UHGV virus genome: UHGV-0200663
Direction: 5' to 3' (one strand)
Length of the DNA stretch: 35,660 nucleotides
DNA from: a virus
Shown: positions 1 through 35,660 of the stretch, in pieces
Numbering within the stretch: the first letter of the stretch is position 1
Layout: the number at the start of each line of letters is the position of its first letter
Program-made: the position numbers and the translations under genes
The notes under the pieces: model-generated
The model's database searches: none
Told to the model about the DNA's origin: nothing
The model's input: the letters and a program-made list of their open reading frames with translations, nothing else

Positions 1-114
1 AGCGGCGCACGAAAAACGCGAAAACGTTTCACGATAAATGCGAAAACTTTACTTTTCGCGCTTCAAACGAAACAGCGGCATTGACCGCTGTTTTTTTTTA
101 TTCATTAAGTGGGA
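1..114. repeat. Prophage right end (attR) with repeated CGAAAA-containing transposase-binding-like motifs
   Basis: Repeated motifs ACGAAAAACGCGAAAAC and TGCGAAAAC in the first 60 nt; lies between mom stop (115) and the prophage terminus. Confidence 0.7.
72..99. terminator. Hairpin plus T-run at the prophage right end; T9 follows on plus strand, A-run precedes on minus strand (possibly bidirectional)
   Basis: ACAGCGG-CATTGA-CCGCTGT followed by TTTTTTTTT on plus strand; located just beyond the mom 3' end. Confidence 0.5.
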
Positions 115-840
115 TCACTTCGGGTATGGCTGAACCCTGAATAGCTTGGTGTTTAGGCGCTTTTTTGCGCGCTTATTCAGGAATCTGATGTAGCGATACT
201 GATTAAATTTGTGTACCACGGCCCGCTCCTTATTAGCCCGTAAATACACACCTCGTTGCCCTCCGCGCTTAATCGCGTTCATCGCTATCTCGTGATACCA
301 CTCGCCGTCCAGTTCGTAGAACGTGCTTTCGTGGCTGCCTATAAAATCAAAATTCGACGCCTGATATACCACGCCAGCACGTCCGCAGCGTTCGTCTGCA
401 AAAGACTGAACCCACTCAACTGACGGATACAGTAACCTGATGGTTTTCAGCGCGTAACTGATGGCCCGTGATTCAGAGTTGCGGGGCATGTCGTCGTGTA
501 GCCACATGCGATTCAGTTCCATATAGCCCCGGTTATCCGTTTCAAGCACGACCCGACGCCCTGAGTTGGGGTTAAGGGCATATCCCCACTGAAGAACGCC
601 AACCAGATCACGTCCGCTGAATACGCCAAGATGCAGGTAGGAGTTATTCACAAAACGGCGAGAATAGTGTTTTGTCTGAATGATTGTGCGGGCCAGCCAG
701 CAGGATATGGTTTCAACGCGCAGCTCCTTTGAACCATAGCCGACAATCCGGCCTTCATACTCAATAACGCAGGGTTTTGTCAGAATGCGTGATTTCTTCT
801 CTTTTCCCACAATACAGCTCCGTGGGATGCTCTTTGGCAT
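115..840 (-). CDS. mom: Mom-like DNA modification protein (adenine carbamoylmethylation, anti-restriction)
   Basis: Terminal gene position next to attR, immediately after and overlapping com, as in Mu. ATG at 840 (MPKSIP...); the ORF-track start at 852 is TTG. Confidence 0.75.
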
Positions 841-946
841 TCGATATGACAATGTAACGTTTACAGCGAGGGCATTTAATTTCTATATGCTTAAAACCTC
901 CTTTAAACAGTAATTTATTGCAGTTTTTACAGCGAACAGAGTCCAT
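761..946 (-). CDS. com: Com zinc-finger translational activator of mom
   Basis: [15 protein letters not shown]...[14 protein letters not shown]...[16 protein letters not shown]: four-Cys zinc finger matching Mu Com from recall. Start taken at second in-frame ATG (946); overlaps mom start by about 80 nt. Confidence 0.8.
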
Positions 947-973
947 GATTCCCCCTGTGTAATAACCAGACAT

Positions 974-1069
974 GAGCGCCCGGAGGGCTGGGGGTATTTA
1001 ATCACAATTGATGCAAACCGACGATCGATATGATGTTATCGATCGTCATAAACTATACATACTGATTAT
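974..1069 (-). promoter_or_regulatory. mom operon regulatory region with GATC-containing perfect inverted repeat (Dam/OxyR-type control region as in Mu Pmom)
   Basis: GACGATCGATA-TGATGT-TATCGATCGTC at about 1020-1047 carries two GATC sites; lies directly upstream of com on the minus strand. Confidence 0.55.
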
Positions 1070-1672
1070 TTAATCACCGACAGTTAACGCTCTCACCTCG
1101 TCCAGTATGGACAGCCGGGAAAGCTGCTCCTTCATTTCACGCTGGCGCTGATAAATCCCGTCATTGCGATCGACCTGTGCCTGCGCCATTGCTGTCGCCA
1201 GTTCTTCCAGTTCCGGCATTGACAGTTTCACCTGTTGATTATCGGCGTCACCCCACGTCATCACGTCCCGCGCTGTGTCAGATTTCGCCGCCATTACCAC
1301 AGGATAAAGACGGGCCAGTGAGTCGGGGCCAGCGTTCCAGGTGCGACCGTTCCATTCGAACGTGAACGGCTGCGCTTCCTGTTCTGTGCGCCACGCCTCG
1401 ATTTCCATCTTTTTGGCATCTTTTGCCGCTGCGATAAGCTCCGGCGTGATGGTGAACGGGGCGATTTCGCCCCATTTGCCGCTTTGCAGTTCCTGCCAGA
1501 TGCGCTTACCGATTGTTGATGTATCATCAGGAGTGGCAGTGTAAGGGACTGGCTGCGGCTGGCCGTCAAACCAAACGTCACAGTCTACAGCGCTATTTTC
1601 TGTATAGCGGGGATTAATGATTTCTTTGATTTCCACGATGCATTCCTCACGCTGTGCGAATAAAAAGCCCAA
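1070..1672 (-). CDS. Tail fibre assembly chaperone (second cassette)
   Basis: Immediately downstream of the long fibre gene. ORF-track start at 1672 is TTG; a GTG at 1636 preceded by GAGGAA is a plausible true start. Family call is by position and size only. Confidence 0.5.
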   Translation of the reverse strand: MGFLFAQREECIVEIKEIINPRYTENSAVDCDVWFDGQPQPVPYTATPDDTSTIGKRIWQELQSGKWGEIAPFTITPELIAAAKDAKKMEIEAWRTEQEAQPFTFEWNGRTWNAGPDSLARLYPVVMAAKSDTARDVMTWGDADNQQVKLSMPELEELATAMAQAQVDRNDGIYQRQREMKEQLSRLSILDEVRALTVGD

Positions 1673-4600
1673 TCATCGCGTCGGAACCATAGGTGTTTGT
1701 TACCCCGGACAGGGCGCGATATGTACCCGGTAATGAATGACCTGCATTTCCCATAACGTAGAATTGCGGGCTTGATGAATACGTTCCGGCTGGATTGTAG
1801 GGCGCTGAAATTCCCACCGGCCCCAGCCGTGAGCCTGCGTAATATTGCCCTCTCACAAGCTTGATTTTTGTATCTCCGTCAGTCGTTCCCTGGTATGCAG
1901 CAATAATCAGTCCACCAACATCAGGGTCTCCCCACTCATTGCTGATGGTCCCCCCCATAACATTATAAATATCGGCTGTGGATATCTTTATTCGCTCCCA
2001 GCCAACAAGACGCCCGTAAATATATCGGTTAAACCAGATATCACCGTTTCCTGCATAAAACATTATGCATTTTGCAGCATCTGACGGGGGCTTTGTTTCG
2101 TACTGGTTCATCTGCCAGATAACATCAAGAATACCCGTAAAATAAACACCAGGTATGATTGTTCCCTGATTAGGGACGGTTACCGCATAACGTCCCGGAT
2201 AAGCGTTTGTTACCCACGTGGTCAGCTCCGATGTGTTTTTAAAGGTGAGCTGGTCTTCTTTTCCAAACGGATAACCAAATCCGAATGCACCAGGAAGAGC
2301 CAGTTTATCTTCCGCCCGGTCATAAATATCACTCTGGGCGCTGTACGTATTCTTTTGCAACTCAAGAACAGACAGCATGTCTTCCGCTGTAGTCTGAGCA
2401 AGCAGCAGCCGGGCTTTTTCTGACAGTGGAGACAGTGAAGCATTCCCGTCCTGATTAAAGCACAGAAGATTATCTGCCCGTTGCGTCAGTTCACTGATAG
2501 CCGTCAGCACATCGTTCAGCGGTTGTTTACCGGCCAGCGCGTTCATGATTGTCGTCGCAAAGTTCGGGTCATTACCCAGCGCCGCTGCCAGCTCGTTCAG
2601 CGTGTCCAGGGCTTCCGGTGACGAGTCAACCAGTGCAGCAAGCAGTTTGCGGACAAACGCCGCATTGGCTATTTCATTACCTGCTGCATCATCTGGTGGT
2701 GTTGGCGTGGACGGCGTTCCGGTCAGTGTCGGACTGTTCAGTGGCGCACGGGTTTCAATCAGTGCCCGGAGTGAAACCTCGTTGACTTTCAGGTTTTCCC
2801 AGCCAACCAGATAACCATCTCCGGTAGTCCAGTAGCGATTGTAATAAATGTGGCCGTTAATACCGTAAAAAATAATGATTTTAGCCACACATGCCGGATT
2901 GGGGTTGGTTTGAGGTTCCGGCCAGATAATTTCAACGGTACCCTTGAACAGCACGCCCTGTATTACCGCATTTGTATCTGCATAAACGGCATAGCGTCCG
3001 GGTTTTGCCGTTTTTACCCAGCGGAGAAAATCGGCCTCTGTTTTAAACTCGGTCCTGTCGCCGCTGGAAAATATTTTCCCGAATCCGAACATGCCAGGAA
3101 CCGCCAGACGGCCTTCGGTGCGGTCGTAAATACTCTCCTGCGCATCCTTTTGTGCTGCATTGCCCAGTTGTGGCGTCAGATTCGTCCAGGTGACCGGGGC
3201 GGAGATATTATCGCCACGAACGGTCATAAGAATCCGTCCGTCTTTTCCAAAGAACAGAACCAGCTTTGTTGCTGTCTGACTGGTTTTGTCGCCCCGGCCA
3301 TTATCCAGCCAGATAATTTCTGTTATTCCGGTTGTTTTTTCCGTTTGTGTGGAAAAGGTGTAATACCGTCCCGGGTGCAGGTTGTGAGCGGTTCTGGCTA
3401 CAGTCGCCATATCGCTGGCAATAATTGAACGTGCTCCGGCGTCCGTCATTCCGTAACCATACGCACCGGGAAGCGCAACACGGCCTTCCATGCTGTCGTA
3501 AAGGTCTATCTGAATATCCCTTACCGCTGCGCTTTTCAGCTCAAGCTCATTGCGCATGGCTTCCGCTGTGGCCTGTGCCAGCAGTGACCGGGCTTTTTCT
3601 GACAGCGGAGACAATGAAGCATTTCCGTCATGATTAAAGCACAGAAGATTATCTGCCCGTTCTTCCAGATTACTGATTGCGGTTAACACGTCACTGAGTG
3701 GTTGTTTACCCGCCAGCGCGTTCAAGATTGTTGTCGCAAACTCCGGGTCATTGCCCAGCGCCGCTGCCAGCTCGTTCAGTGTGTCCAGGGCTTCCGGTGA
3801 CGAGTCAACCAGCGCAGCAAGCAGTTTGCGAACAAATGCCGCGTTCGCCATCTCCAGCCCGGTCGCATCGTCCGGCGGGGTTGGTGTGGTGGGCGTGCCG
3901 ATGAATGCCGGGCTGTCCAGTGGCGCTTTTGTTTTCGTCTCGTCCATGACGGTTTTGACGGCTTTTGGCGTGGCGGCCAGTTCTTCGCTGTCGTTGTCTG
4001 TATCACTACAGAGTTGCACCAGGCCTTTTTGCGTCGTGCTGGCGTTGGTTCCCTTCAGGTCATCAACTATCCGTTGCGCCTCGTCCCTGTGCTGTTTCGC
4101 GCTCTGCTCGCTTTTTGCTGCCGCTTCGGCGCTGGCTTTTGCCTCACCGGTCAGCGTTGCGGCATCAGCAAGTTTATCGACCGCTTTCTGGACTATCTTA
4201 TCGGCATCTTTGACCGCCTGTTCTGCCCGGGCGGCATTCTGGTTGGTCTCAGAGGCCAGCTCTTCAGCTTTCTGCACATTACCCGCGATTTCTTCTGCAT
4301 CCTGCTGTATTTCCCCGGCGAGCGCTTCTGTATCCTGGCGGGCCTGTTCAGCAGCGGTGGCGTGCTCTCCTGCTTTTTCTGCGCTTTGCTGCGCCTGTTG
4401 CGCCAGCTCTTCGAATTTCTTCAGGGCTTCCGGGCGCAGGTCAATATCGGTTGCGCCCAGAAAATCATTCAGCGAACCGTCCGCTGAATCTTCATAAACG
4501 CGGATGACACCGATTTCTGAAAGGCGCTGTGTGCTTTGTGTCAGGCGAACGCTGTACACACCCGGCAGAACGGTGAAGTCATATTCCCCGTTCTGTGTGG

Positions 4601-4721
4601 TGACATGGCTGAAAACACTTTTCAGAATCCCTGCACGGTTGTGCAGGGAGGTCAGTGTAATGGTTGCGCCACCCAGCGGTTCTCCCGTGGGCGTTTTAAT
4701 CACACCTTTAAGCTGCGGCAT
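1647..4721 (-). CDS. Long tail fibre protein, lambda Stf / P2 H family, with internal repeats
   Basis: N-terminus (..GVYSVRLTQ..IRVYEDSADGSLNDFLGA..RPEALKKFE) resembles the lambdoid side-tail-fibre N-terminal domain. Two copies of ATPKAVK..KAPL.SP..GTP.TPTPPDD..ANAAFVRKLLAALVDSSPEALDTLNELAAALGNDP..ATTI.NALAGKQPL. Three xxEGRLAxPGxFGFG modules. ATG at 4721 with GGAG 8 nt upstream. Confidence 0.8.
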   Translation of the reverse strand: MPQLKGVIKTPTGEPLGGATITLTSLHNRAGILKSVFSHVTTQNGEYDFTVLPGVYSVRLTQSTQRLSEIGVIRVYEDSADGSLNDFLGATDIDLRPEALKKFEELAQQAQQSAEKAGEHATAAEQARQDTEALAGEIQQDAEEIAGNVQKAEELASETNQNAARAEQAVKDADKIVQKAVDKLADAATLTGEAKASAEAAAKSEQSAKQHRDEAQRIVDDLKGTNASTTQKGLVQLCSDTDNDSEELAATPKAVKTVMDETKTKAPLDSPAFIGTPTTPTPPDDATGLEMANAAFVRKLLAALVDSSPEALDTLNELAAALGNDPEFATTILNALAGKQPLSDVLTAISNLEERADNLLCFNHDGNASLSPLSEKARSLLAQATAEAMRNELELKSAAVRDIQIDLYDSMEGRVALPGAYGYGMTDAGARSIIASDMATVARTAHNLHPGRYYTFSTQTEKTTGITEIIWLDNGRGDKTSQTATKLVLFFGKDGRILMTVRGDNISAPVTWTNLTPQLGNAAQKDAQESIYDRTEGRLAVPGMFGFGKIFSSGDRTEFKTEADFLRWVKTAKPGRYAVYADTNAVIQGVLFKGTVEIIWPEPQTNPNPACVAKIIIFYGINGHIYYNRYWTTGDGYLVGWENLKVNEVSLRALIETRAPLNSPTLTGTPSTPTPPDDAAGNEIANAAFVRKLLAALVDSSPEALDTLNELAAALGNDPNFATTIMNALAGKQPLNDVLTAISELTQRADNLLCFNQDGNASLSPLSEKARLLLAQTTAEDMLSVLELQKNTYSAQSDIYDRAEDKLALPGAFGFGYPFGKEDQLTFKNTSELTTWVTNAYPGRYAVTVPNQGTIIPGVYFTGILDVIWQMNQYETKPPSDAAKCIMFYAGNGDIWFNRYIYGRLVGWERIKISTADIYNVMGGTISNEWGDPDVGGLIIAAYQGTTDGDTKIKLVRGQYYAGSRLGPVGISAPYNPAGTYSSSPQFYVMGNAGHSLPGTYRALSGVTNTYGSDAMIGLFIRTA

Positions 4722-5238
4722 CGGGACGCTCCGGCCAGTTGATGGAGTAAAAGGAGGCTTCGTCAGTAACGGTGCTTAAATCCAGAGCCTTTACCGCTTT
4801 GATATATGCCATCCACTGCGTAAGACGCGCTTTATCATCGTCGCTGATGGTGCCCAGCTCCAGCTCGGTTTTCCAGTCGGAGGTGATGTCCTTCGCTTCA
4901 TTCAGCAGGCTCTGGCGTTGTTTTTCTGCCAGTTGCGAATAATCAACAGGAACCGGCAGCACTTCGCCGTCTTTGTAATACCAGCAGGCTTCAATGCCAA
5001 AACCTTCCGGCAGTTCATCCACTTCCACAATGGTGAAGCCAGCCGGATAAAGACGGGACACGTCTTCCGCCATTGAATAAATCACGCCGGTTTCCGGGTG
5101 AATACACAATTTGTATTTCTTCGTGAATTTATCCAGTGATTCATAAAAATCCTGTCCGTCTTCACTGCGGAAATACTGAATGTTTTCACCATAAGGCATC
5201 TCTTCCGGGTAATAACGCGTGACGTTTCTGAGTTCCAT
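4708..5238 (-). CDS. Tail fibre assembly chaperone (U-like, first cassette)
   Basis: C-terminal ..FYSINWPERP motif typical of tail fibre assembly proteins. ATG at 5238 preceded by AAGGAG; the ORF-track start at 5274 would overlap the upstream gene. Confidence 0.65.
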   Translation of the reverse strand: MELRNVTRYYPEEMPYGENIQYFRSEDGQDFYESLDKFTKKYKLCIHPETGVIYSMAEDVSRLYPAGFTIVEVDELPEGFGIEACWYYKDGEVLPVPVDYSQLAEKQRQSLLNEAKDITSDWKTELELGTISDDDKARLTQWMAYIKAVKALDLSTVTDEASFYSINWPERPDAAA

Positions 5239-5252
5239 TATTTTCTCCTTAA

Positions 5253-6062
5253 TTAGCCGGATACCGTGCGCCATCCGCCATTGATATAAATCTGAGTTTG
5301 TTTGTAATACACGCCGCCGATGTTATCCGCAGAGCTCCTGCCAGTATCCTGAACGTTAATACCTGACAAAATACAACCTGAAGGCGCGCGAAATACCCAG
5401 GAAATTTCGTTACCACCGGGATTGTGAAACACTTCGCTGGTGTATCTGAAATCACGCACAGCGCCGGAATCGGTGCTGCTGATGGTGATATCGCTGGTGC
5501 CATCAAACAGCACATTGTTAATCCTGCGGGCCGTCTGAAGCCGGGTTGCCGTTCCGGCATTGCCACTGATGTTGCTGATGGTGATATCCGAAGACAGGGC
5601 CATGCCGTTGACCCTGCGGGTATTCGGTACAGCACTATTAGCTTTATTTACCGTGTCACGTAATGAAAGTGCGTCGATAATTTCACTGGCTGTGTTTTTC
5701 CCGAGAATACCGCGCACAAAAGCACTGAGCGGCGTTAATGCCATTGTGTCTTCGCCCGTAAAATACGGGAACGTATTATTCTGACCGGTTAATCCGGCAA
5801 TAGCTCCGGCTGAACCACTGTTCGTAATAAACAGTTTTTTCAGCGCCGTCATAATCTGGTCGGTGGTGTTTTTATCCGGTTTGATATTTGCCTGCCGGAG
5901 AATTTCCAGCAGTTCGGACTGAATAATATTAAACCAGTCCGGCCCCGGATAGGTGGGCGGAATACCATTCCCGCCTTCGGTAAAATAAAGCGTTGTTTTG
6001 CTTAATTCAGCCGCGACAGGTGGCATCACCGGCACACCCGTCGGATTATCCACATGAAACAT
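5253..6062 (-). CDS. Short tail fibre protein (Mu S / P2 H-like)
   Basis: N-terminus MFHVDNPTGV...; internal FPYFTG motif and C-terminal ..YINGGWRTV resemble P2 H / Mu S family fibres. ATG at 6062 with GGAG upstream. Confidence 0.65.
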   Translation of the reverse strand: MFHVDNPTGVPVMPPVAAELSKTTLYFTEGGNGIPPTYPGPDWFNIIQSELLEILRQANIKPDKNTTDQIMTALKKLFITNSGSAGAIAGLTGQNNTFPYFTGEDTMALTPLSAFVRGILGKNTASEIIDALSLRDTVNKANSAVPNTRRVNGMALSSDITISNISGNAGTATRLQTARRINNVLFDGTSDITISSTDSGAVRDFRYTSEVFHNPGGNEISWVFRAPSGCILSGINVQDTGRSSADNIGGVYYKQTQIYINGGWRTVSG

Positions 6063-6065
6063 AAA

Positions 6066-6650
6066 TTATTCTCCGGTGTAATAATATTCATATTCCGTGC
6101 CCGCCAGCCGGTAATGCTTCAGCAGGCATTCCAGCTCGCGGGTCCGTTCACTGATTAATGGCGTCATGACGTCATCAATACAGGTAAACCGCCCGGCATC
6201 TTTATCCGGGACTTCCACTTTCAGCATCCAGCGATACCGCGCCGGATGCAGCGGATACATGCAGTCGCGCAGGCAGTGGTGCGGCAGAACGGCCGTCACC
6301 TTGATGGTGAAGCCCAGCGCCGCCGCAGCGGCTTCAATCTGCCAGGTTGCCAGCCCGCCCTTGCGGCGGTATTTCTCCACCACGGCCCGGCGGCGGGCTT
6401 CCGTTGTGGTGGCGGCAATTCCGCATTCCGGTAGCGCCAGATATTGCTCCCACTCCGGCAGCAGCTGGAGCGTGGTTTCCGGTCGCATCTCCACATGCAG
6501 ACGCGAGGCGTCGTATTCAACGCGGGTTAAACGCTCTGCAAGCGCCCTTAAAAAACGGTTTAAATCCGCGTCGTTATCACGCGGCCATGCCTTACCCCGT
6601 GGCATGACCTGTTGCAGTGCGGTCAGCCATTCCGTCACGCTGTGAGCCAT
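6066..6650 (-). CDS. Tail/baseplate protein (Mu gp48-like)
   Basis: Position between baseplate J-like gene and fibre gene; ATG at 6650. Family call by synteny. Confidence 0.5.
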   Translation of the reverse strand: MAHSVTEWLTALQQVMPRGKAWPRDNDADLNRFLRALAERLTRVEYDASRLHVEMRPETTLQLLPEWEQYLALPECGIAATTTEARRRAVVEKYRRKGGLATWQIEAAAAALGFTIKVTAVLPHHCLRDCMYPLHPARYRWMLKVEVPDKDAGRFTCIDDVMTPLISERTRELECLLKHYRLAGTEYEYYYTGE

Positions 6651-7711
6651 GTCACCTCCCCGATGGTGATAAGCTCATCCACATCACTGGTAGTGTCTTC
6701 CCCGATGTTCAGGAAGTAGTCCGCGATGCCGGACGTCATACCGATGGCCGTGCGCAGCGAGGACACCGGCAGCATCTGACCGGGGGCCAGCGTTTTCTGT
6801 AATGCGGTCAGGTTTGCCCGGACGGCGTTCCTGTTCGCCTGGCTGTCCGGTGTCAGACGGATGGACAGGTCGAGTTTCTTCAGTCTGACCTGTACCGGCC
6901 AGACCTCGATGCCGCCCGGTTTGCCCACCATCACGCCGGTGGCAGGGTGTTTGTGGCAGAACAGATACTGCTCCATTGTCTTCAGGTCGTCGCGTGTGGG
7001 GATAATGTCTTCACGGTCATCATAAAGCCATGCCAGCCCGACCGTGCCGGGGCCGTGCCACGCATCCCACGCCCACGCGCGGCTGACACCCGGCACTTCA
7101 CGCGCCCAGATGACGTAATCATGCAGCGCACCGCCCACCGGGGGATTGCGGCGCACATACAGCAGACGGTCCAGCAGCTCTGCGATGGATTCGATATCTG
7201 CGCCGCCGGTGATGCCACTTTCAGTCACCGCGCCCGTGCTGCCCGTTCCGGGTAGCGGGGACAGCAGGGTCAGCACGGCACCGGCAGCAAGATTGCCCGC
7301 CACACCGGCTTCTTCAGCCTGCACGATGACGGTGACCTCGCCGTCCTGTACCTCGCCGGATGTGAGTACCTGATACACCTGATTCGTGTCGGACTGCATC
7401 CGGGTTTCTGCCGGAATGGGGGACTGACTGGTGAAGGTCACCGGCCCGCTGGCAAAGGTTGCCTGCTTGCGGATAACCCCTTCATACGTTGCTGTTTTGA
7501 TAATGGTTTCATCATCAGATGCGGTGGACGGGATTATCTGGTCCTTAATCCAGCTCTGATGGTCGTATAAATCCCGGACCTGACTGCTGAACGACACGTT
7601 CAGCGCCTGCTCAACACTGACAGGCGGCAGCTTTTGCAGACCGAGTTCATACGCAATATCTTTCTCGCCGTCGGCAATCAGCTTGCCCAGCGTGGGGATT
7701 TCATACGGCAT
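6635..7711 (-). CDS. Baseplate J-like protein
   Basis: 358 aa; size and position in baseplate module match Mu gp47 / P2 J-type baseplate proteins. Confidence 0.6.
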   Translation of the reverse strand: MPYEIPTLGKLIADGEKDIAYELGLQKLPPVSVEQALNVSFSSQVRDLYDHQSWIKDQIIPSTASDDETIIKTATYEGVIRKQATFASGPVTFTSQSPIPAETRMQSDTNQVYQVLTSGEVQDGEVTVIVQAEEAGVAGNLAAGAVLTLLSPLPGTGSTGAVTESGITGGADIESIAELLDRLLYVRRNPPVGGALHDYVIWAREVPGVSRAWAWDAWHGPGTVGLAWLYDDREDIIPTRDDLKTMEQYLFCHKHPATGVMVGKPGGIEVWPVQVRLKKLDLSIRLTPDSQANRNAVRANLTALQKTLAPGQMLPVSSLRTAIGMTSGIADYFLNIGEDTTSDVDELITIGEVTWLTA

Positions 7712-8153
7712 TAATGGTGGCCTCCCATCGGCGGGTGATTTCGATTGTGAGCGTGGTTTTGTCCGGGCGGGTTAACACCACCTGAAAGGCAATACGGTCA
7801 GGGACAATGATTCTGGCCGTGACGGCGGCGTTACGGGCGTAACCGGCCCGCAGCAGCGGTTGCATGGACAGCCGCGCGTAATCTTCCACACGCAGGCGAA
7901 CATCTTCCGTCAGCTTTTCGCGTTCAAGCAGCCACAGGCGGGAACCCCACGAAAAATCGCTGTACGTGTCGCCCGGCCAGCCGCGCGGGTCGCCGGAACC
8001 ATCAGGAATGACATCATCGTCATCAGCGCGGGCATCGGTGAAAAGGCAGATAAGAACCTGAGTGACCAGCCCCTCATCCCGTGAGAGGCCGTTATGGGTG
8101 ACGGTGATGTCACCCCGTGAGAGCATGTTATTCCAGCGGATTCCTGTCGTCAT
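7701..8153 (-). CDS. Baseplate assembly protein (Mu gp46-like)
   Basis: 150 aa, between spike-like and J-like genes; start overlaps upstream stop. Confidence 0.5.
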   Translation of the reverse strand: MTTGIRWNNMLSRGDITVTHNGLSRDEGLVTQVLICLFTDARADDDDVIPDGSGDPRGWPGDTYSDFSWGSRLWLLEREKLTEDVRLRVEDYARLSMQPLLRAGYARNAAVTARIIVPDRIAFQVVLTRPDKTTLTIEITRRWEATINAV

Positions 8154-8686
8154 ACGGGCGGTGATGTATTCTCATTGTCGCCGTCCTTATGAATGTGTTT
8201 GATGAATGATTTACCGTTGATTCTGACATCTTCAGTAAATTCACAGGGACCGACGAATTTCATTTGTTTACCGATAATATTCAGCAATTCGTCGGCGGTG
8301 AGATTTACCGTTTTCCCTGAAACGTTTAATTGTTCTCCTGTGATTTCAATAATACCGCCTTTCTTTAACGTGATATGCGATTTACCGTCCTGGTGATACA
8401 GCCGGACATCACCGGGGGACAGGCCTTTCGGGCGACATCGCTTGTCCTCCACCGCGATGGCAACCAGCCCGTCACGCCGTCCGCCCACGGCCAGCACGAT
8501 GGCTTCAGAACCTTCCGGCGGAACGGAAGTAAACCCGTAGTTCTGGAAGCGTTCCACGTCGTCATCGGTGGCATCTGCCAGTGTCTGGATTTGCAGGTTC
8601 TGCCGCTCCAGACTGTCAGACACCATGCGCACAACGGCACGGTCAACCAGCAGCCGCAGACGGCGGGCAATGGCGTTTAATCCCAT
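8150..8686 (-). CDS. Baseplate spike / V-like protein (Mu gp45-like)
   Basis: 178 aa; position in baseplate module. Confidence 0.5.
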   Translation of the reverse strand: MGLNAIARRLRLLVDRAVVRMVSDSLERQNLQIQTLADATDDDVERFQNYGFTSVPPEGSEAIVLAVGGRRDGLVAIAVEDKRCRPKGLSPGDVRLYHQDGKSHITLKKGGIIEITGEQLNVSGKTVNLTADELLNIIGKQMKFVGPCEFTEDVRINGKSFIKHIHKDGDNENTSPPV

Positions 8687-9747
8687 GTGGCCACCGCCTT
8701 TGTTTTCTTCGTCTTCGCTTTCATTTCCGGCATATCCAGTGATTCAGGCGGAACCAGCGCCAGAACCGTCATCCGCCCCTGTGCGCCATCCGTCCAGGTC
8801 ACCCCGGATATCAGCCAGGTGGTTTTCAGGTTCTGAATGCTGTCGTCGATATCGACAAGGCGGTTGGTCTGCCACAGCGGGCCGCTGTCGCCCTGTTCGC
8901 GCCAGCCTGCCACCGTGATTTCCGTCGTGCGGGATTCCCCCAGCATCCGGGCTTTGTACCATTCCCCGCGAATGCTGGCCCCGCCCACGGTCAGGCTGTC
9001 TTCATTGACCAGAATGCGCGGGCGGTAACGGTTAATTTCCGGGTCTTCGATGATGTACTGGCGACCACCCACCATCGAGGCAGGCTGGCTGTCCCACAGT
9101 TTGCCACCGGCACTGGTGGTGCCCTTGATGATGTACTGGCTGTTACGCTCCCGCCAGCTGAAGCGCCCACGGGCAGCGAGGATATTTTTCCCCAGCACCA
9201 GTGACACACCCGCGCGAACGGAAGAGGCGCGGGTGATAATCAGGTTACCTGCGCCGTCAGACGTCAGCAGAACGCCGCGCTGTTTTGCCAGCCGGTCGAG
9301 CAGTTCAAAGCCCGTTTCACCCTGTTCCAGAACAACGGACGCAAACGCCTCCCCGGTCGGGGTTTCCGTGATGACAGTTATCCCGAACGGGCGGCAGACA
9401 TCAGCCGCCACCTGTTCAAGCCGCACGCCTTTCCATTTCCCGGACGAATGCACCACAGAGCAGTCCACCAGGTCGCCGGTTTTGTCGCGCCCCATGACAC
9501 GAATTTCCACATTGTCCGCGTCATAGCTGGGAATAAAATCATCGATATACCCCGTCAGCACGGTATCCGCGCCCAGCCTGACCGTGCAGGGTTGCCCCTC
9601 ACGAATCACGCGCGGTGCCGCCGCTGACCAGCGGGTTGTCACACTGAGTTCAAATTCACCGGCAATCGCCTTCAGGGAACGGCTGATGGACATTTCCGTC
9701 CAGCCTTCCCACAGCTTGCCGTCAACGGTAAGAATCACGGATTCCAT
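8677..9747 (-). CDS. Tail/baseplate hub protein (Mu gp44-like, P2 gpD-like)
   Basis: 356 aa; follows the DNA circularisation-like gene as in Mu. Confidence 0.55.
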   Translation of the reverse strand: MESVILTVDGKLWEGWTEMSISRSLKAIAGEFELSVTTRWSAAAPRVIREGQPCTVRLGADTVLTGYIDDFIPSYDADNVEIRVMGRDKTGDLVDCSVVHSSGKWKGVRLEQVAADVCRPFGITVITETPTGEAFASVVLEQGETGFELLDRLAKQRGVLLTSDGAGNLIITRASSVRAGVSLVLGKNILAARGRFSWRERNSQYIIKGTTSAGGKLWDSQPASMVGGRQYIIEDPEINRYRPRILVNEDSLTVGGASIRGEWYKARMLGESRTTEITVAGWREQGDSGPLWQTNRLVDIDDSIQNLKTTWLISGVTWTDGAQGRMTVLALVPPESLDMPEMKAKTKKTKAVATWD

Positions 9748-11021
9748 CAGTCGGTAATCTCCACAGGTTGCGTTGGCAGTATGAATGACGGATGGCGCAG
9801 GCGGTTACGCTGCACGATTTCATCCCGTCGGCTTGTGTCACCATGTTCGCGCCATGCCAGCAATGCGGCAGATGTGGTTGTGGTCAGCGCCACCTGTCGG
9901 GTTTCCGGCAGACGGGCGGCACGCTCGCGGGCATCCGTAATCACGGCCTGCCGTAAATCGCGCAGCGTTCGCCACAATGCCCGCTGGTTATTTTCCACCG
10001 CCGCCACCGCCTGCTCATGCAGTTCAGCCGCCAGCGTGTCACCGGCAGATAACGCCGCGTCACTGGTATCGAACGTCATCGAGGCCACGGCATTTGCCTG
10101 TCCCAGCAGGGTTTCCAGCACAACCACCTGGCGGAAGTCGTCAATGTTCTTCTGCAGGCTGTCAGATACCGGCTGATAATCCGGTGACAACCCGATAGCA
10201 AAGCCAATTTCACCGTCTGCCACGCTGCCAGGCTTCACGGTGATATCTTCCGGCAGTGCGCCGGTGGCAACCTGTCGGGCGCGTTCACCGGCCCACTGGT
10301 TGCGTAATGTCGTGTAAACTGCCAGTGCTTCGGGTGGTTCCGTCACCAGATCAACCACGCCGTTGATGAACGAGGACAACTCACTGACCAGACGCCCCGG
10401 CGTGGCAATGATGGTTCCGGCCATCTCCTTAAAATGGTTCAGCCTGTCCATCCACTGATTCAGTGCTGCCGGTAGTGTGGGCAGATTAGCCACAAGGTTC
10501 TCCATATCAGCCAGAAAGCTGTCGGCCATCTCACCCAGCCCGTCGAGTGCGCCGAACCAGTCGCCATCGTCAATGGCGGCTTTCACCGCATCAATGCCCG
10601 TCAGCACTTCCTGCTGAGTGTTATCCGCCGCAGACGGGAACAGACGCTCGCCCGCCTCAAACACTTCAAAGGTGACATACGCAATGCCGTCTTCCTCCGT
10701 GCTGAGGCGATGGGTTACCTTGCCAACCTGTACAGTCTGTATCCCGAACCACGGGTGGATAAGCTCGCCGGGGCCGGGGGTATTGAGCGCGTCTAAAAGG
10801 GCGTTTAAATCATCCTGGAAGTTTTTACCCAGCAGCTTTGCGTTAATCTGCTGTTGCCCCGGAACGGCCCCGTTATCATCCGTCCAGGCGGTTTCACGCC
10901 GGGGGTAAGCACGGGGAATAGCCCTGCGGCCACCGGTGCCTTCTGTATCCACCAGAAAGAAGGGGACACCGCGAAACGAGGCATCGCGCAGCCCGTCCCA
11001 TTTGCCGTTACTCATTGTCAT
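9747..11021 (-). CDS. DNA circularisation protein N-like (Mu gp43-like)
   Basis: 424 aa immediately downstream of tape measure; N-terminus ..ASFRGVPFF.. Start ATG overlaps tape-measure stop. Confidence 0.55.
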   Translation of the reverse strand: MTMSNGKWDGLRDASFRGVPFFLVDTEGTGGRRAIPRAYPRRETAWTDDNGAVPGQQQINAKLLGKNFQDDLNALLDALNTPGPGELIHPWFGIQTVQVGKVTHRLSTEEDGIAYVTFEVFEAGERLFPSAADNTQQEVLTGIDAVKAAIDDGDWFGALDGLGEMADSFLADMENLVANLPTLPAALNQWMDRLNHFKEMAGTIIATPGRLVSELSSFINGVVDLVTEPPEALAVYTTLRNQWAGERARQVATGALPEDITVKPGSVADGEIGFAIGLSPDYQPVSDSLQKNIDDFRQVVVLETLLGQANAVASMTFDTSDAALSAGDTLAAELHEQAVAAVENNQRALWRTLRDLRQAVITDARERAARLPETRQVALTTTTSAALLAWREHGDTSRRDEIVQRNRLRHPSFILPTQPVEITD

Positions 11022-12814
11022 TAACCCTGCTCCACACTGGTGACGCCAGCCTGCGCACTGAGTCTGACGCCGGGTTGATCCACTCTGACACTTTTCACGC
11101 GGGCGTCACCTTCCACCACCACGCGGATTTCCCCCTGCAATTGTTGCGGAAGGAAGGGATAATTCTGTGTGGGTTGCATACCTGCCCATGGTCGCGGGTC
11201 GGCGATATTCTTTTTCTCCAGAGAGTTAAACCAGTTCTTAATATCCGTCCATACCGTCGGGCGGTTGTTGTTTTCCTGAACCCGTGCGATTAGCGCATCA
11301 GCTTCCTCTTTGTTCTTTGGGAAAGCCGAGAGCACCATGTCAAGGAGATTAAATCCTGATGCCGTTTGTGGTGTAACCAGCGCTGGCGTCTTTGGCCCAC
11401 GTGGGGTGCGGGAGTTGCGGGGATTGCGCGATGAATCCGGCGCATCCGGCAGACCTCCGGTATTACCATTCATCCCGCCACTGCCCATATTAACCACATA
11501 AACCGGCATCACACCGGAGCCGAAAACATCCGTGATGCCACCGGGTATCCCTTTGCCTTTCCCTTTGGGATTCATGATGTCGTGAATGGTTTTACCGAAC
11601 TGGTACGTCTTTCTGATGGCGATAATGCCGCCCAGCGCAATCGCCATATACTTACCCACCTGCAACCAGTTCTGGACAGTGTTCTGGTCCACGCTGTTGA
11701 GCGCATCCGCCAGCTCCTGAACGGGTTTTACCAGTTGTCCTTCAGCAAAACGTTGCCATTCATTATTCAGTGACTGCATCGCTGCATTAAAACCTTCGGC
11801 ATTGGTCTGTGCGGCCTTTTGCGTGGAGCCCAGCTCAATCGTGCCGTAAATCATCTGTTCCATCAGTTGCCGGTTTTCAGGGTTAAGCAGCGCCTTAATC
11901 CCCTGCATCCCGGTCTGATCAAACACATCCTGAAGTTTCAGCGGGTCGTATTTGGCCCGTTTAAGGATTTCCATCATCAGCTCATAGGGCTTTTTGATGT
12001 CTTTTGTGCCTTTGACAAAAACGTCAATGCCGTTTTTTTTCAGGAACTCGATATTCTTTTTGTCCGACAGGGAGGCATACATGGCCTGAATACTGGTTAC
12101 CGTCTCATCAATGCTGCCTTTGTTTTTGGCGAACACCTGAGCAAATGCCCCCATCTGGGCAATGGCTTCCGGTCCCTGATCCTGAATGATGGAAAACAGT
12201 TTCGGGGCAGCGCGGGCAACATCGGCAACGCTTACAGACCCCACTGCAAACTGCGAATACAGCCTGTCCAACATGTTATTGACCGCATCAGCGCCCCGAA
12301 CGTTTTTTTCCCAGAACTGGGCCATCAGCCCGGCTGCAACCTGTCCGTCAACACCGAACGCCTGCATCATCAACCCCATGTTGCGGAGGTTGTCCACCAC
12401 ATACTGATAATCACCGGTTTTCCCCAGAAGTTCGCTGGCCCCCTGACCAAGCGCAGAGGCATCAATACGAATATCTTTCTGGTTTGATACATCCCTGATT
12501 TTGTCGTGAAGCGTCTTTACCTGTTCAGTGGTTAACTGGGCATCCGTACCCATCCGGCGCATCTGCGCATCAAAATCGGCAACCTGTTTGATGGTAAGGC
12601 TACTGCCAAGCCCGGCTATCATTGCCGTGTAGCGGTTGCCCAGCGTATCAAGGCCGCGTCCTGCGGCCTCCGTTGTGGCTTTGACAAGGCGCATGGCCTT
12701 CTGATGGTTCCGGGCGAACTGCGACATATTTGCGCCGTACTGCCGGGCTTTGGCGGTCAGGTTCCCGGCAAGGTTGATCATGATTTCCGTGCTGAGACGG
12801 TTACCTGTTGCCAT
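11021..12814 (-). CDS. Tail tape measure protein
   Basis: 597 aa, Ala/Gln/Gly-rich, downstream of sheath, tube and chaperone. Confidence 0.7.
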   Translation of the reverse strand: MATGNRLSTEIMINLAGNLTAKARQYGANMSQFARNHQKAMRLVKATTEAAGRGLDTLGNRYTAMIAGLGSSLTIKQVADFDAQMRRMGTDAQLTTEQVKTLHDKIRDVSNQKDIRIDASALGQGASELLGKTGDYQYVVDNLRNMGLMMQAFGVDGQVAAGLMAQFWEKNVRGADAVNNMLDRLYSQFAVGSVSVADVARAAPKLFSIIQDQGPEAIAQMGAFAQVFAKNKGSIDETVTSIQAMYASLSDKKNIEFLKKNGIDVFVKGTKDIKKPYELMMEILKRAKYDPLKLQDVFDQTGMQGIKALLNPENRQLMEQMIYGTIELGSTQKAAQTNAEGFNAAMQSLNNEWQRFAEGQLVKPVQELADALNSVDQNTVQNWLQVGKYMAIALGGIIAIRKTYQFGKTIHDIMNPKGKGKGIPGGITDVFGSGVMPVYVVNMGSGGMNGNTGGLPDAPDSSRNPRNSRTPRGPKTPALVTPQTASGFNLLDMVLSAFPKNKEEADALIARVQENNNRPTVWTDIKNWFNSLEKKNIADPRPWAGMQPTQNYPFLPQQLQGEIRVVVEGDARVKSVRVDQPGVRLSAQAGVTSVEQG

Positions 12815-12900
12815 GCTGTTTCTCCAGTTGCTTTATCAGGCGGAACAGCTGCCGCAGGGGCAGCTGTTCCAGGTACTGAATGCTGAACCGCTGAGACAGG

Positions 12901-13296
12901 TTAACCAGCAGGTTCATCAGTGCCGCCGCCAGCGGCATCAGTTCGCCCCCGCGTTGCCACCTCCTCAAGCATTTCATCCAGCGCAGCAGCTTTGGTGCTG
13001 ATAAGCTCAAGGTCTGCCGGGTGGAGCATTCGCAGCTGTTTCATGTCCAGCGGACCGGGGATATTGCCGATGGCCGCAACCTGACGGCGCATCATCTCCA
13101 GCCCCATCAGCACTTCAGAGCAGTAGGCCACCGCCTTTCCGTTCCCGCCCATGACGACGCGTTCTGCGGCCAGTTGCGCATCAATCACATCACTGGCAGT
13201 CAGTTCGCGCAGCTTCACGGTTTTATGCAGGGTTTCATCTGCCGTGCCTTTGCCGGTCAGAAGCCCGTGTTTCAGTTCAAATTCCATCGCGGCCAT
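12901..13296 (-). CDS. Tail assembly chaperone (possible frameshift extension in ORF 12801..13010)
   Basis: 131 aa between tube and tape-measure genes; an overlapping alternate-frame ORF bridges to the tape-measure start. Confidence 0.5.
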   Translation of the reverse strand: MAAMEFELKHGLLTGKGTADETLHKTVKLRELTASDVIDAQLAAERVVMGGNGKAVAYCSEVLMGLEMMRRQVAAIGNIPGPLDMKQLRMLHPADLELISTKAAALDEMLEEVATRGRTDAAGGGTDEPAG

Positions 13297-13297
13297 G

Positions 13298-13654
13298 TCA
13301 CACCTTCACGCATTTTTCACCGATAAAGTTGGCACTGATGGTGCCGGAATCCTCGTCCAGCTCCGCCGGGTTATCCGTGGCGGAACCCGTCATCATGTAG
13401 TTCAGGCCATTGTCGCCGTAGAACATCACCGTGACGTCTTCCCAGCTGCTGATTTCAATCACGTCCATATCCGCAGCCGCCGCAATGGTCACTTTGATGG
13501 ACGGCGAGGCCATCTTGCTGGAGACGCCCCAGACCTTGCCGCCGCCCATATGCTGGGTGCGACTGAAGCCGCCCGGATTCAGCGTGGATTTCCCCTCGGT
13601 TTTAATTTCGCGGCCATTCACGCGAATGGTCGCCATGCCAAGAATTTTTGCCAT
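13298..13654 (-). CDS. Tail tube protein
   Basis: 118 aa immediately downstream of sheath gene. Confidence 0.6.
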   Translation of the reverse strand: MAKILGMATIRVNGREIKTEGKSTLNPGGFSRTQHMGGGKVWGVSSKMASPSIKVTIAAAADMDVIEISSWEDVTVMFYGDNGLNYMMTGSATDNPAELDEDSGTISANFIGEKCVKV

Positions 13655-13663
13655 GCGGCCCCC

Positions 13664-15139
13664 TTAAAGTTTGAACTGAATCAGGCCTGCCAGCACACGC
13701 AGCTGGTTCACCAGATTCGGGTGGCAGATAAAGTTCAGGCGGTTTTTATCGCTGCTGTCGCGTGTCACCTGAAGCGTGTCCTTGTAATCGCTGAAGTTCT
13801 CCACAAGGCCCGCAGGAATAAGTTCGGTCTGGCAGATATCCAGCAGCTCTGCGGTGCACAGCTTCGGCGTCATCACCGGCTGACCGGCATCCAGTGAGTC
13901 CAGCACGTCATCATCTGCCAGCTTGTGGCGCGGATAACGGTTCGTGAAACGATTTTTGATGATGTAACGGATACGGCCCAGCGTGGCGGGGGACTGCACA
14001 TCCAGGTACGACACATCCGCATCACCGTACTGATTAACCCGGTACATGGTGATTTCACGCTCGATGCAGACGTTATCCCCGGCGTCCACCATGTGCGTGG
14101 CAATGCCGTCATGCAGCAGCAGGTTACGTTCCGGCATATCCCAGCGAACATTACGCGCAGGCGGCAGAATGCCGGTCAGGACCAGCGTCTGAAGCGGACG
14201 CGCCGGGTCAATGGCAAGGTGATACGCTGCCGTTGCGCCGTATGACGCGGCCCACATCCACGCCGGGTGCGGTGACAGGTTGGTGCCGATACAGCTAATC
14301 AGCCAGTCATTGCGGGTTTCACCAAACGTACCGGTTTCCCCGTGTGTGCCACGAAACGCCGTCCACAGCTGCGCCTCCATCATTTTGAGCGGCCCCCAGC
14401 GGTTCAGCAGTTCATCACGCAGGGTGTTCAGGCTTTTCGTGTCGGTGAACGGGGCGATGATATCGGTAAACCACTCCGGGCCGATGGCCGCAACGGCATC
14501 CGCCATTTCCGGTGTCCCGGTGCCGCCGGTAAACGCAGTAGCGGTCACCTTCACACCTGCCGGGAAGGCTTCACCGGTGTAGTAGTTCAGGCGAACGTCG
14601 GCACCGTTGCCGGTGACGCCGTGCCAGTTCACGGTCAGCTCCACGGTATCCGTGGCATCATCCTTCACCGCAGCGGCCACCTGCGTGGCAGGCTTTTTCG
14701 TCACCGCATCAGCAATGGCTTTTGCAATGTTTTCCTTCGTAGCCCCGGCGCTCACGCTCACCTGAACGGACACACCGTTAATCAGCAGTGCCACCGTTCC
14801 GGCTTCAGTCGCTGTACCCAGCACGGTCAGCGTGGCTTTTGCGGCAGCGCCTTCAGGCGCGGCAACCGGCATTGCCCAGGTTTCCGTGTACGTGTTGGCA
14901 CGGCGCAGCATTTTGAGCATTTCAGCCAGCATCGACCCTTTGCCATAAAGCTGGTCTGCCTGGCTGTCACTGGTGATGCGGGTCAGTGACAGGGCGTCTG
15001 CGCTGCCGGACGATACCGCATGGCCCATGACCAGAATTTTTCGGCTTTGCGCGGATGCACCATCCAGCGCCTGAGAATTGTCGATATCGATCCAGACAAG
15101 CGGGACGCGGATATCAGCAGGAATTGAACCCAGCGACAT
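13664..15139 (-). CDS. Contractile tail sheath protein
   Basis: 491 aa; position and size as Mu L sheath. Confidence 0.75.
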   Translation of the reverse strand: MSLGSIPADIRVPLVWIDIDNSQALDGASAQSRKILVMGHAVSSGSADALSLTRITSDSQADQLYGKGSMLAEMLKMLRRANTYTETWAMPVAAPEGAAAKATLTVLGTATEAGTVALLINGVSVQVSVSAGATKENIAKAIADAVTKKPATQVAAAVKDDATDTVELTVNWHGVTGNGADVRLNYYTGEAFPAGVKVTATAFTGGTGTPEMADAVAAIGPEWFTDIIAPFTDTKSLNTLRDELLNRWGPLKMMEAQLWTAFRGTHGETGTFGETRNDWLISCIGTNLSPHPAWMWAASYGATAAYHLAIDPARPLQTLVLTGILPPARNVRWDMPERNLLLHDGIATHMVDAGDNVCIEREITMYRVNQYGDADVSYLDVQSPATLGRIRYIIKNRFTNRYPRHKLADDDVLDSLDAGQPVMTPKLCTAELLDICQTELIPAGLVENFSDYKDTLQVTRDSSDKNRLNFICHPNLVNQLRVLAGLIQFKL

Positions 15140-15339
15140 TATTTTTTCCCTCTGGTTTGGTTGTTATTTTTCGGAAGTGCGGTTATTTCCACATCTCCCT
15201 CAGCTTCACGGCGCAGCCAGTAAGCGCAGACGTCGAGACGTTCCCCTTCCGGGGATAAATGCGCGCCATCCGGTTTACGGACACGGACGTTTTCCCGCGC
15301 TGGCTTAATCAGTTTCTGTTCCATCGTCACCCCGTACAT
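15139..15339 (-). CDS. Small phage protein (Mu gp38-like position)
   Basis: 66 aa, ATG start, coupled to neighbours. Confidence 0.4.
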   Translation of the reverse strand: MYGVTMEQKLIKPARENVRVRKPDGAHLSPEGERLDVCAYWLRREAEGDVEITALPKNNNQTRGKK

Positions 15340-15916
15340 GGATCACGTCGTTAATTTCAGTGTGTTCACCGCAGCGCAGCGTTGCCCCGAGGCGCAGGAA
15401 GTCCGGGAGCGCGGCGAGATCAATCTCTTCATCCAGCCGGAATTCCTGCTCCCACGTCACCGCCCACATGGTGACACCCAGCCCGTCGAGGCTGGCGGAA
15501 TAAATGTTGTCTGCCCGCACATCAGCAGCCAGGCGTTCAGCCCCCATGGCCGCTGTGGCATCCGACGACAGCAGACGTTTGATCACCTTTCCGGCCAGTA
15601 CTTCACAGCGCACGTCGCGGGAATACCCCCACGAATCCGTTGCCATGATGTAAGCCACCCAGGTAACCAGACCGGACAGCCCACCGCGCGGGTTGATATC
15701 CCGGACACGCAGGGCAGCTACCCGGATACAGCCGGTGCGACCGGACAGATAGCGCTTCACCTCTTCCGGGCTGTTGAACTGGCCGATGTGACGCTCCACC
15801 ACGTCGGCCCGGTCAGGGGTTTTCCCCTGAAGTGCTGTTTTCAGCCAGGCTACAATGCGCTCTGCGGCCGCAACGGTGCTCCCCGGAGTGCGCAGTTCAG
15901 GGCGTTGTTCTGTCAT
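15305..15916 (-). CDS. Head-tail region protein (Mu gp37-like position)
   Basis: 203 aa; synteny only. Confidence 0.45.
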   Translation of the reverse strand: MTEQRPELRTPGSTVAAAERIVAWLKTALQGKTPDRADVVERHIGQFNSPEEVKRYLSGRTGCIRVAALRVRDINPRGGLSGLVTWVAYIMATDSWGYSRDVRCEVLAGKVIKRLLSSDATAAMGAERLAADVRADNIYSASLDGLGVTMWAVTWEQEFRLDEEIDLAALPDFLRLGATLRCGEHTEINDVIHVRGDDGTETD

Positions 15917-16455
15917 GGCAGAACCTCCTTCCAGAAATGACTGATAACCTGTTGCAGCTCCTGCTGGTTGGCAGAAGACAGCCCCAGAAATTCACGTTGC
16001 GGAATGTTCATCATGCGGTTATGTGCGCCGACGGTCTGCCAGACCGGATATTTCAGCGCCCGCCCGAAACACTGCGAGATAAGCCGTTTGTGGGCGCTGA
16101 CCGGCACACTGCCGGAAAAGCCGTCATTCATGATGCGGGCATAATCCAGCGGTGAACCGATACGCACCACGCGGTTTTCCACGATGTACTGGATACTCTC
16201 CAGCAGATGGCCTTCACCGCGCAGCAGACTCTGGTTGCCGTGGCGGGTCTTTTTGTACCCGTCAGACCAGTCTGGCCAGCGTTCGCCACCCGGACTGGTT
16301 TTCTCATCGATGATGCGGCGGCGGGTCTGTGATTCCACCACCGCACCGATGCTCTCCAGCAGCTCTGCCTGCAATGAACCATCTGCCAGCTTTTCAACGG
16401 CGCGGCGGATATCCTCCAGACGCTGGTCACCGCTGACCTGTACAGAAATCCCCAT
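15913..16455 (-). CDS. Virion morphogenesis / tail completion-like protein
   Basis: About 180 aa; ATG at 16455 in ATGA overlap with upstream stop (ORF-track start at 16458 is GTG). Confidence 0.45.
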   Translation of the reverse strand: MGISVQVSGDQRLEDIRRAVEKLADGSLQAELLESIGAVVESQTRRRIIDEKTSPGGERWPDWSDGYKKTRHGNQSLLRGEGHLLESIQYIVENRVVRIGSPLDYARIMNDGFSGSVPVSAHKRLISQCFGRALKYPVWQTVGAHNRMMNIPQREFLGLSSANQQELQQVISHFWKEVLP

Positions 16456-16892
16456 CACAGCACCCCTTTCAGGTTGTTACGGGTGAACAGCCGGGCATTG
16501 GCACCCACTACAATGATCTTCCCGTGGTCGGTTTCTGCCGGGGTGGCATACGTCGGCAGACCCAGGTCACGGGTGCCGTTCGCCATCTCACGCAGGGTTT
16601 TAATGGCGTCATCGTAGCGTTTCTGGATCAGCTCCGTGATTTGATTGTCACGCTCTGACAACCAGTAAAACGCCAGCGATACCGCCACGCGTTGCAGCGG
16701 GCGCGGGATTTCCGTCACCCCCAGCGGCAGCTGGTAGCGGCGGGACAGAAACGAATCAATTTCCGCTTCGGCATCACTGATGGCCTGACGGATTTTGTCT
16801 TCATCCAGTTCGTTGGTTTCCCGGTTAATCGCCATGTTCCAGACAAGATTGCCGTCCGCGCGTAACAGGTCTTCCTGCGTGATATACCCCAT
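16455..16892 (-). CDS. Head-tail connector region protein (Mu gp36-like position)
   Basis: 145 aa; ATGA overlap coupling. Confidence 0.45.
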   Translation of the reverse strand: MGYITQEDLLRADGNLVWNMAINRETNELDEDKIRQAISDAEAEIDSFLSRRYQLPLGVTEIPRPLQRVAVSLAFYWLSERDNQITELIQKRYDDAIKTLREMANGTRDLGLPTYATPAETDHGKIIVVGANARLFTRNNLKGVL

Positions 16893-17203
16893 CAGCCTTT
16901 CTCCGCTTCCCGGACAATCAGATTCGGCTCTGCCATCAGGCGGGTGGCAACCGCAGCGGTCACCGCCACATCCTCACCGGCATGTGACCAGAAACGGCCA
17001 CAGCGCCAGAATCCGTTTTCAGACACGGCCCGGACGTTCAGCCGGACAGGGGCGTCACCCTGTACAGTAACCGGGTCTTCAGCCGGACGTGGTTCATTCG
17101 CCTGACCGTCAGCCACAATAACGTCTGCCAGCGGTGCCGGGTTTTCCTGTGCTGCGCTGTTCTTTGCGGCTTTCGCGCCTTTGGTTCCTGCTTTTTCACT
17201 CAT
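16892..17203 (-). CDS. Small head-associated protein (hypothetical)
   Basis: 103 aa, Ala/Lys-rich N-terminus, directly downstream of major head gene. Confidence 0.4.
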   Translation of the reverse strand: MSEKAGTKGAKAAKNSAAQENPAPLADVIVADGQANEPRPAEDPVTVQGDAPVRLNVRAVSENGFWRCGRFWSHAGEDVAVTAAVATRLMAEPNLIVREAEKG

Positions 17204-17207
17204 GACT

Positions 17208-17257
17208 CTGCCTTTTAAAAGGCAGTTAAAAGGGCATTCACAGCGCCTTTTAACTGC
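17208..17257 (-). promoter_or_regulatory. Two overlapping stem-loops downstream of major head gene (possible attenuator)
   Basis: Perfect palindrome CTGCCTTTTAAAAGGCAG (17208-17225) and inverted repeat GCAGTTAAAAGG...CCTTTTAACTGC (17222-17257). Confidence 0.4.
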
Positions 17258-17281
17258 GGGTTACAGATTACGGATGACGGG

Positions 17282-18184
17282 TTATGCCGGGGTGGTGATG
17301 AACGGACTGACCACGATGTCCACATCCTTGTACCAGATGTTGGAATCGCCGCCGTTAACCAGCATGGCGTCAATGATGCGCTTCGCGGCTGCACGGTTTT
17401 TCTGCCCCACCACAAGGGTGGTCGGGCGGATGCCCAGCGGTTCACCGTTGGTGGTCTTCATACCCAGCAGCAGATTGCTGGCCTTCTCGTAGTTCTCCGC
17501 TGTCAGTGCCGCACGGGAACCGACGGCGGTCTGCCAGAAGCCGAAGCCCGCATTGCAGCGACCGTCCACCCCGTAAAGGAACTCGTTATTCTTGAAGGTA
17601 TGCTCGCTGTTCAGATCATCCAGGGCTTCAAACTTAAAGGCGCGTCGCGTCTGCCAGATGATGGGTTTCAGTACCTGAGAATCATCAATCAGAAACCACG
17701 GTTCCCCCTGGTCTGATGCCGGGGTGCCGACAACGTTGCTGCAGGTGCCGTCGCCCAGCGGGTGGTCTTCATCAAAGAAGTTCTGACCGTCAAAACACAG
17801 GGTGTTAAACCCGGCACACAGCAGGGGGTAACACAGCTTGTCCGGGAACTCCGACGTCTGGCGGCCATAGCGTTCAGCGATAATGCTGTACTGACCAATC
17901 TGATCGTCTTCAATGTGTTCGCGTTTAACGCGGATCGAACTTTCCCAGGTTTTGTTCGCAAGGGTGTAACCATAACCGTCCAGCGTTGCCATCTGACGGG
18001 CGCTGACCCATTCCTTAATCTCCGGTAAATCTTTCATCCAGCCGTAGGTATTGGAGGCGGACGAACTCGGGATTTCAGAGGCGATGCGCTGCCACTGTGG
18101 GGTGACACCACTCAGACCACGGGTATAAGCGGCGCTCAGACAGGTGGTCAGCGCGTGAAGGACTTCGGAAGTGACTGCTCCCAT
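17282..18184 (-). CDS. Major head (capsid) protein, Mu T-like
   Basis: 300 aa immediately downstream of protease/scaffold gene; ATGA overlap. Confidence 0.7.
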   Translation of the reverse strand: MGAVTSEVLHALTTCLSAAYTRGLSGVTPQWQRIASEIPSSSASNTYGWMKDLPEIKEWVSARQMATLDGYGYTLANKTWESSIRVKREHIEDDQIGQYSIIAERYGRQTSEFPDKLCYPLLCAGFNTLCFDGQNFFDEDHPLGDGTCSNVVGTPASDQGEPWFLIDDSQVLKPIIWQTRRAFKFEALDDLNSEHTFKNNEFLYGVDGRCNAGFGFWQTAVGSRAALTAENYEKASNLLLGMKTTNGEPLGIRPTTLVVGQKNRAAAKRIIDAMLVNGGDSNIWYKDVDIVVSPFITTPA

Positions 18185-19146
18185 CAGTTATTCTCCTGTT
18201 TAGGTTTAGCGGCGAGGAACTCTTCCCCGGTAATACCCATGCTGCGGCACATCGCCAGTTCGGCGTCGGTCAGTGTCTGCGCGGGTTTATCCTTGCCCTG
18301 GCTGGGCTTGTCGTTGTTCACCAGCGGCTGTGCACCTTTGGTGTACTCCGCAAACTGTTTGCGGCCTTCTTCCGTGCGGCAGGTGGCAAGGAACATGTCA
18401 CGGTTTGCCGGGGCCACTTTTCCGGCTTCGATGGCCGCATCCACAAGCGCTTCTGCTTCCTTCTCTTCCAGTTGCTGAAGGCGTTGTTCTGCGGTTTCGG
18501 CACGGTTCAGTGCCAGATTGTGGGTTTCCACCGGTACAAACTTCGTCAGGTCAGGTGTCTGTGCGCGGTTCAGCGCCACCTGTTCGTTCTCCTGAAGTTG
18601 TTTAATGGCGGCCACGGTATCGTCCACCGTGGCAGATTCAGCCAGCCCAAGCAGGCCGGTGATTTGCACAGGTACTGTCATCGGGTTTTTCTCCGTATTC
18701 AGTGCAGGAAAGTCCAGATTAGGTTTGTTGGTCAGCCCGACGCTGGACAGGCGCGTCACCACACCCTCCGCGTCATGGAAAAACGCCGGGCTGTAATAGC
18801 GGTAGCGGCGCTCGCTCAGCATCCACCGGGCGTATTCGCTCCAGACAACACGGCCTTCAATGGTGCCGCTGTCTGTCACCCGCAGTTCTTCCACCCAGCC
18901 ATACGCCGGGGCTTCATCACCGCGTTGCCCTTTAATTTCGGTGGCGTGTTCAATGTCCACCGGAATTTTGATGTCGGACGAACGGGCAACCACCTCATGC
19001 GGATTGCGGTTAATCCACGTCCGGCCATCGCGCCCGGTGAACTCACCCGCAGGAACGAGTTCAAGCCATTCCGGCAGTTGAGCAGGTGTCAGCTCAGGGA
19101 TGGGTTCTGGCAGGGAAAAACACAGCGCCAGCAGTTCCGGTTTCAT
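18184..19146 (-). CDS. Head maturation protease / scaffold, Mu I-like
   Basis: 320 aa, first gene after an intergenic region with terminator-like hairpins; Glu/Ala-rich C-terminal half. Confidence 0.65.
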   Translation of the reverse strand: MKPELLALCFSLPEPIPELTPAQLPEWLELVPAGEFTGRDGRTWINRNPHEVVARSSDIKIPVDIEHATEIKGQRGDEAPAYGWVEELRVTDSGTIEGRVVWSEYARWMLSERRYRYYSPAFFHDAEGVVTRLSSVGLTNKPNLDFPALNTEKNPMTVPVQITGLLGLAESATVDDTVAAIKQLQENEQVALNRAQTPDLTKFVPVETHNLALNRAETAEQRLQQLEEKEAEALVDAAIEAGKVAPANRDMFLATCRTEEGRKQFAEYTKGAQPLVNNDKPSQGKDKPAQTLTDAELAMCRSMGITGEEFLAAKPKQENN

Positions 19147-19195
19147 GTCAGTCTCCGTCGTCTGGGGTTACCGACGGTCAGTATGCGGAAGGCAG

Positions 19196-19220
19196 AAAAA
19201 AAGCCGGATTTACCGGCTTC
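19196..19220 (-). terminator. Hairpin plus T7 on gene strand (GAAGCCGG-TAAAT-CCGGCTT TTTTTTT), 50 nt upstream of the protease/scaffold ATG; identical copy at 26917-26941
   Basis: Read directly from sequence; 25/25 nt identical to the copy upstream of the endolysin gene. Confidence 0.5.
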
Positions 19221-19242
19221 ACTGAAAACGGGAAGAACCCCC

Positions 19243-19284
19243 CCTTCAAAACCCCTTCAAAAACGCCACAGCACCTTCAAAAAA
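19243..19284. repeat. Three direct repeats of CCTTCAAAA (minus strand TTTTGAAGG), spaced 11 and 20 bp
   Basis: Copies start at 19243, 19254 and 19274, in the intergenic region between the MuF-like and protease/scaffold genes. Confidence 0.5.
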
Positions 19285-19313
19285 GTCAGAATGCACATTC
19301 ACGCCATCAGAAT

Positions 19314-19338
19314 AAAAAACGCGTTTCTGATGCGTTTC
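19314..19338 (-). terminator. Rho-independent terminator candidate after MuF-like gene
   Basis: Minus strand GAAACGC-ATCAGAAAC-GCGTTT followed by TTTT, about 25 nt after the stop at 19361. Confidence 0.45.
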
Positions 19339-19360
19339 AGGGGGATTTACGGCGGGAGGG

Positions 19361-20125
19361 TTATTCACTGTCAAAACGTGCCTGTCTGGCTGCCAGCTGG
19401 CGTGCCAGCTCCTGCTCACGGTTTATGCCGGGGTTGTAGTTCCAGCCCGGATCAATCCCTTCCGGCACGTCTTCCTCTTCGCCCGTGCGTTTATTCACCC
19501 AGCGGACGGTTCTGATTTCCGGCGCTTCGGTGTGAATGGTGCCCTGTGCCGCCAGTTGCGCATACTCACCACGGCTGACCTGACGGATGGTGCATTTGCA
19601 GCCCCAGCCGTTAGGGGCAAAATGTGTCTGCCAGAACGGATGATCTACCGGCAGACACAGACGCGCCCATTTCACATGCTCCGCCCGGTGCTCGCGGGAT
19701 GGCCCCAGCTCGTAAATCAGATACGGCATGGCCCGCTTTGTTCGCTGAATGCGTTCCCACTGGCCCGCCGCGCGGGCAGTGCGCATGTTGGTGTCAAAAA
19801 TCGTGCGGAGGCGGCGGTCGCTGCCCAGCTGTACGGTTCGGGTTTCGCCCGTCAGCGGATCATCCATCTCCTGAACACCCCACCATCCGCGTTTTATCAG
19901 CAGCGGTTGCAGCGCCTCCCGGAACTCGCTGAACGTCTGTCCGCTTTGCAGGGCGTCTTCCACAAGGACTTTCACATCCGACAACAAATCCAGTTGCAGC
20001 ATTTTTGCCACGGTGAAGCTGTTCCGGTGTTCTTCCCGCCATACATCCCGGTAATCAAAACCGGGGCGCAGCTTCTTCGCCTTCAGCCACGCCAGCGCCT
20101 CTTTCGGGATGAGAGTTTCACGCAT
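19361..20125 (-). CDS. MuF-like minor head protein
   Basis: Downstream of portal as in Mu (H then F). ATG at 20125 (MRETLIPKE..) overlaps portal stop by 8 nt. Confidence 0.55.
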   Translation of the reverse strand: MRETLIPKEALAWLKAKKLRPGFDYRDVWREEHRNSFTVAKMLQLDLLSDVKVLVEDALQSGQTFSEFREALQPLLIKRGWWGVQEMDDPLTGETRTVQLGSDRRLRTIFDTNMRTARAAGQWERIQRTKRAMPYLIYELGPSREHRAEHVKWARLCLPVDHPFWQTHFAPNGWGCKCTIRQVSRGEYAQLAAQGTIHTEAPEIRTVRWVNKRTGEEEDVPEGIDPGWNYNPGINREQELARQLAARQARFDSE

Positions 20126-21689
20126 GACCGGTGTCCCCCAGCGCACGCGCCTTAAAGCACACCTCCGCCAGTTGCAGGGCAAAGTCGTCCGCGTTCAGCG
20201 TTTCCTGAAGCTCAGGCAGGCGTTTCAGAAAGTCATCAAAACTGTCGCATTCCTGCGCCAGTGTCAGCACCGGGTTCGTGAACGCTTCGCCGGTTTTCTG
20301 CCAGTCACGCAGGGCATCATCCACCATCTGTGCCAGTTCGTCGGGGTGTTCCCGGTTCAGGGCGACGCGCTCGCGGTTCATCGCCACATCACCTGACATT
20401 CCGGCAGACACCGGATGCAGAACATCAGCCCCGTCGTCCGGTTCAGCCAGGCCGAACCGGTCCCGCAGCTCCGATTCCTGAACCCGCATCCCCCGGTCAA
20501 TCAGTGGCACCAGAGCATCTGTCAGCGCCTTCAGATCTTCCGCTTCACTGATACGCAGAACAACACGGGGGTATTGCGCCTGTGGCCCGTAGTTGGCCTC
20601 GATATAGGGACGCACCAGATATTCATTCAGCGTGTTAGCCAGCTGCCGCGCGTCCCAGCGCACAATGTCCATACGCACCTGATTGTGCACGTCCGCCTGT
20701 GAACGCGAACTGCCGTTATCCGTGGTCATGGTCTGCCCCAGCACAGCCTTACTGATTTGCGCATCGCACCATTCCGCCATTTCACAGAACAGTGCACCGC
20801 CGTTATTCCGGCTGGCGGTTTCCTGCATCTCCAGTTGCATGGACTGCGGAATTGCACACCCGGCATCCGAGGCAATGGACGCAATCGCATCAATCAGTAC
20901 GCGGATTTGCTCCTCCGTGGCGTTGGGACCGTATTTCCCCACCGTGACCGGAATGCCGAACTTTTCCGCAAATGCCCACCAGTCACGCACGGTAAAGGAT
21001 TTCAGCATGTACATCACCGCTACCAGACGGGCCAGACCGTTACGCAGCGGCAGACCGGATTTCAGACGCGGCTGGTGAACAATGAATTTTCCCGGTGTCA
21101 GCGATACGCCATCCACCGGTTCATCGTCAGTCAGCAGGCGGAACTGGCGCAGCGTGGGTTTTTCGGCTTTCAGAAAACGGGGATCAACCCACTCATAATC
21201 ACGGGGCATCCAGTGGTTGTTGCGGGTGTCCCACAGGATTTCACAGACCGCCACGCCTTTTCCCAGCCCGTCGAGCAAATCAAACATCAGCTCAGGGATT
21301 TGCGGGGCTTCCATCAGCGCACGGATGGCGTCCGCCAGTTGCACGTCAGCATCGTCATCACTGGCGGCCACCACCACCGGTTCGATACCCGCCACCGTCA
21401 GCTTGCGGGTGCGCAGCACCGAGGCGTAATGCAAATCGCGCTCTTCCATCTCTTCAGCAAGGATAAAAAAATCACGCGTGATGCCGTCGGCGGCATTGCG
21501 CAGAATGCCTGCCAGCCTGCCGGGGTTCAGCCCGGAGGCGACGCTGATACCCGGCGAGGCCGAACGCACACCGGCATGACGCGGACGGGCCTGCGCTTCA
21601 TTGAGCGCCTCTTTTTTCAGCGTGCCTTCCTCACCGGTTGCCGGGTTCAGCAGACGGCGAACGGCCCCGGCCAGTTGTTTCAGGTTCAC
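20118..21689 (-). CDS. Portal protein (Mu H-like)
   Basis: 523 aa immediately downstream of terminase large subunit; GTG start at 21689 preceded by GGGAGG. Confidence 0.7.
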   Translation of the reverse strand: MNLKQLAGAVRRLLNPATGEEGTLKKEALNEAQARPRHAGVRSASPGISVASGLNPGRLAGILRNAADGITRDFFILAEEMEERDLHYASVLRTRKLTVAGIEPVVVAASDDDADVQLADAIRALMEAPQIPELMFDLLDGLGKGVAVCEILWDTRNNHWMPRDYEWVDPRFLKAEKPTLRQFRLLTDDEPVDGVSLTPGKFIVHQPRLKSGLPLRNGLARLVAVMYMLKSFTVRDWWAFAEKFGIPVTVGKYGPNATEEQIRVLIDAIASIASDAGCAIPQSMQLEMQETASRNNGGALFCEMAEWCDAQISKAVLGQTMTTDNGSSRSQADVHNQVRMDIVRWDARQLANTLNEYLVRPYIEANYGPQAQYPRVVLRISEAEDLKALTDALVPLIDRGMRVQESELRDRFGLAEPDDGADVLHPVSAGMSGDVAMNRERVALNREHPDELAQMVDDALRDWQKTGEAFTNPVLTLAQECDSFDDFLKRLPELQETLNADDFALQLAEVCFKARALGDTGHA

Positions 21690-23221
21690 AGTAAACCTCC
21701 CTCATTTTTCAGGCCGCGCGTCAGCTTCATCTGGCGGCGCGCGTTGCGTTCTTCCGGTTTCGCCGGGCGGTTCAGGCGGTGCAGTTCGTAACGGTGGCAG
21801 TCATCTTTACTGGCAAGGAAGCCCAGGAAAATGGCCACAGCGGCGTCGCCGTGACGTTTGTGACCGTCGCTGCCTCTGGTTCGTGAATCATCAATGCCGG
21901 GAACGCCACGCAGTAACTGAATGGCCCCGAGGTCATTGATCACGTCTTCATGCTTCGGAAGGATCAGCTCATCATCTTCAAACGCCGCACGGAAACGGGG
22001 CATGTTTTCGCGGTAGAACGCCACGGACAGCATCACCTGTTCCACTTCGTCGCCGTACCGCTCCGCCGCCTGTTCTGCCAGATACTGACCATTCCCCCGC
22101 GCATCCATTTTGATGCCGTCACGACGGGGCAGACGATCGCAAAGCCAGAACAGCACCTGCTCCTGCTGTTTAAACGGCACATTGCCAAGCTCAACCAGGA
22201 ACGGCACCTCGCGGGTGGTGTCATCGTTCACCGTCACCGGGGCCAGTACGGTCAGGTCACCCGAACGCGCAAAGTCTTCCCCCAGACAGTGGCGCAGGTT
22301 CTTCGGGAGTTTTTCCAGTTCAGGGCGCACCACTGTTTCCAGCCATTCCCGGATATCTGCCCGGCGCTGGCTTTCCGTCAGTGCGTTAAATTCCGGTGTG
22401 CCGGTAAAGCGCAACACTTTCCCGGTGCCACGGGCCGCACGTTCACGCAGTGAGCGGGGGATATACGTGCCGCCGCCGTTTTTCGGGACGCAGTAATATT
22501 CTTCCAGTGCGTCTTCGCGGGTGGCGGTATTTCGCAGCAGACCTTCTTTCCATTCCGCTTCGGCTTCCGGTGACCACACCATGCCGCGCACCTGACAGAT
22601 ACGCCGGTACAGCCCGTCATTGCAGGCGTCATCCAGCGTGATGGTGTGAATGCTGTAATCTTTTTTGCCCGCGCGGCTTTCCTGAATCAGCTGGTTAAAC
22701 AGGTTGTCCACGCCGTCATGGGTGGAAATAAGGCGAATTTTGCCGCCCCATGTTTTCAGCGGCAGCACCGCCTTCAGCAGCTCGTCCAGTTTTTCATGGA
22801 ACGCGGCCTCGTCGATGGTGACATTCCCCTGCATCCCGCGAATGTTGCTCGGGTTGCTGGACAGTGCCTTGACCTTAAAACCGCTGGCGAAGTACACGAC
22901 GAACGTCAGAATGTCCTTGTCTTCGTCGGTGATCACTTCCTCGCAGATTTCTTCCGCTGCCGCATTAAACGCCTTCGCCCACATCGCCACGGCGTCGATA
23001 AATTCGCGGGCCATCTCCTTATTCGAACCGATATAAAAGTGATCGCGCCCGCCGTCTTCCTTCTTCAGTGATGCCGTCAGTGCTGCATCCGCCGCTTCCG
23101 CCCAGGTTAAACCGGTACGGCGGGATTTCTCGGCAATTTTCAGGTCGGCATCATCCGCCACCCAGCGTTTCTGATACGGCAGCAGAACATCATATTCACT
23201 GAACGTATCCATTTGTGTCAT
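21686..23221 (-). CDS. Terminase large subunit
   Basis: 511 aa; position upstream of portal; ATG at 23221. Confidence 0.75.
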   Translation of the reverse strand: MTQMDTFSEYDVLLPYQKRWVADDADLKIAEKSRRTGLTWAEAADAALTASLKKEDGGRDHFYIGSNKEMAREFIDAVAMWAKAFNAAAEEICEEVITDEDKDILTFVVYFASGFKVKALSSNPSNIRGMQGNVTIDEAAFHEKLDELLKAVLPLKTWGGKIRLISTHDGVDNLFNQLIQESRAGKKDYSIHTITLDDACNDGLYRRICQVRGMVWSPEAEAEWKEGLLRNTATREDALEEYYCVPKNGGGTYIPRSLRERAARGTGKVLRFTGTPEFNALTESQRRADIREWLETVVRPELEKLPKNLRHCLGEDFARSGDLTVLAPVTVNDDTTREVPFLVELGNVPFKQQEQVLFWLCDRLPRRDGIKMDARGNGQYLAEQAAERYGDEVEQVMLSVAFYRENMPRFRAAFEDDELILPKHEDVINDLGAIQLLRGVPGIDDSRTRGSDGHKRHGDAAVAIFLGFLASKDDCHRYELHRLNRPAKPEERNARRQMKLTRGLKNEGGLL

Positions 23222-23799
23222 ACGCTAATCCCCAGAATGTCTCGTTTGATGGTGTCAGCCGCACCACCTGACAGACCGCCCGTTCTGACCAGTTCTTCGG
23301 TTTTCTCTGCCATCTCCTGCGCAAACGCATCACGGATCGCTTTCTCGCGTTTATGGCTGGTCATGGCTGCCGCTTCCAGACGCTGGGCAACCAGCGCCAG
23401 TTGCCCCAGCGCCTTCGGTGCAACAGGCTTGTCGTCTTCTGCCATCGACATGGACGTTTCAAAAGCCAGCGTTTTTACAAACTCCATCAGCAGTTTGCCG
23501 ACGTCTGACGTCGGCGCGGAACCCAGCTTTGCCGCCCAGACTTCGGCCATTTCGCGGGAGGCACGGATTTTTGCCCCGACTTTTTCCATGCGGATGGCAT
23601 AGCGGTTTAAGCCCGTCCGGCTTAACTGCATCTCTTCCGGCAGGTTGTGTTCGTCAATCAGGGCGTTGATGGCTTCGCGGATTTCCTCCTGCGTGTGCCG
23701 CTTTTCCCGCAGCATCTGATGCAACTGCTCCCGGATGCTGTCCGGGAGTAAATCCACTTTGGAAAGACGGCCACGGGTGGGGCGTTGTTCATTTTCCAT
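23218..23799 (-). CDS. Mu gp27-like protein (possible terminase small subunit)
   Basis: Immediately upstream of terminase large subunit. ATG at 23799 preceded by AGGAGG; ORF-track GTG at 23820 is less likely. Confidence 0.5.
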   Translation of the reverse strand: MENEQRPTRGRLSKVDLLPDSIREQLHQMLREKRHTQEEIREAINALIDEHNLPEEMQLSRTGLNRYAIRMEKVGAKIRASREMAEVWAAKLGSAPTSDVGKLLMEFVKTLAFETSMSMAEDDKPVAPKALGQLALVAQRLEAAAMTSHKREKAIRDAFAQEMAEKTEELVRTGGLSGGAADTIKRDILGISV

Positions 23800-23936
23800 G
23801 TGTGCCCTCCTGTTGCTCACTACGCTGTAAACTTTCGTATGCAGATTTCAGTGCGCCACTCTGGATTTCCCGCCATGTCAGGTTGTGCGCCAGACGGCGG
23901 AGTTCATCACGGGACGCTTTACTTATCGGATTCTTT

Positions 23937-24236
23937 TTACGGTTCACGACGGCCCCCGTCTTCAGTTCCCGGTGTTTTCAGACCGGCGTATATTTCTTCG
24001 CGAACGGAGCGGATATCCTTACCCAGCAGCTTCCACAGCCGCGCACATGCCGGTGATGAACGCAGGGCACGTTTCATGGGGGTATCCGGTGCATCCGGGT
24101 TCCAGGGCTTTCCGGTCTGTTGTTCGTATGCACGGACAATGGCGTTTTGCTCAATATCCGCGAGCACAAGACAGTACGCCAGCTGCCGCACGACGGCCCG
24201 TTCTCCGCGACTTAACGGCTTCAGTTTTCGGGCCAT
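23937..24236 (-). CDS. Hypothetical phage protein
   Basis: 99 aa, ATG start, same strand as the operon. Confidence 0.35.
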   Translation of the reverse strand: MARKLKPLSRGERAVVRQLAYCLVLADIEQNAIVRAYEQQTGKPWNPDAPDTPMKRALRSSPACARLWKLLGKDIRSVREEIYAGLKTPGTEDGGRREP

Positions 24237-24238
24237 GC

Positions 24239-24532
24239 TCAGTCCCTCGCACGGGGTTTTTTAACGCCCGGAACGCTGGACAGGCCGTTTGCCACATCCT
24301 CACCGCTGCCGGTGATTTCAGCCACGTAACAGCCGCCCACATCAGACAGACGAACCAGCCCCTGCTCGCGCAGCCATGCAAGCTGGGTGCGCACCACATC
24401 ACGGGATACCTTATGACCGTAGGCCTGAAGGCAGGTCTGCAACACGGATTCATTCGCGCTGTCGCCACAGTCCAGCAGGGAACGCAGCAACACAAGACGA
24501 CGGTCTTCAGTGAGGATCTCTTTCATCGCCAT
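24239..24532 (-). CDS. Hypothetical phage protein (Mu gp26-like position)
   Basis: 97 aa, tightly packed with neighbours. Confidence 0.4.
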   Translation of the reverse strand: MAMKEILTEDRRLVLLRSLLDCGDSANESVLQTCLQAYGHKVSRDVVRTQLAWLREQGLVRLSDVGGCYVAEITGSGEDVANGLSSVPGVKKPRARD

Positions 24533-24825
24533 TATTTTTTTTCCTTTAACTCGTTCTCTAATAACAAATCGCTGATGCGGGATACCTGGCGGATGGATGG
24601 CCCCAGCTCTTTGATTTCTCCCCGCAGGTTGCTGATATCCAGTTGCAGGCGGTGGAACTCATCACGGTCGGGTAAATGGTGTACCTGGCTTTCCATCACC
24701 GACATGCGGGAACGGAGTGAATCAAACTCTTCGCGTTTGACGTAGGTTTTCGCCAGAATCAGCTGAAGCAGGTTTATTCCTGTCATCAGCAATGCCCACA
24801 GAATGGGCCAGTTGGCTCTGATCAT
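24532..24825 (-). CDS. Small membrane-anchored coiled-coil protein (lysis-associated candidate)
   Basis: N-terminal hydrophobic segment WPILWALLMTGINLLQLIL followed by a charged helical region; ATGA overlap with upstream stop. Confidence 0.4.
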   Translation of the reverse strand: MIRANWPILWALLMTGINLLQLILAKTYVKREEFDSLRSRMSVMESQVHHLPDRDEFHRLQLDISNLRGEIKELGPSIRQVSRISDLLLENELKEKK

Positions 24826-25049
24826 TTCCCAGGACACGATTTCCTCCTGTGTTCCCGTATCTGCTGACAGTCAATACAGGTCACCACATCCGGCAGCGCC
24901 GCAAGGCGCTGTGCCGGAATAACGTTCCCGCAGTCATTGCAGAAGCCCCGGCTGTGGGGCGCTTCTTTTGTCCGCGTCTGCCAGGCTTTAACGACGCTCT
25001 GACGTTCGTTCAGAACCACTTCACTGATGCGGTCGATTTCGTCGGTCAT
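24822..25049 (-). CDS. TraR/DksA-family C4 zinc-finger protein
   Basis: C-terminal CNDCGNVIP...CIDCQ four-cysteine motif in a 75-aa protein. Confidence 0.55.
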   Translation of the reverse strand: MTDEIDRISEVVLNERQSVVKAWQTRTKEAPHSRGFCNDCGNVIPAQRLAALPDVVTCIDCQQIREHRRKSCPGK

Positions 25050-25654
25050 TTCAGCCCCGCAGAAATTTTGTCCTTGCTTGACTTGCTGTAACGGGCAAAG
25101 CCGTCAAGAGTTCGCACGCCGAGATAGCCCAGCGCCGGGGTAAGTAACATCAGCGTGATATCCCAGTCCGGTGACGGCATATGCAGCGTGATACCTCTGG
25201 CACCGGCAATGGCTCCGGCAATCTGGCCGCAGGAAAGCAACAGCACATAGGCCAGACTGCTGTAACAGGAAAGGCGGGCCAGCAGCGGGCGCGTCTGGCG
25301 CACATAGCTGTCCGTGGCGTTGTCACCATTGCGGATGGTTTCCTGCTGTTCGTGGTGTGCGGCCTGCTGGTCAGCCAGCACCAGCTTCTGCCGTTCCACC
25401 TCCAGCTGTTGCAGCTGAATTTTCAGGGTTTCCAGCTGCATCAGTTGCTCCGGTGACAGCATCACCAGTTTTTGTTCCAGAATGCGTTGCTGTTCAGCCA
25501 CCGGCAGGCTTTCCCGGACGCTTTCCACCATACCGGCCACCGAGTCAGCGGCGGCAGATGTGCTGCCACCAAACCAGCGCCCGACGGAACGAATCAGCCC
25601 CGGCCCGGCTTTCAGCAGGACAGAAGCGATGCCTGAAAGGGTTAACGGATCCAT
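25046..25654 (-). CDS. Membrane protein with central coiled coil and C-terminal hydrophobic segments (lysis-associated candidate)
   Basis: Central Q/L/E-rich repeat region, then hydrophobic stretches (SLAYVLLLSCGQIAGAIAGA; ITLMLLTPALGYLGV). Confidence 0.4.
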   Translation of the reverse strand: MDPLTLSGIASVLLKAGPGLIRSVGRWFGGSTSAAADSVAGMVESVRESLPVAEQQRILEQKLVMLSPEQLMQLETLKIQLQQLEVERQKLVLADQQAAHHEQQETIRNGDNATDSYVRQTRPLLARLSCYSSLAYVLLLSCGQIAGAIAGARGITLHMPSPDWDITLMLLTPALGYLGVRTLDGFARYSKSSKDKISAGLK

Positions 25655-26055
25655 GAATCCCCCTTATGAAAACGGCGCTGATGTTTATAAAGTGCCGCGC
25701 AAAAGATACCGCCCAGCCAGAACGCCAGCTGATAAGGCTCCTTCAGATAAAGAATGCCGAATGTCAGCATGAAAAAACCAACGGCCCAGACCACCCATGA
25801 CCACACGACAATTCGAAGGGAGGCCGCCCGGAAGCGCCTTTTGGGTTGCAGGCGATAAGGCACGTTACCCAGCTGGAAACTGTGAATCAGGCAGAGTGTC
25901 GCGCCGTATGCCAGCACCATGACCGCAAACGCCCGCCATCCGGCAAAACAGCTCGCCAGAAAAAGCACTGCCGACAGCCCCAGAAACGACCACTGGCACA
26001 ACATAAAGCGGGAGTAAATAACGCGAACAAAAAGACTATTCATTCTGTGCATTGA
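25642..26055 (-). CDS. Small multi-pass membrane protein (holin-like candidate)
   Basis: ATG at 26055 preceded by AAGGAAAAA; at least three hydrophobic segments; within lysis cassette. Confidence 0.4.
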   Translation of the reverse strand, partial: SMHRMNSLFVRVIYSRFMLCQWSFLGLSAVLFLASCFAGWRAFAVMVLAYGATLCLIHSFQLGNVPYRLQPKRRFRAASLRIVVWSWVVWAVGFFMLTFGILYLKEPYQLAFWLGGIFCAALYKHQRRFHKGDSWIR

Positions 26056-26263
26056 GTTTTTCCTTGTACTTCTGGCACTGCCAGAAAATGTCCCGTGTAT
26101 CCACGGAGTTCCAGCCACGCATGTAGTAGCTGGCGTGTGTGCCGTCATGACCGGTATAGTCCAGCGGTTTCGGGGGCGAACCTCCGGCCATGCGGTGCAG
26201 AACCTCCTGACGCAGGCGGTCACGCCGCCCGGCTTTCAGTGAGGCATCCCAGCCTTTGCCCAT
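26036..26263 (-). CDS. Hypothetical small protein coupled to endolysin gene
   Basis: ATG one nt after endolysin stop; 75 aa, no hydrophobic segments. Confidence 0.35.
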   Translation of the reverse strand: MGKGWDASLKAGRRDRLRQEVLHRMAGGSPPKPLDYTGHDGTHASYYMRGWNSVDTRDIFWQCQKYKEKLNAQNE

Positions 26264-26264
26264 A

Positions 26265-26861
26265 TCACCCCCGCGTGGCGGACATGATGCCCAGAGGGGT
26301 ATCGATGATTTCCAGACAGGCGTCGGTCAGTTTTTCCATGCGGTTAAACCAGCCGTTCAGGTATTTACCCTGGGCGGGTTTTGACTTGATGATGTCGGCA
26401 TAAAAGCGGGAACGACGGACAATGCAGCGGGCCAACAACCAGTCCGGGGTGGACAGACTCACGGCCTTACGGGTACGCGGGCCGATGATGCCGTCAGCAT
26501 CCACATCAGCGGCTTCCTGCAAAATTCTGATGGCTTTTTTAACGCCATGCTGAACCGCTGCATCGAACACAAACATCGCCACGCCATCAGGCCACTGGTC
26601 ACATCCGGCAGGCAGCCAGTAATCGCGCCAGTAAATCTGCGCGACCTGTTCGCGGGTTAAATCCTTAATGCGGGTATCCGGTTTGCCGTCGCCGTTGACA
26701 TCGGTTTTGCCGTCAATCACACCGTCGCGGCGGTCAGAAATGCCGTATTTGGTTTCGCCGCCACGGTCAGTGGGGTCATTGACATAGACGCCTTCGATAT
26801 CGGGACGCAGAATGAAATTCAGCGCATGCTCAAAGGCCGGGGGGAATTTTTGATTTTCCAT
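26265..26861 (-). CDS. Endolysin, GH108-type N-terminal domain with C-terminal peptidoglycan-binding-like domain
   Basis: Motif VNDPTDRGGETKYGI near the N-terminus is characteristic of GH108 lysozymes; no N-terminal hydrophobic signal-anchor; first gene after a terminator-like hairpin. Confidence 0.6.
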   Translation of the reverse strand: MENQKFPPAFEHALNFILRPDIEGVYVNDPTDRGGETKYGISDRRDGVIDGKTDVNGDGKPDTRIKDLTREQVAQIYWRDYWLPAGCDQWPDGVAMFVFDAAVQHGVKKAIRILQEAADVDADGIIGPRTRKAVSLSTPDWLLARCIVRRSRFYADIIKSKPAQGKYLNGWFNRMEKLTDACLEIIDTPLGIMSATRG

Positions 26862-26916
26862 AAAAGCACCTGTGAAGCAGATTTAAACGTGGTCTGCTTC
26901 ATGGTGCCGGAGGCAT

Positions 26917-26941
26917 AAAAAAAGCCGGATTTACCGGCTTC
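26917..26941 (-). terminator. Hairpin plus T7 on gene strand after the Mor/C-family gene, 56 nt upstream of endolysin ATG; identical to 19196-19220
   Basis: GAAGCCGG-TAAAT-CCGGCTT TTTTTTT on minus strand. Confidence 0.5.
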
Positions 26942-26946
26942 ATTGA

Positions 26947-27396
26947 TTAAGGGCGTCGTGGCGGACGACGAACGGGGTGAGGCAGGTTCGGGGAGGGGTA
27001 AAACAAATCCGGCTGGTATTTATTGCGCTCCAGACGTCGCATCCGTTTGATGGCCTTGTAGACGGTTTTATACGTCACCCCGTAACGCTGAACCAGTTCA
27101 GGAATATTATGGCCGTTAAAATCACGCCAGATACGCATATCCCGGACAAGATTCTCCAGAATATTCCCCCTCGGAACATAAACCTGCATCCCGCCGATAT
27201 GGCGACAAATCGCCACAACCAGCTCAAGGGAATGGGCAGGGTCTGCGCCAATCCGGGCCAGCTCTTTACGCAGCAGTGCGTTCAGTTCAGAAAGTAACGC
27301 CGGATAAGCGGTGTTTTCCTGGTAATCATGAAGATATTCCAGAACGCTGTCGTCCCGGAGGTCTTCGAATAAATCCTGCTCTTTCATCTGTTTCAT
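26947..27396 (-). CDS. mor: Mor/C-family transcriptional activator (middle/late gene activator)
   Basis: 149 aa in ATGA overlap with the gemA-like gene, as gemA-mor in Mu. Conserved C-terminal region ..HSLELVVAICRHIGGMQVYVPRG...RIWRDFNG...YGVTYKTVYKAIKRMRR.. Confidence 0.6.
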   Translation of the reverse strand: MKQMKEQDLFEDLRDDSVLEYLHDYQENTAYPALLSELNALLRKELARIGADPAHSLELVVAICRHIGGMQVYVPRGNILENLVRDMRIWRDFNGHNIPELVQRYGVTYKTVYKAIKRMRRLERNKYQPDLFYPSPNLPHPVRRPPRRP

Positions 27397-27956
27397 ACAG
27401 CAATTCTCCCGCTGTTTCGTGCACGGGCATACGCACTGGTCAGTGCATCATAGCCGCGCAGCTCCCGCCCAGTTTCGCTCACAGGTAAAGGCACACCATG
27501 TCGGGCAAAGGCTTCACGGATGCAGCGCATATGCCACTGTTTGAGCGTTTCAAGCACAACCTGCAACGATTCCCCGTGACACCATGCCAGCGTGGAAACA
27601 CCCTGACCGCCATTACGTCTGGCTGTCAGGCGCTCAACGTATTTGTCCAGCGCAGCGTCGCTGATATCGGAAACGAAACCATCAAGGAACATCTGCTGCC
27701 AGATTTTGTAAATCTTCTCGCGCGGTGTGACATGCCCCTTAAAGCGACGGCGGGGATGTTTTTTCTGCTTCTTAAAACCGCGCTCTTTCATGGCATCGAG
27801 CACCCGTTCCAGTTGTGCAACGGACAGCTCGCGGCAACTGGTTTTGCCCGTGCACTGCACCAGAAAGGCGCGGTAAGTGTCATCGTCGAGTTGTAGATCG
27901 CGACGGGCGACATGAATTAATTTAATCAATGATGCGCGCATGATGCGTATCTCCAT
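27393..27956 (-). CDS. gemA: GemA-like early regulatory protein
   Basis: 187 aa immediately upstream of and coupled to the Mor-like gene, as in Mu. Confidence 0.5.
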   Translation of the reverse strand: MEIRIMRASLIKLIHVARRDLQLDDDTYRAFLVQCTGKTSCRELSVAQLERVLDAMKERGFKKQKKHPRRRFKGHVTPREKIYKIWQQMFLDGFVSDISDAALDKYVERLTARRNGGQGVSTLAWCHGESLQVVLETLKQWHMRCIREAFARHGVPLPVSETGRELRGYDALTSAYARARNSGRIAV

Positions 27957-28004
27957 GAAGGCGGTGTTGCTGCACCGCCCTGAACGTATTAAAGGATTTG
28001 ATTC

Positions 28005-28400
28005 ATGAAAATTGATCTGGAAATAATGAAAACCATTTTTAACGTTTTAATTGATTCTCCTGACGTATTCATAAAAAACACAGAACTCTCCGATGCTGTA
28101 CCCGACGAGAACGCGCTTTACTTTCACTTTCTGTTAATGCTGGATAATGGTTTTATTACCGGAACAGACCTGTTATCCACACCAGAATCAACAGGCGTTC
28201 ATTCCGGTCGAGACAAGGTTTCTTTCAGGTGCCGGTATATCCGTTTGTCACAGCGCGGTCTGGATTTTGCTAACGCACTGAACCAGCCGAAAATAATGAC
28301 CAGGCTCAAAAAAATCTGCATGGACGCTTCAATGGACATTCTTGTGTCTACAGGAAAATCCCTTATGAGCAACTGGATTCAGGAGCAACTGCACCTGTAG
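28005..28400 (+). CDS. Counter-oriented hypothetical protein (131 aa), candidate moron
   Basis: Only plus-strand ORF in a gap of the minus-strand early operon; ATG with AAGGA 8 nt upstream; visibly AT-richer than flanking phage DNA; 3' end overlaps the convergent minus-strand gene by 38 nt. Confidence 0.5.
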   Translation: MKIDLEIMKTIFNVLIDSPDVFIKNTELSDAVPDENALYFHFLLMLDNGFITGTDLLSTPESTGVHSGRDKVSFRCRYIRLSQRGLDFANALNQPKIMTRLKKICMDASMDILVSTGKSLMSNWIQEQLHL

Positions 28401-28698
28401 CATTCAGCAGATTCACCAGAGCGCTGGCCGCAATTGCTGCGGCCAGACAATCACCGCTATAACAAGCATTGTCGACAACGCTTTTTATTATTCTGATCAG
28501 CGATGGAAGTGTGGTGTTTTCCATAATTTCCAGCTTGTACTGCTTCAGCCAGTATTCATATTCAGCTTCATCAAATGGAAGCTGTCCCATCAGTTCTGTC
28601 AGAGTTGTATCGGCCTGCTCCGGTGTATATCCACTGACAACCAGTTGCGCCCGCATTTCAGCCCGATATTTAGGGTCGTCATAAATATGCTTACTCAT
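28363..28698 (-). CDS. Hypothetical early protein (111 aa)
   Basis: ATG at 28698 in ATGAGTAA overlap with upstream stop; the alternative ATG at 28731 lacks an RBS. Confidence 0.4.
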   Translation of the reverse strand: MSKHIYDDPKYRAEMRAQLVVSGYTPEQADTTLTELMGQLPFDEAEYEYWLKQYKLEIMENTTLPSLIRIIKSVVDNACYSGDCLAAAIAASALVNLLNATGAVAPESSCS

Positions 28699-28873
28699 TT
28701 CGTAATACCTCTTCGCAATAAAAGATTTCATTGGGATAACGTTTTTGTATGCGCTCCATCACCTGCATACATGCCTGCTCCGCGGGCCAGATTTTTTCCG
28801 TTACCGGAATGGCATCGCAGGCATCATTCCCACAGGTGCCAACCAGCAGGACAAAGCCAATTGACTTAATCAT
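28691..28873 (-). CDS. Small Cys-rich protein with N-terminal hydrophobic signal-like segment (60 aa)
   Basis: MIKSIGFVLLVGTCGNDAC..; four cysteines; ATG in ATGATTAA overlap with the upstream stop. Confidence 0.35.
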   Translation of the reverse strand: MIKSIGFVLLVGTCGNDACDAIPVTEKIWPAEQACMQVMERIQKRYPNEIFYCEEVLRNE

Positions 28874-29405
28874 GCTCGCTGATTTCCTGTGTTTCCGCCG
28901 GAACCGGTGAATAATCAAGAATGAGATAGCGCAGGACGTGGTCGGTGATATTCCAGCCACTGGAGCCACAAATAAAACGTCCCAGTCGGATATCGATATA
29001 CGCCATCACAAAACGGGGCATCCCCTGTTTGCACATCTCGTCATCCACTTCAGCAACGATGTAAACCGACTCGCAGGTCAGTACGCCTGTCGCAAATTCT
29101 TTTGCCAGTGCCGGAATGGCATTGCCTTCCAGCCAGGGCAAAGAGCGGCGGAAAGCGCACCATTGAGCATCATCAACAGCGGGGGGCTCCGTTGCGTTTC
29201 GTCTTACTGGCGGCGTCGGACGAGGGCGCGGAACGTCATAAAATCCGTTGCATTCAGTGAGAACTCCGGCATCAACCGCATCACGCAGGAAATACACCAT
29301 TGAGGAAGGTGGCATATTCATTTTTTCCGCCAGAACGCCACAGGTCAGACGTCCGTAAGCCCGTAATAATGTACTGACACCGTTCAGAACTTTTGCATCA
29401 ACCAT
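28866..29405 (-). CDS. Hypothetical early protein with possible N-terminal winged-helix region (179 aa)
   Basis: ATG at 29405 with GAGGA upstream; Pro-rich linker between two regions. Confidence 0.4.
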   Translation of the reverse strand: MVDAKVLNGVSTLLRAYGRLTCGVLAEKMNMPPSSMVYFLRDAVDAGVLTECNGFYDVPRPRPTPPVRRNATEPPAVDDAQWCAFRRSLPWLEGNAIPALAKEFATGVLTCESVYIVAEVDDEMCKQGMPRFVMAYIDIRLGRFICGSSGWNITDHVLRYLILDYSPVPAETQEISEHD

Positions 29406-29503
29406 TTTTTATTCCTCAGTAATCTGTTTCAGGCGCGAGCAATCCCCTGACGCATCGCGCCATAATTAAAAGAAAGTGAACTAATTAAATATTAATGGTG
29501 ATA
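29406..29503 (-). promoter_or_regulatory. AT-rich intergenic region with stem-loop between gam and downstream early genes (possible internal promoter/attenuator)
   Basis: Inverted repeat GGCGCGA-N16-TCGCGCC at 29432-29461 flanked by an AT-rich stretch. Confidence 0.3.
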
Positions 29504-30028
29504 TTAAATACCGGCTTCCTGTTCAAACGGAATAATAGAAAAATCTTCAATGCCCGATTTAACTGTAATTCCGGCAACACCTGCGACCGCTTTCGGTTCC
29601 AGTAAAATCGCTTCCTTGTTGATTTCCTGTTTCGTGCGAATAAAGCGTTGCAGGCCAAGACGCTCCAGTGTTTCCATCACCGCATCCACACCGCGAATAC
29701 TTACCGATGGTGGGCGCTGACGCCATGACACATCGCCGGTTACCAGGTTCGCCGTCTTCACCTTGCCGCCGTTCGTCAGTTCGTCACGGTTCGCTTCACA
29801 CCATCCCTGAACGCCTTTTGAAAGGGTTTCAATACTGGTTTTAAGGGGTGCAATCTGTGAGGCGTATTTCTCCGTAATCTCAGCGATAGCGTCATTCATT
29901 TCCGTTTCAAGTCGTGCCGCTTCGCGTTGCAGGTCACCAATCCGGCGGATATCACATACCACGGCATCGCGGGATTGCGGAACATAAGCCGCTGCGGCGT
30001 TCTTGATTCGTTTTGCTGGTTTAGCCAT
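29504..30028 (-). CDS. gam: Gam host-nuclease inhibitor (DNA end-binding protein)
   Basis: 174 aa, MAKPAKRIK...AAYVPQ..RDAV..RIGDLQRE..RLETEMNDAIAEITEK... closely matches Mu Gam from recall. Confidence 0.8.
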   Translation of the reverse strand: MAKPAKRIKNAAAAYVPQSRDAVVCDIRRIGDLQREAARLETEMNDAIAEITEKYASQIAPLKTSIETLSKGVQGWCEANRDELTNGGKVKTANLVTGDVSWRQRPPSVSIRGVDAVMETLERLGLQRFIRTKQEINKEAILLEPKAVAGVAGITVKSGIEDFSIIPFEQEAGI

Positions 30029-30048
30029 ATAAATAAAGCTCCTGTTAA

Positions 30049-30339
30049 TTAATATTCGCTGTATACAATGCCGGATACAGCACGATTGCTTAATTCCATC
30101 TTCTGGGCTATCACATGAATAGCCAGGCCTTCTTTATAAAGTTCACGACACAAATATTTGTCGTGCTCACTGACCCGGTATGCACACAACGATATTCCGT
30201 GCCTTCTGGCATGTGCCTGTAGGGCGGTTGGGGCAACGTTCAGTTTTTTCGCCATTTCTTCAACGGTCAGCTTCCCGACGTTGGTTTCGATAAATTCCCG
30301 GTCTTCGCGTGACCATCTTTTGCGAGGGATTATCATCAT
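30049..30339 (-). CDS. Small early protein with probable helix-turn-helix
   Basis: ATG at 30339 with AAGGAGG 4 nt upstream; ..LTVEEMAKKLNVAPTALQAHARRHGI.. is HTH-like. Confidence 0.45.
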   Translation of the reverse strand: MMIIPRKRWSREDREFIETNVGKLTVEEMAKKLNVAPTALQAHARRHGISLCAYRVSEHDKYLCRELYKEGLAIHVIAQKMELSNRAVSGIVYSEY

Positions 30340-30355
30340 GCCTCCTTTCCTGAAA

Positions 30356-30625
30356 TTAATGTTTGGCTGCATCCGGGTTATACCGGAATAACTCGCCTTC
30401 GGCTTCCAGCCCAAGTTCTCTGGCTGACTTCAACAACTCCTGGGTTGCTTTTTCAATAATTTCAGGAGCCATGCTCTTGATAATGCCTGCCATCACGTCA
30501 TGCGGTCCGATTTGCTCCTTAGGAGACTGTTCTCCCAGTTGCACACTCATTCCTACAAAGAAACCTCCTTTTTTCTGAAACTCAACATCTTCCATGCGGT
30601 TAAATTCAAAGATTACTTTTGCCAT
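30356..30625 (-). CDS. Hypothetical early protein (90 aa)
   Basis: ATG at 30625 (MAKVIFEF..) with GAGGA upstream. Confidence 0.4.
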   Translation of the reverse strand: MAKVIFEFNRMEDVEFQKKGGFFVGMSVQLGEQSPKEQIGPHDVMAGIIKSMAPEIIEKATQELLKSARELGLEAEGELFRYNPDAAKH

Positions 30626-30657
30626 TTTGTTATTCCTCACAAATAAATAAGCCGTTA

Positions 30658-30885
30658 TTAACGCCAGATAATCTGGCAACCATTAAGGCGGGCCGTCCAT
30701 ACGGAACGGGCAACCCCGGATTTATGCTCCATAATCCTGACAGCATTCCTGACAAGCTCCGGTGGTGGGCAGGTGATTTCAAGCACCGGGCGGGCCACGC
30801 CCAGCCAGGATTCGTTGACGTGGCTGCCGCGCTCCTGTAACCAGGTCTTTACTTCCGTTGCCATTTTGATATTCCGTGACATCAT
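30658..30885 (-). CDS. kil: Kil-like small early protein
   Basis: 75 aa, immediately downstream of B with ATGA overlap, matching the position and size of Mu kil. Confidence 0.45.
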
Positions 30886-31841
30886 GATTCAGCATCCCCT
30901 TGCACACCCAGCAGCATCGAAACATCAACGTCCTGGTCTAACTCTTTGTAAGCCTCACGCAGATAATCCTCATTAACACGTTCGCCTTTACCGAAGGCAT
31001 TCATAACAGCAAGGCGCAGCGTTTGATTCATAATGCGGAGCGCACCAGGCGTTTGTGCAATCTGCTGTAATAATTCCCGTTCATTTTTCCCGGTAATCTG
31101 CCAGGCATCCGCAATTGCGTTTACATCGTCTTCTTTGGTTTTATTAATTGCTGTGCGCTTTGCAATACGGGAAAACAGACGGGCAAACTCAATTGTTCTG
31201 TCGCCATTAGCGGTCATATTTGAATAAACACGGTGATTCCCCATCAGAACAAGGCCAATACAGGCGGACTCCTGTAACAGACGGAGCTCTTCCAGCGCTT
31301 CGGTGTCAAGGTGATCAGCTTCGTCAACAATGACCAGTCCCTGCGTTCCTTTCAGGCGGCGACGCAGGTTACGGGAAAGCGGCCCTTTGCGACATGGTGC
31401 ATTATTCATTCCCAACTCTTCGGCAAGTTCAGTCAGACATTCCAGCGTACTGGCACGGGATGGCGCAATGGTGATCATCCAGACATTATTATTAGTGCGA
31501 CAAAATTCACGGGCTGCTTCGCTTTTACCCACTCCTGGATTACCGCAGATAACAGCAATGGTTCCGGTCAGATTAGCAAAACGCATACTTGTCCAGATTT
31601 GACGGGCTGTTGCAGTTTCCACAAAACGCGGGGGTTCCGGCAGTTCTTCTGCGCGATGATAGTTTTCCAGCCAGCGTTCCAGTGTGCGCCCGACTGATTC
31701 CATGTTGCCGTTATATTTATCATTCACAAAACCACTGACTGTGCTCAGGGCCACGCCTGATTCACTGGCGATGCGTGTCAGCGTGGTTTCTCCATTTTCT
31801 ACAAGCGTGCGCAGTCCTGCGCGAATATCGGAAATATTCAT
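30882..31841 (-). CDS. B: MuB transposition ATPase / target DNA activator
   Basis: 319 aa, N-terminal HTH then Walker A GNPGVGKS; directly downstream of transposase A. Confidence 0.85.
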
Positions 31842-31879
31842 CTGAATAACCTCGTAATTAAATTTTGTTTAAACGTTAA

Positions 31880-33871
31880 TTAAATGGCTTTTTTACGTCT
31901 TTTCTGTTCCAGAATATCCAGTGACTGATTCAGATATTCATCACGAGCGGGTTCGTATTTATCATCGGGGGTGCGATATTTAACCCGTACTGTGTTACCC
32001 ACAGGCCGGAAAATACCAACAACCCTTGATTCTGGTGCTGCTGGTTCGGCTATCTGCGGCAGCAGTTCAGCAACTTCCAGCGCGTCCATTTGTTTCTGCG
32101 CCTTAATGGCTGCTTTAGTTGCAGATTTCAGTTGTTTCTGGCGGCGGCGATATTCACGGCCTGCCGCAGCATCATTAAATGCAACAGGTGCCAAACATTC
32201 CGCTTCACAGATAAACCGACCGTCTAGGGTGTAGCAATAAACTGTGCTGTGTAGCTGCTGCGGATCAAACCTGACCACAACTTTTTTCACGCCTGCATTC
32301 ATTAACGCCATGTTGTAATAAACGTTTTTCGCGCCTTTAAGGGAGCCGCCAACTTTAAGCGTAAACTCGCCTTTGCGTGAAACGTTCACCGCTTCGGCAG
32401 GCAGTAACAGCATCCGTTTTTGTTCTTCGGTTGGCTTACGCACAATCGTTCTGGCGTATTCACGCTCGAAAACATCATCAAACGAGAGTTTGCCCCCGCA
32501 CATTTCTGTTTCACGGCCTGTTCTGGCATTGAACATCGCCACACCTTCAGCAAGGGTTTTCAGAAACAGCTCTGCATCAACAGCACGGTCGCCATAGTTA
32601 TCAGGTTTTGCCTGCGGATTTGGCCCCGTATATGCGCCAGCCAGTGCCGGATGCTTATCAACGTATTCCTCAAGCCCACCAACACCGAAAGCACGTTCAA
32701 CAGGTTTTGCCTGGCCCCAGCCTTTACCGGCAACAACGCTTGTCCAGTGCATTTTCGCGCCCATCAGTAAAAACAGTCCCTTTGGGTCGTCCTCTTTCAC
32801 CTTAAAGCGGTAACGATTGGGCGCGCCCCCCGTCAGCCATTTATTCGCTGCCCCACGGGTGTTATCAATGGTGATGTGAAAATCTTCCGGGATGCCGTAG
32901 CGTGTCACCACATCCATGAACGAGAGGCGAATTGAATCAATGTTCTCGCTCACATCGCAGCGCCAGCCCAGAATTTTTCGGGTTTTCACATCCTGCCAGA
33001 ACCATGTTTTCGGGCGGATCACATCACCGTTAAACCAGCGTACAAAGACGTTATGCAGATAACCGTCGCCGTTGATCCACTGCATGGCGTCCAGGTGTTC
33101 CACAGTTCGCTGCTGTGCCGGTATCAGATGCATCAGTGCATGTTCACCTTCACGGCAGGCAACAACCATTGCCTCGTCCAGTTGCTGAATCCGGCGAAAG
33201 GCCGTGGCACGGGAGGGAATATTCCAGCCATGCTCACGTGCTGCCAGTTCCAGACGCTCATAACATTTGCGAAAGGCGGGTTTTTCCGGTCGCAGATAAT
33301 CTGCAATCAGAAACTGCCAGGCATCCTCGTCAAATTCACTTTTGTGAACGTTGCGACGGGATGCACCACGTCCATCAACAAGCGCAGCCGCCCAGTCAGG
33401 CTTCGCAAACTTCTGTACCTGGTAATACTTGTCACGCAAAGTGGATGCACTGACCTGGTAATGCCCTGCAACGGTCGCAAAAGCCGTTTTTGTTGAAATC
33501 CCCTGGTTCAGCATTTCGTCTGCGGCCTGAACTGCAGGCAACCATTTTTCAGCAAGTCTGCGCTGGGAATCGCTGGCGTTATCCCATTTGCTCCACAGCA
33601 CCTCACGATCATAATCGTGGGCTTCCAGCGTGGGGCGGGCGATTTCAAAACGGCCCTGGCTTGTTTCAATCTCTCCTTGTCTAAGCAATAACGCCGCTTT
33701 CGCTTCAACAGGTAAAGAGTTAGCATTGTATTCAATTGCTTTACCTCCTTTGACACCTGCTCTAGTGCGGTTTTGCCATCCTTGCTTCTTAGCGACATAA
33801 ATCACACCAGCTGATGTTTTCGGCAAGCCAGGAAGATTTGCACACTCTTTCGGTGACACCCAAAGTTCCAT
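31880..33871 (-). CDS. A: MuA DDE transposase
   Basis: From ATG at 33871, [35 protein letters not shown]... matches the Mu transposase N-terminus from recall; 663 aa; start overlaps ner stop. Confidence 0.9.
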
Positions 33872-33872
33872 A

Positions 33873-34100
33873 TTATTCACCTGCTTGATATCGGCTAGGC
33901 CAGATGACTTCCGGTTTAGTTTCAAGGGCGTTAGCAATAATCTGTTCGCCCTTTGGCCAGTGCCGTTCTAGCGCATTAGCTAATGTTGTTGGCGCATAAC
34001 CAAACTGCCGAGAAAGAGCTGATAAAGAGAGCTTTCTTTTCTTAAGTCCCGCAATCACATCAGCACGATGCCAATCACGGACCTTTTCGTTGGAACACAT
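33873..34100 (-). CDS. ner: Ner DNA-binding early regulator
   Basis: 75 aa, first early gene after the operator region, divergent from the repressor gene. Confidence 0.8.
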
Positions 34101-34268
34101 TTAAAAACCCTCCTAAGTTTTGTAATCTATAAAGTTAGCAATTTAACTAAGTGCAAAAACTTAGTTTACTTGCCAAAAAGATAAATACTGAAAAGTCTTT
34201 TGTAAAGTAACTTTTTAGTATTGTTGGCTATGTTTTGTGTATTACATTGAAAAATAAGGGTTTAAATT
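34101..34268. promoter_or_regulatory. Repressor/Ner operator region with divergent early and repressor promoters
   Basis: AT-rich 168-bp divergent intergenic region with repeated CTAAGTT/AACTTAG and GAAAAGT motifs between c and ner. Confidence 0.6.
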
Positions 34269-34859
34269 TTGAAAAGTAACTTTATAGAATCTGGTGATAC
34301 TAAAAAGTCAATCTGGTGTACGCCGCAAGAAATTATGGCTGCTGATGGTATGCCTGGATCTGTTGCAGGTGTTCACTATCGGGCAAATGTTCAAGGCTGG
34401 ACAAAGCGAAAAAAGGAAGGTGTGAAAGGGGGGAAAGCAGTTGAATACGATGTGATGTCTATGCCCACCAAAGAACGAGAGCAAGTTATTGCACACCTAG
34501 GTCTGTCTATTCCTGGCACTGCTGCTCAAGCTAATGAGCCGCAGGATTCTTCGGAGCTGATAAACAAATTAACCACAACCTTAATCAATATGATTGAAGA
34601 ACTGGAACCAGATGAGGCACGTAAGGCACTGAAACTATTAAGCAAAGGTGGGCTACTGGCGTTAATGCCACTTGTATTTAATGAACAGAAGCTTTACAGC
34701 TTTATAGGATTTTCACAGCAAAGTATCCAGACGTTGATGATGCTAGATGCATTACCTGAAGAAAAACGCAAAGAGATTTTGTCAAAGTATGGGATTAATG
34801 AACAGGAGAGTCTTGTAGCTCCTTTGCAGGATCCACAAGATGTAAAAAAAGCCGTATAA
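34269..34859 (+). CDS. c: Mu-type c repressor
   Basis: 196 aa, MKSNFIE...SIWC.PQEIMAADGMPGSVAGVHYRANVQGWTKRKKEGVKGGKAVEYDV.. matches Mu repressor from recall; first codon in this frame is TTG; divergent from ner. Confidence 0.8.
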   Translation: MKSNFIESGDTKKSIWCTPQEIMAADGMPGSVAGVHYRANVQGWTKRKKEGVKGGKAVEYDVMSMPTKEREQVIAHLGLSIPGTAAQANEPQDSSELINKLTTTLINMIEELEPDEARKALKLLSKGGLLALMPLVFNEQKLYSFIGFSQQSIQTLMMLDALPEEKRKEILSKYGINEQESLVAPLQDPQDVKKAV

Positions 34860-35199
34860 CAACCAGGAATCTAGCTAAAACACGCACTTTCCCTCAAGTA
34901 ACCTAGAGGGTAAGATACTGAAACAACAAAAGCTGTTTTTGATATACGTCATTCGCCAGAAGCCTGGTTGTTATCGGGTTTGAAGCGTTTTTGAAGCTGC
35001 AATTGAAATAATGCGTGAAGCAATTGCTTTTCGTATGTTTAATGAAACAAAAGCCATTTCTAACAATCTTTCGCGTTTCAATGCTTAACGGCTAAAATTT
35101 GCTCTACAGGCTTGCAAGCCCCACCAAATCTAATCCCGTCAAATCCCGAATAATCCAATATCCTCCCGGTTTTTTTCGTACTTCTCGTGAATCAATACA
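34860..35199. repeat. Prophage left end (attL) with transposase-binding sites
   Basis: Minus strand from 35199: TGTATTGATTCACGAGAAGTACGAAAAAAACC...; further CGAAA-containing repeats such as GTTTCATTAAACATACGAAAAG and GAAACGCGAAAGATTG. Confidence 0.75.
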
Positions 35200-35435
35200 G
35201 TGGCATCGACGTTGGAACCAAATCGGAAGTGCACCAGGTGTTGTTTGATATGGCGAAAAAGGGCGTGGCGGTGATCGTGATCTCCTCCGATCTGCCTGAA
35301 GTGATGGCGGTGTCTGACCGGATCATCACCCTTAGTGAAGGCCGGTTAACTGGCGAGATCCACGGTGACGACGCTAACGAAGAACGGCTGATGACGATGA
35401 TGGCTATCAACCACAACGCCCTGAAAGCGGCATAA
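35200..35435 (+). pseudogene. 3' fragment of a host ABC-transporter ATP-binding protein gene interrupted by the prophage
   Basis: Translation ..VAVIVISSDLPEVMAVSDRIITLSEGRLTGE.. is a typical ABC ATPase C-terminal region; the ORF-track start MNQYSG lies inside phage-end DNA, so the gene is truncated at the junction. Confidence 0.5.
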
Positions 35436-35446
35436 CGGAGTTTCTC

Positions 35447-35660
35447 ATGACGCAGATGATTCCTAAAACGCAGGTCCCGGTAAAACGCGTCGGACGCATC
35501 GATCCCATTGCCTTCTTCGAGCGCTTCGGGGTACTGATTTTCATGATCCTGCTGCTGATCTTCTTTCAGTCGCAGAACAGTAATTTTTTCTCTGAACGCA
35601 ATATTTTCAACATCCTGACCGAAGTCTCCATCTACGGGATCATGGCCGTGGGGATGACCT
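35447..35660 (+). CDS. Host ABC-transporter permease (5' part; continues beyond window)
   Basis: ATG 12 nt after the ATPase stop; hydrophobic N-terminal segments (GVLIFMILLLIFF; IYGIMAVGMT). Confidence 0.5.
   Translation, partial: MTQMIPKTQVPVKRVGRIDPIAFFERFGVLIFMILLLIFFQSQNSNFFSERNIFNILTEVSIYGIMAVGMT

Follow-up and report, generated by a model that had tools for sequence, protein, structure and literature searches.

Among the Mu-type phages, Mu, D108, and SfMu switch their tail fibres through Gin, and the initial annotation of the locus described here took this to be the norm for the group. The generalization does not extend to Mu-like phages at large, as KS10 and BcepMu are Mu-type phages without a G region (PMC2628397). 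KS10 has a 325-aa fibre and, directly after it in the gene order, a putative host-specificity protein of 742 aa (PMC2628397). In Mu itself, the N-terminus of S docks on loop 133–155 of gp48 and occupies six wedge sites (PMC11915804).

The closest arrangements outside the lineage are those of phiP27 (L54–L57), Rac-SA53 (tail1–4), and a Yersinia similis prophage, which have the same gene order and domains as the present locus. In phiP27 and Rac-SA53, a short fibre, a Caudo_TAP protein, a fibre with a PF08400 N-terminus, and a DUF4376 protein follow the wedge genes in identical order, and the slot before the short fibre is held by the gp48-like L53 and by rac64, respectively. Both are published temperate E. 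coli phages with baseplate-J tails, but of the integrase type, whereas the prophage studied here is transposable; their baseplate proteins are distant from ours or unrecognisable by BLAST, and the N-termini of their short fibres are unrelated to ours. We found no functional study of the phiP27 or Rac-SA53 fibres in the literature. Long fibres with a PF08400-type domain are known from solved virions of other phages. Ur-lambda Stf is an accessory long fibre beside the primary receptor binder and speeds adsorption (PMC12617516), and in XM1 six gp40 trimers bind the neck connector and terminator proteins through an N-terminal Ig-like domain of ~100 residues (PMC10457771).

Ends, structural genes, and insertion sites

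The window, that is, the whole 35,660-nt stretch of UHGV-0200663 that was analysed, contains a Mu-type transposable prophage of 35.2 kb. The window starts 3 nt inside the right end, attR (1–60, identified from its sequence and Mu alignment), with position 1 aligning with Mu 36714 of 36717 (blastn). The left end, attL (35150–35199, likewise identified from its sequence), places window position 35199 at Mu position 1, and host DNA follows from 35200, where the prophage interrupts an ABC ATPase gene. The early region (35199–30658) was 89% identical in nucleotides to Mu 1–4539 and covered c, ner, A, B, and kil. Similarity to Mu resumed in blastn from window position 936 to 1, the com-mom-attR end. 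This end carries com (761–946, minus strand; 61 aa, Zn_ribbon_Com, 72.6% identity to Mu Com, with an independent gene call of 61 aa) and mom (115–840, minus strand; Mom domain E 3.6e-75, 96.7% identity to Mu Mom over 241 aa). The alignment with Mu thus bears out the Mu-like ends, transposition genes, and com-mom of the initial annotation.

Mu-like DNA (about 88–89% nucleotide identity) was restricted to the early region and the com-mom-attR end, and the structural genes had no DNA similarity to Mu in blastn. A GATC-containing palindrome lies in the intergenic region (974–1069, minus strand) that separates com from the last gene of the fibre module, Tfa2 (see below), and which alignment with Mu and two relatives identified as the right-hand mosaic junction. 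Pfam searches identified Mu-type tail genes and com-mom through Phage_Mu_Gp48, Baseplate_J, Mom, and Com domains, and Gp36, Mu_F, Gam, and Mu DNA-binding domains were also found in the window; a PF07409 GP46 gene was called on a metagenome contig encoding identical proteins. The gp47-like baseplate J protein (6635–7711, minus strand; Baseplate_J E 1e-58) was 38% identical to its Mu counterpart, 56% to that of Klebsiella phage Kp4866-3, 50% to that of martha 12B12, and 30% to phiP27 L52. The neighbouring gp48-like baseplate wedge protein (BW3; 6066–6650, minus strand; Phage_Mu_Gp48 E 4e-32) was 31% identical to Mu gp48.

By these comparisons, the structural genes are those of another Mu-type lineage, in whose relatives gin is missing. 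Kp4866-3, martha 12B12, and MuM16-2, which are the nearest isolated relatives, likewise have no gin and end with same-strand fibres, with a single fibre gene each in martha 12B12 and MuM16-2. The view that a G segment had been replaced at this locus is not supported, since the structural module was not that of Mu and the nearest relatives are without gin. The layout is ordinary rather than a new substitute for a switch, because it is normal for the whole lineage and had already been published in other phages, phiP27 among them. Related prophages lay next to pduF/pocR, ddp, a FUSC-family gene beside yhcO, flhA, irp1, and another prophage, all differing from the ABC ATPase gene occupied here, as random transposition predicts.

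Two fibre-chaperone cassettes on one strand

From the gp48-like gene to com, the minus strand encodes a 269-aa fibre (fibre A), the 176-aa chaperone Tfa1, a 1024-aa fibre (fibre B), and the 188-aa DUF4376 protein Tfa2. Each gene has a ribosome-binding site and neighbouring genes overlap or almost touch, including a 14-nt overlap between the Tfa1 stop and the fibre B start, the latter preceded by GGAG. The starts of Tfa1 and Tfa2 were set later than in the mechanical ORF list, in agreement with independent calls on the metagenome contig with identical proteins and with RefSeq relatives. Profile searches of both fibres and both chaperones assigned PHROG 1833, Caudo_TAP, PF08400, and DUF4376. These ORFs, domains, and ribosome-binding sites confirmed the central observation of the initial annotation, two complete same-strand cassettes between the baseplate genes and com. 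Values of dN/dS were 0.1–0.47 across all four genes, which by this measure are under purifying selection.

Fibre A (5253–6062, minus strand; PHROG 1833 tail fibre, E 7e-108) is a short baseplate fibre. Its residues 1–81 matched residues 1–81 of Mu S, or gp49 (5yvq/9ki1; E 1.4e-21), so an Sc-type docking domain is present, and identity to Mu S over residues 1–200 was 32%. Residues 201–269 matched a chain annotated as "Short tail fiber" (9cuy_c, E 3.8e-13), and the C-terminal 73 aa were 77% identical to Rac-SA53 tail1; on this sequence evidence, fibre A ends in a tip of ~70 aa that the short fibres of other phages also have. The monomer structure model of fibre A had a pLDDT of 45 and was unusable. 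The possibility that fibre A is a truncated pseudogene was ruled out: among the six related prophages examined, five encode it with the same 269 aa and ETEC1734 with 259 aa, within the 253–343 aa typical of the family, it aligned through the end of the PHROG profile, and its dN/dS was 0.13–0.47. The ORF has its own stop, as first described, and the stop codon is TAA.

Tfa1 (4708–5238, minus strand; Caudo_TAP E 8.8e-22) is a chaperone of the Mu U/lambda Tfa type. It starts at an ATG at 5238 preceded by AAGGAG, and an independent call also gave 176 aa. Over the full length, it was 25% identical to Mu U and 31% to Mu U', compared with 69% to Rac-SA53 tail2 and 30% to phiP27 L55.

The locus resembles that of Mu, D108, and SfMu in occupying the same slot from gp48 to com-mom, in the Sc-type N-terminus of fibre A, and in a homologue of U/U', but it differs from them in the absence of gin, gix, and an inverted Sv'/U' pair, and in the anchor and chaperone family of its second fibre. 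A tblastn search with Mu Gin gave no homologue in the window (best E 0.83), while the same screen recovered Mu Mom, Com, gp47, gp48, S, and U. No recombinase domain was found among the mid-size unassigned ORFs, and the window had no match to the 26-bp Gin/Hin-type gix consensus with up to 3 mismatches. Between 900 and 6700, no inverted repeat was longer than 20 nt, and this one had 80% complementarity. The ORFs that run on the plus strand within the fibre gene had no Pfam match, and the window had no plus-strand fibre gene. Mu U and U' matched only the minus-strand Tfa1, and S' had no significant match. These searches uphold the reported absence of an invertase and of an inverted gene pair.

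Switching by other means would involve slipped-strand phase variation, differential translation, or diverged sites recognised by an invertase that the host encodes, for example Pin of e14. Gin-family invertases are often present in E. coli genomes and could act in trans, and a relative, an Sp18-like Mu-like prophage, carries a Gin homologue (75%) together with an inverted Tfa/Sv'. However, there was neither a gix-like site nor an inverted repeat above 20 nt, the fibre region had no simple-sequence tract, and inversion could not alternate the cassettes because both lie on the same strand. We give such switching very little credence.

Since both fibres are encoded on one strand, they would be produced together, unlike the alternating fibres of Mu. 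We consider it probable that the two are constitutive fibres with distinct docking sites, that there is no phase switching, and that host range changes through exchange of distal modules. The simplest account of the layout is that all four genes are expressed together constitutively: the genes are packed on one strand with their own ribosome-binding sites, and no convincing minus-strand terminator was found between them. To this extent the layout favours the constitutive dual-fibre expression proposed in the initial annotation; co-transcription of the cassettes and the presence of both fibres on virions are inferred. A single late transcript would read both cassettes, so that no virion would lack either fibre type, each mounted at a site of its own. 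Fibre A, together with its Caudo_TAP chaperone, would be a baseplate fibre docked through its Mu S-type N-terminus on the gp48-like wedge protein, its expected partner. Fibre B, with its DUF4376 chaperone, would be a second and independent fibre mounted by a PF08400-type Ig-like collar domain.

Kp4866-3 also lacks a G region and encodes two fibres on the same strand, separated by a Tfa gene. There, both fibres have S-like N-termini and would thus compete for one docking site, whereas two distinct anchors are present here.

The collar domain of the long fibre

Fibre B (1647–4721, minus strand) is a long Stf-like fibre with a PF08400 phage_tail_N domain (aa 4–130, E 1.5e-26) and a Phage_fiber_2 repeat (aa 228–267), a combination shared with Ur-lambda Stf. 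Its collar, or anchor, domain (aa 1–100; 4422–4721, minus strand) was modelled as an Ig-like beta-sandwich that leads into a long helix (pLDDT 75). In phmmer searches, residues 3–187 matched the XM1 collar spike gp40 (7kjk, E 1.1e-9) and residues 3–90 an Ur-lambda chain (9e7m, E 1.1e-8). The top PDB matches of the anchor model in Foldseek were the Ur-lambda tail tip (9e7m_Ta), the XM1 neck (7kjk_A3), and the A-1(L) neck fibre (8keg_a), with E values of 2e-7 and 2e-6 and probability 1.0; the match to 9e7m_Ta had 38% identity and a TM-score of 0.84 on the target. In solved virions, the PF08400-type domain forms a ring round a narrow cylinder, which is the distal tube in Ur-lambda and the neck in XM1 and A-1(L).

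The neck is our preferred attachment site for fibre B, although only tentatively, as somewhat less than an even chance. XM1 and A-1(L) are contractile-tailed phages with a long trimeric fibre and a homologous N-terminal Ig-like domain. Lambda, by contrast, is a siphophage, and its collar encircles the tube where gpV meets gpM, an exposed region that sheath and baseplate cover in a myophage. Homology does not settle the site, because in sequence the collar domain shares 38% identity with lambda Stf but only 28% with XM1 gp40. Identity to the A-1(L) domain was 21%, and the distal parts of both neck fibres are unrelated to fibre B. The gene numbers of XM1 gp40 and wedge gp16 suggest a neck-fibre gene apart from the baseplate genes, which differs from the arrangement here. 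Neck proteins of the prophage had no sequence match in the PDB, XM1 chains included.

The two fibres might also form one branched structure, in which the short protein serves as a baseplate adaptor that carries the long fibre, with no direct contact of the latter to the tail. Branched receptor-binding complexes occur in phages G7C and CBA120, and such an arrangement would suit two fibre genes that are adjacent and in the same order at all loci seen, the short protein being unusually small for a myophage fibre. However, fibre A has its own chaperone, its tip is homologous to the distal ends of short tail fibres and varies between prophages (78–98% identity) as a receptor binder should, and the anchor of fibre B is a ring-forming collar domain, which in each of the four structures solved binds proteins of the tube or the neck. 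In addition, prophages of the 23CRST050 type keep fibre A and Tfa1 without fibre B. We regard a branched fibre as improbable.

If fibre B is neck-anchored, adsorption in this lineage and, by extension, in P27-type phages may be two-tiered, with six short baseplate fibres and with long fibres anchored at the neck by a lineage-specific PF08400 collar domain, whose distal module is exchanged freely for other tips or, in STEC719, for a separately encoded SGNH esterase. We put this forward as a doubtful extension of the dual-fibre reading: if it is true, no neck-fibre system would have been recognised before in any Mu-like or enterobacterial temperate myophage, and the lambda Stf anchor would be a universal plug for ring-shaped tail sites.

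Tfa2 (1070–1636, minus strand; DUF4376 E 3.5e-17, PHROG 1141 E 1.3e-85) is the presumed chaperone of fibre B and starts at a GTG at 1636 preceded by GAGGAA. In lambda, a Caudo_TAP-type assembly protein is found, whereas the gene downstream of fibre B here encodes the DUF4376 protein. DUF4376 proteins of Alteromonas phages V22 and A5 have been listed as tail-fibre chaperones (PMC10579305).

Conservation, exchange, and loss of the fibre module

The four-gene module, in our reading a portable receptor-binding unit, was complete in all but one of the six related E. coli prophages examined, and no two of these shared an insertion site. The exception, 23CRST050, is a deleted variant that keeps fibre A and Tfa1 and has a 113-aa remnant of fibre B. 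Records H35, H36, H37, H38, H40, H41, and SA53-3 had short coverage (41–43%) in the same pattern, which suggests that they share the 23CRST050-type deletion. The fibre B cassette contains a pseudogene in STEC1575 and an IS3 insertion in SA53-3. As judged from these sequences, the prophage can persist without fibre B.

Such losses could mean that the genes of fibre B and Tfa2 were acquired by recombination from a prophage of lambdoid or P27-like type and are mere passengers, whose products, whether or not they are expressed, stay outside the virion, with fibre A alone functional. Consistent with this, the fibre B shaft and Tfa2 were closest to those of other prophage types, with up to 89% nucleotide identity over 1.8 kb: fibre B was 65.5% identical to Rac-SA53 tail3 over its full length (~65% beyond the anchor), and Tfa2 was 82% identical to phiP27 L57 and 78% to Rac-SA53 tail4. 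Moreover, a single fibre gene suffices for martha 12B12 and MuM16-2. However, a passenger would be expected to bring the donor anchor, and the anchor was lineage-specific: residues 1–135 of fibre B were 83–98% identical within the lineage versus 41–42% to the anchors of phiP27 and Rac-SA53, the putative donors. In another comparison, identity to phiP27 L56 was 35% in the anchor and 30–43% in the distal part. The dN/dS values of the anchor (0.16–0.23) and Tfa2 (0.21–0.33), the overlap of the fibre B start with Tfa1, and the presence of the same module behind three unrelated baseplate lineages also argue against a passenger, which we consider unlikely. A genuine virion component would be expected to combine a lineage-specific anchor with an exchanged shaft, as fibre B does.

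With both fibres on the virion, host range in the lineage would change when distal fibre parts recombine behind conserved anchors, or when fibre B is lost. The recent module swap raised in the initial annotation as another explanation is not supported for the element, as the layout is shared by five of the six prophages, and is supported only for the distal part of fibre B, which differed between prophages otherwise 98–99% identical. Tandem fibres with different anchors, diversified by module exchange, represent another arrangement that is common among enterobacterial Mu-type tails, and Mu-like should not be equated with Gin switching. The boundary between conserved anchor and variable distal part offers natural swap points, which may help host-range prediction and fibre engineering. 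The assignments are also useful for annotation, since the PGAP labels are generic ("phage tail protein", "prophage tail fiber N-terminal domain-containing protein").

Fibre B was 78% identical to the ETEC1734 fibre. Its shaft and knob region (2354–3832, minus strand) is duplicated, with 300-nt copies at 2354–2653 and 3533–3832 that were 85% identical and spaced by 1179 nt. A 52-nt motif in three copies opens each knob unit, and the collar motif SPEALDTLNELAAALGNDP is repeated in the translation.

Organization of the prophage and its fibre genes

A single Mu-type transposable prophage, read on the minus strand, fills the window almost exactly. Position 1 lies 3 nt inside the Mu-type right end and the left end is at 35199, while the remaining 35200–35660 is host DNA, in which the C-terminal part of a gene for a sugar-type ABC ATPase is followed by the start of the next gene. 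On a metagenome contig with identical fibre genes (L016; ENA ERZ19650192), the mom side (7722–9041) encodes an N-terminal ABC ATPase segment of 439 aa. Together, the two parts suggest that the prophage appears to interrupt an ABC transporter ATPase gene.

The genes from the baseplate to mom are all on the minus strand. They encode a gp47-like Baseplate_J protein (6635–7711), a gp48-like baseplate wedge protein (6066–6650), the 269-aa short fibre (fibre A, 5253–6062), its 176-aa Caudo_TAP chaperone (Tfa1, 4708–5238), the Stf-like 1024-aa long fibre (fibre B, 1647–4721), a 188-aa DUF4376 protein presumed to be the chaperone of fibre B (Tfa2, 1070–1636), Com (761–946), and Mom (115–840). The coordinates of the initial annotation were correct, and only the starts of the two chaperone genes were trimmed, to codons following good ribosome-binding sites. 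These starts match independent gene calls for identical proteins on the metagenome contig and the RefSeq annotation of relatives. The com start was placed at 946, where the alignment with Mu Com begins and an ATG follows GGGGGAA; the resulting 61 aa is also the length in relatives and in the independent gene call, and the mechanically called com ORF (761–973), which starts at 973 and gives 70 aa, is probably overextended.

The four fibre and chaperone genes are tightly packed, each with its own ribosome-binding site, there is a 14-nt overlap between the stop of Tfa1 and the start of fibre B, and no terminator on the minus strand between the four genes was convincing. Given this organization, the simplest inference is that all four would be co-transcribed from the late tail operon. 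None of the four proteins received an informative NCBIfam name. For the Alteromonas phages V22 and A5, DUF4376 proteins are listed among the tail-fibre chaperones (PMC10579305).

The end of the DUF4376 gene abuts a region just upstream of com (974–1069) with a perfect 10-bp inverted repeat containing GATC sites (ACGATCGATA-N6-TATCGATCGT, at about 1021–1050). Related prophages keep this palindrome, and in an alignment with Mu it falls on the GATC cluster that precedes com. We take it to be, probably, the Dam/OxyR-sensitive part of the mom promoter.

Search for a Gin switch and origin of the structural module

The initial annotation reported neither an invertase nor an inverted gene pair in this region, and our searches confirmed both absences. 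In tblastn searches, Mu Mom (96.7%), Com (72.6%), gp47 (38%), gp48 (31%), the N-terminal 200 residues of S (32%), and U/U′ (25%/31%) were found in the window; the best match of Mu Gin to the window had an E value of 0.83, and the variable part of Mu S′ had none. The 26-bp Gin/Hin-family crossover consensus was not matched with three or fewer mismatches, the longest inverted repeat between 900 and 6700 was 20 nt at 80%, and no recombinase domain was found by Pfam in the unassigned mid-size ORFs elsewhere in the prophage. We found no phase-variable simple-sequence tracts. Three of the four defining features of a G-segment switch are missing from the window element, which does not work by the G(+)/G(−) alternation of Mu. 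A cryptic form of switching between the cassettes is so improbable that we excluded it in practice, as both cassettes are co-oriented and no recombination sites were found. Two plus-strand ORFs inside the long fibre gene (2850–3428 and 3751–4497) had no Pfam match and were treated as antisense artefacts.

The absence of a switch had been read as the replacement of the G segment and gin of Mu by two same-strand fibre–chaperone cassettes at 1070–6062. This is the wrong frame, because the structural genes have little DNA likeness to Mu and the nearest baseplate relatives have no gin. Mu-like DNA in blastn was confined to the early region (35199–28897, about 88–89%) and com-mom-attR (936–1, 88%), and the structural genes showed only scattered patches of 65–73%. 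The baseplate proteins were nearest to those of Klebsiella phage Kp4866-3 (56%), followed by Vibrio phage martha 12B12 (50%) and Shewanella phage MuM16-2 (49%), and gin is absent from all three. On these sequence comparisons, the prophage is best described as Mu-like ends around a different Mu-type structural module, in which a G segment was probably never present. The lysis, head, and tail genes share hardly any DNA similarity with Mu, making the prophage a sharp mosaic.

Gin-less Mu-like phages have been known since at least 2008: KS10 and BcepMu have no invertible G region, and in KS10 a 325-aa fibre is followed by a 742-aa putative host-specificity protein (PMC2628397). Phages martha 12B12 and MuM16-2 terminate in a single fibre or esterase gene. 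Kp4866-3 (L014, 3406–6803), the nearest isolated phage by its baseplate, encodes a 251-aa and a 585-aa fibre on the same strand, separated by a Tfa-domain protein of 291 aa, but both of its fibres begin with a Mu-S-like docking domain and share this anchor, while the two window fibres have different anchors. A different E. coli Mu-like prophage, inserted in the Stx1a phage LC727895 (L007, 5947–10675), carries a short S-like fibre 39% identical to fibre A, an inverted Tfa with an alternative fibre end, and a homologue of Gin (75% to Mu Gin); a gene for a 680-aa SASA-esterase/DUF6645 protein comes next, before com. Thus, E. coli Mu-like prophages repeatedly carry an additional receptor-binding or esterase gene immediately upstream of com.

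Distribution and variation of the dual fibre module

Of 5426 complete E. coli genomes, 49 covered at least 80% of a gp47–gp48 DNA query, with identities of 90% or higher in nearly all of them, and six members of this lineage were inspected in detail. They are inserted beside pduF/pocR, ddp, a FUSC-family gene next to yhcO, flhA, irp1, and another prophage, and such differing sites are expected for an active transposable phage. The order of short fibre, Tfa, PF08400 fibre, distal gene or genes, and com was found in five of the six. In these five, identities to the window were at least 98% for gp47 and gp48, 92–98% for Tfa1, 78–98% for the short fibre, and 67–84% for Tfa2. The long fibre ranged from 301 to 1037 aa across members, with differing distal parts. 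Z0117EC0133, PSS-15, and ETEC1734 are among the intact members.

The same four genes with the same domains are present in the integrase-type phages phiP27 (L53–L57) and Rac-SA53 (rac64, tail1–tail4). Tfa2 is 82% identical to its phiP27 counterpart and 78% to that of Rac-SA53, fibre B is 65.5% identical to Rac-SA53 tail3 over its full length, and Tfa1 is 69% identical to tail2. A Yersinia similis prophage also carries the four-gene module. It was the single locus recovered by scanning one genome per species with an anchor alignment, a sampling that under-represents taxonomic breadth; an earlier scan of genome contigs with a single anchor sequence gave no match. By these genomic comparisons, the fibre layout is both a lineage trait and a known module, and the window element has the defining features of a Mu-like transposable phage and of a P27-type dual fibre module. 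Published genomes already contain the module, and dozens of E. coli genomes contain the lineage, with only generic annotation.

Two members differed in the distal part of the region. In STEC719 (L008, 3430–6156), the PF08400 protein is only 301 aa, comprising anchor and coiled coil; downstream lie an ORF of 100 aa, an SGNH/GDSL hydrolase of 456 aa, and a DUF4376 gene remnant of 50 aa. This arrangement suggests a split fibre with an esterase in place of the fibre tip. MuM16-2 likewise ends with an SGNH hydrolase tail protein. In 23CRST050 (L010, 4299–8077), 113 aa are left of the long fibre, gp48 is lengthened to 324 aa, and a 352-aa protein without family match lies between gp48 and the short fibre, which may be another way of adding a second receptor binder. 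Seven records (H35, H36, H37, H38, H40, H41, and SA53-3) showed the same short coverage pattern of 41–43% as 23CRST050.

Anchors and predicted roles of the two fibres

Five of the six related prophages encode the short fibre at 269 aa, and ETEC1734 has a 259-aa version. In the wider family, found in Escherichia, Shigella, and Salmonella, a length of 253–343 aa is typical, and a conserved N-terminal half is combined with C-terminal halves that are exchangeable. The alignment of the short fibre reaches the end of PHROG 1833, and its dN/dS against relatives was 0.13–0.47. Family length, conservation, and dN/dS rule out a truncated pseudogene, and the initial reading of a complete short fibre without a serine invertase or gix sites stands. 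An AlphaFold monomer model of the protein was unusable (pLDDT 44.8).

From sequence, homology, and comparative genomics, we infer that the two fibres would attach differently, fibre A by a Mu-S-type N-terminal domain and fibre B by a separate collar-type PF08400 anchor. Residues 1–81 of fibre A match the Mu S N-terminus (E = 1.4e-21), which in the Mu virion is anchored on the fibre-docking loop of gp48 (residues 133–155), yielding six trimeric fibres (PMC11915804). In sequence, the N-terminal PF08400 domain of fibre B matched two proteins: gp40 of myophage XM1, a 'collar spike' (E = 1e-9), and an Ur-lambda tail-tip chain of 94 residues (E = 1e-8). For a model of its residues 1–135 (pLDDT 75), the top structural match was Ur-lambda 9e7m_Ta (38% identity, TM 0.84 on the target), followed by the XM1 neck (7kjk), the cyanophage A-1(L) neck fibre (8keg), and then Bxb1 tail-tip collar fibres. 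XM1 carries six gp40 trimers on its neck, whose ~100-residue Ig-like N-terminal domain touches the connector and terminator proteins (PMC10457771). Because both solved myophages with a PF08400-type domain bear the fibre at the neck, and the lambda-type site would be buried on a sheathed tail, we prefer a neck position for fibre B by analogy. The neck proteins of the prophage are encoded at 16455–16892 (Gp36-like), 15913–16458 (Phage_tail_S), and 15305–15916; those of 181 aa and 203 aa had no sequence match to the XM1 neck chains.

The first 135 residues of fibre B are 83–98% identical within the lineage and only 41–42% identical to the anchors of phiP27 and Rac-SA53, which resemble each other, while its shaft and tip are common to Rac-SA53. 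This pattern fits an anchor that co-evolves with its own virion and distal modules that are exchanged. The dN/dS values were 0.16–0.23 for the anchor, 0.21–0.33 for Tfa2, and 0.11–0.20 for Tfa1, with all four genes well below 1; for comparison, gp47/gp48 had 0.02–0.06 against close relatives (at least 95%), with values reaching 0.16 against the 23CRST050 type, which is more distant. That fibre B and Tfa2 are passengers, carried along without being part of the virion, is unlikely in view of the lineage-specific anchor and the purifying selection. Some lineage members have lost fibre B by deletion, carry it as a pseudogene, or have an IS inserted in it, which counts against its being necessary and recalls lambda Stf, which is dispensable in the laboratory (PMC12617516). 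Less probable still is a branched fibre with the short protein as adaptor, as the short fibre has its own chaperone and a variable tip and the anchor of fibre B is collar-type. Fibre B instead looks like a genuine virion part.

Judged from its genes, the window element would work as a phage that has a primary baseplate fibre and an accessory long one, resembling Ur-lambda or T5 in concept and XM1 in anatomy. Our literature searches found nothing specific on phiP27 fibre function or PF08400, and no paper that addresses how the module functions or where a PF08400 fibre attaches to a contractile tail.

The long fibre gene also contains a 300-nt direct repeat (2354–2653 and 3533–3832; 85% identical, 1179 nt apart), and a knob unit of ~125 aa occurs in three copies in the protein. 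The same duplicated architecture is found in Rac-SA53 tail3 and the ETEC1734 fibre, indicating that the duplication is old and not a recent event in the window.

Follow-up and report, generated by a model that had tools for sequence, protein, structure and literature searches.

Gene content of the element and of its tail region

The window analysed here, that is, the whole stretch of 35,660 nucleotides from the virus genome UHGV-0200663, encodes MuA, MuB, Gam, gp41, a DNA-circularisation protein and Mom, and an ORF at 761-973, adjacent to the Mom gene, matches the Com annotated in relatives (relatives' annotation and tblastn). The sheath, the tube, gp36, the portal and the major head protein T are all encoded as well. 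The proteins of the element were 25-48% identical to Mu proteins where BLASTP matches exist, and its gene content makes it a complete Mu-like transposable prophage with a contractile tail, distantly related to Mu. All the neck, tail and fibre features described below lie on the minus strand (-).

The neck block (15305..16892; Pfam and PHROG assignments) contains the genes for a gp36-like adaptor (16455-16892), a Phage_tail_S protein (15913-16458) and a 203-aa protein (15305-15916), and the families recognised in it are PF07030, PF05069, phrog_195, phrog_26 and phrog_490. The PHROG family of the 203-aa protein bears the label 'portal protein', as does gp37 in the Mu record, and this shared label is the single basis for suggesting that the protein may be the gp37 terminator. 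No PDB entry matched the neck proteins of the window by sequence, those for the necks of XM1 and Mu included. The genes of the tail tube (13298-13654) and of the contractile sheath (13664-15139) make up the region 13298..15139 (PF10618, PF04984, PF17482), and the Mu-type baseplate genes, in the window order gp48, gp47, gp46, gp45, gp44, occupy 6066..9747 (Pfam; 31-41% identical to their Mu counterparts). These gp44-gp48 homologues, together with the sheath and tube genes, agree with the Mu-like contractile-tail virion proposed in a preliminary description of this DNA. All the tail and baseplate ORFs mapped to Mu-type families, and none of them matched the lambda gpV or gpM family.

Next to the baseplate genes lies the gene of a 269-aa short fibre (5253..6062), whose residues 1-81 match residues 1-81 of Mu S (5yvq/9ki1, E 1.4e-21) and whose C-terminus matches the short tail fibre 9cuy (E 3.8e-13). 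Its N-terminal 134 aa were 91-96% conserved in relatives and its tip was variable; by its matches it is the canonical baseplate fibre. The Caudo_TAP chaperone of the short fibre (4708..5274; PF02413, E 8.8e-22) comes next, and its stop overlaps by 14 nt the start of a second, long fibre gene (1647..4721), an intact ORF with an ATG start that encodes 1024 aa, contains PF08400 and PF03406 and belongs to PHROG tail-fibre families. The long fibre is followed by its DUF4376 tail-fibre chaperone (1070..1672; PF14301, E 3.5e-17), which is conserved downstream of the StfN fibre in relatives and in Rac-SA53. The listed TTG is probably not where this chaperone gene really starts; its start codon would lie further downstream. 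At this same genome end Mu carries the G segment and gin; neither an invertible G segment nor gin was found in the window, and the second fibre cassette occupies that position.

Domain organisation of the long fibre

The long fibre begins with a StfN anchor, or collar, domain (aa 1-95, 4437..4721) recognised by Pfam, by PDB matches, by an AF2 model with Foldseek and by an identity matrix. In the AF2 model a low-confidence linker (aa 91-96) then leads into an Ala/Glu/Gln-rich alpha-helical stretch (aa 96-225, 4047..4436), which is presumed to form a trimeric coiled coil. A single Phage_fiber_2 (ATPKAVK) repeat follows (aa 228-267, 3921..4040; PF03406, E 1.2e-15); BLASTP aligns it over 41 aa with residues 355-395 of lambda orf-401, at 68% identity, and Mu S also matches the long fibre around it, at aa 215-269.

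The remainder of the protein is built from modules and knobs. Module A (aa 263-396, 3534..3935) and its duplicate, module B (aa 656-789, 2355..2756), are 134 aa each and 82% identical, both as protein and over 394 nt of DNA. Their full form reads APLxSP..GTPxxPTPPDD..NELAAALGNDP..NALAGKQP..LCFNxDGNASLSPLSEKAR, with APLDSP in module A. The corresponding lambda stf region was 49-52% identical to the two modules (52% to A), and a tail collar fibre of Bxb1 (9d93_La) was a further match of module B (E 1.2e-10). The preliminary description had counted two copies of a combined ATPKAVK/NELAAALGNDP/NALAGKQP repeat; the NELAAALGNDP/NALAGKQP module does occur twice, but the ATPKAVK unit is present once only.

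Knob domain 1 (aa 401-517, 3171..3521) shares 29% identity with both knob 2 and knob 3 (E between 1e-14 and 5e-14), and knob domain 2 (aa 518-648, 2778..3170) is 46% identical to knob 3 (E 3e-33). The AF2 model of knob 2 had a pLDDT of 62.8, and a Foldseek search with it gave the R2 pyocin fibre 6cl6 as the top match, which was not significant (E 0.17). Knob domain 3 (aa 790-915, 1977..2354) has diverged from the Rac-SA53 fibre (36% identity), as has the C-terminal tip (aa 916-1024, 1650..1976; 33% identity), presumed to be the receptor-binding end. The tip finishes in a ..GLFIRTA motif common to relatives, and every relative, at lengths from 443 to 1040 aa, has ..LF(V/I/M)R.. at its end.

Homology and fold of the anchor domain

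In the preliminary description the first ~100 aa were likened to the lambda Stf attachment domain, a claim staked on similarity to Stf-type domains in a profile search. That similarity was found: PF08400 (phage_tail_N) matched aa 4-130 with an E of 1.5e-26 and a score of 93.4 bits, where the cutoff is 26.6, and aa 3-114 were 38% identical to the N-terminal part of Stf, lambda orf-401 (BLASTP, E 1e-15). Searches of the PDB with phmmer gave the Ur-lambda StfN 9e7m_Ta (E 6e-10) and XM1 7kjk_A3 (E 5.6e-8 over aa 3-146), and these two, lambda StfN (39% identity) and the XM1 N-terminal domain (27%), were the only homologues of solved structure detectable by sequence. The AF2 model of the anchor, of moderate confidence (mean pLDDT 68.5), is a six-strand beta-sandwich (strands 3-7, 19-27, 37-41, 46-50, 54-62 and 66-75) with a short helix at 84-88. 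It superposes on 9e7m_Ta with a target-normalised TM of 0.85 and an rmsd of 2.1 A (Foldseek E 1.6e-6), and XM1 7kjk was matched with an E of 1.2e-6. The third-best fold match, a weak one, was the neck-fibre anchor of the myophage A-1(L) (E 1.3e-3, TM about 0.5). In the monomer model residues 91-96 have a pLDDT under 50 and residues 98-134 form a helix, which is consistent with the layout of lambda Stf, where the linker is at 92-101 and the coil begins at 102, and with that of XM1 gp40.

The long fibre resembles the Ur-lambda Stf (9E7M/9MGH; PF08400) in its homologous beta-sandwich, in the predicted order of parts from linker to presumed coiled coil, and in having both a Phage_fiber_2 repeat and the NELAAALGNDP/NALAGKQP module. 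It differs in its shorter presumed coiled coil, its duplicated module, its three knobs and its tip, in an anchor that belongs to a separate subfamily (35-41% identical), and in a DUF4376 chaperone where the Ur-lambda Stf has Tfa/Caudo_TAP. Both fibres would be accessory to a main receptor-binding device. In lambda this device is the central fibre J and Stf is non-essential; in the window it would be the S-like baseplate fibre, and by analogy the long fibre may be dispensable as well.

With the collar spike gp40 of the Vibrio myophage XM1 (7KJK) the long fibre has a homologous N-terminal domain in common. Behind this domain comes a presumed coiled coil in the long fibre and one of about 100 residues in gp40; the distal part in XM1 is a tailspike and not a knobbed fibre. 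XM1 is also a contractile-tail virion, with one receptor-binding set on the baseplate and another on the neck. The long fibre resembles Mu S and P2 H in the presence of one Phage_fiber_2 repeat and in its place at the end of the tail operon, but a Mu S aa 1-81-type N-terminus, the gp48-docking part, is absent from the 1024-aa protein, in which Mu S matched aa 200-269 (the fibre repeat) only; it is the neighbouring 269-aa protein that has it.

Conservation of the anchor and exchange of the shaft

Among the Mu-type tail modules found in E. coli, Shigella and Salmonella the identity of the anchor ranged from 43 to 99%; with the StfN domains of lambda type and Rac type that were compared it was 35-41%. 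We found it at 87-99% identity in 24 IMG/VR loci, and all the intact ones had the same order: Mu-type baseplate, short fibre, chaperone, StfN fibre. In Mu-type tail modules that have diverged further, from E. coli and Salmonella, the two-fibre order was kept and the anchors were 54-68% identical. The Mu-type, Rac-SA53 and lambda tail modules had one StfN subfamily each, mutually 35-46% identical; the anchor of the long fibre is a Mu-module-specific subfamily, a version of the lambda side-fibre anchor proper to these phages. Its dN/dS was 0.13-0.27 even in the StfN-only truncated variants, indicating that StfN is under purifying selection. In E. coli genomes the gene is often truncated or reduced to a pseudogene.

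The segment of the long fibre common to the StfN fibre of Rac-SA53 (KU052037 tail3; StfR type) extends from aa 161 to 770 (2412..4241), with 89% nucleotide identity to the tail fibre gene of Rac-SA53. At the protein level aa 161-400 were 94-96% and aa 401-790 were 80-84% identical (80-96% over the shaft as a whole), whereas the StfN domains were 40% identical. In 20-aa windows the identity was 0.3-0.6 up to aa ~160, where it rose to 0.9-1.0, and it dropped past aa ~770, which marks the shaft as recently exchanged. Rac-SA53 has the same two-fibre gene order (Baseplate_J, small wedge protein, fibre 1, Caudo_TAP, StfN fibre, DUF4376), and its genome also has genes for the sheath, the hub and a baseplate wedge protein; it differs in its lambdoid regulation and in a tail module that is not of the Mu type. 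One shaft is therefore found on two StfN domains, that of the window and that of Rac-SA53, a natural domain swap that marks StfN as a mounting adaptor.

The long fibre was earlier called a mosaic with a lambdoid N-terminus. It is a mosaic, but the shaft is the exchanged part and the anchor is the piece conserved in Mu-type modules. Nor is PF08400 properly described as a siphovirus-type anchor, because Rac-SA53 encodes a sheath and the myophage XM1 has a homologous domain on its neck. The anchor could still have been imported recently from the fibre of a lambdoid siphovirus, in which case it might be mismatched to this virion and left unincorporated; PF08400 also covers the N-terminal domain of lambda Stf, and the pseudogene or truncated copies common in E. 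coli genomes would fit such an origin. We regard this as very improbable, since no StfN more than 43% identical was present among 50,697 phage records, the anchor is conserved within Mu-type modules and also in the diverged ones, its dN/dS (about 0.15-0.27) is low, and it is the shaft that was recently exchanged. The long fibre is very probably an accessory, StfN-anchored mosaic fibre.

Docking of the long fibre

The question of how a Stf-type anchor docks on a contractile-tail virion, raised when the fibre was first described, is a genuine one. In lambda, 12 StfN domains form a collar around the rings at the gpV/gpM junction of the unsheathed tube; lambda lacks a sheath, and neither gpV nor gpM has a homologue exposed on the virion studied here. 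As no lambda gpV/gpM family was found among the tail and baseplate ORFs and the tail is sheathed, the docking partner of StfN must differ from that of lambda. The baseplate fibre socket is probably not the site. The N-terminus of Mu S docks on loop 133-155 of gp48, with six trimers per baseplate, and in the window the corresponding N-terminus sits on the 269-aa protein. With the gp48 socket served by this separate S-like fibre, the long fibre would have to dock elsewhere, and we consider it likely that it does not use the gp48/Mu S socket.

In the arrangement that we favour, the long fibre would consist of three units: a virion-specific anchor up to about aa 160 (StfN, a flexible linker of ~6-10 residues and the start of the presumed trimeric coiled coil); an exchangeable shaft (aa 161-770) with one Phage_fiber_2 repeat, two lambda-Stf-like modules and two knobs; and a distinct distal knob and tip (aa 771-1024), which the DUF4376 chaperone would fold and on which receptor specificity presumably depends. 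Within each trimer the StfN domains, three in number, would splay on their linkers and lie side by side as a ring, seated on another ring that has the diameter of the tube and is free of sheath. Where the tail is contractile, the exposed candidate for such a seat would be the neck, at the level of the gp36 adaptor/terminator. In XM1, 18 N-terminal domains (6 trimers) sit on the head-completion and terminator rings of the neck, and the A-1(L) domain that the anchor matched weakly in fold is also located on the neck. The XM1 neck includes the head-completion ring gp4; a stopper ring of this kind is not resolved for Mu in the paper on the Mu structure. Neck attachment is shown for XM1 and would hold here by analogy. 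The Yersinia vB_YenM phages have a related sheath and no StfN fibre, and in their gene order no adaptor gene is missing besides the fibre and its chaperone; StfN therefore probably binds core virion proteins directly, and we infer that the neck proteins are the candidate docking partners. A neck fibre would speed or broaden reversible adsorption, while the short baseplate fibre would trigger contraction. Several observations count against the neck: in sequence the anchor is nearer to lambda StfN (39%) than to the XM1 domain (27%), the neck proteins of the window do not resemble those of XM1 or Mu in the PDB, the A-1(L) match is weak, and the StfN model is of moderate confidence. By analogy with XM1, a neck collar specifically is a possibility to which we give slightly less than an even chance; the explanation as a whole, accessory fibre, virion-specific anchor, exchangeable shaft and docking at the neck, seems to us evenly balanced between right and wrong.

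The long fibre might instead be mounted on the periphery of the baseplate or branch from the first fibre, with StfN bound to the wedge proteins gp47/gp48 or to the conserved N-terminal 134 aa of the 269-aa protein, so that the baseplate would carry two fibre sets like phages with branched receptor-binding complexes. The gene lies at the end of the tail operon among baseplate and fibre genes, always directly after the first fibre and its chaperone, and in both the Mu-type modules and Rac-SA53 the StfN fibre gene always comes after gp48, the first fibre and the chaperone; such a position may just as well stem from a physical connection with the baseplate or with the first fibre. The strong conservation of the N-terminal part of the first fibre, with its variable tip, points the same way. 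So does size, for we roughly estimate the fibre at about 55-65 nm and the tail, judged by its tape measure of 597 aa, at about 90-100 nm; a neck fibre would then fall short of the cell in an upright particle, and a fibre of this length fits a baseplate side fibre. Against this, the solved StfN-fold anchors all bind protein rings of tube or neck and none binds a wedge or another fibre, and the layout drawn from the AF2 model, with monomers splayed on flexible linkers, would suit ring binding better than a trimeric socket. Gene adjacency is a weak guide, because variable cargo is also located at this end of Mu-type genomes, as the G segment and gin are in Mu. On balance we think a baseplate mounting rather unlikely. 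StfN could also encircle the sheathed tail at its distal end, directly above the baseplate, in the position that corresponds to that of the lambda collar but in more copies; a set of six trimers would agree with the sheath's six-fold symmetry. In Mu, however, the sheath is 195 A wide over a tube-sized pore of 79 A and reaches 260 A after contraction, so that a tube-sized collar could neither enclose it nor survive its swelling. We estimate that 12-18 domains, at ~3 nm each, would close into too small a ring, and that the ring would be broken on contraction; such a collar has no solved precedent and appears improbable.

Implications for Mu-like phages

The locus belongs to a Mu-like prophage with a normal baseplate fibre and, very probably, a second, long fibre mounted by its own version of the lambda side-fibre anchor. 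It is tempting, though on balance somewhat doubtful, to extend docking at the neck to the StfN-anchored fibres of temperate enterobacterial myophages at large, Mu-like and Rac-like, with the StfN subtype selecting the mounting position. If this were true, the same shaft-and-tip cassette could be placed at the tail tip of a siphophage or on the neck of a contractile phage by the ~100-aa StfN subtype alone, and StfN would be a portable adaptor that selects where a fibre is mounted. The StfN-only variants of 156 aa would then be fibre-less neck collars, and Mu-like phages would have an unrecognised, neck-borne determinant of host range.

Results

The minus strand of the window encoded a complete transposable prophage that resembles Mu, with genes for transposition (MuA, MuB and Gam), head and neck (portal, F, I, the major head protein T and gp36), tail (sheath, tube and gp41) and baseplate (gp43, a DNA-circularisation protein, and gp44-gp48). 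Mom was found at the right end of the window, and an ORF at 761-973 matched the Com gene of relatives. Because the proteins were only 25-48% identical to those of Mu wherever BLASTP gave a match, the prophage was considered a distant Mu relative. A Phage_tail_S gene (P2 gpS / Mu G-like) was localised at 15913-16458 (-), between the gp36-like adaptor gene (16455-16892) and the gene of a 203-aa neck protein (15305-15916); in Mu, gene G, whose record annotation matches the PHROG label of this gene, lies elsewhere in the genome, and G is absent from the list of modelled proteins in the Mu structure paper.

Four minus-strand genes followed gp48: a 269-aa fibre (5253-6062), a Caudo_TAP chaperone (4708-5274), a 1024-aa fibre ORF (1647-4721) and a DUF4376 chaperone (1070-1672). 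The mechanical ORF start of the last one was a TTG at 1672, overlapping the stop of the fibre by 26 nt; this start is probably too far upstream, the relatives being annotated with about 188 aa. Where the window has this second fibre cassette, Mu has its invertible G segment and gin, neither of which was found in the window at the position after gp48.

The long fibre had been described as carrying an N-terminus of the lambda Stf type, and the searches bore this out: PF08400 (StfN) was found at aa 4-130 (E 1.5e-26), and this anchor was 38% identical to lambda orf-401 (E 1e-15) and matched the solved Ur-lambda StfN domain 9e7m (phmmer E 6e-10). Two structure models were made, one of the anchor with moderate confidence and one of a knob with low confidence. 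In the AlphaFold2 model of the anchor (pLDDT 68.5), six strands and a short helix come first, a linker of low confidence follows at aa 91-96, and a long helix starts at aa 98; the model superposed on 9e7m with a target-normalised TM of 0.85 and an rmsd of 2.1 A. Sequence and fold together place the long fibre in the PF08400 / Stf fibre family. This feature is not new, since the NCBI pipeline already labels such genes 'prophage tail fiber N-terminal domain-containing protein'; a full-text literature search found no paper on PF08400 / Stf-type fibres in Mu-like prophages.

When 50,697 phage records were searched with the anchor by tblastn, 365 matched, all below 60% identity and the best at 43%. 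The non-E. coli phage records examined were mostly siphophages with lambda-type tail tips. Vibrio records with StfN were considered as possible XM1-like myophages (XM1 is a Vibrio myophage with a collar spike, gp40, PDB 7KJK) and rejected: one of 47 kb had siphophage-type tail genes, and the tail type of a second (72 kb) was not clear from its genes. In IMG/VR, 24 loci had anchors 69-99% identical to that of the window, 23 of them at no less than 87%, and the gene order of every intact locus was gp43 to gp48, short fibre, chaperone, StfN fibre, DUF4376, Com and Mom. Two further anchors from E. coli and Salmonella (68% and 56% identical) stood behind more diverged Mu-type baseplates in unchanged order. 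Anchor DNA was detected in 46 of 5,426 complete E. coli genomes, with a fibre-assembly gene adjoining it in every listed match. Strains that carry the prophage include STEC1575, STEC346 and ETEC1734; in STEC1575 the annotation gives the fibre gene as a partial pseudogene. Homologous-protein searches with a single sequence or a profile gave only short fragments, all from the same Mu-type clade, and a single-protein scan of one genome per species gave no match. Judged by sequence in this survey of context, which covered the 24 IMG/VR loci, several NCBI contigs and about ten phage records and was no census, the anchor belongs specifically to tail modules of the Mu type.

Beyond the anchor the gene was hypervariable, complete relatives measuring 310-1040 aa. 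The closest shaft match in the phage collection was the fibre of the Escherichia phage Rac-SA53 (KU052037), with identities of 40% at aa 1-95, 45% at aa 96-160, 94-96% at aa 161-400, 80-84% at aa 401-790 and 33-36% at aa 791-1024. One shaft thus occurs on two different anchors, a natural swap whose junction falls within the coiled coil at about aa 160. The preliminary description had proposed a mosaic with a lambdoid N-terminus; the fibre is a mosaic, but the confinement of the anchor to Mu-type modules, the hypervariability downstream and the Rac-SA53 identity profile argue that the anchor is lineage-specific and that the shaft is the part recently moved between phages.

PF08400, earlier called a siphovirus-type domain, proved not to be confined to siphoviruses: a tail sheath gene is present in Rac-SA53 (phrog_205, E 2e-54). 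This phage also has genes for a hub and a wedge / Baseplate_J protein of the baseplate, and its cassette is the same as that of the window (wedge, fibre 1, Caudo_TAP, StfN fibre and DUF4376). Since a complete phage encodes sheath, hub and wedge, the StfR-type 'side tail fibre of lambdoid prophage Rac' appears, judged by the Rac-SA53 genes, to belong to a contractile-tail virion. Relatives of the Rac-SA53 sheath include Yersinia phages named vB_YenM; no StfN fibre was found in the one examined in full, suggesting that this fibre is optional in the Rac-SA53-like tail type too. The Mu-type, Rac-type and lambda-type anchors were about equidistant (35-46% identity), which in sequence terms fits one anchor subtype per virion type. 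A further record, PP818812.1 (vB_Apl-pPE4, listed host Actinobacillus), had a sheath protein 96% identical to that of Rac-SA53 and 89% nucleotide identity to the fibre shaft of the window; it resembles an E. coli Rac-type phage, and the listed host assignment may be wrong.

Of the two-copy shaft repeat described earlier, a 134-aa module (aa 263-396 and 656-789) was indeed duplicated, whereas the ATPKAVK motif was present once, in a single Phage_fiber_2 unit at aa 228-267. The module copies were 82% identical as protein and also over 394 nt, and both matched the lambda stf region (49-52% identity). Three mutually related knob domains (aa 401-517, 518-648 and 790-915) and a tip of 109 aa were also recognised. 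The R2 pyocin fibre, tried as the knob fold, was rejected as more than a hint, its match, the best obtained, being not significant (E 0.17) and the model poor (pLDDT 62.8). At the DNA level the module forms a 394-nt direct repeat inside the fibre gene (3533-3926 and 2354-2747, 82% identity, copies 1179 nt apart), which could drive length change by recombination; no difference of exactly one 393-aa repeat unit was seen among the fibre lengths of relatives (443-1040 aa).

Variant loci were found among the relatives. A complete 156-aa ORF, comprising StfN and about 60 aa more, was recurrent (relatives' loci L027 580-1050, L028 4850-5320, L029 2140-2610, L036 and L037 10001-10471, and L038 4736-5206); Com and Mom came immediately after it, and both a distal fibre and DUF4376 were missing. 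One such protein, P0017, alone represents 33 member sequences. Three distinct alleles differed by few substitutions (5-11 non-synonymous), with pairwise dS of 0.08-0.21 and dN/dS of 0.13-0.27, a ratio suggesting that the 156-aa anchor may be kept without a fibre. The variant is perhaps a fibre-less collar. In E. coli STEC719 (L044, 8532-11109), a Mu-type StfN protein of 301 aa, with an anchor 99% identical and a C-terminus resembling that of the relatives' StfN protein P0021, was followed by a 100-aa ORF, a 456-aa SGNH/GDSL hydrolase, Com and Mom. The arrangement resembles a fibre split into several subunits, of which the distal part would be an enzyme. In STEC719, the Mu-like prophage directly adjoins the tail genes of a Rac-like prophage (L044, 1-7400), as if transposed into it. 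The Rac-like element carries a StfN fibre pseudogene directly behind a P2-like gpD gene. This was rejected as a third, independent contractile context, because its StfN is of Rac type (77% identical to that of Rac-SA53) and the Mu-like prophage lies beside the tail genes of that element.

Discussion

According to the Mu paper, fibre S attaches through its N-terminus to a gp48 loop, and each baseplate carries six S trimers. We found the Mu S N-terminus (aa 1-81, E 1.4e-21) on the 269-aa protein and not on the long fibre, so that the latter is a second fibre needing another site. It lacks a Mu S/P2 H anchor and, unlike the lambda fibre, is unable to use lambda's docking partners: the Ur-lambda collar consists of 12 StfN domains round the gpV/gpM junction of a bare tube, and linkers of about 10 residues lead to four trimeric coiled coils. 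In XM1, 18 homologous N-terminal domains sit on the head-completion and terminator rings of the neck, followed by a coiled coil of about 100 residues, and this phage has receptor-binding proteins in two places, a set at the baseplate and a set at the neck. The anchor matched the XM1 domain (phmmer E 5.6e-8; Foldseek E 1.2e-6), and a PDB profile search with it found no sequence homologues beyond Ur-lambda StfN and XM1; the next, weaker fold matches were in myophage A-1(L), to its neck-fibre anchor, and in siphophage Bxb1, to its collar fibres at the tail tip. In function, the long fibre would come nearest to the collar spike of XM1.

A collar that fits a ring of tube size would be unable to enclose the Mu sheath, which measures 195 A across with a pore of 79 A and expands to 260 A on contraction, and on a sheathed virion the exposed ring of about tube size would be the neck. 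We therefore rank first, tentatively, a StfN collar on the neck. Several points speak against it: the anchor sequence is more like that of lambda StfN than that of the XM1 domain, the fibre gene always lies beside that of the first fibre, the fibre is by our own rough estimate shorter than the tail, and no sequence similarity connects the neck proteins with their XM1 or Mu counterparts, the 181-aa and 203-aa ones having no PDB match at E < 1.

Docking of StfN on the wedge or on the first fibre comes second and seems rather unlikely. Placing the collar on the sheath itself, for which the width of the Mu sheath is too great, is improbable and ranks third, and we give very little credence to the fourth reading, that the anchor is a mismatched recent import.

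Phage-derived particles are already being retargeted with StfN anchors and with chimeras of lambda Stf. The locus shows that anchor subtypes stay with their virion types, and this, together with the shaft swap, offers both a rule and a junction point for exchanging fibres among lambdoid, Rac-type and Mu-type particles. If the StfN collar does sit on the neck, Mu-like phages would gain a second, neck-borne adsorption organelle, and the label 'side tail fibre of lambdoid prophages' given to the StfR family would need revision, because Rac-SA53 itself encodes a sheath.

Follow-up and report, generated by a model that had tools for sequence, protein, structure and literature searches.

The long tail-fibre gene of a Mu-like prophage carries one ~400-bp segment twice, which raises the question of what the duplicated sequence encodes and whether its two copies recombine with consequences for the fibre. 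The window analyzed here (the whole 35,660-nt stretch of virus genome UHGV-0200663) is a complete Mu-like E. coli prophage, and the 1024-aa product of its long fibre gene is 100% identical to a protein (P0001, 'MAG TPA ... Bacteriophage sp.') from metagenome assemblies (4 contigs). At a fixed offset of 1179 nt, positions 2360-2760 and 3539-3939 are 81.0% identical over 401 nt; BLASTN gave a gap-free 394-nt alignment of the two repeat regions at 82.2% identity (E = 2.5e-114), MAFFT gave gap-free similarity between ~2375-2760 and ~3554-3939, and a repeat search returned a two-copy direct family at 2354-2653 and 3533-3832 (85% identity, spacing 1179). Identity at this offset reaches 87.5% in the sub-segment 2405-2660 and 94.5% over the 91 nt of the core at 2570-2660, and the exact runs shared by the copies are, longest first, 32, 31, 26, and 18 nt. 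Both repeats lie in ORF 1647-4721 on the minus strand and, 1179 nt being exactly 393 codons, share one reading frame; the segments that they encode (aa 264-395 and aa 657-788) show 83% amino-acid identity. No third collar copy was found by BLASTN over the window. These measurements bear out the direct orientation, the spacing of ~1.18 kb and the encoding of a duplicated fibre module given in a preliminary description of this DNA. Each copy of the module (C1 and C2) spans 132 aa. Self-alignment (81-83% over ~400 nt) lies above the level at which that description would have withdrawn the repeat (identity below 80% across fewer than 100 bp); its term "near-identical" was an overstatement, however, the segment at 2411-2760 being 82.6% identical to its partner over 350 nt.

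The fibre is organized as N-coiled coil-PF03406-C1-D1-D2-C2-D3-TIP, in which C denotes a copy of the conserved central collar module of Stf fibres and D one of three knob domains of ~120 aa, and the 261 aa of D1 and D2 separate the two collars (Table 1). PF08400 matched residues 4-130 with 93.4 bits (cut-off 26.6), the same residues that match PDB 7kjk and 9e7m, and PF03406 matched residues 228-267 with 57 bits, in a region that also matches Mu tail fibre S (PDB 5yvq and 8ju3). The collar matches a solved tail collar fibre structure in a PDB search, and its DNA matches lambda stf (69.5% over 225 nt; orf-401/orf-314), a P2-like phage and the 'constant part' of P7 S (P1/P7 S). Lytic phages, Av-05 among them, have fibre genes 80-86% identical in nucleotides to the D1 region. 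An AlphaFold2 model of C2-D3-TIP was poor (pLDDT 53.5) and a Foldseek search with it gave no match below E = 0.001, so we offer no structural reading of the collar or tip. The short fibre and its Caudo_TAP protein form the first fibre set of the prophage and the long fibre belongs to the second, whose DUF4376 chaperone gene adjoins the fibre gene in all related loci compared. A weaker second repeat, absent from the preliminary description, is a 52-nt motif whose three copies are 69-73% identical and mark the starts of the three diverged D domains.

Table 1. Features of the long tail-fibre locus, in window coordinates.
Feature	Position	Strand	Description
Long tail-fibre gene	1647..4721	-	1024 aa, lambda-Stf-like; Pfam PF08400 and PF03406, PHROG tail-fibre families
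Attachment domain at the N-terminus (PF08400, aa 1-95), then Ala-rich coiled coil (aa 96-227)	4041..4721	-	PDB 7kjk, 9e7m matches
PF03406 phage tail-fibre repeat, aa 228-263, directly upstream of C1	3933..4040	-	Pfam
Collar C1, aa 264-395, promoter-proximal copy	3537..3932	-	Repeat family, module BLAST; 81.6% nt identity to C2
D1 knob domain, aa 396-527	3141..3536	-	30% aa identity to D2 and D3
D2 knob domain, aa 528-656	2754..3140	-	
Collar C2, aa 657-788, distal copy	2358..2753	-	Repeat family, module BLAST
Most conserved core in C2 (partner 3749-3839 in C1)	2570..2660	-	Encodes AAFVRKLLAALVDSSPEALDTLNELAAALGND; contains 26- and 32-nt exact runs
D3 knob domain, aa 789-905	2007..2357	-	Module BLAST; 100% aa identity to D domain of 641-aa one-collar fibres
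Distal tip (TIP), aa 906-1024, presumed receptor-binding end	1650..2006	-	Module BLAST
52-nt D-domain start motif	2275..2326 (D3), 3079-3130 (D2), 3451-3502 (D1)	-	Encodes IYDRxEGRLAxPGxFGFG
DUF4376 tail-fibre chaperone gene for long fibre	1070..1672	-	Pfam PF14301, PHROG tail-fibre family
Short tail fibre (5253-6062) upstream of the long one, with its assembly protein of Caudo_TAP type (4708-5274)	4708..6062	-	PHROG, Pfam

The two-collar layout is kept in 120/120 of the best complete homologues (from E. coli, Salmonella, and E. marmotae), with a C1-C2 spacing of 391-393 aa in 103 of these 120, and is stably maintained in >100 protein clusters; an expanded, three-collar form was not found among the best-scoring homologues. 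A recent tandem-like duplication is ruled out by the 82% identity of the copies, by synonymous sites near saturation in codons 1-30 and by the presence of the layout in >100 clusters and three species, and the collar duplication is old. Global concerted evolution was likewise rejected: over 103 proteins C1 and C2 are 73.6% identical within a protein and 73.7% identical between proteins, so there is no general homogenization of the copies and conversion between them is occasional.

Synonymous divergence is nevertheless strongly uneven along the two copies of the window, with synonymous differences in 14% of same-amino-acid codons across codons 31-66 vs 67% across codons 1-30, and conversion tracts are found in close relatives. 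In L009, C1 equals C2 over 134 nt and over 92 nt, stretches in which the copies differ at 24 and 17 positions in the sibling prophage L001 and at 26 and 17 in the window. The first tract corresponds to C2 of L001 and the second to C1 of L001, so conversion ran both ways. A Mu-like relative 97% identical to the window, L010, has 2 differences in the first tract vs 26 in the window, here by conversion from C2 to C1 and inside the Mu-like lineage to which the window belongs. Protein sequences P0004, P0011, P0018, and P0020 show these patches too. The tracts of L009 and L010, each identical to the other copy in the same gene-family background, are most simply read as intragenic.

Shorter alleles occur in a sibling prophage, which at one chromosomal site carries fibres of 1033/1034, 766, and 641 aa. 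The 641-aa proteins (P0129-P0137) are shorter than the 1034-aa form by exactly 393 residues and have the layout N'-CC'-PF2-hybrid collar-D3-TIP, with D3 and TIP both 100% identical to those of the window. Their hybrid collars are always of C1 type on the left and C2 type on the right, with the switch at collar residues 28-64, 70-80, or 91-101, and at the DNA level two such genes (L012 and L013) align to a two-collar gene in two HSPs that overlap only across the collar. One- and two-collar alleles occupy a single chromosomal site within one and the same prophage, between flanks that are 96.5-99.5% identical, and fibre length therefore varies among related prophages. Over the last 680 nt of the fibre gene L013 is the same as the window (0 differences) and L012 the same as L001, so the one-collar alleles carry two different haplotypes. 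The 766-aa allele (L015) is joined inside the D-domain start motif at a 7-nt microhomology, TTCCTGG, which points to a RecA-independent event. The single collar of another fibre, L008, had been considered as a C1/C2/C1 mosaic, a reading rejected because other fibres have a C1 that matches it at 97% identity, which is ordinary polymorphism. Querying with D3-TIP alone recovered only 8 proteins, known members not being among them, and is hence uninformative on deletion alleles.

From these observations we consider it highly probable that C1 and C2 are paralogous collar copies that recombine in relatives of the prophage, by conversion, by deletion of one period and by exchange of the D3-TIP part. 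The duplication would normally be kept for the longer fibre that it builds (C1-D1-D2-C2-D3-TIP), and the retained in-register nucleotide homology would allow the copies to pair with each other and with the collars of other fibre genes. Three outcomes of such pairing are found in relatives, namely patchy conversion between C1 and C2 in either direction, a crossover that removes one period (393 codons comprising D1, D2, and one collar-equivalent) and leaves a hybrid collar in a 641-aa fibre with the same tip, and exchange of the distal D3-TIP cassette with a breakpoint inside C2. A two-step route is plausible, in which conversion would first create identical tracts of 92-134 nt, after which crossover deletion would become efficient. 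The repeat, the domain layout, the conversion tracts, the deletion-sized alleles with hybrid collars and the breakpoints are direct observations, and the direction of change (deletion rather than insertion), the enzymes involved and any effect on host range are inferences.

The lengths of exact identity bear on how often such events may happen. The minimal identical segment is 31-34 bp for RecA and 23-27 bp for Rad52-like phage recombinases such as Red-beta (De Paepe et al., 2014; PMC3945230), to be set against runs of 32, 31, and 26 nt in the window and of 134 and 92 nt in L009. The window runs are thus borderline for RecA and long enough for enzymes of the Red-beta type, and phage recombinases tolerate diverged sequence (PMC3945230). 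With exact runs of at most 32 nt the window allele would be in a low-recombination state, and it should recombine rarely, as that run reaches only the minimal pairing length of RecA. The preliminary description had proposed the repeats as substrates of RecA-dependent deletion or expansion, so that fibre length could vary within a population. Conversion tracts in close relatives and alleles one period shorter support recombination between the repeats, tempered by the short exact runs of the window itself, and the 7-nt junction of the 766-aa allele points away from RecA in that one deletion; deletion-sized 641-aa alleles exist in relatives, but expansion has no counterpart among the best-scoring homologues; and length does vary among related prophages (641 vs 1034 aa), the variation seen being between strains.

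A possible reading, to which we give clearly less weight, is that fibre lengths differ chiefly through exchange from one fibre gene to another, the one-collar form (C-D3-TIP) being older. Recombination of a phage or prophage with a second fibre gene at the collar they share would then create or re-sort two-collar fibres, and the repeat would serve for the splicing-in of cassettes and not be an element of instability. Relative to related Mu-like prophage fibres, cassette breakpoints of the window fall in C2, at C1/D1 and at D1/D2, and homology to fibres with other tips breaks inside C2, where identity to L007 drops from >87% to ~50% at aa ~720-736. Megablast matches to many E. coli fibres begin at window position 2375, 2410, or 2494, homology to the fibre of L001 begins at aa ~160, and two unrelated types of N-terminal part (38% aa identity) have been combined independently with the C1-to-TIP part. 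Minimal N-D-TIP fibres of 340-374 aa exist, the collar of L013, which is of C2 type from nt 12 onward, also fits an original one-collar gene, and up to 8 matching places per E. coli genome provide partners for exchange. A match named 'DH5alpha' (H29) belongs to a 1046-aa fibre adjoining uspF and is identical to the matches in E. coli W strains. The one-collar genes could be ancestors and not products, and the different switch points could also stem from allelic recombination among one-collar genes rather than from independent deletions. Against inter-gene exchange as the main route stand the tracts of L009 and L010, identical to the other copy in the same gene-family background, and the short alleles, which are off by exactly one intragenic period and whose flanks match two-collar alleles at the same site, with 0 differences in 680 nt. 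Exchange between genes and intragenic deletion are not mutually exclusive.

It is unlikely that the repeat is only a structural duplication under purifying selection, recombinationally inert in this allele, with the fibre length of this phage fixed. Such inertness would agree with the 81-83% identity and 32-nt longest run of the copies, with the steep fall of E. coli recombination with divergence (10,000-fold at 4% divergence in plasmids; PMC3945230), with the uniform layout of the 120 best homologues, with the lack of global concerted evolution and with the Mu-type lineage, in which no deletion allele (631 aa, with the window's Mu-type N-terminus) was found among the homologues searched. It accords poorly with the C2-to-C1 tract of L010 in that very lineage, with the very uneven synonymous divergence along the window's own copies and with the deletion-sized alleles that carry the exact D3-TIP sequence of the window.

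Two further explanations have next to no likelihood. Direct repeats within a phage fibre gene superficially recall the template/variable pair of a diversity-generating retroelement (DGR), a mutagenic origin ruled out by the mismatch spectrum: the 73 C1/C2 mismatches are spread over all four bases rather than being adenine-specific (C1 base A 22, G 22, C 18, T 11; transitions 40/73), both copies are coding parts of one ORF with neither at its 3' end, only the chaperone, com, and mom lie between the long fibre and the prophage end, and the other large ORFs scanned in the window encode functions of Mu transposition and morphogenesis. That the duplication arose in metagenomic assembly, as the origin of the identical P0001 might suggest, is scarcely credible and is ruled out by isolate genomes, the same layout being present in complete E. 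coli chromosomes (L001, L007, and L017) and in >100 isolate protein clusters, with P0001 itself on 4 contigs. An invertible segment of the Mu G, P1 C, or Min type was also rejected, since the repeats are direct and a repeat search found no inverted repeats in 1400-5000; no Gin/Cin-type invertase was seen among the genes between fibre and prophage end (small window ORFs were scanned in part), and the ORFs of the window that were scanned yielded no recombinase.

Lambda Stf, with its prophage homologues, is among the closest known systems. The gene has the features of this type, namely PF08400, PF03406 followed by a collar segment, and a chaperone gene immediately downstream, here of DUF4376 type. 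With lambda Stf and its prophage homologues it shares PF08400, the Ala-rich coiled coil, PF03406, a dedicated downstream chaperone, and the conserved central module APLxSPxxTGTPTxPT...ANxAFV...LDTLNELAAALGNDPxFATT...AGKQP. Lambda Stf has a single collar and is not known to have D domains, whereas the window fibre has two collars and three D knobs, is paired with a DUF4376 chaperone and not a Caudo_TAP Tfa, and belongs to a Mu-like myovirus as a second fibre set. In the T-even gp37/gp38 system, recombination at motifs reportedly swaps specificity and duplications of small domains reportedly expand host range. Short conserved fibre-gene motifs acting as in-register recombination sites, and a repeat number that alters the fibre, are common to both, but the unit here is a whole 132-aa collar with copies 261 aa of knobs apart, and the changes are loss of 393 codons and conversion. 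The tail-fibre genes of P1, P2, Mu, lambda, and p15B are said to be mosaic, and as in these fibres one conserved segment found in unrelated phages bounds the exchanged cassettes. In mosaic-fibre systems it is site-specific inversion (Gin, Cin, and Min) that varies the tip; in the window prophage, by contrast, no invertible segment was found at 1400-5000, and the two copies of the repeat have the same orientation. Recombination of stf/tfa between a phage and defective prophages is measurable at ~12% divergence over ~700 bp (De Paepe et al., 2014; PMC3945230), and the 32-, 31-, and 26-nt runs of the window lie in the same recombinase identity range, although exchange there is between genomes and here between two copies inside one gene.

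The repeat is genuine, and the locus is a rather ordinary example of how tail fibres evolve by modules. It implies no new mechanism, modular and repeat-mediated fibre evolution being already well established, and a literature search found no paper describing this specific fibre length polymorphism. A more speculative proposal, which we regard as rather doubtful, is that the paired collars act as a self-priming switch of fibre length or valency. If so, conversion would lengthen identical tracts (as in L009) and raise the crossover rate by orders of magnitude, and lysogen or virion populations would continuously shed fibres shorter by 393 codons and two knob domains, so that reach or receptor valency, and with it host range, would stay variable in the population with no dedicated enzyme. 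Tail-fibre genes set phage host range, and the natural points at which they break and rejoin are useful for understanding prophage diversity and for engineering chimeric fibres. The sibling prophage offers a natural series of 1034-, 766-, and 641-aa fibres with the same tip in one backbone, and its alleles show the collar and the D-domain start motif to be in-register junctions tolerant of fusion.

The preliminary description placed near-identical direct repeats of about 350 bp at 2411-2760 and 3590-3940, within the long fibre gene. This gene is ORF 1647-4721 on the minus strand and encodes a tail fibre of 1024 aa. The presence of direct repeats was confirmed by three methods: a repeat search of the window (two copies, 2354-2653 and 3533-3832, 85% identity, spacing 1179, exactly 393 codons of the ORF), MAFFT alignment (similarity without gaps over about 2375-2760 and 3554-3939) and BLASTN (82.2% over 394 nt, 0 gaps, E = 2.5e-114), which detected no third copy within the window. 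With the offset fixed at 1179, identity to the partner is 81.0% for 2360-2760, 82.6% for 2411-2760, 87.5% for 2405-2660 and 94.5% for 2570-2660, and the longest stretches of exact match measure 32, 31, 26 and 18 nt. On these identities, run lengths and BLASTN values, the repeat is real and well past chance expectation, yet falls short of near-identity.

By Pfam, the fibre has the prophage tail-fibre N-terminal domain PF08400 and the fibre repeat PF03406; it matches many PHROG tail-fibre families, and a 'Bacteriophage sp.' protein from metagenomes is 100% identical to it. The fibre belongs to the lambda-Stf-type family of prophage fibres, with each of the three tested features present: an N-terminal PF08400, PF03406 followed by the collar segment common to lambda stf, P2 and P7 S, and a fibre chaperone gene (DUF4376) directly downstream. 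In Stf-type fibres, the collar forms the conserved central segment; at the DNA level it matches lambda stf, the constant part of P7 S and a P2-like phage, and at the protein level a solved tail collar fibre. Module borders were drawn from self-comparison and module BLAST. As had been proposed, the repeats encode a duplicated module, the collars C1 and C2, 83% identical in protein. The knob domains D1, D2 and D3 form a threefold repeat more diverged than the collars (30-46% aa), with a conserved start motif, IYDRxEGRLAxPGxFGFG, that corresponds to a 52-nt repeat family at 2275, 3079 and 3451.

Modules of the 1024-aa long tail fibre
Module	Residues (aa)	Remark
N (N-terminal domain)	1-95	
Coiled coil	96-227	
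PF03406	228-263	
C1	264-395	one copy of the direct repeat
D1	396-527	
D2	528-656	
C2	657-788	other copy of the direct repeat
D3	789-905	
TIP (distal tip)	906-1024	

Several modules have relatives elsewhere. The collar core of about 89 nt (LDTLNELAAALGNDP motif, 2551-2639; C1 partner 3730-3818) recurs at 80-85% nt identity in the minor tail protein genes of about 300 phages of Mycobacterium and of many Gordonia phages, a fibre motif conserved across phyla at the nucleotide level. D1 (3238-3481) shows 80-86% nt identity to tail-fibre or hypothetical genes of the large lytic Escherichia phages Av-05, 24-2-1 and vB_EcoM_TH18, and D-domain homologues are present in jumbo phage Goslar; since D-like sequence occurs in temperate and virulent phages, knob domains move between the two. 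The second half of C2 (2358-2560) has at least four alternative versions across homologues, one resembling lambda Stf (LPYF...VLEYLG) and the window's being C1-like, whereas C1 is nearly invariant. Collar-less minimal fibres of Shigella sonnei and S. flexneri (P0123, P0124, P0126; 340-374 aa) have, besides a PF08400 N-domain and a short coiled coil, a single D domain and a tip, the D-tip part being 54% identical to the window's D3-TIP. The NCBI name 'shikimate transporter' on many homologues (P0008, P0011, P0014 and others), found also beneath a fibre match in the H47 record, looks like a propagated mis-annotation.

A complete Mu-like prophage occupies 1-35199 of the window, with Mu right-end sequence at position 1, the left-end motif TGTATTGATTCAC at 35199 (reverse strand) and 461 bp of flanking DNA (35200-35660). 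It encodes MuA, MuB, a repressor, Mu portal, sheath, baseplate J and gp48-like proteins. The fibre end reads short fibre and Caudo_TAP assembly protein, long fibre and DUF4376 chaperone, com and mom; Mu-like prophages on E. coli chromosomes have an identical order. Neither an invertible (G) segment nor gin was found in the window prophage; two fibre sets, short with Caudo_TAP and Stf-like long with DUF4376, stand in the segment's place, and a lambda-Stf-type N-terminal domain sits on the fibre of a Mu-type tail. In the otherwise similar Mu-like prophage of E. coli STEC1575 (L002 3005-4939), the long fibre gene is annotated as a pseudogene; it stops after D2 and is followed by an intact DUF4376 gene.

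The 120 best homologues (E. coli, Salmonella enterica and E. marmotae; 68-100% identity to the window protein) share the layout N-CC-C-D-D-C-D-TIP (CC, coiled coil) in every complete protein. Across 103 proteins, the spacing between C1 and C2 is 391-393 aa, identity is 96% among C1 orthologues and 82% among C2 orthologues, and C1-C2 identity is equal within a protein (73.6%) and between proteins (73.7%). The shared layout, spacing and equal identities indicate that the duplication is old, usually kept and not generally homogenised. The predicted expansion is not borne out: the best homologues, none of them above 1047 aa, include no three-collar fibre, a form that would have ranked top there.

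Patterns of identity nevertheless show local conversion between C1 and C2. In L009 (E. coli, encoding protein cluster P0011), the two collars do not differ at all over collar nt 28-161 and 235-326, stretches that hold 24 and 17 differences in the related fibre locus L001 and 26 and 17 in the window. Since the first tract matches the C2 of L001 exactly and the second its C1, conversion ran in both directions. In L010, a Mu-like prophage with a fibre 97% identical to that of the window, the first tract holds 2 differences vs the window's 26, and conversion patches are seen at the protein level in P0004, P0011, P0018 and P0020. Among same-amino-acid codons of the window's collars, 67% differ synonymously over codons 1-30 and 14% over codons 31-66, an unevenness that reflects a mosaic history.

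Searching with a synthetic C1xC2 deletion product brought up nine clusters of 641-aa fibres (P0129-P0137), which have the layout N'-CC'-PF2-collar-D3-TIP and match the window fibre at 100% identity in D3 and TIP. Their length is exactly 1034-393, the two-collar partners of 1033/1034 aa being L001 and L009. One prophage site, next to pphA, yebV and rsmF with flanks 96.5-99.5% identical, holds L001, L009, L013 (641 aa) and L015 (766 aa). Each single collar is a hybrid, its left part of C1 type and its right part of C2 type, with switch points differing by allele (residues 28-64, 70-80 or 91-101), and L012 and L013 DNA aligns to the two-collar gene as two HSPs whose overlap is confined to the collar. 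L013 shares its final 680 nt exactly with the window, as L012 does with L001, and these two haplotypes differ at 4 sites; one-collar alleles therefore carry at least two different two-collar haplotypes. Crossover deletion is the simplest reading of the 641-aa alleles. Together with the conversion tracts, these hybrid-collar alleles uphold, among related prophages, the earlier suggestion that repeat-mediated recombination varies fibre length. This support does not extend to the near-identity, RecA dependence, expansion or within-population variation of the preliminary description.

Other events have also shaped the gene. In the 766-aa allele (L015, L016; P0138-P0140), 801 nt are missing between the D2 and D3 start motifs, with a 7-nt microhomology, TTCCTGG, at the junction; this deletion is in register but essentially illegitimate. 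Breakpoints show exchange with other fibre genes: in comparisons with related Mu-like prophage fibres, DNA identity collapses inside C2 (aa ~720-736) against L007, at the C1/D1 border against L008 (639 aa) and at the D1/D2 border against L006 (777 aa). The main rival reading takes one-collar genes as the ancestral form and attributes the polymorphism to exchange between genomes; it is less likely than the best-supported reading and compatible with it. A diversity-generating retroelement, an invertible segment and an assembly artefact were rejected, as the repeat mismatches are not adenine-specific, the repeats are direct with no inverted repeats in 1400-5000, and the two-collar architecture also occurs in isolate genomes.

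In the best-supported reading, the repeats are structural paralogues that serve also as in-register recombination sites. RecA needs a minimal pairing length of 31-34 bp and Red-beta one of 23-27 bp, and recombination drops only ~100-fold at 12% divergence during lytic growth and 10,000-fold at 4% divergence on plasmids (PMC3945230). Recombination in the window allele should be rare because exact runs reach at most 32 nt and divergence is 18%, and should be much readier in L009-like alleles because of their 92-134-nt identical tracts. As such tracts should favour recombination over the window's short runs, a two-step route is suggested, in which conversion between C1 and C2 would be followed by a crossover.

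Motif-mediated recombination and duplication are known for T-even gp37/gp38, which the present fibre resembles in this respect, and for the P1, P2, Mu and lambda fibres, whose mosaics are like it in recombination behaviour. What is new is a natural allele series of this fibre with direct evidence of intragenic conversion between collars, for which a literature search found no published description. The finding is genuine and modest in import, the kind of behaviour being already known from other fibres.

What the first reader, a model, noticed from the sequence alone, without database searches (positions are those of the whole stretch)
19147..19360. Structured 214-bp intergenic region between MuF-like and protease/scaffold genes
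On the gene strand this region contains, in order: a terminator-like hairpin (19314-19338), three phased TTTTGAAGG direct repeats (19243-19284, spacing 11 and 20 bp, roughly one and two helical turns), then the shared hairpin element (19196-19220). Two terminators bracketing a repeat array could delimit a small RNA of about 90-110 nt or form an activator-binding array for the late I-operon promoter. Mu has a virion-morphogenesis gene between F and I; here that slot is non-coding.
Basis: partly seen in the sequence, partly recalled or inferred. Interest (0 to 1): 0.5.

Follow-up and report, generated by a model that had tools for sequence, protein, structure and literature searches.

The report
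Mu-type gyrase site plus late promoter
This non-coding stretch in the middle of a Mu-like E. coli prophage matches phage Mu's central strong gyrase site followed by the activator-dependent promoter (doubling as a terminator) for the head genes, so it is a recognisable, already-understood kind of element rather than a small RNA.

Summary
The three exact TTTTGAAGG copies, the hairpin shared with 26922-26940 and the non-coding F-I slot are all there and exceed chance.

The window is a Mu-like transposable prophage with MuA 97.6% identical, Mu-type ends and a length of about 35.2 kb. The 214-bp region lies 45% of the way along it.

Through intermediates, the region is homologous to Mu's G-I intergenic region. 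[quoted passage not shown]

The TTTTGAAGG array corresponds to the phased T-tract motifs of the Mu SGS right arm. The 20 and 11 bp spacing is the same in about 15 lineages. One genuine Mu-type prophage carries a 43/44-identical copy of the array in its G-I spacer.

The shared hairpin is a near copy of the Mu middle promoter Pm. It has a 16-bp Mor-binding site (14/16 identical) and a -10 hexamer at the same distance. The stem plus T7 also forms an intrinsic terminator.

The phage encodes one Mor orthologue (63% identical) and no C. The element sits in front of both the lysis and the head operons.

A small RNA is not supported. Gyrase cleavage and Mor dependence are inferred, not shown. Verdict: a new member of known kinds, of modest interest.

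The parts
19233..19363 (.). Predicted strong-gyrase-site (SGS) homologue. This is the roughly 130-bp gyrase footprint centred on the predicted cut: left arm 19298-19363, right arm 19233-19297.
   Evidence: The region is homologous to the Mu G-I intergenic region, which carries the annotated 'gyrase cut site'. The 133-bp Mu SGS fragment used in vitro spans the same features. The site lies 45% of the way along the prophage.
19296..19299 (-). Predicted gyrase cleavage position, +/- 2 nt (GTGAA|TGTG). It is inferred only from gapless alignment to Mu AAAA|TCAG.
   Evidence: Alignment A2. Two crude gyrase-consensus proxies have their local maximum at 19297 and 19299, but the proxies are weak.
19301..19335 (-). 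Left-arm inverted repeat (CATCAGAA 19332-19325 / TTCTGATG 19312-19305).
   Evidence: I8. The fold is -11.5 kcal/mol with z = -1.7, and no T-run follows the stem. The terminator scan does not call it.
19274..19282 (-). Phased motif 1 (TTTTGAAGG), the distal right-arm bending signal.
   Evidence: The last two bases vary among close relatives.
19254..19262 (-). Phased motif 2 (TTTTGAAGG), 20 bp after motif 1.
   Evidence: It is nearly invariant in 23 distinct close relatives.
19243..19251 (-). Phased motif 3 (TTTTGAAGG), 11 bp after motif 2.
19224..19229 (-). A/T-rich GTTTTC at the position of the Mu Pm proximal UP subsite (Mu has GTAAAC at -57..-52).
   Evidence: Alignment A5. Mu positions are taken from Tables 3 and 4 of PMC4390567.
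19208..19223 (-). Mor-binding site AGTGA-AGCCGG-TAAAT. It is the counterpart of Mu Pm -51..-36, AGTAA-AGCCGG-TTAAT, and matches it in 14 of 16 positions.
   Evidence: It is invariant in 23 close relatives. It is kept in lineages that lost the hairpin's right arm.
19194..19220 (-). Intrinsic-terminator hairpin: GAAGCCGG 19220-19213, loop TAAAT, CCGGCTTT 19207-19200, T7 19202-19196. It overlaps the Mor site and the promoter spacer.
   Evidence: Two independent compensatory changes occur in other lineages.
19180..19185 (-). -10 hexamer CATACT of the late promoter PI. It begins 22 nt after the Mor site, as TATCCT does in Mu Pm.
   Evidence: Alignment A5 shows an invariant A and an invariant T(G) in all 15 elements. 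It also aligns with Mu PI CAAACT.
19171..19174 (-). Predicted transcription start of the I operon (about 19172). It is inferred by transferring the Mu Pm numbering.
   Evidence: Inference only.
19155..19177 (-). Leader inverted repeat CCGTCG/CGACGG. Its 3' arm abuts the Shine-Dalgarno GGAG (19156-19153). The I start codon is at 19146.
   Evidence: An inverted repeat is present at the same place in Mu and all relatives, each with a different sequence. Its function is unexplained.
26901..26944 (-). Second copy of the Mor-site/terminator/-10 module, in front of the endolysin gene. Mor site 26944-26929, hairpin 26941-26921, T7 26923-26917, -10 CACCAT 26906-26901.
26947..27396 (-). Mor orthologue, the only Mor/C-family gene in the window and the presumed activator of both modules.
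   Evidence: Pfam Mor 3.6e-30. It is 63% identical to Mu Mor and 32% to Mu C. tblastn finds no second Mor/C locus.

Best explanation
The F-I intergenic region is the counterpart of phage Mu's G-I intergenic region and holds two adjacent, already known kinds of cis element.

(1) Positions 19363-19233 are the homologue of Mu's central strong gyrase site. A cleavage core is predicted near 19298/19297. The right arm carries the three TTTTGAAGG motifs at 20 and 11 bp, about two and one helical turns apart. These are phased A/T-tract bending signals that would wrap the arm round the GyrA C-terminal domain. In Mu this gives very efficient, processive supercoiling from the centre of the prophage, which helps the two ends synapse for replicative transposition.

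(2) Positions 19229-19172 are a Mor-dependent promoter of the Mu Pm type for the I (protease/scaffold)-T (capsid) operon. The parts are an A/T-rich proximal UP-like subsite, a 16-bp Mor site (AGTGA-AGCCGG-TAAAT), no -35 element, a -10 hexamer CATACT and a start near 19172. The left arm and loop of the hairpin form the Mor site. The right arm and T7 complete an intrinsic terminator that should stop or attenuate transcripts arriving from the lysis-terminase-portal-F operon.

The same module sits in front of the endolysin gene, where it would also terminate the early operon. This phage has Mor but no C, so it appears to run a two-step cascade (early, then Mor, then late) using Pm-type promoters.

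Shown here: sequence homology, geometry, conservation and co-occurrence with a Mor orthologue.
Inferred: gyrase binding and cleavage, Mor binding, the start site, and termination.
For: Context:
- MuA is 97.6% identical, Ner 98.7%, the repressor 93.7% and Mom 96.7%, while head and tail genes are only 28-42% identical.
- Mu-type ends lie at window 35199 and at about base 1, so the region is 45% of the way from the left end.
- The Mu record annotates the gyrase cut site at 17879/17880, inside the G-I spacer, at 48.7% of that genome.

SGS homology:
- Local alignment scores against 500 dinucleotide shuffles give window-TUM9757 G-I spacer z = 26.9, TUM9757-Mu z = 18.2, window-L028 z = 16.9 and L028-Mu z = 8.2.
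- The L028-Mu match is the SGS right arm itself. The window-TUM9757 match is 43 of 44 nt over the repeat array.
- Three T-tract/RAA motifs spaced 20 +/- 1 and 11 +/- 1 bp lie upstream of I in most of the 15 lineages tabulated. The O157 Sp18-like spacer fits only partly.
- A regular expression for the triple motif hits once in the window (19280), once in the whole Mu genome (17895, 15 nt after the annotated cut) and never in 300 random sequences.
- The 10-11 bp A/T periodicity in the arm gives z = 2.85, against 3.45 for Mu.
- The literature links the Mu right arm's phased bending signals to SGS function (PMC10052514; PMC6379681).

Promoter:
- The Mu Pm sequence, numbered from Tables 3 and 4 of PMC4390567, places the Mor site at AGTAAAGCCGGTTAAT and the -10 at TATCCT.
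- The window elements match in 14 of 16 positions with identical 22-nt spacing to CATACT or CACCAT.
- The canonical A and T of the -10 are invariant in all 15 aligned elements.
- Every lineage has two copies, one before lys and one before I. The loop variant (TAAAT or TTAAT) usually, though not always, matches between the two copies of a genome.
- In L028-L036 and Trabulsiella the pre-I copy keeps the Mor site but has lost the right arm and T-run.
- The activator is 63% identical to Mor with a near-identical helix-turn-helix.
- The region from -10 to the leader aligns with Mu PI (CCTTCCGCATACTGAC against CCTCCCGCAAACTGAC).

Terminator:
- Searches support the hairpin and T7.
- Two compensatory double changes occur in B. 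salicis and Pluralibacter.
Against: - No experiment exists for this prophage. Gyrase cleavage, Mor binding, the start site and termination are all inferred.
- Direct window-Mu similarity is marginal on its own (z = 2.4, 14 of 500 shuffles). It comes mainly from the -10 region, so the SGS link rests on intermediates.
- The cleavage core differs from Mu's.
- My gyrase-consensus proxies put the site only in the top 0.6-1.2% of window positions. They also fail to rank the true Mu SGS first, so they cannot discriminate.
- A/T periodicity in the arm is elevated but not unique in the genome.
- The triple-motif pattern was designed after seeing the sequences.
- The site is 1.7 kb off the exact centre.
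- According to the review PMC10052514, only one heterologous prophage site could replace the Mu SGS. Sequence resemblance therefore does not guarantee function.
- A functional terminator overlapping the promoter at pre-I is dispensable in some lineages.
Confidence: 0.75

Rival explanations
1. The interval between the two hairpins encodes a small RNA of about 90-110 nt that ends at the shared terminator.
For: A good intrinsic terminator lies at 19220-19196. A sub-threshold Rfam hit to sroD spans 19195-19284 (E = 0.076). The region is strongly conserved among close relatives.
Against: The scan finds no promoter-like site in 18000-20500. The sroD hit scores 20.7 bits against a gathering score of 50, and its aligned part is only the terminator stem-loop. 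The whole region folds no better than shuffles (z = -1.6). In L028-L036 the terminator is gone while the repeats stay. Across lineages the motif sequence changes (GAAGG, AAAC, GAAC) but the 20/11 phasing is kept, which is a DNA-geometry signature rather than an RNA-structure one. In L059 and L069 the array sits 15-30 nt from the I start codon.
Confidence: 0.03
2. The TTTTGAAGG repeats are sequence-specific binding sites (iterons) for a phage or host protein that regulates PI or another process. They are not passive gyrase-wrapping signals.
For: There are three exact 9-mers on roughly one face of the helix. They lie at about -70 to -109 from the predicted PI start. An unrelated IMG/VR contig (L063) has tandem arrays of the same 11-mer, TTTTGAAGGGG, next to primase/ATPase replication genes, and these look like iterons.
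Against: The homologous position in Mu lies inside the experimentally defined SGS fragment and right arm. The motif sequence is not conserved among lineages whose early and regulatory proteins are nearly identical, whereas the spacing is. The same array occurs with three unrelated I-gene and promoter types. In Mu Pm, mutations upstream of -57 had no effect on activity (PMC4390567).
Confidence: 0.1
3. The shared hairpin is only a duplicated intrinsic terminator that ends the early operon and the lys-F operon. It has no promoter function, and I is expressed by read-through.
For: It has canonical terminator features. Compensatory changes preserve the stem in two lineages. Pre-lys copies always keep the stem and T7-8.
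Against: The loop and left arm are kept across lineages and at both sites, which a terminator does not require. The L028-L036 and Trabulsiella pre-I copies have lost the stem and T-run but keep exactly the 16 nt that equal the Mu Mor site. A -10 hexamer with an invariant A and T sits at a fixed 22-nt distance in all 15 elements. The same sequence in Mu is an experimentally characterised promoter.
Confidence: 0.07
4. The spacer is a decaying remnant left when gene G moved or was deleted, and has no function of its own.
For: Mu has G in this slot, and here a G-family gene lies elsewhere, at 15913-16458.
Against: tblastn with Mu G finds no G-like coding remnant. Among 23 distinct relatives the spacer is at least as conserved as the flanking genes. 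Its elements are retained in lineages whose I proteins are only about 60% identical.
Confidence: 0.03

Closest known systems
Bacteriophage Mu central strong gyrase site (SGS; Pato, Howe & Higgins 1990; Oram & Pato 2004; Oram et al. 2006). The original papers are not held in the library and are cited through PMC10052514, PMC3820752 and PMC6379681.
   Same: - It lies immediately upstream of gene I, near the middle of a Mu-type transposable prophage.
- Its right arm carries three T-tract motifs with the same 20 and 11 bp phasing.
- It is linked to the Mu site by statistically strong intermediate homologies.
- A genuine Mu-type prophage (E. coli TUM9757) carries a 43/44-identical array in its G-I spacer.
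   Different: - The motif is TTTTGAAGG rather than TTTTTAAAC.
- The cleavage core sequence differs.
- The left arm is non-coding and holds an inverted repeat, whereas in Mu it lies inside gene G.
- The roughly 29-nt pyrimidine-rich segment between the arm and PI is absent.
- The site is at 45% of the genome rather than 49%.
- Gyrase activity is untested.
Mu middle promoter Pm with its Mor-binding site (Artsimovitch & Howe 1996; Ma & Howe 2015, PMC4390567; Mo & Howe 2014, PMC4287176)
   Same: - The 16-bp 5-6-5 element matches in 14 of 16 positions.
- The same 22-nt distance separates it from a weak -10 hexamer.
- There is no -35 element.
- A T7 run lies in the spacer.
- The flank just upstream is A/T-rich.
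- The element lies within a hairpin plus T-run directly after an upstream gene.
- The cognate activator is a 63%-identical Mor orthologue.
   Different: - In Mu this promoter drives the middle operon (ending in C) and occurs once.
- Here it occurs twice and drives the late lysis and head operons directly, because there is no C gene.
- The -10 and leader of the pre-I copy are homologous to Mu PI, so the promoter is a Pm/PI mosaic.
Mu late promoter PI (C-dependent; Margolin et al. 1989). C-site consensus TTAT-N5-6-ATAA (PMC12867686).
   Same: It occupies the same position in front of I. The -10 and downstream sequence are homologous (CCGCAnACTGAC). A leader inverted repeat lies at the same place.
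   Different: The activator site is Mor-type (AGTGAAGCCGGTAAAT), not C-type (Mu has CAAATAGCATAACCCC). No C protein is encoded.

Membership tests
Mu-type strong gyrase site (SGS) | Located near the centre of a Mu-like transposable prophage genome | tested here: met
   The prophage ends lie at window 35199 and about base 1. The predicted cut near 19297 is 15.9 kb along a 35.2-kb genome, or 45%. In Mu the cut is at 17,879 of 36,717, or 48.7%. The transposition genes are Mu-type, with MuA 97.6% identical.
Mu-type strong gyrase site (SGS) | Lies in the intergenic region directly upstream of the protease/scaffold gene I | tested here: met
   The same holds in the lineages examined.
Mu-type strong gyrase site (SGS) | Sequence homology to the Mu SGS, especially the right arm | tested here: met
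   Homology is transitive: window-TUM9757 z = 26.9, TUM9757-Mu z = 18.2, window-L028 z = 16.9, L028-Mu z = 8.2 (right arm, 29 of 36 identical). Direct window-Mu similarity is only z = 2.4.
Mu-type strong gyrase site (SGS) | Extended set of phased anisotropic bending signals in the right arm | tested here: met
   Three T-tract motifs are spaced 20 and 11 bp, as in Mu. The triple motif is unique in the window and in the Mu genome. The 10-11 bp A/T periodicity gives z = 2.85 against 3.45 for Mu, which is elevated but not unique.
Mu-type strong gyrase site (SGS) | High score with the 130-bp gyrase motif of Sutormin et al. 2018 | tested here: inconclusive
   The position matrix (their Table DS10) is not held. 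Proxies built from the published consensus give z = 2.3-2.6, with the local peak at 19297-19299. They rank the true Mu SGS only 28th to 274th, so they do not discriminate.
Mu-type strong gyrase site (SGS) | Strong, single quinolone-induced gyrase cleavage and processive supercoiling; required for rapid replicative transposition | not testable with these tools
   This needs Topo-Seq or in vitro cleavage, plus Mu delta-SGS replacement assays.
Mor-dependent (Pm-type) promoter | 16-bp element of two 5-bp inverted repeats around a G/C-rich hexamer, overlapping the -35 region | tested here: met
   The window has AGTGA-AGCCGG-TAAAT at 19223-19208, against Mu AGTAA-AGCCGG-TTAAT at -51..-36.
Mor-dependent (Pm-type) promoter | Recognisable -10 hexamer at the Pm distance and no -35 hexamer | tested here: met
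   CATACT begins 22 nt after the Mor site, as TATCCT does in Mu. The A and T are invariant in all 15 elements. The standard sigma-70 scan, which needs a -35, finds nothing.
Mor-dependent (Pm-type) promoter | A Mor protein encoded by the same phage | tested here: met
   Gene 26947-27396 has a Pfam Mor match at 3.6e-30. It is 63% identical to Mu Mor and 32% to C. It is the only such gene in the window.
Mor-dependent (Pm-type) promoter | Mor-dependent transcription initiation and a Mor footprint | not testable with these tools
   This needs reporter fusions, 5'-end mapping and EMSA or DNase I footprinting.
Rho-independent terminator | G+C-rich stem-loop immediately followed by a U-run | tested here: met
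   The stem has 8 bp with 5 G-C pairs, a 5-nt loop and U7, at -12.6 kcal/mol. Pairing is kept through two compensatory changes in other lineages.
Small regulatory RNA | Own promoter, a conserved or covarying structure, or membership of a described family | tested here: not met

The most novel reading that the evidence does not exclude
The terminator half of the module at pre-I and the conserved inverted repeat between the -10 and the I ribosome-binding site might together form a switch. Read-through transcripts from the lysis-F operon would be terminated, or would fold so that the I ribosome-binding site is masked. Only Mor-initiated transcripts, which start inside the 5' arm, would then translate I efficiently. 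This would insulate head-protein synthesis, and the neighbouring gyrase site, from upstream transcription.

Alternatively, the TTTTGAAGG array may be a protein-bound iteron set rather than a passive bending signal.
Probability: 0.12. Interest if true: 0.5.

Novelty: new member of a known kind. Interest (0 to 1): 0.3.

Why it matters
The result assigns clear, testable roles to a conserved non-coding region found in Mu-like prophages of 46 of 5,426 complete E. coli genomes and in related Enterobacterales.

It extends the set of candidate strong gyrase sites to a lineage with different head genes. It also gives a simple sequence signature for finding them: three T-tract motifs spaced 20 and 11 bp, upstream of gene I.

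It shows natural module swapping. The same right arm is found with three different I-gene and promoter types. A Mor-type activator site is grafted onto a PI-type core promoter in a phage that lacks C, which implies a shortened two-step transcription cascade.

None of this overturns current understanding. It is careful annotation rather than discovery.

Tried and rejected
- Rfam at gathering thresholds found nothing. At permissive E-values there was only a sub-threshold sroD hit, caused by the terminator stem.
- BLAST of the region against the phage collection gave only partial coding hits. Distant blastn against E. coli genomes did not connect it to Mu directly.
- I first placed the hairpin centre at -37 and read that as a conflict with the published '-43.5' for Mor and C sites. 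Numbering Mu Pm from the published mutant tables resolved it: the Mor site is the left arm plus loop, not the whole palindrome.
- I looked for third and fourth copies of the box upstream of the tail and mom genes, allowing up to 5 mismatches. None was convincing.
- I tried to score the site with the gyrase motif of Sutormin et al. The matrix sheet is truncated in the held supplement. Two proxies built from the consensus were too weak to rank even the real Mu SGS first.
- The original SGS and promoter papers are not held: PMC438558, PMC1347280, PMC55030, PMC209851 and NAR 24:450. A search for the Mu early terminator name 't9.2' found nothing. That this hairpin is the known early-operon terminator in Mu is therefore only my recollection.
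- The genome-contig scan with an I-protein alignment used a single peptide pattern and returned only 8 loci.
Full report
**What is there.** All genes around the finding are on the - strand. The order is portal (20118-21689), F (19361-20182), the 214-bp spacer (19147-19360), I protease/scaffold (18184-19146) and T capsid (17282-18184).

On the gene strand the spacer reads as follows: an inverted repeat CATCAGAA/TTCTGATG (19332-19305); three exact TTTTGAAGG motifs (19282-19274, 19262-19254, 19251-19243); then GAAGCCGG-TAAAT-CCGGCTTT followed by T7 (19220-19196); then CATACT; then a short leader; then the I start codon.

The 9-mer occurs nowhere else in the window, with 0.34 expected and 0 of 100 shuffles reaching three. 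The 19-nt hairpin recurs exactly at 26922-26940. The shared stretch is about 45 nt long.

The downstream hairpin is a canonical intrinsic terminator. The upstream inverted repeat is not: its fold has z = -1.7, no T-run follows the stem, and the scan does not call it.

**What the window is.** It is a Mu-like transposable prophage.
- The left end, TGTATTGATTCAC..., lies at 35199, and the window begins three bases inside a Mu-type right end.
- MuA is 97.6% identical, Ner 98.7%, the repressor 93.7%, Gam 92.5% and Mom 96.7%.
- The head and tail proteins are only 28-42% identical to Mu's.
- A G-family 'virion morphogenesis' gene is present, but downstream at 15913-16458.
- Near-identical prophages occur in 46 of 5,426 complete E. 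coli genomes. None has an annotated feature in the spacer.

The spacer lies 15.8-16.05 kb from the left end of a 35.2-kb element, or 45%.

**The repeat array corresponds to the right arm of the Mu strong gyrase site.** The Mu record annotates a 'gyrase cut site' at 17879/17880, inside the 196-bp G-I spacer. Just to its right Mu reads TTTTTTAAAAC-N-TTTTTAAAC-N-TATTTAAC. That is three T-tract motifs with the same 20 and 11 bp spacing as the window's repeats.

Direct window-Mu similarity is marginal (z = 2.4). Intermediates make the homology firm:
- Window against the G-I spacer of a genuine Mu-type prophage in E. coli TUM9757: z = 26.9, with 43 of 44 nt identical over the repeat array.
- TUM9757 against Mu: z = 18.2.
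- Window against IMG/VR relative L028: z = 16.9.
- L028 against Mu: z = 8.2. The matched segment is the right arm, AAACGCGCCACnGnnTTTTTAAACnnGTnTTnAACG.

Across about 15 lineages, three T-tract/RAA motifs spaced 20 +/- 1 and 11 +/- 1 bp precede gene I, although the motif sequence differs (GAAGG, AAAC, GAAC). The lineages are E. coli, Raoultella, two Brenneria, Pluralibacter, Trabulsiella, Citrobacter, Apirhabdus, a MAG and several IMG/VR contigs, plus an O157:H7 Sp18-like prophage that fits only partly.

A regular expression for the triple motif hits once in the window (19280) and once in the entire Mu genome (17895, 15 nt after the annotated cut). It never hits in 300 random sequences of window-like composition. 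The pattern was written after seeing the sequences, so this is corroboration rather than an independent test.

Gapless alignment puts the Mu cut AAAA|TCAG opposite window GTGAA|TGTG, at about 19298/19297.

Reviews and the Topo-Seq paper state three things: the Mu SGS is central; its right arm is essential; and the right arm carries phased anisotropic bending signals thought to wrap on the GyrA C-terminal domain (PMC10052514; PMC3820752; PMC6379681). The 133-bp Mu SGS fragment used in vitro spans exactly these motifs.

My attempts to score the site quantitatively were weak. Proxies built from the published gyrase consensus give z = 2.3-2.6, peaking at 19297-19299. The same proxies rank the real Mu SGS only 28th to 274th. 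A/T periodicity is elevated to a degree similar to Mu (z = 2.85 against 3.45) but is not unique.

**The shared hairpin is a Pm-type, Mor-dependent promoter that doubles as a terminator.** Directly after the mor stop codon, Mu reads ACAGTAAAGCCGGTTAATCCGGCTTTTTTTACGTCCTCAATATCCTG.

Ma & Howe 2015 give Pm positions -68..-62 as CCCTCAC and -57..-52 as GTAAAC. They describe the Mor site as two 5-bp inverted repeats around a G/C-rich hexamer at -51..-36 (PMC4390567). Laid on the Mu sequence, this makes the Mor site AGTAA-AGCCGG-TTAAT and the -10 TATCCT.

The window's two elements, AGTGA-AGCCGG-TAAAT (19223-19208) and AATGA-AGCCGG-TAAAT (26944-26929), match in 14 and 13 of 16 positions. Each lies exactly 22 nt upstream of a weak -10, CATACT or CACCAT.

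In an alignment of 15 such elements, the core GGTnAATCC and the canonical A and T of the -10 are invariant.

The Mor site is therefore the left arm plus the loop of the hairpin. This explains why the pre-I copies of L028-L036 and Trabulsiella keep those 16 nt while the right arm and T-run have decayed.

Every lineage has two copies, one in front of the endolysin and one in front of I. In most of them the loop variant (TAAAT or TTAAT) is the same at both sites. When an extra gene lies between Mor and the endolysin, the element stays next to the endolysin.

The window encodes one Mor/C-family protein (26947-27396). It is 63% identical to Mor, with an almost identical helix-turn-helix, and only 32% identical to C. 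There is no second copy.

Downstream of the Mor site, the pre-I copy is homologous to Mu's C-dependent PI (CCTTCCGCATACTGAC against CCTCCCGCAAACTGAC). The promoter is thus a mosaic of a Pm-type activator site on a PI-type core.

The stem is also under selection as a structure. Pre-lys copies always keep the stem and T7-8. Two lineages have compensatory double changes in the pre-I copy only, GGCGG/CCGCC and AACCGG/CCGGTT. The signal is modest, because 10 of 500 shuffles reach it.

**How it most likely works.**

Shown:
- the homology
- the geometry
- the conservation
- the presence of the cognate activator gene

Inferred:
1. Gyrase binds the 130 bp centred near 19297, wrapping the phased right arm. 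It supercoils the prophage domain from near its centre, helping the Mu-type ends to synapse after induction.
2. Mor, made at the end of the early operon, binds at 19223-19208 and at 26944-26929. It recruits RNA polymerase to start near 19172 and near 26893.
3. The hairpin plus U7 terminates the early operon at the lysis junction. It also terminates or attenuates lys-F transcripts in front of I.

With no C gene, the cascade would be early, then Mor, then late.

**Rivals.**
- A small RNA is not supported. The scan found no promoter-like site, no Rfam family fits, the fold is no better than shuffles, and the terminator is lost in one lineage while the repeats persist.
- Repeats acting as protein-binding iterons cannot be excluded. 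An unrelated contig (L063) has tandem TTTTGAAGGGG arrays beside replication genes. Conservation of phasing rather than sequence, and the same array occurring with three different promoter and I-gene types, argue against it here.
- 'Terminator only' and 'decayed remnant of G' are contradicted by the pattern of conservation.

**Comparison with what is known, and novelty.** Both elements belong to known kinds, the Mu SGS and the Mor-dependent Pm promoter. I recall that Oram & Pato (2004) surveyed candidate gyrase sites in Mu-like prophages. That paper is not held, so I could not check whether this lineage was included.

What may be new is modest. It comprises this lineage's SGS variant, the evident modular exchange of right arms and activator sites, and the use of Pm-type promoters for late operons in a phage without C.

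I rate it a new member of a known kind, with interest 0.3.

Noticed in passing
window 19155-19177 (- strand); Mu NC_000929 about 18020-18045: An inverted repeat lies between the PI -10 and the I ribosome-binding site in Mu and in every relative, each with a different sequence: CCGTCG/CGACGG here, CTGCTCA/TGAGCAG in Mu, TGTCCGTC/GACGGACA in Raoultella, GTCCGG/CCGGAC in L028. Four of the eight fold with z <= -3.9. The 5' arm starts 2-4 nt after the -10, so only read-through RNA could form the stem. The 3' arm abuts the Shine-Dalgarno sequence. The function is unexplained.
   Followed up: partly
window 26874-26900 (- strand): The endolysin leader has a comparable 8-bp inverted repeat, GAAGCAGA/TCTGCTTC, just after the predicted -10 CACCAT.
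   Followed up: no
window 118-1060 (- strand): The prophage carries com/mom, with Mom 96.7% identical to Mu's, but has no C gene. The region upstream of com keeps a cluster of GATC sites but not Mu's C site TTATGCCCCAATAA. It is unclear what activates mom.
   Followed up: partly
L063 12563-12699 (IMG/VR 3300042691_026848): Two arrays of tandem 11-mers, TTTTGAAGGGG, lie next to primase-like and AAA-ATPase genes in a G+C-rich contig that is not Mu-like. They look like replication iterons and share the window's repeat unit by sequence.
   Followed up: partly
L059 about 1999-2020 and L069 about 3266-3287 (IMG/VR): A third type of I gene has the same TTTGAAGG x3 array (20/11 spacing) only 15-30 nt upstream of its start codon. 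It has no Mor box or hairpin.
   Followed up: partly
L003 1239-1736, L005 1421-1900, L027 1274-1762, L028 1409-1927: Some relatives carry an extra gene of about 160-170 aa, encoding a signal peptide, between mor and the promoter/terminator module. These relatives also have shorter Mor alleles (133-136 aa where PGAP annotates them), yet the module is unchanged.
   Followed up: no
L037 1-2383 (E. coli TUM9757): This Mu-type prophage has two Mor-family genes, each followed by a glycoside-hydrolase (endolysin-like) gene. Its G-I spacer is a mosaic of a Mu-like cleavage core and PI with the window-type right arm.
   Followed up: partly
L039 2065-2145 (E. coli O157:H7 H2495, Sp18-like prophage): PGAP annotates a 'tRNA-OTHER' on the opposite strand between F and G of this Mu-like prophage.
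   Followed up: no

Follow-up and report, generated by a model that had tools for sequence, protein, structure and literature searches.

In phage Mu, the late genes are reached through a three-tier cascade, in which Mor activates the middle promoter Pm and a second activator of the same family, C, then activates the late promoters. The window analyzed here is a stretch of 35,660 nucleotides from the virus genome UHGV-0200663, and it contains a whole E. coli Mu-like prophage on the minus strand. In its initial annotation, only one Mor/C-family gene was seen, between a gemA-like gene and the lysis genes, and two explanations were put forward: a simplified cascade with one activator, or a late activator that is encoded elsewhere. 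The locus therefore raises the question of how a Mu-like prophage with a single Mor/C-family gene switches on its late genes.

A single Mor/C-family gene in a Mu-like prophage

The left end of the prophage is of the Mu type (...CCGGTTTTTTTCGTACTTCTCGTGAATCAATACA; reverse complement of TGTATTGATTCACGAGAAGTACGAAAAAAACCGGG) and stops at position 35199, with host sequence beyond. At the right end, comparison with the Mu end shows that base 1 of the window is the fourth base of a Mu-type end, TGA|AGCGGCGCACGAAAAACGCG.... On the early side, the genes follow the Mu-like order of repressor, ner, A, B, gam, a gp11-like gene, gemA, and mor. After mor, the order is again Mu-like, with lysis genes, terminase, portal, F, I, T, tail genes, and com-mom. 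A prophage of E. coli STEC383 is 98% identical to the window prophage over the 6 kb compared, a stretch that has the tail-fibre genes on one side and the repressor and the left end on the other and does not include the right end. An Rfam scan of the window gave no family match.

The gemA-like gene (27393-27956, minus strand; Pfam GemA PF06252, 9.2e-33) is the last-but-one gene of the early operon. Its stop codon is overlapped by the mor ATG at 27396, the two sharing 4 nt (ATGA). The mor gene (26947-27396, minus strand) encodes a protein of 149 residues that matches the Pfam family PF08765 "Mor" (3.6e-30) with 104.6 bits against a cutoff of 24.9, over profile positions 3-107 of 107, and that also matches PHROG 532, "late transcriptional activator" (5e-41). 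It is followed by a gap of exactly 85 bp (26862-26946) and then by the endolysin gene (26265-26861, minus strand), which encodes GH108 and PG_binding_3 domains (Pfam 1e-23 and 3e-17). The coordinates and the Pfam assignments agree with the earlier description of a lone Mor/C-family gene that overlaps gemA and lies 85 bp before the endolysin gene.

A second family member was sought in all 797 six-frame stop-to-stop ORFs of at least 25 residues in the window. When phmmer was run with the --max option and with the window protein and the two Mu activators, Mor and C, as queries, only the ORF at 26950-27447 was recovered, and the next match had an E-value of 0.08. As a control, the same queries recovered both Mor and C in Mu. 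A hidden Markov model built from Mor, C, and relatives gave no second family member in the six frames either (next E=1.3), and PGAP names one Mor-family protein in the STEC383 prophage within the 6 kb compared. An ORF of 131 residues on the opposite strand (28005-28400) was considered and ruled out as a Mor/C protein; it has no Pfam match and belongs to PHROG 585, a family of unknown function. The profile search of all window ORFs, which had been proposed as a check, thus bears out the claim that no second activator ORF is present in any frame, and this holds for the whole prophage. The second paralogue expected of a Mu-type three-tier cascade was found neither between mor and the endolysin gene nor elsewhere.

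Separate alignment of the protein to Mor and to C had also been suggested, and it clearly separates the two. By tblastn against phage genomes, residues 7-132 of the window protein are 63% identical to the Mor proteins of Mu, D108, and SfMu. A three-way alignment gives 81 identities in 128 positions with Mor and 43 in 134 (about 32%) with C, and the phmmer E-values are 2e-54 against Mor and 1e-16 against C. Alignment and Pfam together indicate the architecture of the Mor/C family, with an N-terminal dimerization domain, a linker, and a C-terminal helix-turn-helix, the last of which is marked by HTH_28 and HTH_23 sub-matches at residues 94-121. The glycine-rich β-strand linker reads IGGMQVYVPRG in the window protein, LGGGQVYIPRG in Mor, and LGGRQFYIPCG in C. 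In the cryo-EM structure of C, the helix-turn-helix residues in contact with DNA are S110, Q113, Y115, Q116, and R120 (10.1101/2025.05.02.651988). The window protein has T108, T111, Y113, K114, and R118 at the contact positions; these are the residues of Mu Mor, and they differ from those of C. Compared with Mu Mor, the window protein is 20 residues longer. It is nearer to Mor, its gene comes after gemA, and a Pm-type element adjoins it. Because the identity, the phmmer scores, and the helix-turn-helix contact residues all favor Mor over C, we assign the protein as a Mor orthologue with a predicted DNA specificity of the Mor type, and not as a C-like protein in the place of Mor.

One feature of the protein recalls C. 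QPDLF serves Mu C as its C-terminal clamp-binding motif and is also the C-terminal consensus of the family, and Mu Mor has QPSLL at this position; the clamp motif of Mu Mor is the N-terminal DLF only, which is required for activation of Pm (PMC12867686). The window Mor contains an exact QPDLF at residues 128-132 (27001-27015, minus strand). It is followed by a tail of 17 residues rich in proline and arginine and does not lie near the end of the protein. At the N terminus, residues 6-10 are EQDLF (27367-27381, minus strand), compared with TEDLF in Mor and QHDLF in C, with only the DLF in register. The relatives from other genera have degenerate C-terminal motifs (QYSL, QPPLF, and QMPLF), so the motif is not clade-wide. 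A QPDLF on a Mor orthologue would be a C-like property that suits a late activator, and we treat it as a lead only.

Mor-type elements before the lysis genes and gene I

The published Mor element is 16 bp long and consists of two 5-bp inverted arms around a G/C-rich hexanucleotide. It spans positions -51 to -36, with its center at -43.5, and the Mor footprint extends from -56 to -36 (PMC4390567, PMC4287176). The only register of Mu that fits this definition is AGTAA-AGCCGG-TTAAT at Mu 9173-9188, which places the start site near 9224 and makes TATCCT the -10 hexamer. In the gap between mor and the endolysin gene, the Mor-type element AATGA-AGCCGG-TAAAT (element a; 26929-26944, minus strand) aligns column by column with Mu Pm, and in both phages it begins 2 nt past the mor stop codon. 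On the coding strand, the gap reads TAA TC AATGA AGCCGG TAAAT CCGGCTTTTTTT ATGCCTCCGG CACCAT and continues after CACCAT as GAAGCAGACC...AGGTGCTTTT ATG, and Mu Pm reads TAA AC AGTAA AGCCGG TTAAT CCGGCTTTTTTT ACGTCCTCAA TATCCT G.... The window phage and Mu share the invariant block AAGCCGGT-AATCCGGCTTTTTTT, whose start is 2 nt past the mor stop in each.

A terminator scan identified the hairpin GAAGCCGG-TAAAT-CCGGCTT followed by seven T residues (26917-26941, minus strand), which overlaps element a and is predicted to be the intrinsic terminator for the early operon. The hairpin has a folding energy of -12.6 kcal/mol (z=-3.9), and its counterpart in Mu is the annotated terminator at 9179-9200, which lies inside Pm. 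The predicted -10 hexamer of the lys-operon promoter, CACCAT (26901-26906, minus strand), lies 16 nt past the hairpin and would give a start near 26893. This offset of 16 nt is shared with TATCCT of Mu Pm and with the xAxxAT of all relatives, and among the -10-like hexamers the A at the second position and the T at the sixth are invariant. A register with the hairpin center placed at -43.5 was discarded; it gave an apparent spacing conflict of 5-6 bp with Mu, which the published definition of the element removes. The Mor element corresponds to the left arm of the hairpin plus the loop, and its spacing to the -10 hexamer is identical in Mu and the window. On the strength of this alignment, the 85-bp gap is the orthologue of the Mor-dependent promoter Pm of Mu.

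A second Mor-type element, AGTGA-AGCCGG-TAAAT (element b; 19208-19223, minus strand), lies 7.7 kb downstream of the first, in a gap of 214 bp between the F-like gene and the protease/scaffold gene I (18184-19146, minus strand), which PGAP names "phage protease" in the 98%-identical prophage. Gene I is the first gene behind element b, and the endolysin gene is the first behind element a. The window has two exact matches to the 17-mer AGCCGGTAAATCCGGCT (26923-26939 and 19202-19218), each of them on the coding strand; the chance expectation, with three mismatches allowed, is 0.04. The similarity extends to a repeat of 49 nt with 86% identity (19184-19232 and 26905-26953; repeat family D11). Module b contains a hairpin with seven T residues (19194-19220, minus strand; -12.6 kcal/mol), which forms a terminator-like end to the lys-to-F operon. 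The predicted -10 hexamer of the I-operon promoter, CATACT (19180-19185, minus strand), keeps the 16-nt offset, and the start is predicted near 19172. Both candidate -10 hexamers, CACCAT and CATACT, are weak, and the upstream half-sites AATGA and AGTGA differ from AGTAA of Mu. The arrangement of a dyad near -43.5 with a -10 hexamer and no -35 is present in the sequence at 26929-26944 and at 19208-19223.

Weight matrices single out the same two sites. A matrix made from the relatives only scores them at 44.6 and 44.2 and the rest of the window at 6 or less. With a looser core matrix, both sites score 28.9, and the next match in the window scores 17.8; Mu has a single such site, at Pm, with a score of 29.5, and its background reaches about 17.7. 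The window match with a score of 17.8 (5783-5799) was rejected as a Mor element. It falls within a tail gene, the STEC383 copy has a mutated version of it, and it equals the background of Mu and the host.

The region upstream of gene I can be aligned with the late promoter PI of Mu. Its core, CCGCATACTGAC, is homologous to the PI core of Mu, CCGCAAACTGAC, and in a MAFFT alignment of nine sequences the A..ACTG.C.G block of the I-promoter core is invariant. The position that is taken on PI by the C box of Mu (GCATAACCCCAG) is occupied in the window and in the relatives by the Mor-type element. The specificity of the Mu activators is strict, in that the late promoters are not activated by Mor and Pm is not activated by C (PMC4287176). 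A Mor-type box at the I promoter of a phage that has only Mor is a prediction of a direct circuit from Mor to the late genes.

Searches for C boxes of the form TTAT-N5,6-ATAA (also TTAT-N6-ATAA / CATAACCCC) or CATAACCC found none at a working distance before lys or I. Bipartite matches in the window occur only in the early region, at chance frequency. The CATAACCC strings at 17279 and 19358 were rejected as C boxes, as they fall on stop codons and no -10 hexamer lies at a working distance from them. A late activator elsewhere in the prophage, the second of the two explanations first proposed, is disfavored, because there is no other Mor/C ORF and there are no Mu C-type boxes before lys or I. 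The first, a simplified cascade with one activator, gains support from the two identical Mor-type elements, at lys and at I, and from their conservation in relatives. The 85-bp gap between mor and lys and the two identical elements are the layout of a C-less phage with a single activator, and we infer that one protein reuses both sites.

The tail genes and com-mom are less readily placed. Matrix scans for a third or fourth Mor-type element for the tail operon or com-mom gave nothing above background. There is no homologue of Mu PP at the aligned position in the N gene, and no P-type promoter was detected; the tail genes are probably read from the I promoter. At the right end, com-mom has a Mu-like GATC cluster, and its upstream region bears a weak resemblance to the C site of Mu Pmom (GATTAAATACCCCC compared with GATTATGCCCC). 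Since neither the P-type tail operon nor com-mom, both C-dependent in Mu, has a Mor-type element, the expression of all late genes cannot yet be explained by one activator that works through this element.

The proposed circuit, its conservation, and its alternatives

Taken as a whole, we consider it likely that one Mor orthologue switches on the late genes directly, in a two-tier program where Mu has three tiers. In this circuit, the early operon (ner, A, B ... gemA, mor) would end at the hairpin terminator right after mor. The Mor orthologue would bind the element that overlaps the hairpin and activate a σ70 promoter lacking a -35, from which the operon for lysis, packaging, portal, and minor-head (F) proteins would be transcribed. 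The same protein, at the second element 7.7 kb downstream, would turn on the protease/capsid (I) operon, and no second activator of the C type would be made or needed. The paired terminators and Mor promoters may shield each late operon from read-through, making its expression dependent on Mor, and through QPDLF the protein may, like Mu C, link late transcription with the replication clamp. The binding, activation, start sites, and clamp use ascribed to the window Mor are predictions from its sequence.

The layout can be followed in relatives. When one genome per species was scanned, 10 loci were obtained, in Pluralibacter, Raoultella, Klebsiella, Serratia, Kluyvera, and Brenneria, to which Klebsiella phage Kp4866-3 adds an eleventh. 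The 11 relatives have a Mor that is 66-71% identical, and within 10 kb of mor none of them has a Mor/C ORF besides mor itself. Their late genes all follow the same order, GH108 lys, gp18 homologue, membrane protein, holin-like protein, TraR/DksA zinc finger, gp25-like, and gp26-like, and then terminase, portal, F, I, and T. The lys-side element is present in 11 of 11, with one small extra gene between mor and the element. In these copies, the block GAAGCCGGT(A/T)AATCCGGCTTTTTTT is invariant and xAxxAT follows 16 nt on, and the surrounding DNA is unrelated. The I-side element is found in every relative whose sequence extends to gene I, where the encoded protein is 58-62% identical; all I-side copies retain GGT(T/A)AATCC and its spacing to (C/G)A(T/C)ACT. 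Within E. coli, the gemA-mor-lys block, at a coverage of at least 80%, occurs in 46 of 5426 complete genomes, many of which have an extra gene of about 450 bp between mor and the element.

The loop of the element has two variants, TAAAT and TTAAT, and in every genome examined the same variant is present at both sites. This fits one protein reading both sites; shared ancestry and gene conversion are alternatives. No correlation between the loop variant and the recognition-helix residues was seen.

Another reading of the two dyads is that they are terminators only, and that the late genes are switched on by a factor outside the Mor/C family that is made from the first Mor-dependent operon, so that a two-step cascade would be hidden in the prophage. 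The candidates would be the products of the DksA/TraR-type zinc-finger gene (24822-25049) and of the gp26-like winged-helix gene (24239-24532). It is true that both copies are canonical terminators with a hairpin and a T-run, and that the pairing is preserved by arm changes in relatives, where some I-side copies have changed symmetrically to AACCGG..CCGGTT, AGGCGG..CCGCCT, or AAGCGG..CCGCCT. Because these changes are compensatory, the hairpin itself appears to be under selection, which could explain part of the conservation of the element. In the Klebsiella group, the right arm of the I-side copy has decayed (CCACTT). The TraR/DksA zinc-finger gene is kept in the lys operon of all relatives, but TraR/DksA proteins bind the secondary channel of RNA polymerase and are not sequence-specific DNA-binding proteins. 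As for the gp26-like protein, Mu too has a gp26 homologue, yet its late activator is C. Across genera, moreover, the sequence of the element as well as its pairing is near-invariant, with neighboring proteins only 58-70% identical, and the conserved loop T(T/A)AAT and upstream xGA are needless for a terminator. At least four I-side copies have lost the T-run but retain the core and its fixed distance to the -10 hexamer. The conserved block is also the site at which Mor was footprinted experimentally on Mu Pm (PMC4287176, PMC4390567). We consider a factor outside the Mor/C family unlikely, and we regard the module as serving, like its counterpart in Mu, both as element and as terminator.

That the prophage is a defective derivative, in which a Mu-type phage lost gp19, gp20, and C by deletion and expresses its late genes poorly, is considerably less probable still. 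Such a loss would account for the way in which the Mu segment Pm-gp18-gp19-gp20-C-Plys is collapsed to Pm-lys-gp18. However, the C-less order with intact ORFs is shared by relatives from six other genera, by a deposited Klebsiella phage genome, and by the 46 complete E. coli genomes, all late genes of the prophage are open, and the replacement of the C box by a Mor-type box at the I promoter is a mark of co-adaptation and not of decay. The supply of a C-type activator from outside the prophage, whether from the host or from a second resident Mu-like element, for which the two to four related copies in some E. coli genomes and the resemblance of the com-mom upstream region to the Pmom C site could be cited, is the least credible of these accounts, since there are no C boxes at a working distance before lys or I, most genomes have one copy (median 1), and a helper-dependent phage would not retain this layout across genera.

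Relation to Mu and to other Mu-like phages

The proposed direct circuit from Mor to the late genes has features in common with both Mu activators. With Mor and Pm of Mu, the window prophage shares the overlap of mor with gemA, the helix-turn-helix contact residues, the hairpin 2 nt past the stop codon, the T-tract, and the 16-nt spacing. The Mor-type element, however, occurs twice in the window prophage and once in Mu, and the genes behind it differ. Pm of Mu drives gp18-gp19-gp20-C, whereas element a would drive lys, the gp18 homologue, holin, terminase, portal, and F directly. The homologue of Mu gp18 (26036-26263, minus strand; tblastn, 68% identity, 1.6e-29) illustrates the difference, as gp18 is the first gene of the middle operon in Mu and its homologue in the window sits inside the lys operon. 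The likeness to C of Mu consists of the predicted role at lysis and head promoters lacking a -35, with a site centered near -43.5, of the homologous PI core, and of the C-terminal QPDLF common to both proteins (PMC12867686). The differences from C are an identity of only about 32%, no C-type boxes at lys or I, no separate gene, and no detected P-type promoter.

A layout with a single activator is not unusual among Mu-like phages, and the architecture is already known. One Mor/C copy is present in 58 of the 72 phage records with a match; two copies occur only in the other 14, which are Mu, D108, SfMu, and phages of the Yersinia Muvirus type. In the Mannheimia phages 3927AP2 and phiMhaMu2 and in Haemophilus phage SuMu, mor is directly followed by a GH108/PG_binding_3 lys gene, without C (PMC4553209). 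These C-less phages of Pasteurellaceae have other hosts and are distant, the window Mor being about 30-33% identical to Pasteurella phage Mor. They were described without an analysis of promoter elements, and com-mom, which is present in the window prophage, is missing from them. In KS10, gemA and mor are followed directly by the protease gene (PMC2628397). KS10 and the other single-Mor phages, BcepMu and those of the Pseudomonas D3112/Fc02 and Vibrio martha types, have identities of 30-39% and differ in genome order and binding sites. What is added here is an enterobacterial clade near enough to Mu for the Pm element and the PI core to be aligned, and this alignment shows where the circuit departs from that of Mu.

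The practical importance of the finding is modest, as the layout is common and was noted earlier in other genera. For annotation, it means that "Mor" in most Mu-like prophages is to be read as a late activator and not as a regulator of a middle operon. Mor/C activators are studied with Mu as the reference model, recently by cryo-EM and with regard to clamp coupling. A prophage of the same host that is closely related to Mu, with Mor predicted to act at the late promoters, would be a natural control for what C contributes, be it the delay, the coupling to replication, or promoter escape. The same comparison would bear on how the specificities of Mor and C diverged, and on whether clamp coupling belongs to the late activator and not to C as such.

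We tentatively raise one further reading, which we hold to be possible rather than probable. The clade may keep the ancestral circuit, in which a single Mor-like activator with QPDLF served all late operons from modules that pair a terminator with a promoter, and the cascade of Mu may be a recent elaboration. If so, the first late operon would have gained a duplicate of the activator, C, at its end, and the boxes of Plys and PI would have been rewritten from the Mor type to the C type on homologous core promoters. Mu Mor would have lost its C-terminal clamp motif afterwards. These phages would then offer a traceable case of a regulatory cascade that grew by duplication of an activator, with binding sites and activator evolving together.

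Repeats at the predicted promoters, and the F-I gap

An inverted repeat lies directly 3' of each predicted -10 hexamer on the minus strand. At the lys operon, the repeat spans positions 26874-26900 with arms GAAGCAGA and TCTGCTTC, and at the operon of protease gene I it spans positions 19155-19177 with arms CCGTCG and CGACGG. The relatives, eleven Mu-like prophages and phages with one Mor/C-family gene each, carry a repeat at the equivalent place, and its sequence differs among them (e.g. GTCCGTC with GACGGAC, or CTGCAT with ATGCGG). Mu PI, the C-dependent promoter of gene I, has an inverted repeat too, with arms CTGCTCA and TGAGCAG. The repeats in the window overlap the inferred transcription start sites, and a leader hairpin and a DNA site are candidate roles for them.

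Within the F-I gap, the stretch TTTTTTGAAGGTGCTGTGGCGTTTTTGAAGGGGTTTTGAAGG (19233-19300, minus strand) is similar to TTTTTTAAAACGCGCCACGGGATTTTTAAACCGG of the strong gyrase site region of Mu, which adjoins the annotated gyrase cut site in that phage. This stretch is strongly conserved in every relative, as TTAAACGCGCCACGGCGTTTTTGAACGGGGTTTGAACG. The F stop codon is directly followed by a degenerate dyad-like string, CCGCCGTAAATCCCC (19341-19355, minus strand), and at the matching position the relatives contain a clean hairpin, GAGGCGGTAATCCGCCTC. This hairpin is similar to the Mor-type element, but its loop is 4 nt. The dyad may be a terminator or an additional site.

Gene content of the lysis operon

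The product of the ORF at 26036-26263 (minus strand) is 68% identical to Mu gp18. In Mu, gp18 is the first gene of the middle operon, whereas in the window and in all relatives the homologue is situated 3' of the endolysin gene, so that middle-operon content of Mu is merged into the lysis operon. The operon also contains a gene for a DksA/TraR C4 zinc-finger protein (24822-25049, minus strand), which is retained in all relatives. A tblastn search with this protein gave no match in the Mu segment searched. The protein may act as a modulator of host RNA polymerase late in infection.

Early region, right end and host flank

A 131-aa ORF (28005-28400, plus strand) is located between the early genes and gemA, on the strand opposite to theirs. 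It has no Pfam match and matches PHROG 585, a family of unknown function. A promoter-like site at 27998-28027, just 5' of the ORF, overlaps its start, and the ORF has the appearance of a prophage-expressed moron. The early region also contains two palindromes (30378-30391 and 30722-30734) that match the consensus for Mu C, TTAT-N5,6-ATAA. As many would be expected by chance, and neither has a -10 hexamer at a working distance.

The right end carries the minus-strand genes mom (115-852) and com (about 853-955). The com-mom region (115-1075, minus strand) contains two neighboring GATC sites at about 1023-1042, paired as in Mu. Neither a Mor-type element nor a clear C box was found in this region, where only GATTAAATACCCCC is similar to GATTATGCCCC of Mu. 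The tail-fibre gene (1647-4721, 1024 aa) contains a 300-nt direct repeat (2354-2653 and 3533-3832; 85% identity, spacing 1179 nt), which indicates a duplicated domain.

The host flank (35200-35660, plus strand) seems to encode the C-terminal part of an ABC-transporter ATPase and, after it, a permease, and the ATPase gene appears to be interrupted by the prophage. The related prophage of E. coli STEC383 is inserted in potE instead; such differing sites are expected for random Mu-type insertion.

A distant single-Mor phage

Pasteurella phage AFS-2018a, which is distant from the window prophage and has a single Mor, carries the motif TTTAAA(C/G)CACTTTAAAATC at 9606-9626 and 16816-16836, with one copy upstream of a lysis gene and the other upstream of a protease gene. 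The shared motif is a hint that single-activator Mu-like phages in general reuse one site at both operons.

Follow-up and report, generated by a model that had tools for sequence, protein, structure and literature searches.

In phage Mu, the middle promoter Pm is activated by a Mor dimer that binds a 16-bp site from –51 to –36 with its centre at –43.5 (PMC4390567, PMC4287176). The Mor element consists of two A/T-rich 5-bp inverted repeats flanking a G/C-rich hexamer (PMC4390567), the footprint of Mor on Pm extends from –56 to –33, and the promoter has a –10 but no –35 element, with the bases G, T, A, A and A at –57 to –53 (PMC4390567, PMC4287176). Bases that adjoin the dyad on its downstream side are also required, and a published primer for cloning functional Pm begins at nucleotide 9163 and extends through the hairpin of this promoter. 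In the GenBank record of Mu, the Mor-activated middle promoter is annotated at 9163–9233 with a predicted terminator inside it at 9179–9200. The early transcript of Mu presumably ends at this hairpin, which carries a TransTermHP annotation in GenBank as well and which we take to be t9.2, the early-operon terminator of the Howe-lab literature.

The window analyzed here, the whole 35,660-nt stretch of UHGV virus genome UHGV-0200663, contains a complete prophage of the Mu type, whose genes are encoded on the – strand. Genes for a Mu-type repressor, Ner and the transposase proteins A and B are located at approximately 31–35 kb and are followed by gemA, a Mor-family gene, a GH108 endolysin gene, terminase, portal and an F-like gene, then by protease I, major head protein, sheath, tube, tape measure, baseplate genes, tail fibres and com/mom, and Mu-like right-end repeats are found at the start of the window (Table 1). 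The junction between mor and the endolysin gene (lys) shares 99% identity with prophages of E. coli STEC388 and XJ34 and is present in 53 of 5,426 complete E. coli genomes, and further members of the clade occur in Raoultella, Kluyvera, Pluralibacter, Serratia and Klebsiella. A search against Rfam returned zero family matches across the whole window. Apart from the locus under study, a 300-nt direct repeat with 85% identity (2354–2653 and 3533–3832, 1179 nt apart) was observed within the gene for a 1024-amino-acid tail fibre. Directly past the major head gene, at 17204–17281 (– strand), lies a long hairpin, GCAGTTAAAAGG...CCTTTTAACTGC, followed by CTTTTAAAAGG, and Mu has a predicted terminator (20068–20087) at the equivalent position.

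Table 1. Positions of genes and of observed and predicted regulatory features in the window.
Feature	Positions	Strand	Sequence or basis
gemA	27393–27956	–	directly precedes the Mor-type gene
Mor/C-family activator gene, Mor-type	26947–27396	–	Pfam Mor, 3.6e-30
25-nt element, copy A	26917–26941	–	exact match; terminator scan; fold
Predicted Mor box A	26929–26944	–	AATGA-AGCCGG-TAAAT; Pm alignment; relaxed-box scan
–10-like hexamer, predicted Mor-dependent lysis promoter	26901–26906	–	CACCAT; Pm spacing; predicted +1 near 26893
Hairpin 2, site A	26873–26901	–	TGAAGCAGA (26901–26893), loop, TCTGCTTCA (26881–26873)
GH108 endolysin gene	26265–26861	–	Pfam Glyco_hydro_108 and PG_binding_3; ATG at 26861
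Mu F-like minor head gene, last gene before copy B	19361–20182	–	Pfam Phage_Mu_F
25-nt element, copy B	19196–19220	–	exact match; terminator scan; fold
Predicted Mor box B	19208–19223	–	AGTGA-AGCCGG-TAAAT; Pm alignment; relaxed-box scan; invariant columns in relatives
–10-like hexamer, predicted Mor-dependent head promoter	19180–19185	–	CATACT; Pm spacing; predicted +1 near 19172
Hairpin 2, site B	19155–19177	–	CCGTCG (19177–19172), CGACGG (19160–19155); SD GGAG at 19156–19153
Mu-like protease/scaffold gene I	18184–19146	–	Pfam Mu-like_Pro, 1.3e-44; ATG at 19146
Candidate third Mor box	8303–8318	–	AGGGAAAACGGTAAAT; relaxed-box scan; inside gp45-like baseplate gene (8150–8686)

A repeated terminator-like hairpin and its counterpart in the Mu middle promoter

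The initial annotation had reported one identical 25-nt hairpin at two late-operon boundaries, and the two copies of this 25-mer (AAAAAAAGCCGGATTTACCGGCTTC on the + strand) are indeed exact, lie at these gene boundaries and exceed chance expectation. No further copy was found in the window with up to three mismatches allowed, and none appeared in 100 shuffles. In other genomes, the exact 25-mer occurs twice each in Raoultella and Kluyvera and is also present in Pluralibacter and Serratia. The repeated region exceeds the 25 nt first noted and covers 49 nt with 86% identity (19184–19232 and 26905–26953), extending 5' into TCA[A/G]T and 3' into a common TGCCT.C.GCA...T stretch that bears a –10-like hexamer. 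A partial copy at 34827–34857 (repeat family D7) was rejected, as it comprises only the A-run and GCCG at the end of the repressor gene and lacks the hairpin, and so was ACCGGTTAATCCGGC at 5784 on the + strand, which lies inside a tail-fibre gene and lacks the flank of the box.

Read on the gene strand (GAAGCCGGTAAATCCGGCTTTTTTT), the element has an 8-bp stem with five G-C pairs, a 5-nt loop and seven consecutive T residues, folds with approximately –12.6 kcal/mol and was picked up in both copies by a terminator scan; it thus shows intrinsic-terminator features. In copy A, the stem arms occupy 26941–26934 and 26928–26921, the loop 26933–26929 and the T-run 26923–26917; the T-run of copy B is at 19202–19196. 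Each copy is located where a transcription unit ends. Copy A begins 5 nt past the stop codon of mor, the last gene of the early operon, and itself ends 55 nt ahead of the endolysin ATG, and copy B lies between the F-like gene and the protease I gene and ends 49 nt ahead of the protease ATG. We predict copy A to be the intrinsic terminator of the early operon (ner-A-B...gemA-mor) and copy B that of the late transcript from lys to F. The + strand of the hairpin carries no T-tail, and the element is therefore not a bidirectional terminator. Upstream of copy B, at 19237–19284 (– strand), three direct repeats TTTT(T)GAAGG(G) were noticed; relatives and Mu carry repeats of the TTTAAACG type in their place, and in Mu this same intergenic region contains the annotated cut site of the strong gyrase site. 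The repeats may be an equivalent of the strong gyrase site or phased, DNA-bending T-tracts.

The core of Mu Pm, AAAGCCGGTTAATCCGGCTTTTTTT, differs from the element by two mismatches (23 of 25 bases are the same) and a Mu-like phage of Yersinia carries the same sequence as the Mu Pm core. The alignment of both copies to Pm is gap-free; it starts 5' of the hairpin, covers the T-run and reaches a hexamer at identical spacing, which reads TATCCT in Mu, CACCAT at site A and CATACT at site B. We placed the Mor box on the Mu sequence from published text, using GTAAA at –57 to –53, the 5 + 6 + 5 structure of the element and the annotated extent of the promoter. With this placement, AGTAA-AGCCGG-TTAAT is the box, TATCCT occupies –13 to –8 and +1 lies eight nucleotides past the hexamer. 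Both boxes in the window match this arrangement column for column, and the start sites were predicted from the spacing. The predicted Mor box, A[AG]TGA-AGCCGG-TAAAT, would thus be formed by the left arm and loop of the hairpin together with the three nucleotides 5' of the stem; it is offset from the hairpin dyad, with its centre approximately 5.5 bp upstream of the hairpin centre, and the right arm and the T-run fall into the promoter spacer at about –35 to –24.

Like Pm, the modules have a –10-like but no –35 hexamer; the right arm, CCGGCT, takes up the –35 position. With three to four of six matches, both –10 hexamers are weak, and a sigma70 scan called neither promoter. The half-sites of the box are only weakly symmetric in the clade (AATGA or AGTGA versus TAAAT). 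At –57 to –52, where the alpha-CTD has its A-rich proximal UP subsite in Pm, Mu has GTAAAC; site A has TTAATC and site B GTTTTC, both rich in A/T but different, and relatives vary at this position as well. The resemblance to Pm and the early-operon terminator of Mu further includes the location next to mor, the box at –51 to –36, the T-run in the spacer, the overlap of the terminator hairpin with the activator site and a short inverted repeat between the –10 element and the start codon of the next gene. Differences from Mu concern the loop, TTAAT in Mu versus TAAAT in the window, and the 5' half-site, AGTAA versus A[AG]TGA. The initial annotation had put the element just upstream of two putative late promoters, a placement that needs correction because in the Pm alignment the element is part of the predicted promoters, to which it contributes box and spacer.

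The genomes directly show the identity of the two copies and their homology to Pm, as well as the geometry of the sites, the genes present and the patterns of conservation. We consider it highly probable that each copy is a composite module homologous to Pm and the early-operon terminator of Mu, put to repeated use ahead of late operons in a cascade of two tiers; Mor binding, termination and the start sites are predictions. At the RNA level, the GC-rich hairpin and the seven U residues would halt transcription arriving from upstream, i.e. from the early operon at copy A and from the lysis-to-F operon at copy B. At the DNA level, the same nucleotides would provide the 16-bp Mor box at about –51 to –36 and the spacer from –35 to –24, followed by the weak –10 hexamer at –13 to –8. 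The single Mor-type activator, made last in the early operon, would bind the box and recruit sigma70 RNA polymerase, and new transcripts would begin approximately 24 nt downstream of the T-run. These Mor-driven transcripts would cover the lysis/packaging block and the head block, with the endolysin gene as first gene of the lysis/terminase/portal/F block behind predicted promoter A and protease I as first gene of the head block behind predicted promoter B.

Conservation of box and terminator in related phages

Conservation was analyzed in 60 IMG/VR contigs with Mor proteins that are 59–100% identical to the one of the window. In 58 of the 60, those with enough sequence past mor, the element is found at a fixed distance before the endolysin gene, and it shows a single variable base, located in the loop (TAAAT or TTAAT). 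This spacing to the endolysin gene is maintained down to 61% endolysin identity and often despite 350–550 nt of extra genes between mor and the element. The element therefore keeps its place with the downstream and not with the upstream gene, as would be expected of a promoter. The hexamer column at the lys site reads CACCAT, CACTAT, CAAAAT, TAAATT, CACAAT or CACACT, and the stem shows zero covariation. About two thirds of the E. coli relatives and the majority of the distant ones have one or two extra small genes between mor and the module (e.g. contig L011, 10462–10941), which are missing in the lineage of the window.

The same features bear on the proposal that the element is a terminator and nothing else, copied or kept identical by gene conversion, with the late genes transcribed from promoters elsewhere or by read-through, which we regard as very improbable. 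Ordinary rho-independent terminators share with it the GC-rich 8-bp stem, the 5-nt loop, the U7 tract on the coding strand and the location past the last gene of an operon, so that the hairpin indeed qualifies as a textbook case. Moreover, the exact 25-mer is found 24 nt past an unrelated 297-amino-acid ORF in an Ignavibacteriaceae MAG (CAYXTW010000023.1; L004, 930–954), suggesting that such a sequence can arise or serve as a generic terminator; this occurrence could represent convergence on a good terminator or contamination. However, ordinary terminators drift by compensatory changes, whereas the 25-nt element stays fixed at the base level in phages with flanking proteins of only about 60–70% identity. 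A function in termination alone is also at odds with the near-identity to the Mu Pm core, where Mor binding is established, with a –10-like hexamer at fixed spacing in all relatives, with an element that travels with its downstream gene, and with the failure to find any other late-promoter candidate in the window or a C box near its late operons.

The protease I site is more variable and allows the two functions to be told apart. When 42 distinct sequences (20 representatives) were aligned without gaps, 12 columns proved invariant, namely A9, G12, A13, A14, C17, G18, G19, T20, A22, A23, T24 and T30; 11 of them fall within columns 9–24, which correspond to the inferred Mor box, and C25 and C26 are nearly invariant. 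The register of the box is thereby independently supported, since conservation at the protease I site marks the same 16 columns. The box is always kept and is accompanied by a hexamer at a fixed column (CATACT, GACACT or CACACT), whereas the right arm and the T-run decay: a stable hairpin with a T-rich tail is present in 10 of 29 distinct variants, and the remaining 19 have lost the terminator features but kept the box, which is a further argument against a mere terminator. Nevertheless, some covariation of the stem at this site, as a plain terminator would show, was detected. Two stem pairs have changed on both sides (A-U to G-C and G-C to C-G), and 87.5% of the cells are paired compared to 81.4% in shuffles, although these counts are not phylogenetically independent. 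The protease I hairpin therefore also seems to be under some selection, and considering the box only is insufficient. As a possible explanation, Mor may hold left arm and loop constant. A right arm required for termination would then have to stay complementary to the constant left arm and would be constant as well, and it could drift at sites that can do without termination.

The suggestion in the initial annotation that the hairpin also serves as a shared protein-binding dyad is partly borne out, in that the element overlaps a very probable Mor site, given that it is a near-copy of the Mu Pm core. However, Pm mapping and conservation indicate that the binding box is the offset 16-bp box and not the dyad of the hairpin. 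That the perfect dyad itself, GAAGCCGG/CCGGCTTT, is a symmetric site for the activator or another dimeric protein appears improbable to us. The inverted repeat is a perfect 8 bp, its sequence is frozen at the lys site, and both arms have changed together in some protease I variants, e.g. GAAGGCGG..CCGCCTTT. In addition, cryo-EM suggests Mor/C tetramers that cover about 26 bp and would reach the right arm, and an alternative numbering register, 7 bp further downstream, would center the footprint on the hairpin itself. On the other hand, the published Mor site with its A/T-rich 5-bp repeats and G/C-rich hexamer fits AGTAA-AGCCGG-TTAAT instead, and the invariant columns of the relatives start three nucleotides ahead of the stem and continue to where the loop ends, whereas the right arm is disrupted at pair 17–27 in 9 of 20 representatives. 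Furthermore, phages with a GGCGG/CCGCC protease I site keep GCCGG/CCGGC at the lys site, so that one protein would need to accept both versions of the arms, and pairing in RNA is the better fit.

It is extremely improbable that the element is merely a recombination marker at module boundaries between Mu-like phages, or a small mobile or REP-like element, with no regulatory role. It does sit at junctions of variable gene content, given the extra genes after mor in many relatives, and identical copies could promote exchange. However, each genome has just two copies, which always occupy these two functional positions and are oriented alike with respect to the downstream gene, target duplications and other mobile-element features are absent, and the Mu homologue is a characterised promoter.

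A candidate intragenic box and late transcription without C

A position weight matrix derived from 13 full-length sites recovered just the two known copies in the window. This matrix is dominated by the hairpin and therefore missed a third box, which was detected with a relaxed half-site pattern that gave six matches in the window versus 0.56 expected. The third box lies inside the gp45-like baseplate gene and is followed 23 nt downstream by TATTAT (8279–8274) and approximately 165 nt downstream by the ATG of the gp46-like gene (8153). It has one mismatch to the box at the protease I site of a relative (zero expected) and is conserved in 20-odd distinct relatives, synonymous sites included. 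Within the box, the entropies at third codon positions are 0.21, 0.67, 0.00, 0.95 and 0.21 compared to about 1 in the flanks, and one codon varies in the encoded amino acid (T, A, R, S or K) but keeps G as its third base. Hairpin, T-run and right arm are all missing, as a terminator inside a gene could not be tolerated; a box without a hairpin argues against a terminator-only function, and a box without any right arm against binding to the hairpin dyad. The –10 element of this site is less convincing in distant relatives. We regard the third box as a candidate internal late promoter that probably serves the baseplate and tail-fibre genes. The remaining matches, at 119 (–), 5724 (+) and 29475 (+), correspond to the end of a gene, to the non-coding strand or to AT-rich sequence and were treated as chance.

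The positions of the three boxes resemble those of the Mu late promoters, which likewise lie before the endolysin gene, before protease I and, in the case of P_P within gene N, inside a gene of the baseplate cluster. The Mu late promoters also have an activator site centred at about –43.5 and a –10 hexamer but no –35 element. At Mu Plys, a predicted terminator (10383–10406) abuts the promoter (10403–10469), and another is predicted before PI in a position matching copy B. Unlike in the window, however, the recognition sequence in Mu is that of C. Mu has a single module of the Pm type, which drives a middle operon that ends in C, and C then activates four late promoters, whereas the module in the window occurs two to three times directly before the lysis, head and probably baseplate genes.

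Six-frame searches detected a single Mor/C-family gene in the window and no C paralog. The encoded activator has 63% identity to Mu Mor compared to 32% to Mu C, and the recognition-helix motif TVYKAI[KR]RMRRL is the same in the window activator and in Mu Mor. None of the 60 relatives contains a second Mor/C paralog, C included, within up to 10 kb on either side of mor or to the contig end. Sites of Mu C fit TTAT-N5-6-ATAA; in the window, this pattern is absent from the vicinity of the late operons and matches only at 30378 and 30722 in the early region, so that neither a C gene nor a C site upstream of a –10 element is available for C-dependent late promoters. The lack of a C gene implies a cascade of two tiers (early, Mor, late) instead of the three in Mu, and the clade thus appears, judged from gene content and promoter sequences, to run from early genes via Mor to late genes without the middle step of Mu. 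At its C-terminus (...YQPDLFYPSP...), the window activator carries QPDLF where Mu Mor has QPSLL, and a QDLF motif is present near the N-terminus as well; QPDLF is the C-terminal clamp-binding motif of MuC (PMC12867686). The com/mom operon of the window (115–1075, – strand; Pfam Mom, 3.6e-75) has an upstream region homologous to Mu Pmom, including the GATC cluster. In this prophage without a C gene, the Mu C site TTAT-GCCCCA-ATAA upstream of mom is altered to TTGT-GATTAA-ATAC, and the spacer is shorter by about 10 nt.

A second hairpin across the predicted start sites

Between the –10 hexamers and the start codons, a second hairpin (hairpin 2) was found at both sites. At site A it begins where the –10 hexamer ends and stops 1 nt short of the SD AGGTG (26871–26867), and at site B the SD GGAG is overlapped by the right arm. 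Hairpin 2 is the best fold of 38 distinct endolysin leaders; it begins –2 to +1 nt from where the –10 hexamer ends and, in most leaders, extends to the SD, about 8–11 nt before the start codon. The sequences of the arms are quite different among these leaders and too divergent for alignment with MAFFT, and the lys class was analyzed by folds of the individual sequences and by comparing cognate with non-cognate arms. Cognate arms pair with –9.8 kcal/mol on average compared to –5.1 kcal/mol for non-cognate arms (permutation p ~5e-5). For the protease I leaders, RNAalifold on 13 relatives yielded seven pairs, two of them with compensatory changes, and Mu Pm carries TGATGA...TCATCA in the position of hairpin 2 (L001, 1219–1224 with 1242–1247). 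Hairpin 2 thus covaries freely 30 nt downstream of a 25-mer that remains unchanged at the lys site, which argues for a constraint on the sequence of this 25-mer in addition to its structure and against a simple terminator. In three related contigs (L060–L062), a copy of the hairpin-1 core in inverted orientation, ACCGGATTAACCGGT, is located within the hairpin-2 loop, approximately 40–67 nt downstream of the lys-site element.

As the left arm lies between the –10 element and the predicted +1, RNA initiated by Mor would lack it, and only read-through RNA would be able to form the hairpin. In predicted read-through RNA, the unpaired probability of SD and start region decreases from 0.48 to 0.28 in the lys class and from 0.60 to 0.37 in the I class, compared to 0.42 (lys) and 0.49 (I) with a shuffled upstream extension. 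The drop in SD accessibility has a Wilcoxon p of ~7e-7 for samples that are non-independent. As a result of folding predictions, it lends support to a safeguard by fold-back against leaky termination but is no proof of one. Fold-back inhibition is known from the transposase mRNAs of IS10 and IS50, in which sequence upstream of the transposase's own start pairs with the ribosome-binding region. Like in these elements, the predicted silencing would be limited to transcripts reading in from outside; unlike in these elements, hairpin 2 would as a candidate function shield late phage genes from early-operon read-through, and in the lys class its right arm abuts the SD without covering it. Somewhat speculatively, the module may thus be a three-layer fail-safe of terminator, embedded activator box and hairpin 2 that is conserved in Mu-like phages including Mu Pm. 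Only read-through RNA would fold into hairpin 2, its translation would be poor, and endolysin and head protease would stay off until Mor is made.

Measured against what is known of Mu, the module is a tidy but expected variant that would strike a Mu specialist as sensible and not as a surprise. Most noteworthy are the separable constraints on box and terminator across relatives and the hairpin across the predicted start site, and the latter is the most novel lead among all findings presented here. The relatives separate two functions that are packed into 25 nt, with the box kept always and the terminator only where read-through would be harmful, e.g. before lysis genes. Their Mor boxes also form a natural set of variants that could be used in structure-function studies of Mor/C activators. 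If true, the covarying hairpin at the start site would add a translational safeguard, none of which is described for Mu in the literature that we searched. Overall, the analysis provides a testable promoter map for a widespread clade of Mu-like prophages, in which Mor would act as the direct activator of late genes in a two-tier cascade.

Follow-up and report, generated by a model that had tools for sequence, protein, structure and literature searches.

A DUF2513-like winged-helix accessory gene in the counter-oriented gp15 slot of a Mu-like prophage

A 131-codon gene read against the early operon of a Mu-like prophage is a DUF2513-like winged-helix accessory gene in the gp15 slot, both the slot and the DUF2513 family being known already. 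The gene (28005-28400, plus strand) lies in the virus genome UHGV-0200663, the whole 35,660-nucleotide stretch of which was analyzed and is referred to here as the window. The window holds a complete Mu-like prophage in reversed orientation, with transposase A, B, gam, gemA, mor, the lysis genes and the structural genes all on the minus strand; its only substantial plus-strand genes are a repressor-like ORF (34269-34859) and the 131-codon gene itself. Overall, the gene and its convergent partner probably form an exchangeable accessory cassette, the winged-helix product being a small macromolecule-binding modulator made while the early promoter is silent. The apparent anomaly of a backward gene at this position is removed because Mu already has one at the same slot, and the ORF gains both a family and a fold. 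Of comparative interest is that two mutually unrelated convergent pairs, gp14/gp15 on the one hand and the DUF2513-like gene with its partner on the other, alternate at this conserved counter-oriented slot before gemA-mor in Mu-like phages.

The gene starts with an ATG preceded at a distance of 8 nt by a Shine-Dalgarno sequence (AAGGA, 27992-27996), and equivalent sites (AAGGAG or AAGGAA) are present 5' of the homologues in loci L003, L016 and L017. It is flanked by gam (29504-30028, minus strand) and gemA, and shares its 3' terminal 38 nt with a convergent ORF on the early strand (28363-28731). GC content is 42.4% as compared to 54.2% for the window, which places the gene in the 3rd percentile of 396-nt windows, and the convergent partner gene is likewise GC-poor (45%). 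The main features had been described in the first-pass annotation (an opposite-strand ORF of 131 aa with its own ribosome binding site, low in GC, located between gam and gemA and overlapping a convergent early gene), and each is borne out here. On the early strand, the longest ORF across the same stretch is at most 57 aa. The encoded protein is soluble and acidic (pI 5.9), and no transmembrane segment was detected (maximum 19-residue Kyte-Doolittle mean of 1.08; the confident structural model is globular). The stretch 28005-28400 is a real gene, because it has full-length homologues in 56 sequence clusters, a conserved MKIDLDY N-terminus and an AlphaFold model with a pLDDT of 96.4.

Scans of the 131-aa protein against Pfam and NCBIfam returned no match (none in Pfam even at E ≤ 1), a word-indexed homology search recovered only a near-identical cluster, and a scan of genome contigs with the single protein retrieved no relative. 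The 56 cluster representatives were obtained by an exhaustive HMMER search; nearly all are 126-148 aa long, match over their full length and extend down to 24% identity. The protein also matched PHROG 585, a family of "unknown function", with an E-value of 1.5e-11 (residues 1-130 on positions 1-126 of the 128-position profile), and its relatives match the same profile with E-values of 1e-15 to 1e-25. Motifs common to the family are an N-terminal MKxDLDY, FH..LL.E.GLI and RLT..GHDF. Of the homologues found with HMMER, 46 of 52 matched PF10711 (DUF2513) at E ≤ 0.1 (best E-value 1.7e-13), all 46 colinearly over profile positions ~1-96. When scanned individually, the close relatives from L003, L009 and L016 scored 16-23 bits, below the Pfam gathering cutoff of 29.6 bits, and eight of ten family representatives scored 18-24 bits, with the other two giving no match; thus, all eleven individually scanned relatives with a match lie at 16-24 bits and none reaches the cutoff. 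PGAP and UniRef label homologues as "DUF2513 domain-containing protein". A database protein identical to the 131-aa protein (P0057), which is found on 145 contigs of E. coli and Enterobacteriaceae, carries the UniRef name "DUF2513 domain-containing" and is "hypothetical" in other records. Because 46 of the 52 homologues match the DUF2513 profile and the individually scanned relatives do so below the cutoff, the 131-aa gene is, on these profile scores, a branch on the edge of DUF2513. It resembles PF10711 and PHROG 585 in its full-length PHROG 585 match and its motif layout (MKxDxD, FH..LL.E.GLI, RLT..GHDF), and differs from PF10711 in an additional C-terminal extension of ~35 residues forming two helices. 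Literature searches on DUF2513, PF10711, Mup15 and Mu gp15/gemA returned nothing on function. The statement in the first-pass annotation that no family could be assigned is superseded, as the HMM searches lead to PHROG 585 and a DUF2513 relative and the structure searches to a generic winged helix.

AlphaFold2 modeled the 131-aa protein with high confidence (pLDDT 96.4, pTM 0.88) as a winged helix followed by three helices. The topology of the model (alpha1-beta1-alpha2-alpha3-beta2-beta3) is that of a winged helix-turn-helix fold and matches solved winged helices structurally. A sequence-profile search of the PDB produced chance-level matches only, and searches of BFVD and the PDB (Foldseek) with the model returned only generic winged-helix proteins; no similarity to any characterized inhibitor was found in these searches. 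Compared to MarR/PadR-type regulators, only a core of ~75-85 residues aligns (10-18% identity, TM ~0.44) and the 131-aa protein has no MarR or PadR match in Pfam. Unlike in those regulators, the helix that usually recognizes DNA (helix 3) has a net negative charge in the family, and the wing is long and hypervariable. The family as a whole is acidic (median pI 5.4), with a net charge of -1.8 for helix 3 and -4.8 for residues 1-51, and a basic patch (residues 65-105) is present in the window protein only. DNA binding is thus not assured, given the acidic net charge of the "recognition" helix throughout the family.

The first-pass annotation had stated that Mu carries only same-strand genes between gam and gemA, which proved incorrect: RefSeq Mu gp15 (NC_000929 7896-8162, minus strand, 88 aa) lies between gp14 and gemA in counter-orientation and overlaps gp14 by 62 nt. 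Apart from the repressor gene, no other gene in the early region of Mu is read leftward. Because Mu gp15 fills the same counter-oriented slot, a backward gene before gemA is, judged by gene order, an ordinary arrangement for Mu-like phages. Mu gp15 (Mup15, NP_050619; PHROG 8747) shares with the 131-aa gene the slot between a gp13-like gene and gemA, the counter-orientation, a 3' end overlapping that of the convergent early gene before it (convergence with overlap is also what gp14/gp15 pairs show) and the hairpin before gemA. In contrast, it encodes 88 rather than 131 aa, and the families of its partner, gp14, and of the partner at 28363-28731 differ. The possibility that gp15 is a truncated relative of the 131-aa protein was ruled out, as BLASTP detected no similarity and hhalign gave a probability of 2.9%. 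Mu gp14 was likewise rejected as a member of the partner family, to which gp14 proteins, used as a control, gave no match.

Nucleotide alignments delimit what has been exchanged. Against gp15-type E. coli prophages, homology ends at 27979 and restarts at 28691 (blastn breakpoints against L006, L008 and L007 at 27979/27968 and 28691), and the segment that differs (27980-28690) is the exchanged cassette; by these breakpoints, gp14 and gp15 have given way to two other genes, the 131-aa gene and its convergent partner. Other contents also occur. Against L005 (strain 06-00048), only 27939-28374 is replaced, so that L005 retains the partner and has a same-strand ORF of 111 aa in place of the counter-oriented gene, and in STEC346 a single same-strand ORF of 129 aa fills the slot; some prophages thus have no counter-oriented gene at all. 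Among 5426 complete E. coli genomes, gemA-like DNA was present in 108, gp15-type DNA in 54 and the 131-aa gene in one (STEC383). On this comparative evidence, Mu-like phages keep a "leftward slot" directly upstream of gemA. Because some prophages lack a counter-oriented gene and the 131-aa gene is present in one of 5426 genomes as against 108 with gemA, the gene would be dispensable for the phage. The same Mu-like early region was observed twice in E. coli 06-00048, on a 136-kb plasmid record (L005, NZ_CP012497) and on the chromosome (H19, NZ_CP015229).

The partner (28363-28731, minus strand) belongs to PHROG 27371 and is predicted to be all-helical. It encodes 122 aa from its first ATG and 111 aa from the codon equivalent to 28698, which is the start used by its RefSeq relatives and likely the true one. 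The N-terminal extension of the longest ORF, MKSFIAKRYYEM (28698-28731), also precedes unrelated cassette genes, namely gp14 in L006 and the partner in L145, and probably belongs to a conserved region overlapping gp13. No domain was found when the partner family was compared with Pfam, and every one of its 33 homologues is named "hypothetical". The window partner is 35% identical to that of Klebsiella phage Kp4866-3, and its AlphaFold2 model, a helical bundle of six helices, has low confidence (pLDDT 65). On the other side of the 131-aa gene, directly downstream in the early direction, lies the conserved early gene gemA (gp16; 27393-27956, minus strand; PF06252, E-value 9e-33). Of its two in-frame ATG codons (27956 and 27944), the second, which is preceded by GGAGA and used by RefSeq relatives (183 aa), is the likely start.

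The reading frame of the 131-aa gene is kept well beyond its near-identical copies. Next to gemA and in counter-orientation, homologues at 33-45% identity are present in Klebsiella phage Kp4866-3, a Mu-like element on a Klebsiella plasmid, a 52-kb E. coli record and a metagenomic contig, and a further homologue (37% identity) is placed between gemA and mor. A scan of IMG/VR identified 30 loci with a DUF2513-like gene, of which 20 have Mu-type early genes; in all 20 the DUF2513-like gene (26-45% identity) is opposite to the early genes, as it also is in L003, L009, L010, L016 and L017. In at least 19 of 29 viral loci, a member of the partner family converges on the 3' end of the DUF2513-like gene, with spacings from a 39-nt overlap to a 3-nt gap. 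In the arrangement represented by L009, L161 and L163, both genes are found downstream of gemA and therefore moved as a unit. DUF2513-like genes outside Mu-like elements, on phage-plasmids and on a plasmid-like contig with ArdC, hok and relBE, have no partner and occur in various orientations. Recombination at conserved flanks may be all that links the two genes, since L005 keeps the partner without the 131-aa gene and the non-Mu homologues have none.

One edge of the exchanged segment is marked by a perfect hairpin (27960-27979), a palindrome of the form GGCGGTG-N6-CACCGCC with a 7-bp stem, which separates the counter-oriented gene from the ribosome site of gemA and lies 3-9 nt upstream of the Shine-Dalgarno sequence of the latter. 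Mu has it as well, with the gp15 start on one side and the gemA ribosome site on the other, and it is also found in Tongde, KFu019, RIVM, STEC383 and Kp4866-3. Among Mu and the many Mu-like phages that carry the hairpin together with a counter-oriented gene from one or the other family, only the loop varies, the stem being invariant. All examined prophages with a counter-oriented gene of either type have the hairpin except L016 and L010 (with one stem mismatch in L017), and it is missing from L005 and L007, where the upstream gene is on the same strand and overlaps the gemA start. As a survey tool the hairpin pattern alone was too generic, with most of its 120 IMG/VR matches being unrelated; it did lead to 12 further Mu-like loci in IMG/VR in which a counter-oriented ORF begins 22-34 nt past the hairpin, and all of these ORFs encode divergent gp15-family proteins bar one doubtful ORF (L117). 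An operator repeated elsewhere in the prophage was ruled out, as the hairpin is present as a single copy in the window, and it is not an operator specific to the 131-aa protein because it also accompanies the unrelated gp15. Possible roles are those of an RNA stabilizer, an insulator or a protein site. The distribution of the hairpin fits a role in which it may serve as a stabilizer or insulator for the gemA-mor portion of the early mRNA, which follows a long untranslated antisense stretch.

Expression of the 131-aa protein from the prophage is plausible because of the orientation of the gene. Read against the early operon and in the direction of the repressor gene, it would be made from its own leftward transcript, which would be favored when the early promoter is repressed, that is, in lysogeny or in the first moments of infection. 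During lytic growth, convergent early transcription and early RNA complementary to the whole gene would both work against the leftward transcript. Being alone, without an enzymatic or membrane part, the winged helix would most likely act by binding one macromolecule, either protein or nucleic acid, and the protein would be a small modulator that the phage can do without. An independent leftward transcript is assumed, since no promoter or terminator was found here or in the relatives: consensus scans, which are weak, detected no sigma-70-like site (≥9/12) upstream of the 131-aa gene and no adjacent terminator, and nothing consistent in the relatives. A terminator-like site (GCCTGCTCCGCGGGC followed by CAGATTTTTT; 28773-28797, plus strand) is present 373 nt past the 131-aa stop codon, inside the gp13-like gene, and could end the leftward transcript, although the count of such sites in the region equals chance expectation. 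In Mu (L015, 2507-2534, plus strand), a sigma-70-like site (TTCTCA-16-TAAAAT, 9/12) lies antisense within gp15 and points to gemA; it could correspond to a promoter of the gem operon and is within chance expectation.

A broader reading covers both gene pairs: Mu-like phages would keep a dedicated leftward unit before gemA-mor, mostly marked by the hairpin and filled by either of the unrelated pairs, as a module for lysogeny or for timing. We regard this generalization as doubtful. If true, the unit might time gemA-mor expression or act against related incoming phages, and the winged-helix protein would work together with its convergent partner.

The first-pass annotation had interpreted the gene as a moron. 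As far as an accessory cassette is concerned this interpretation has stood, since it fits a real, counter-oriented, compositionally deviant and exchangeable gene; a role in protecting the lysogen by superinfection exclusion or anti-phage defense is unlikely. Such a role would agree with the counter-orientation in the repressor direction, the low GC content and the exchangeable slot with its alternative cargo, and it has precedent in the counter-strand exclusion genes olg1/gene 10 of the transposable Pseudomonas phage Fc02 (PMC9936078), a paper in which HK97 gp15 is cited as a classical moron. With these genes the 131-aa gene shares an accessory position within an operon, deviant composition (42.4% vs 54.2% GC) and presence or absence among close relatives, as seen in the alternative slot contents. 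Unlike classical morons, it has no identifiable promoter or terminator and no exclusion-type features, and the cassette takes the place of another gene pair and is not an insertion between neighboring genes. Searches of PADLOC-DB at E ≤ 1 gave no match for the 131-aa protein, three of its relatives, the gp15-type homologue of L006 or the partner. Also against a protective function, the protein consists of a single winged helix with no transmembrane segment, effector or enzymatic domain, the transcription signals expected of a moron were not detected by the scans, and its homologues are found in varied, non-defense contexts.

Quite unlikely, too, is that the counter-oriented unit serves as a brake or timer on the early-to-middle switch of the phage, lowering or delaying gemA-mor expression through convergent transcription, through a stretch of ~360-400 nt of early RNA that goes untranslated ahead of gemA, or by joint action of the protein and its partner. 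The unit does lie immediately upstream of gemA-mor in most Mu-like loci, its convergent overlapping architecture is kept by two unrelated gene pairs, and the hairpin beside the gemA ribosome site goes with a counter-oriented gene and is absent where a same-strand upstream gene overlaps the gemA start. However, both proteins are conserved as proteins, so that a purely cis-acting role is insufficient, and some prophages have no counter-oriented gene, L016 and L010 have no hairpin, and in phages of the L009 type the pair comes after gemA.

We give little credence to an anti-defense or host-takeover role, in which the protein, being small and acidic, would bind to a protein of the host and inhibit it. 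In favor of such a role, the early region of Mu encodes many small host-directed proteins, the family is acidic, including its helix 3, and a plasmid-like contig carries one homologue in the vicinity of ArdC, hok and relB/yafQ. The orientation against the early operon is nevertheless the wrong one for a function needed at lytic onset, and the protein has no similarity to any characterized inhibitor. Finally, that the ORF is spurious, the stretch being no more than a non-coding spacer in the early transcript, for which the lack of a predicted promoter could be cited, has next to no probability and is effectively refuted by conservation: the 56 full-length homologue clusters, the syntenic homologues, the confident fold and the conserved Shine-Dalgarno site.

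The exchangeable accessory cassette, with its winged-helix modulator made when the early promoter is silent, stays our preferred reading. DUF2513-like genes were also observed in other settings. On the plasmid-like contig L012, a 29%-identical DUF2513-like gene (5001-5438) adjoins relB/yafQ, hok and the ArdC anti-restriction gene. Such genes are standard in non-mobilizable records of ~48-52 kb and ~110 kb from E. coli and Klebsiella (L018/L002 and L019), which are apparently phage-plasmid-like and in which the gene stands beside ParB-like genes or a pair encoding an SbcCD-like ATPase and phosphoesterase. Within the window, the lowest GC content (~35%) is reached between the transposase A start and the repressor-like ORF (33860-34140), in what is presumably the operator and early-promoter region.
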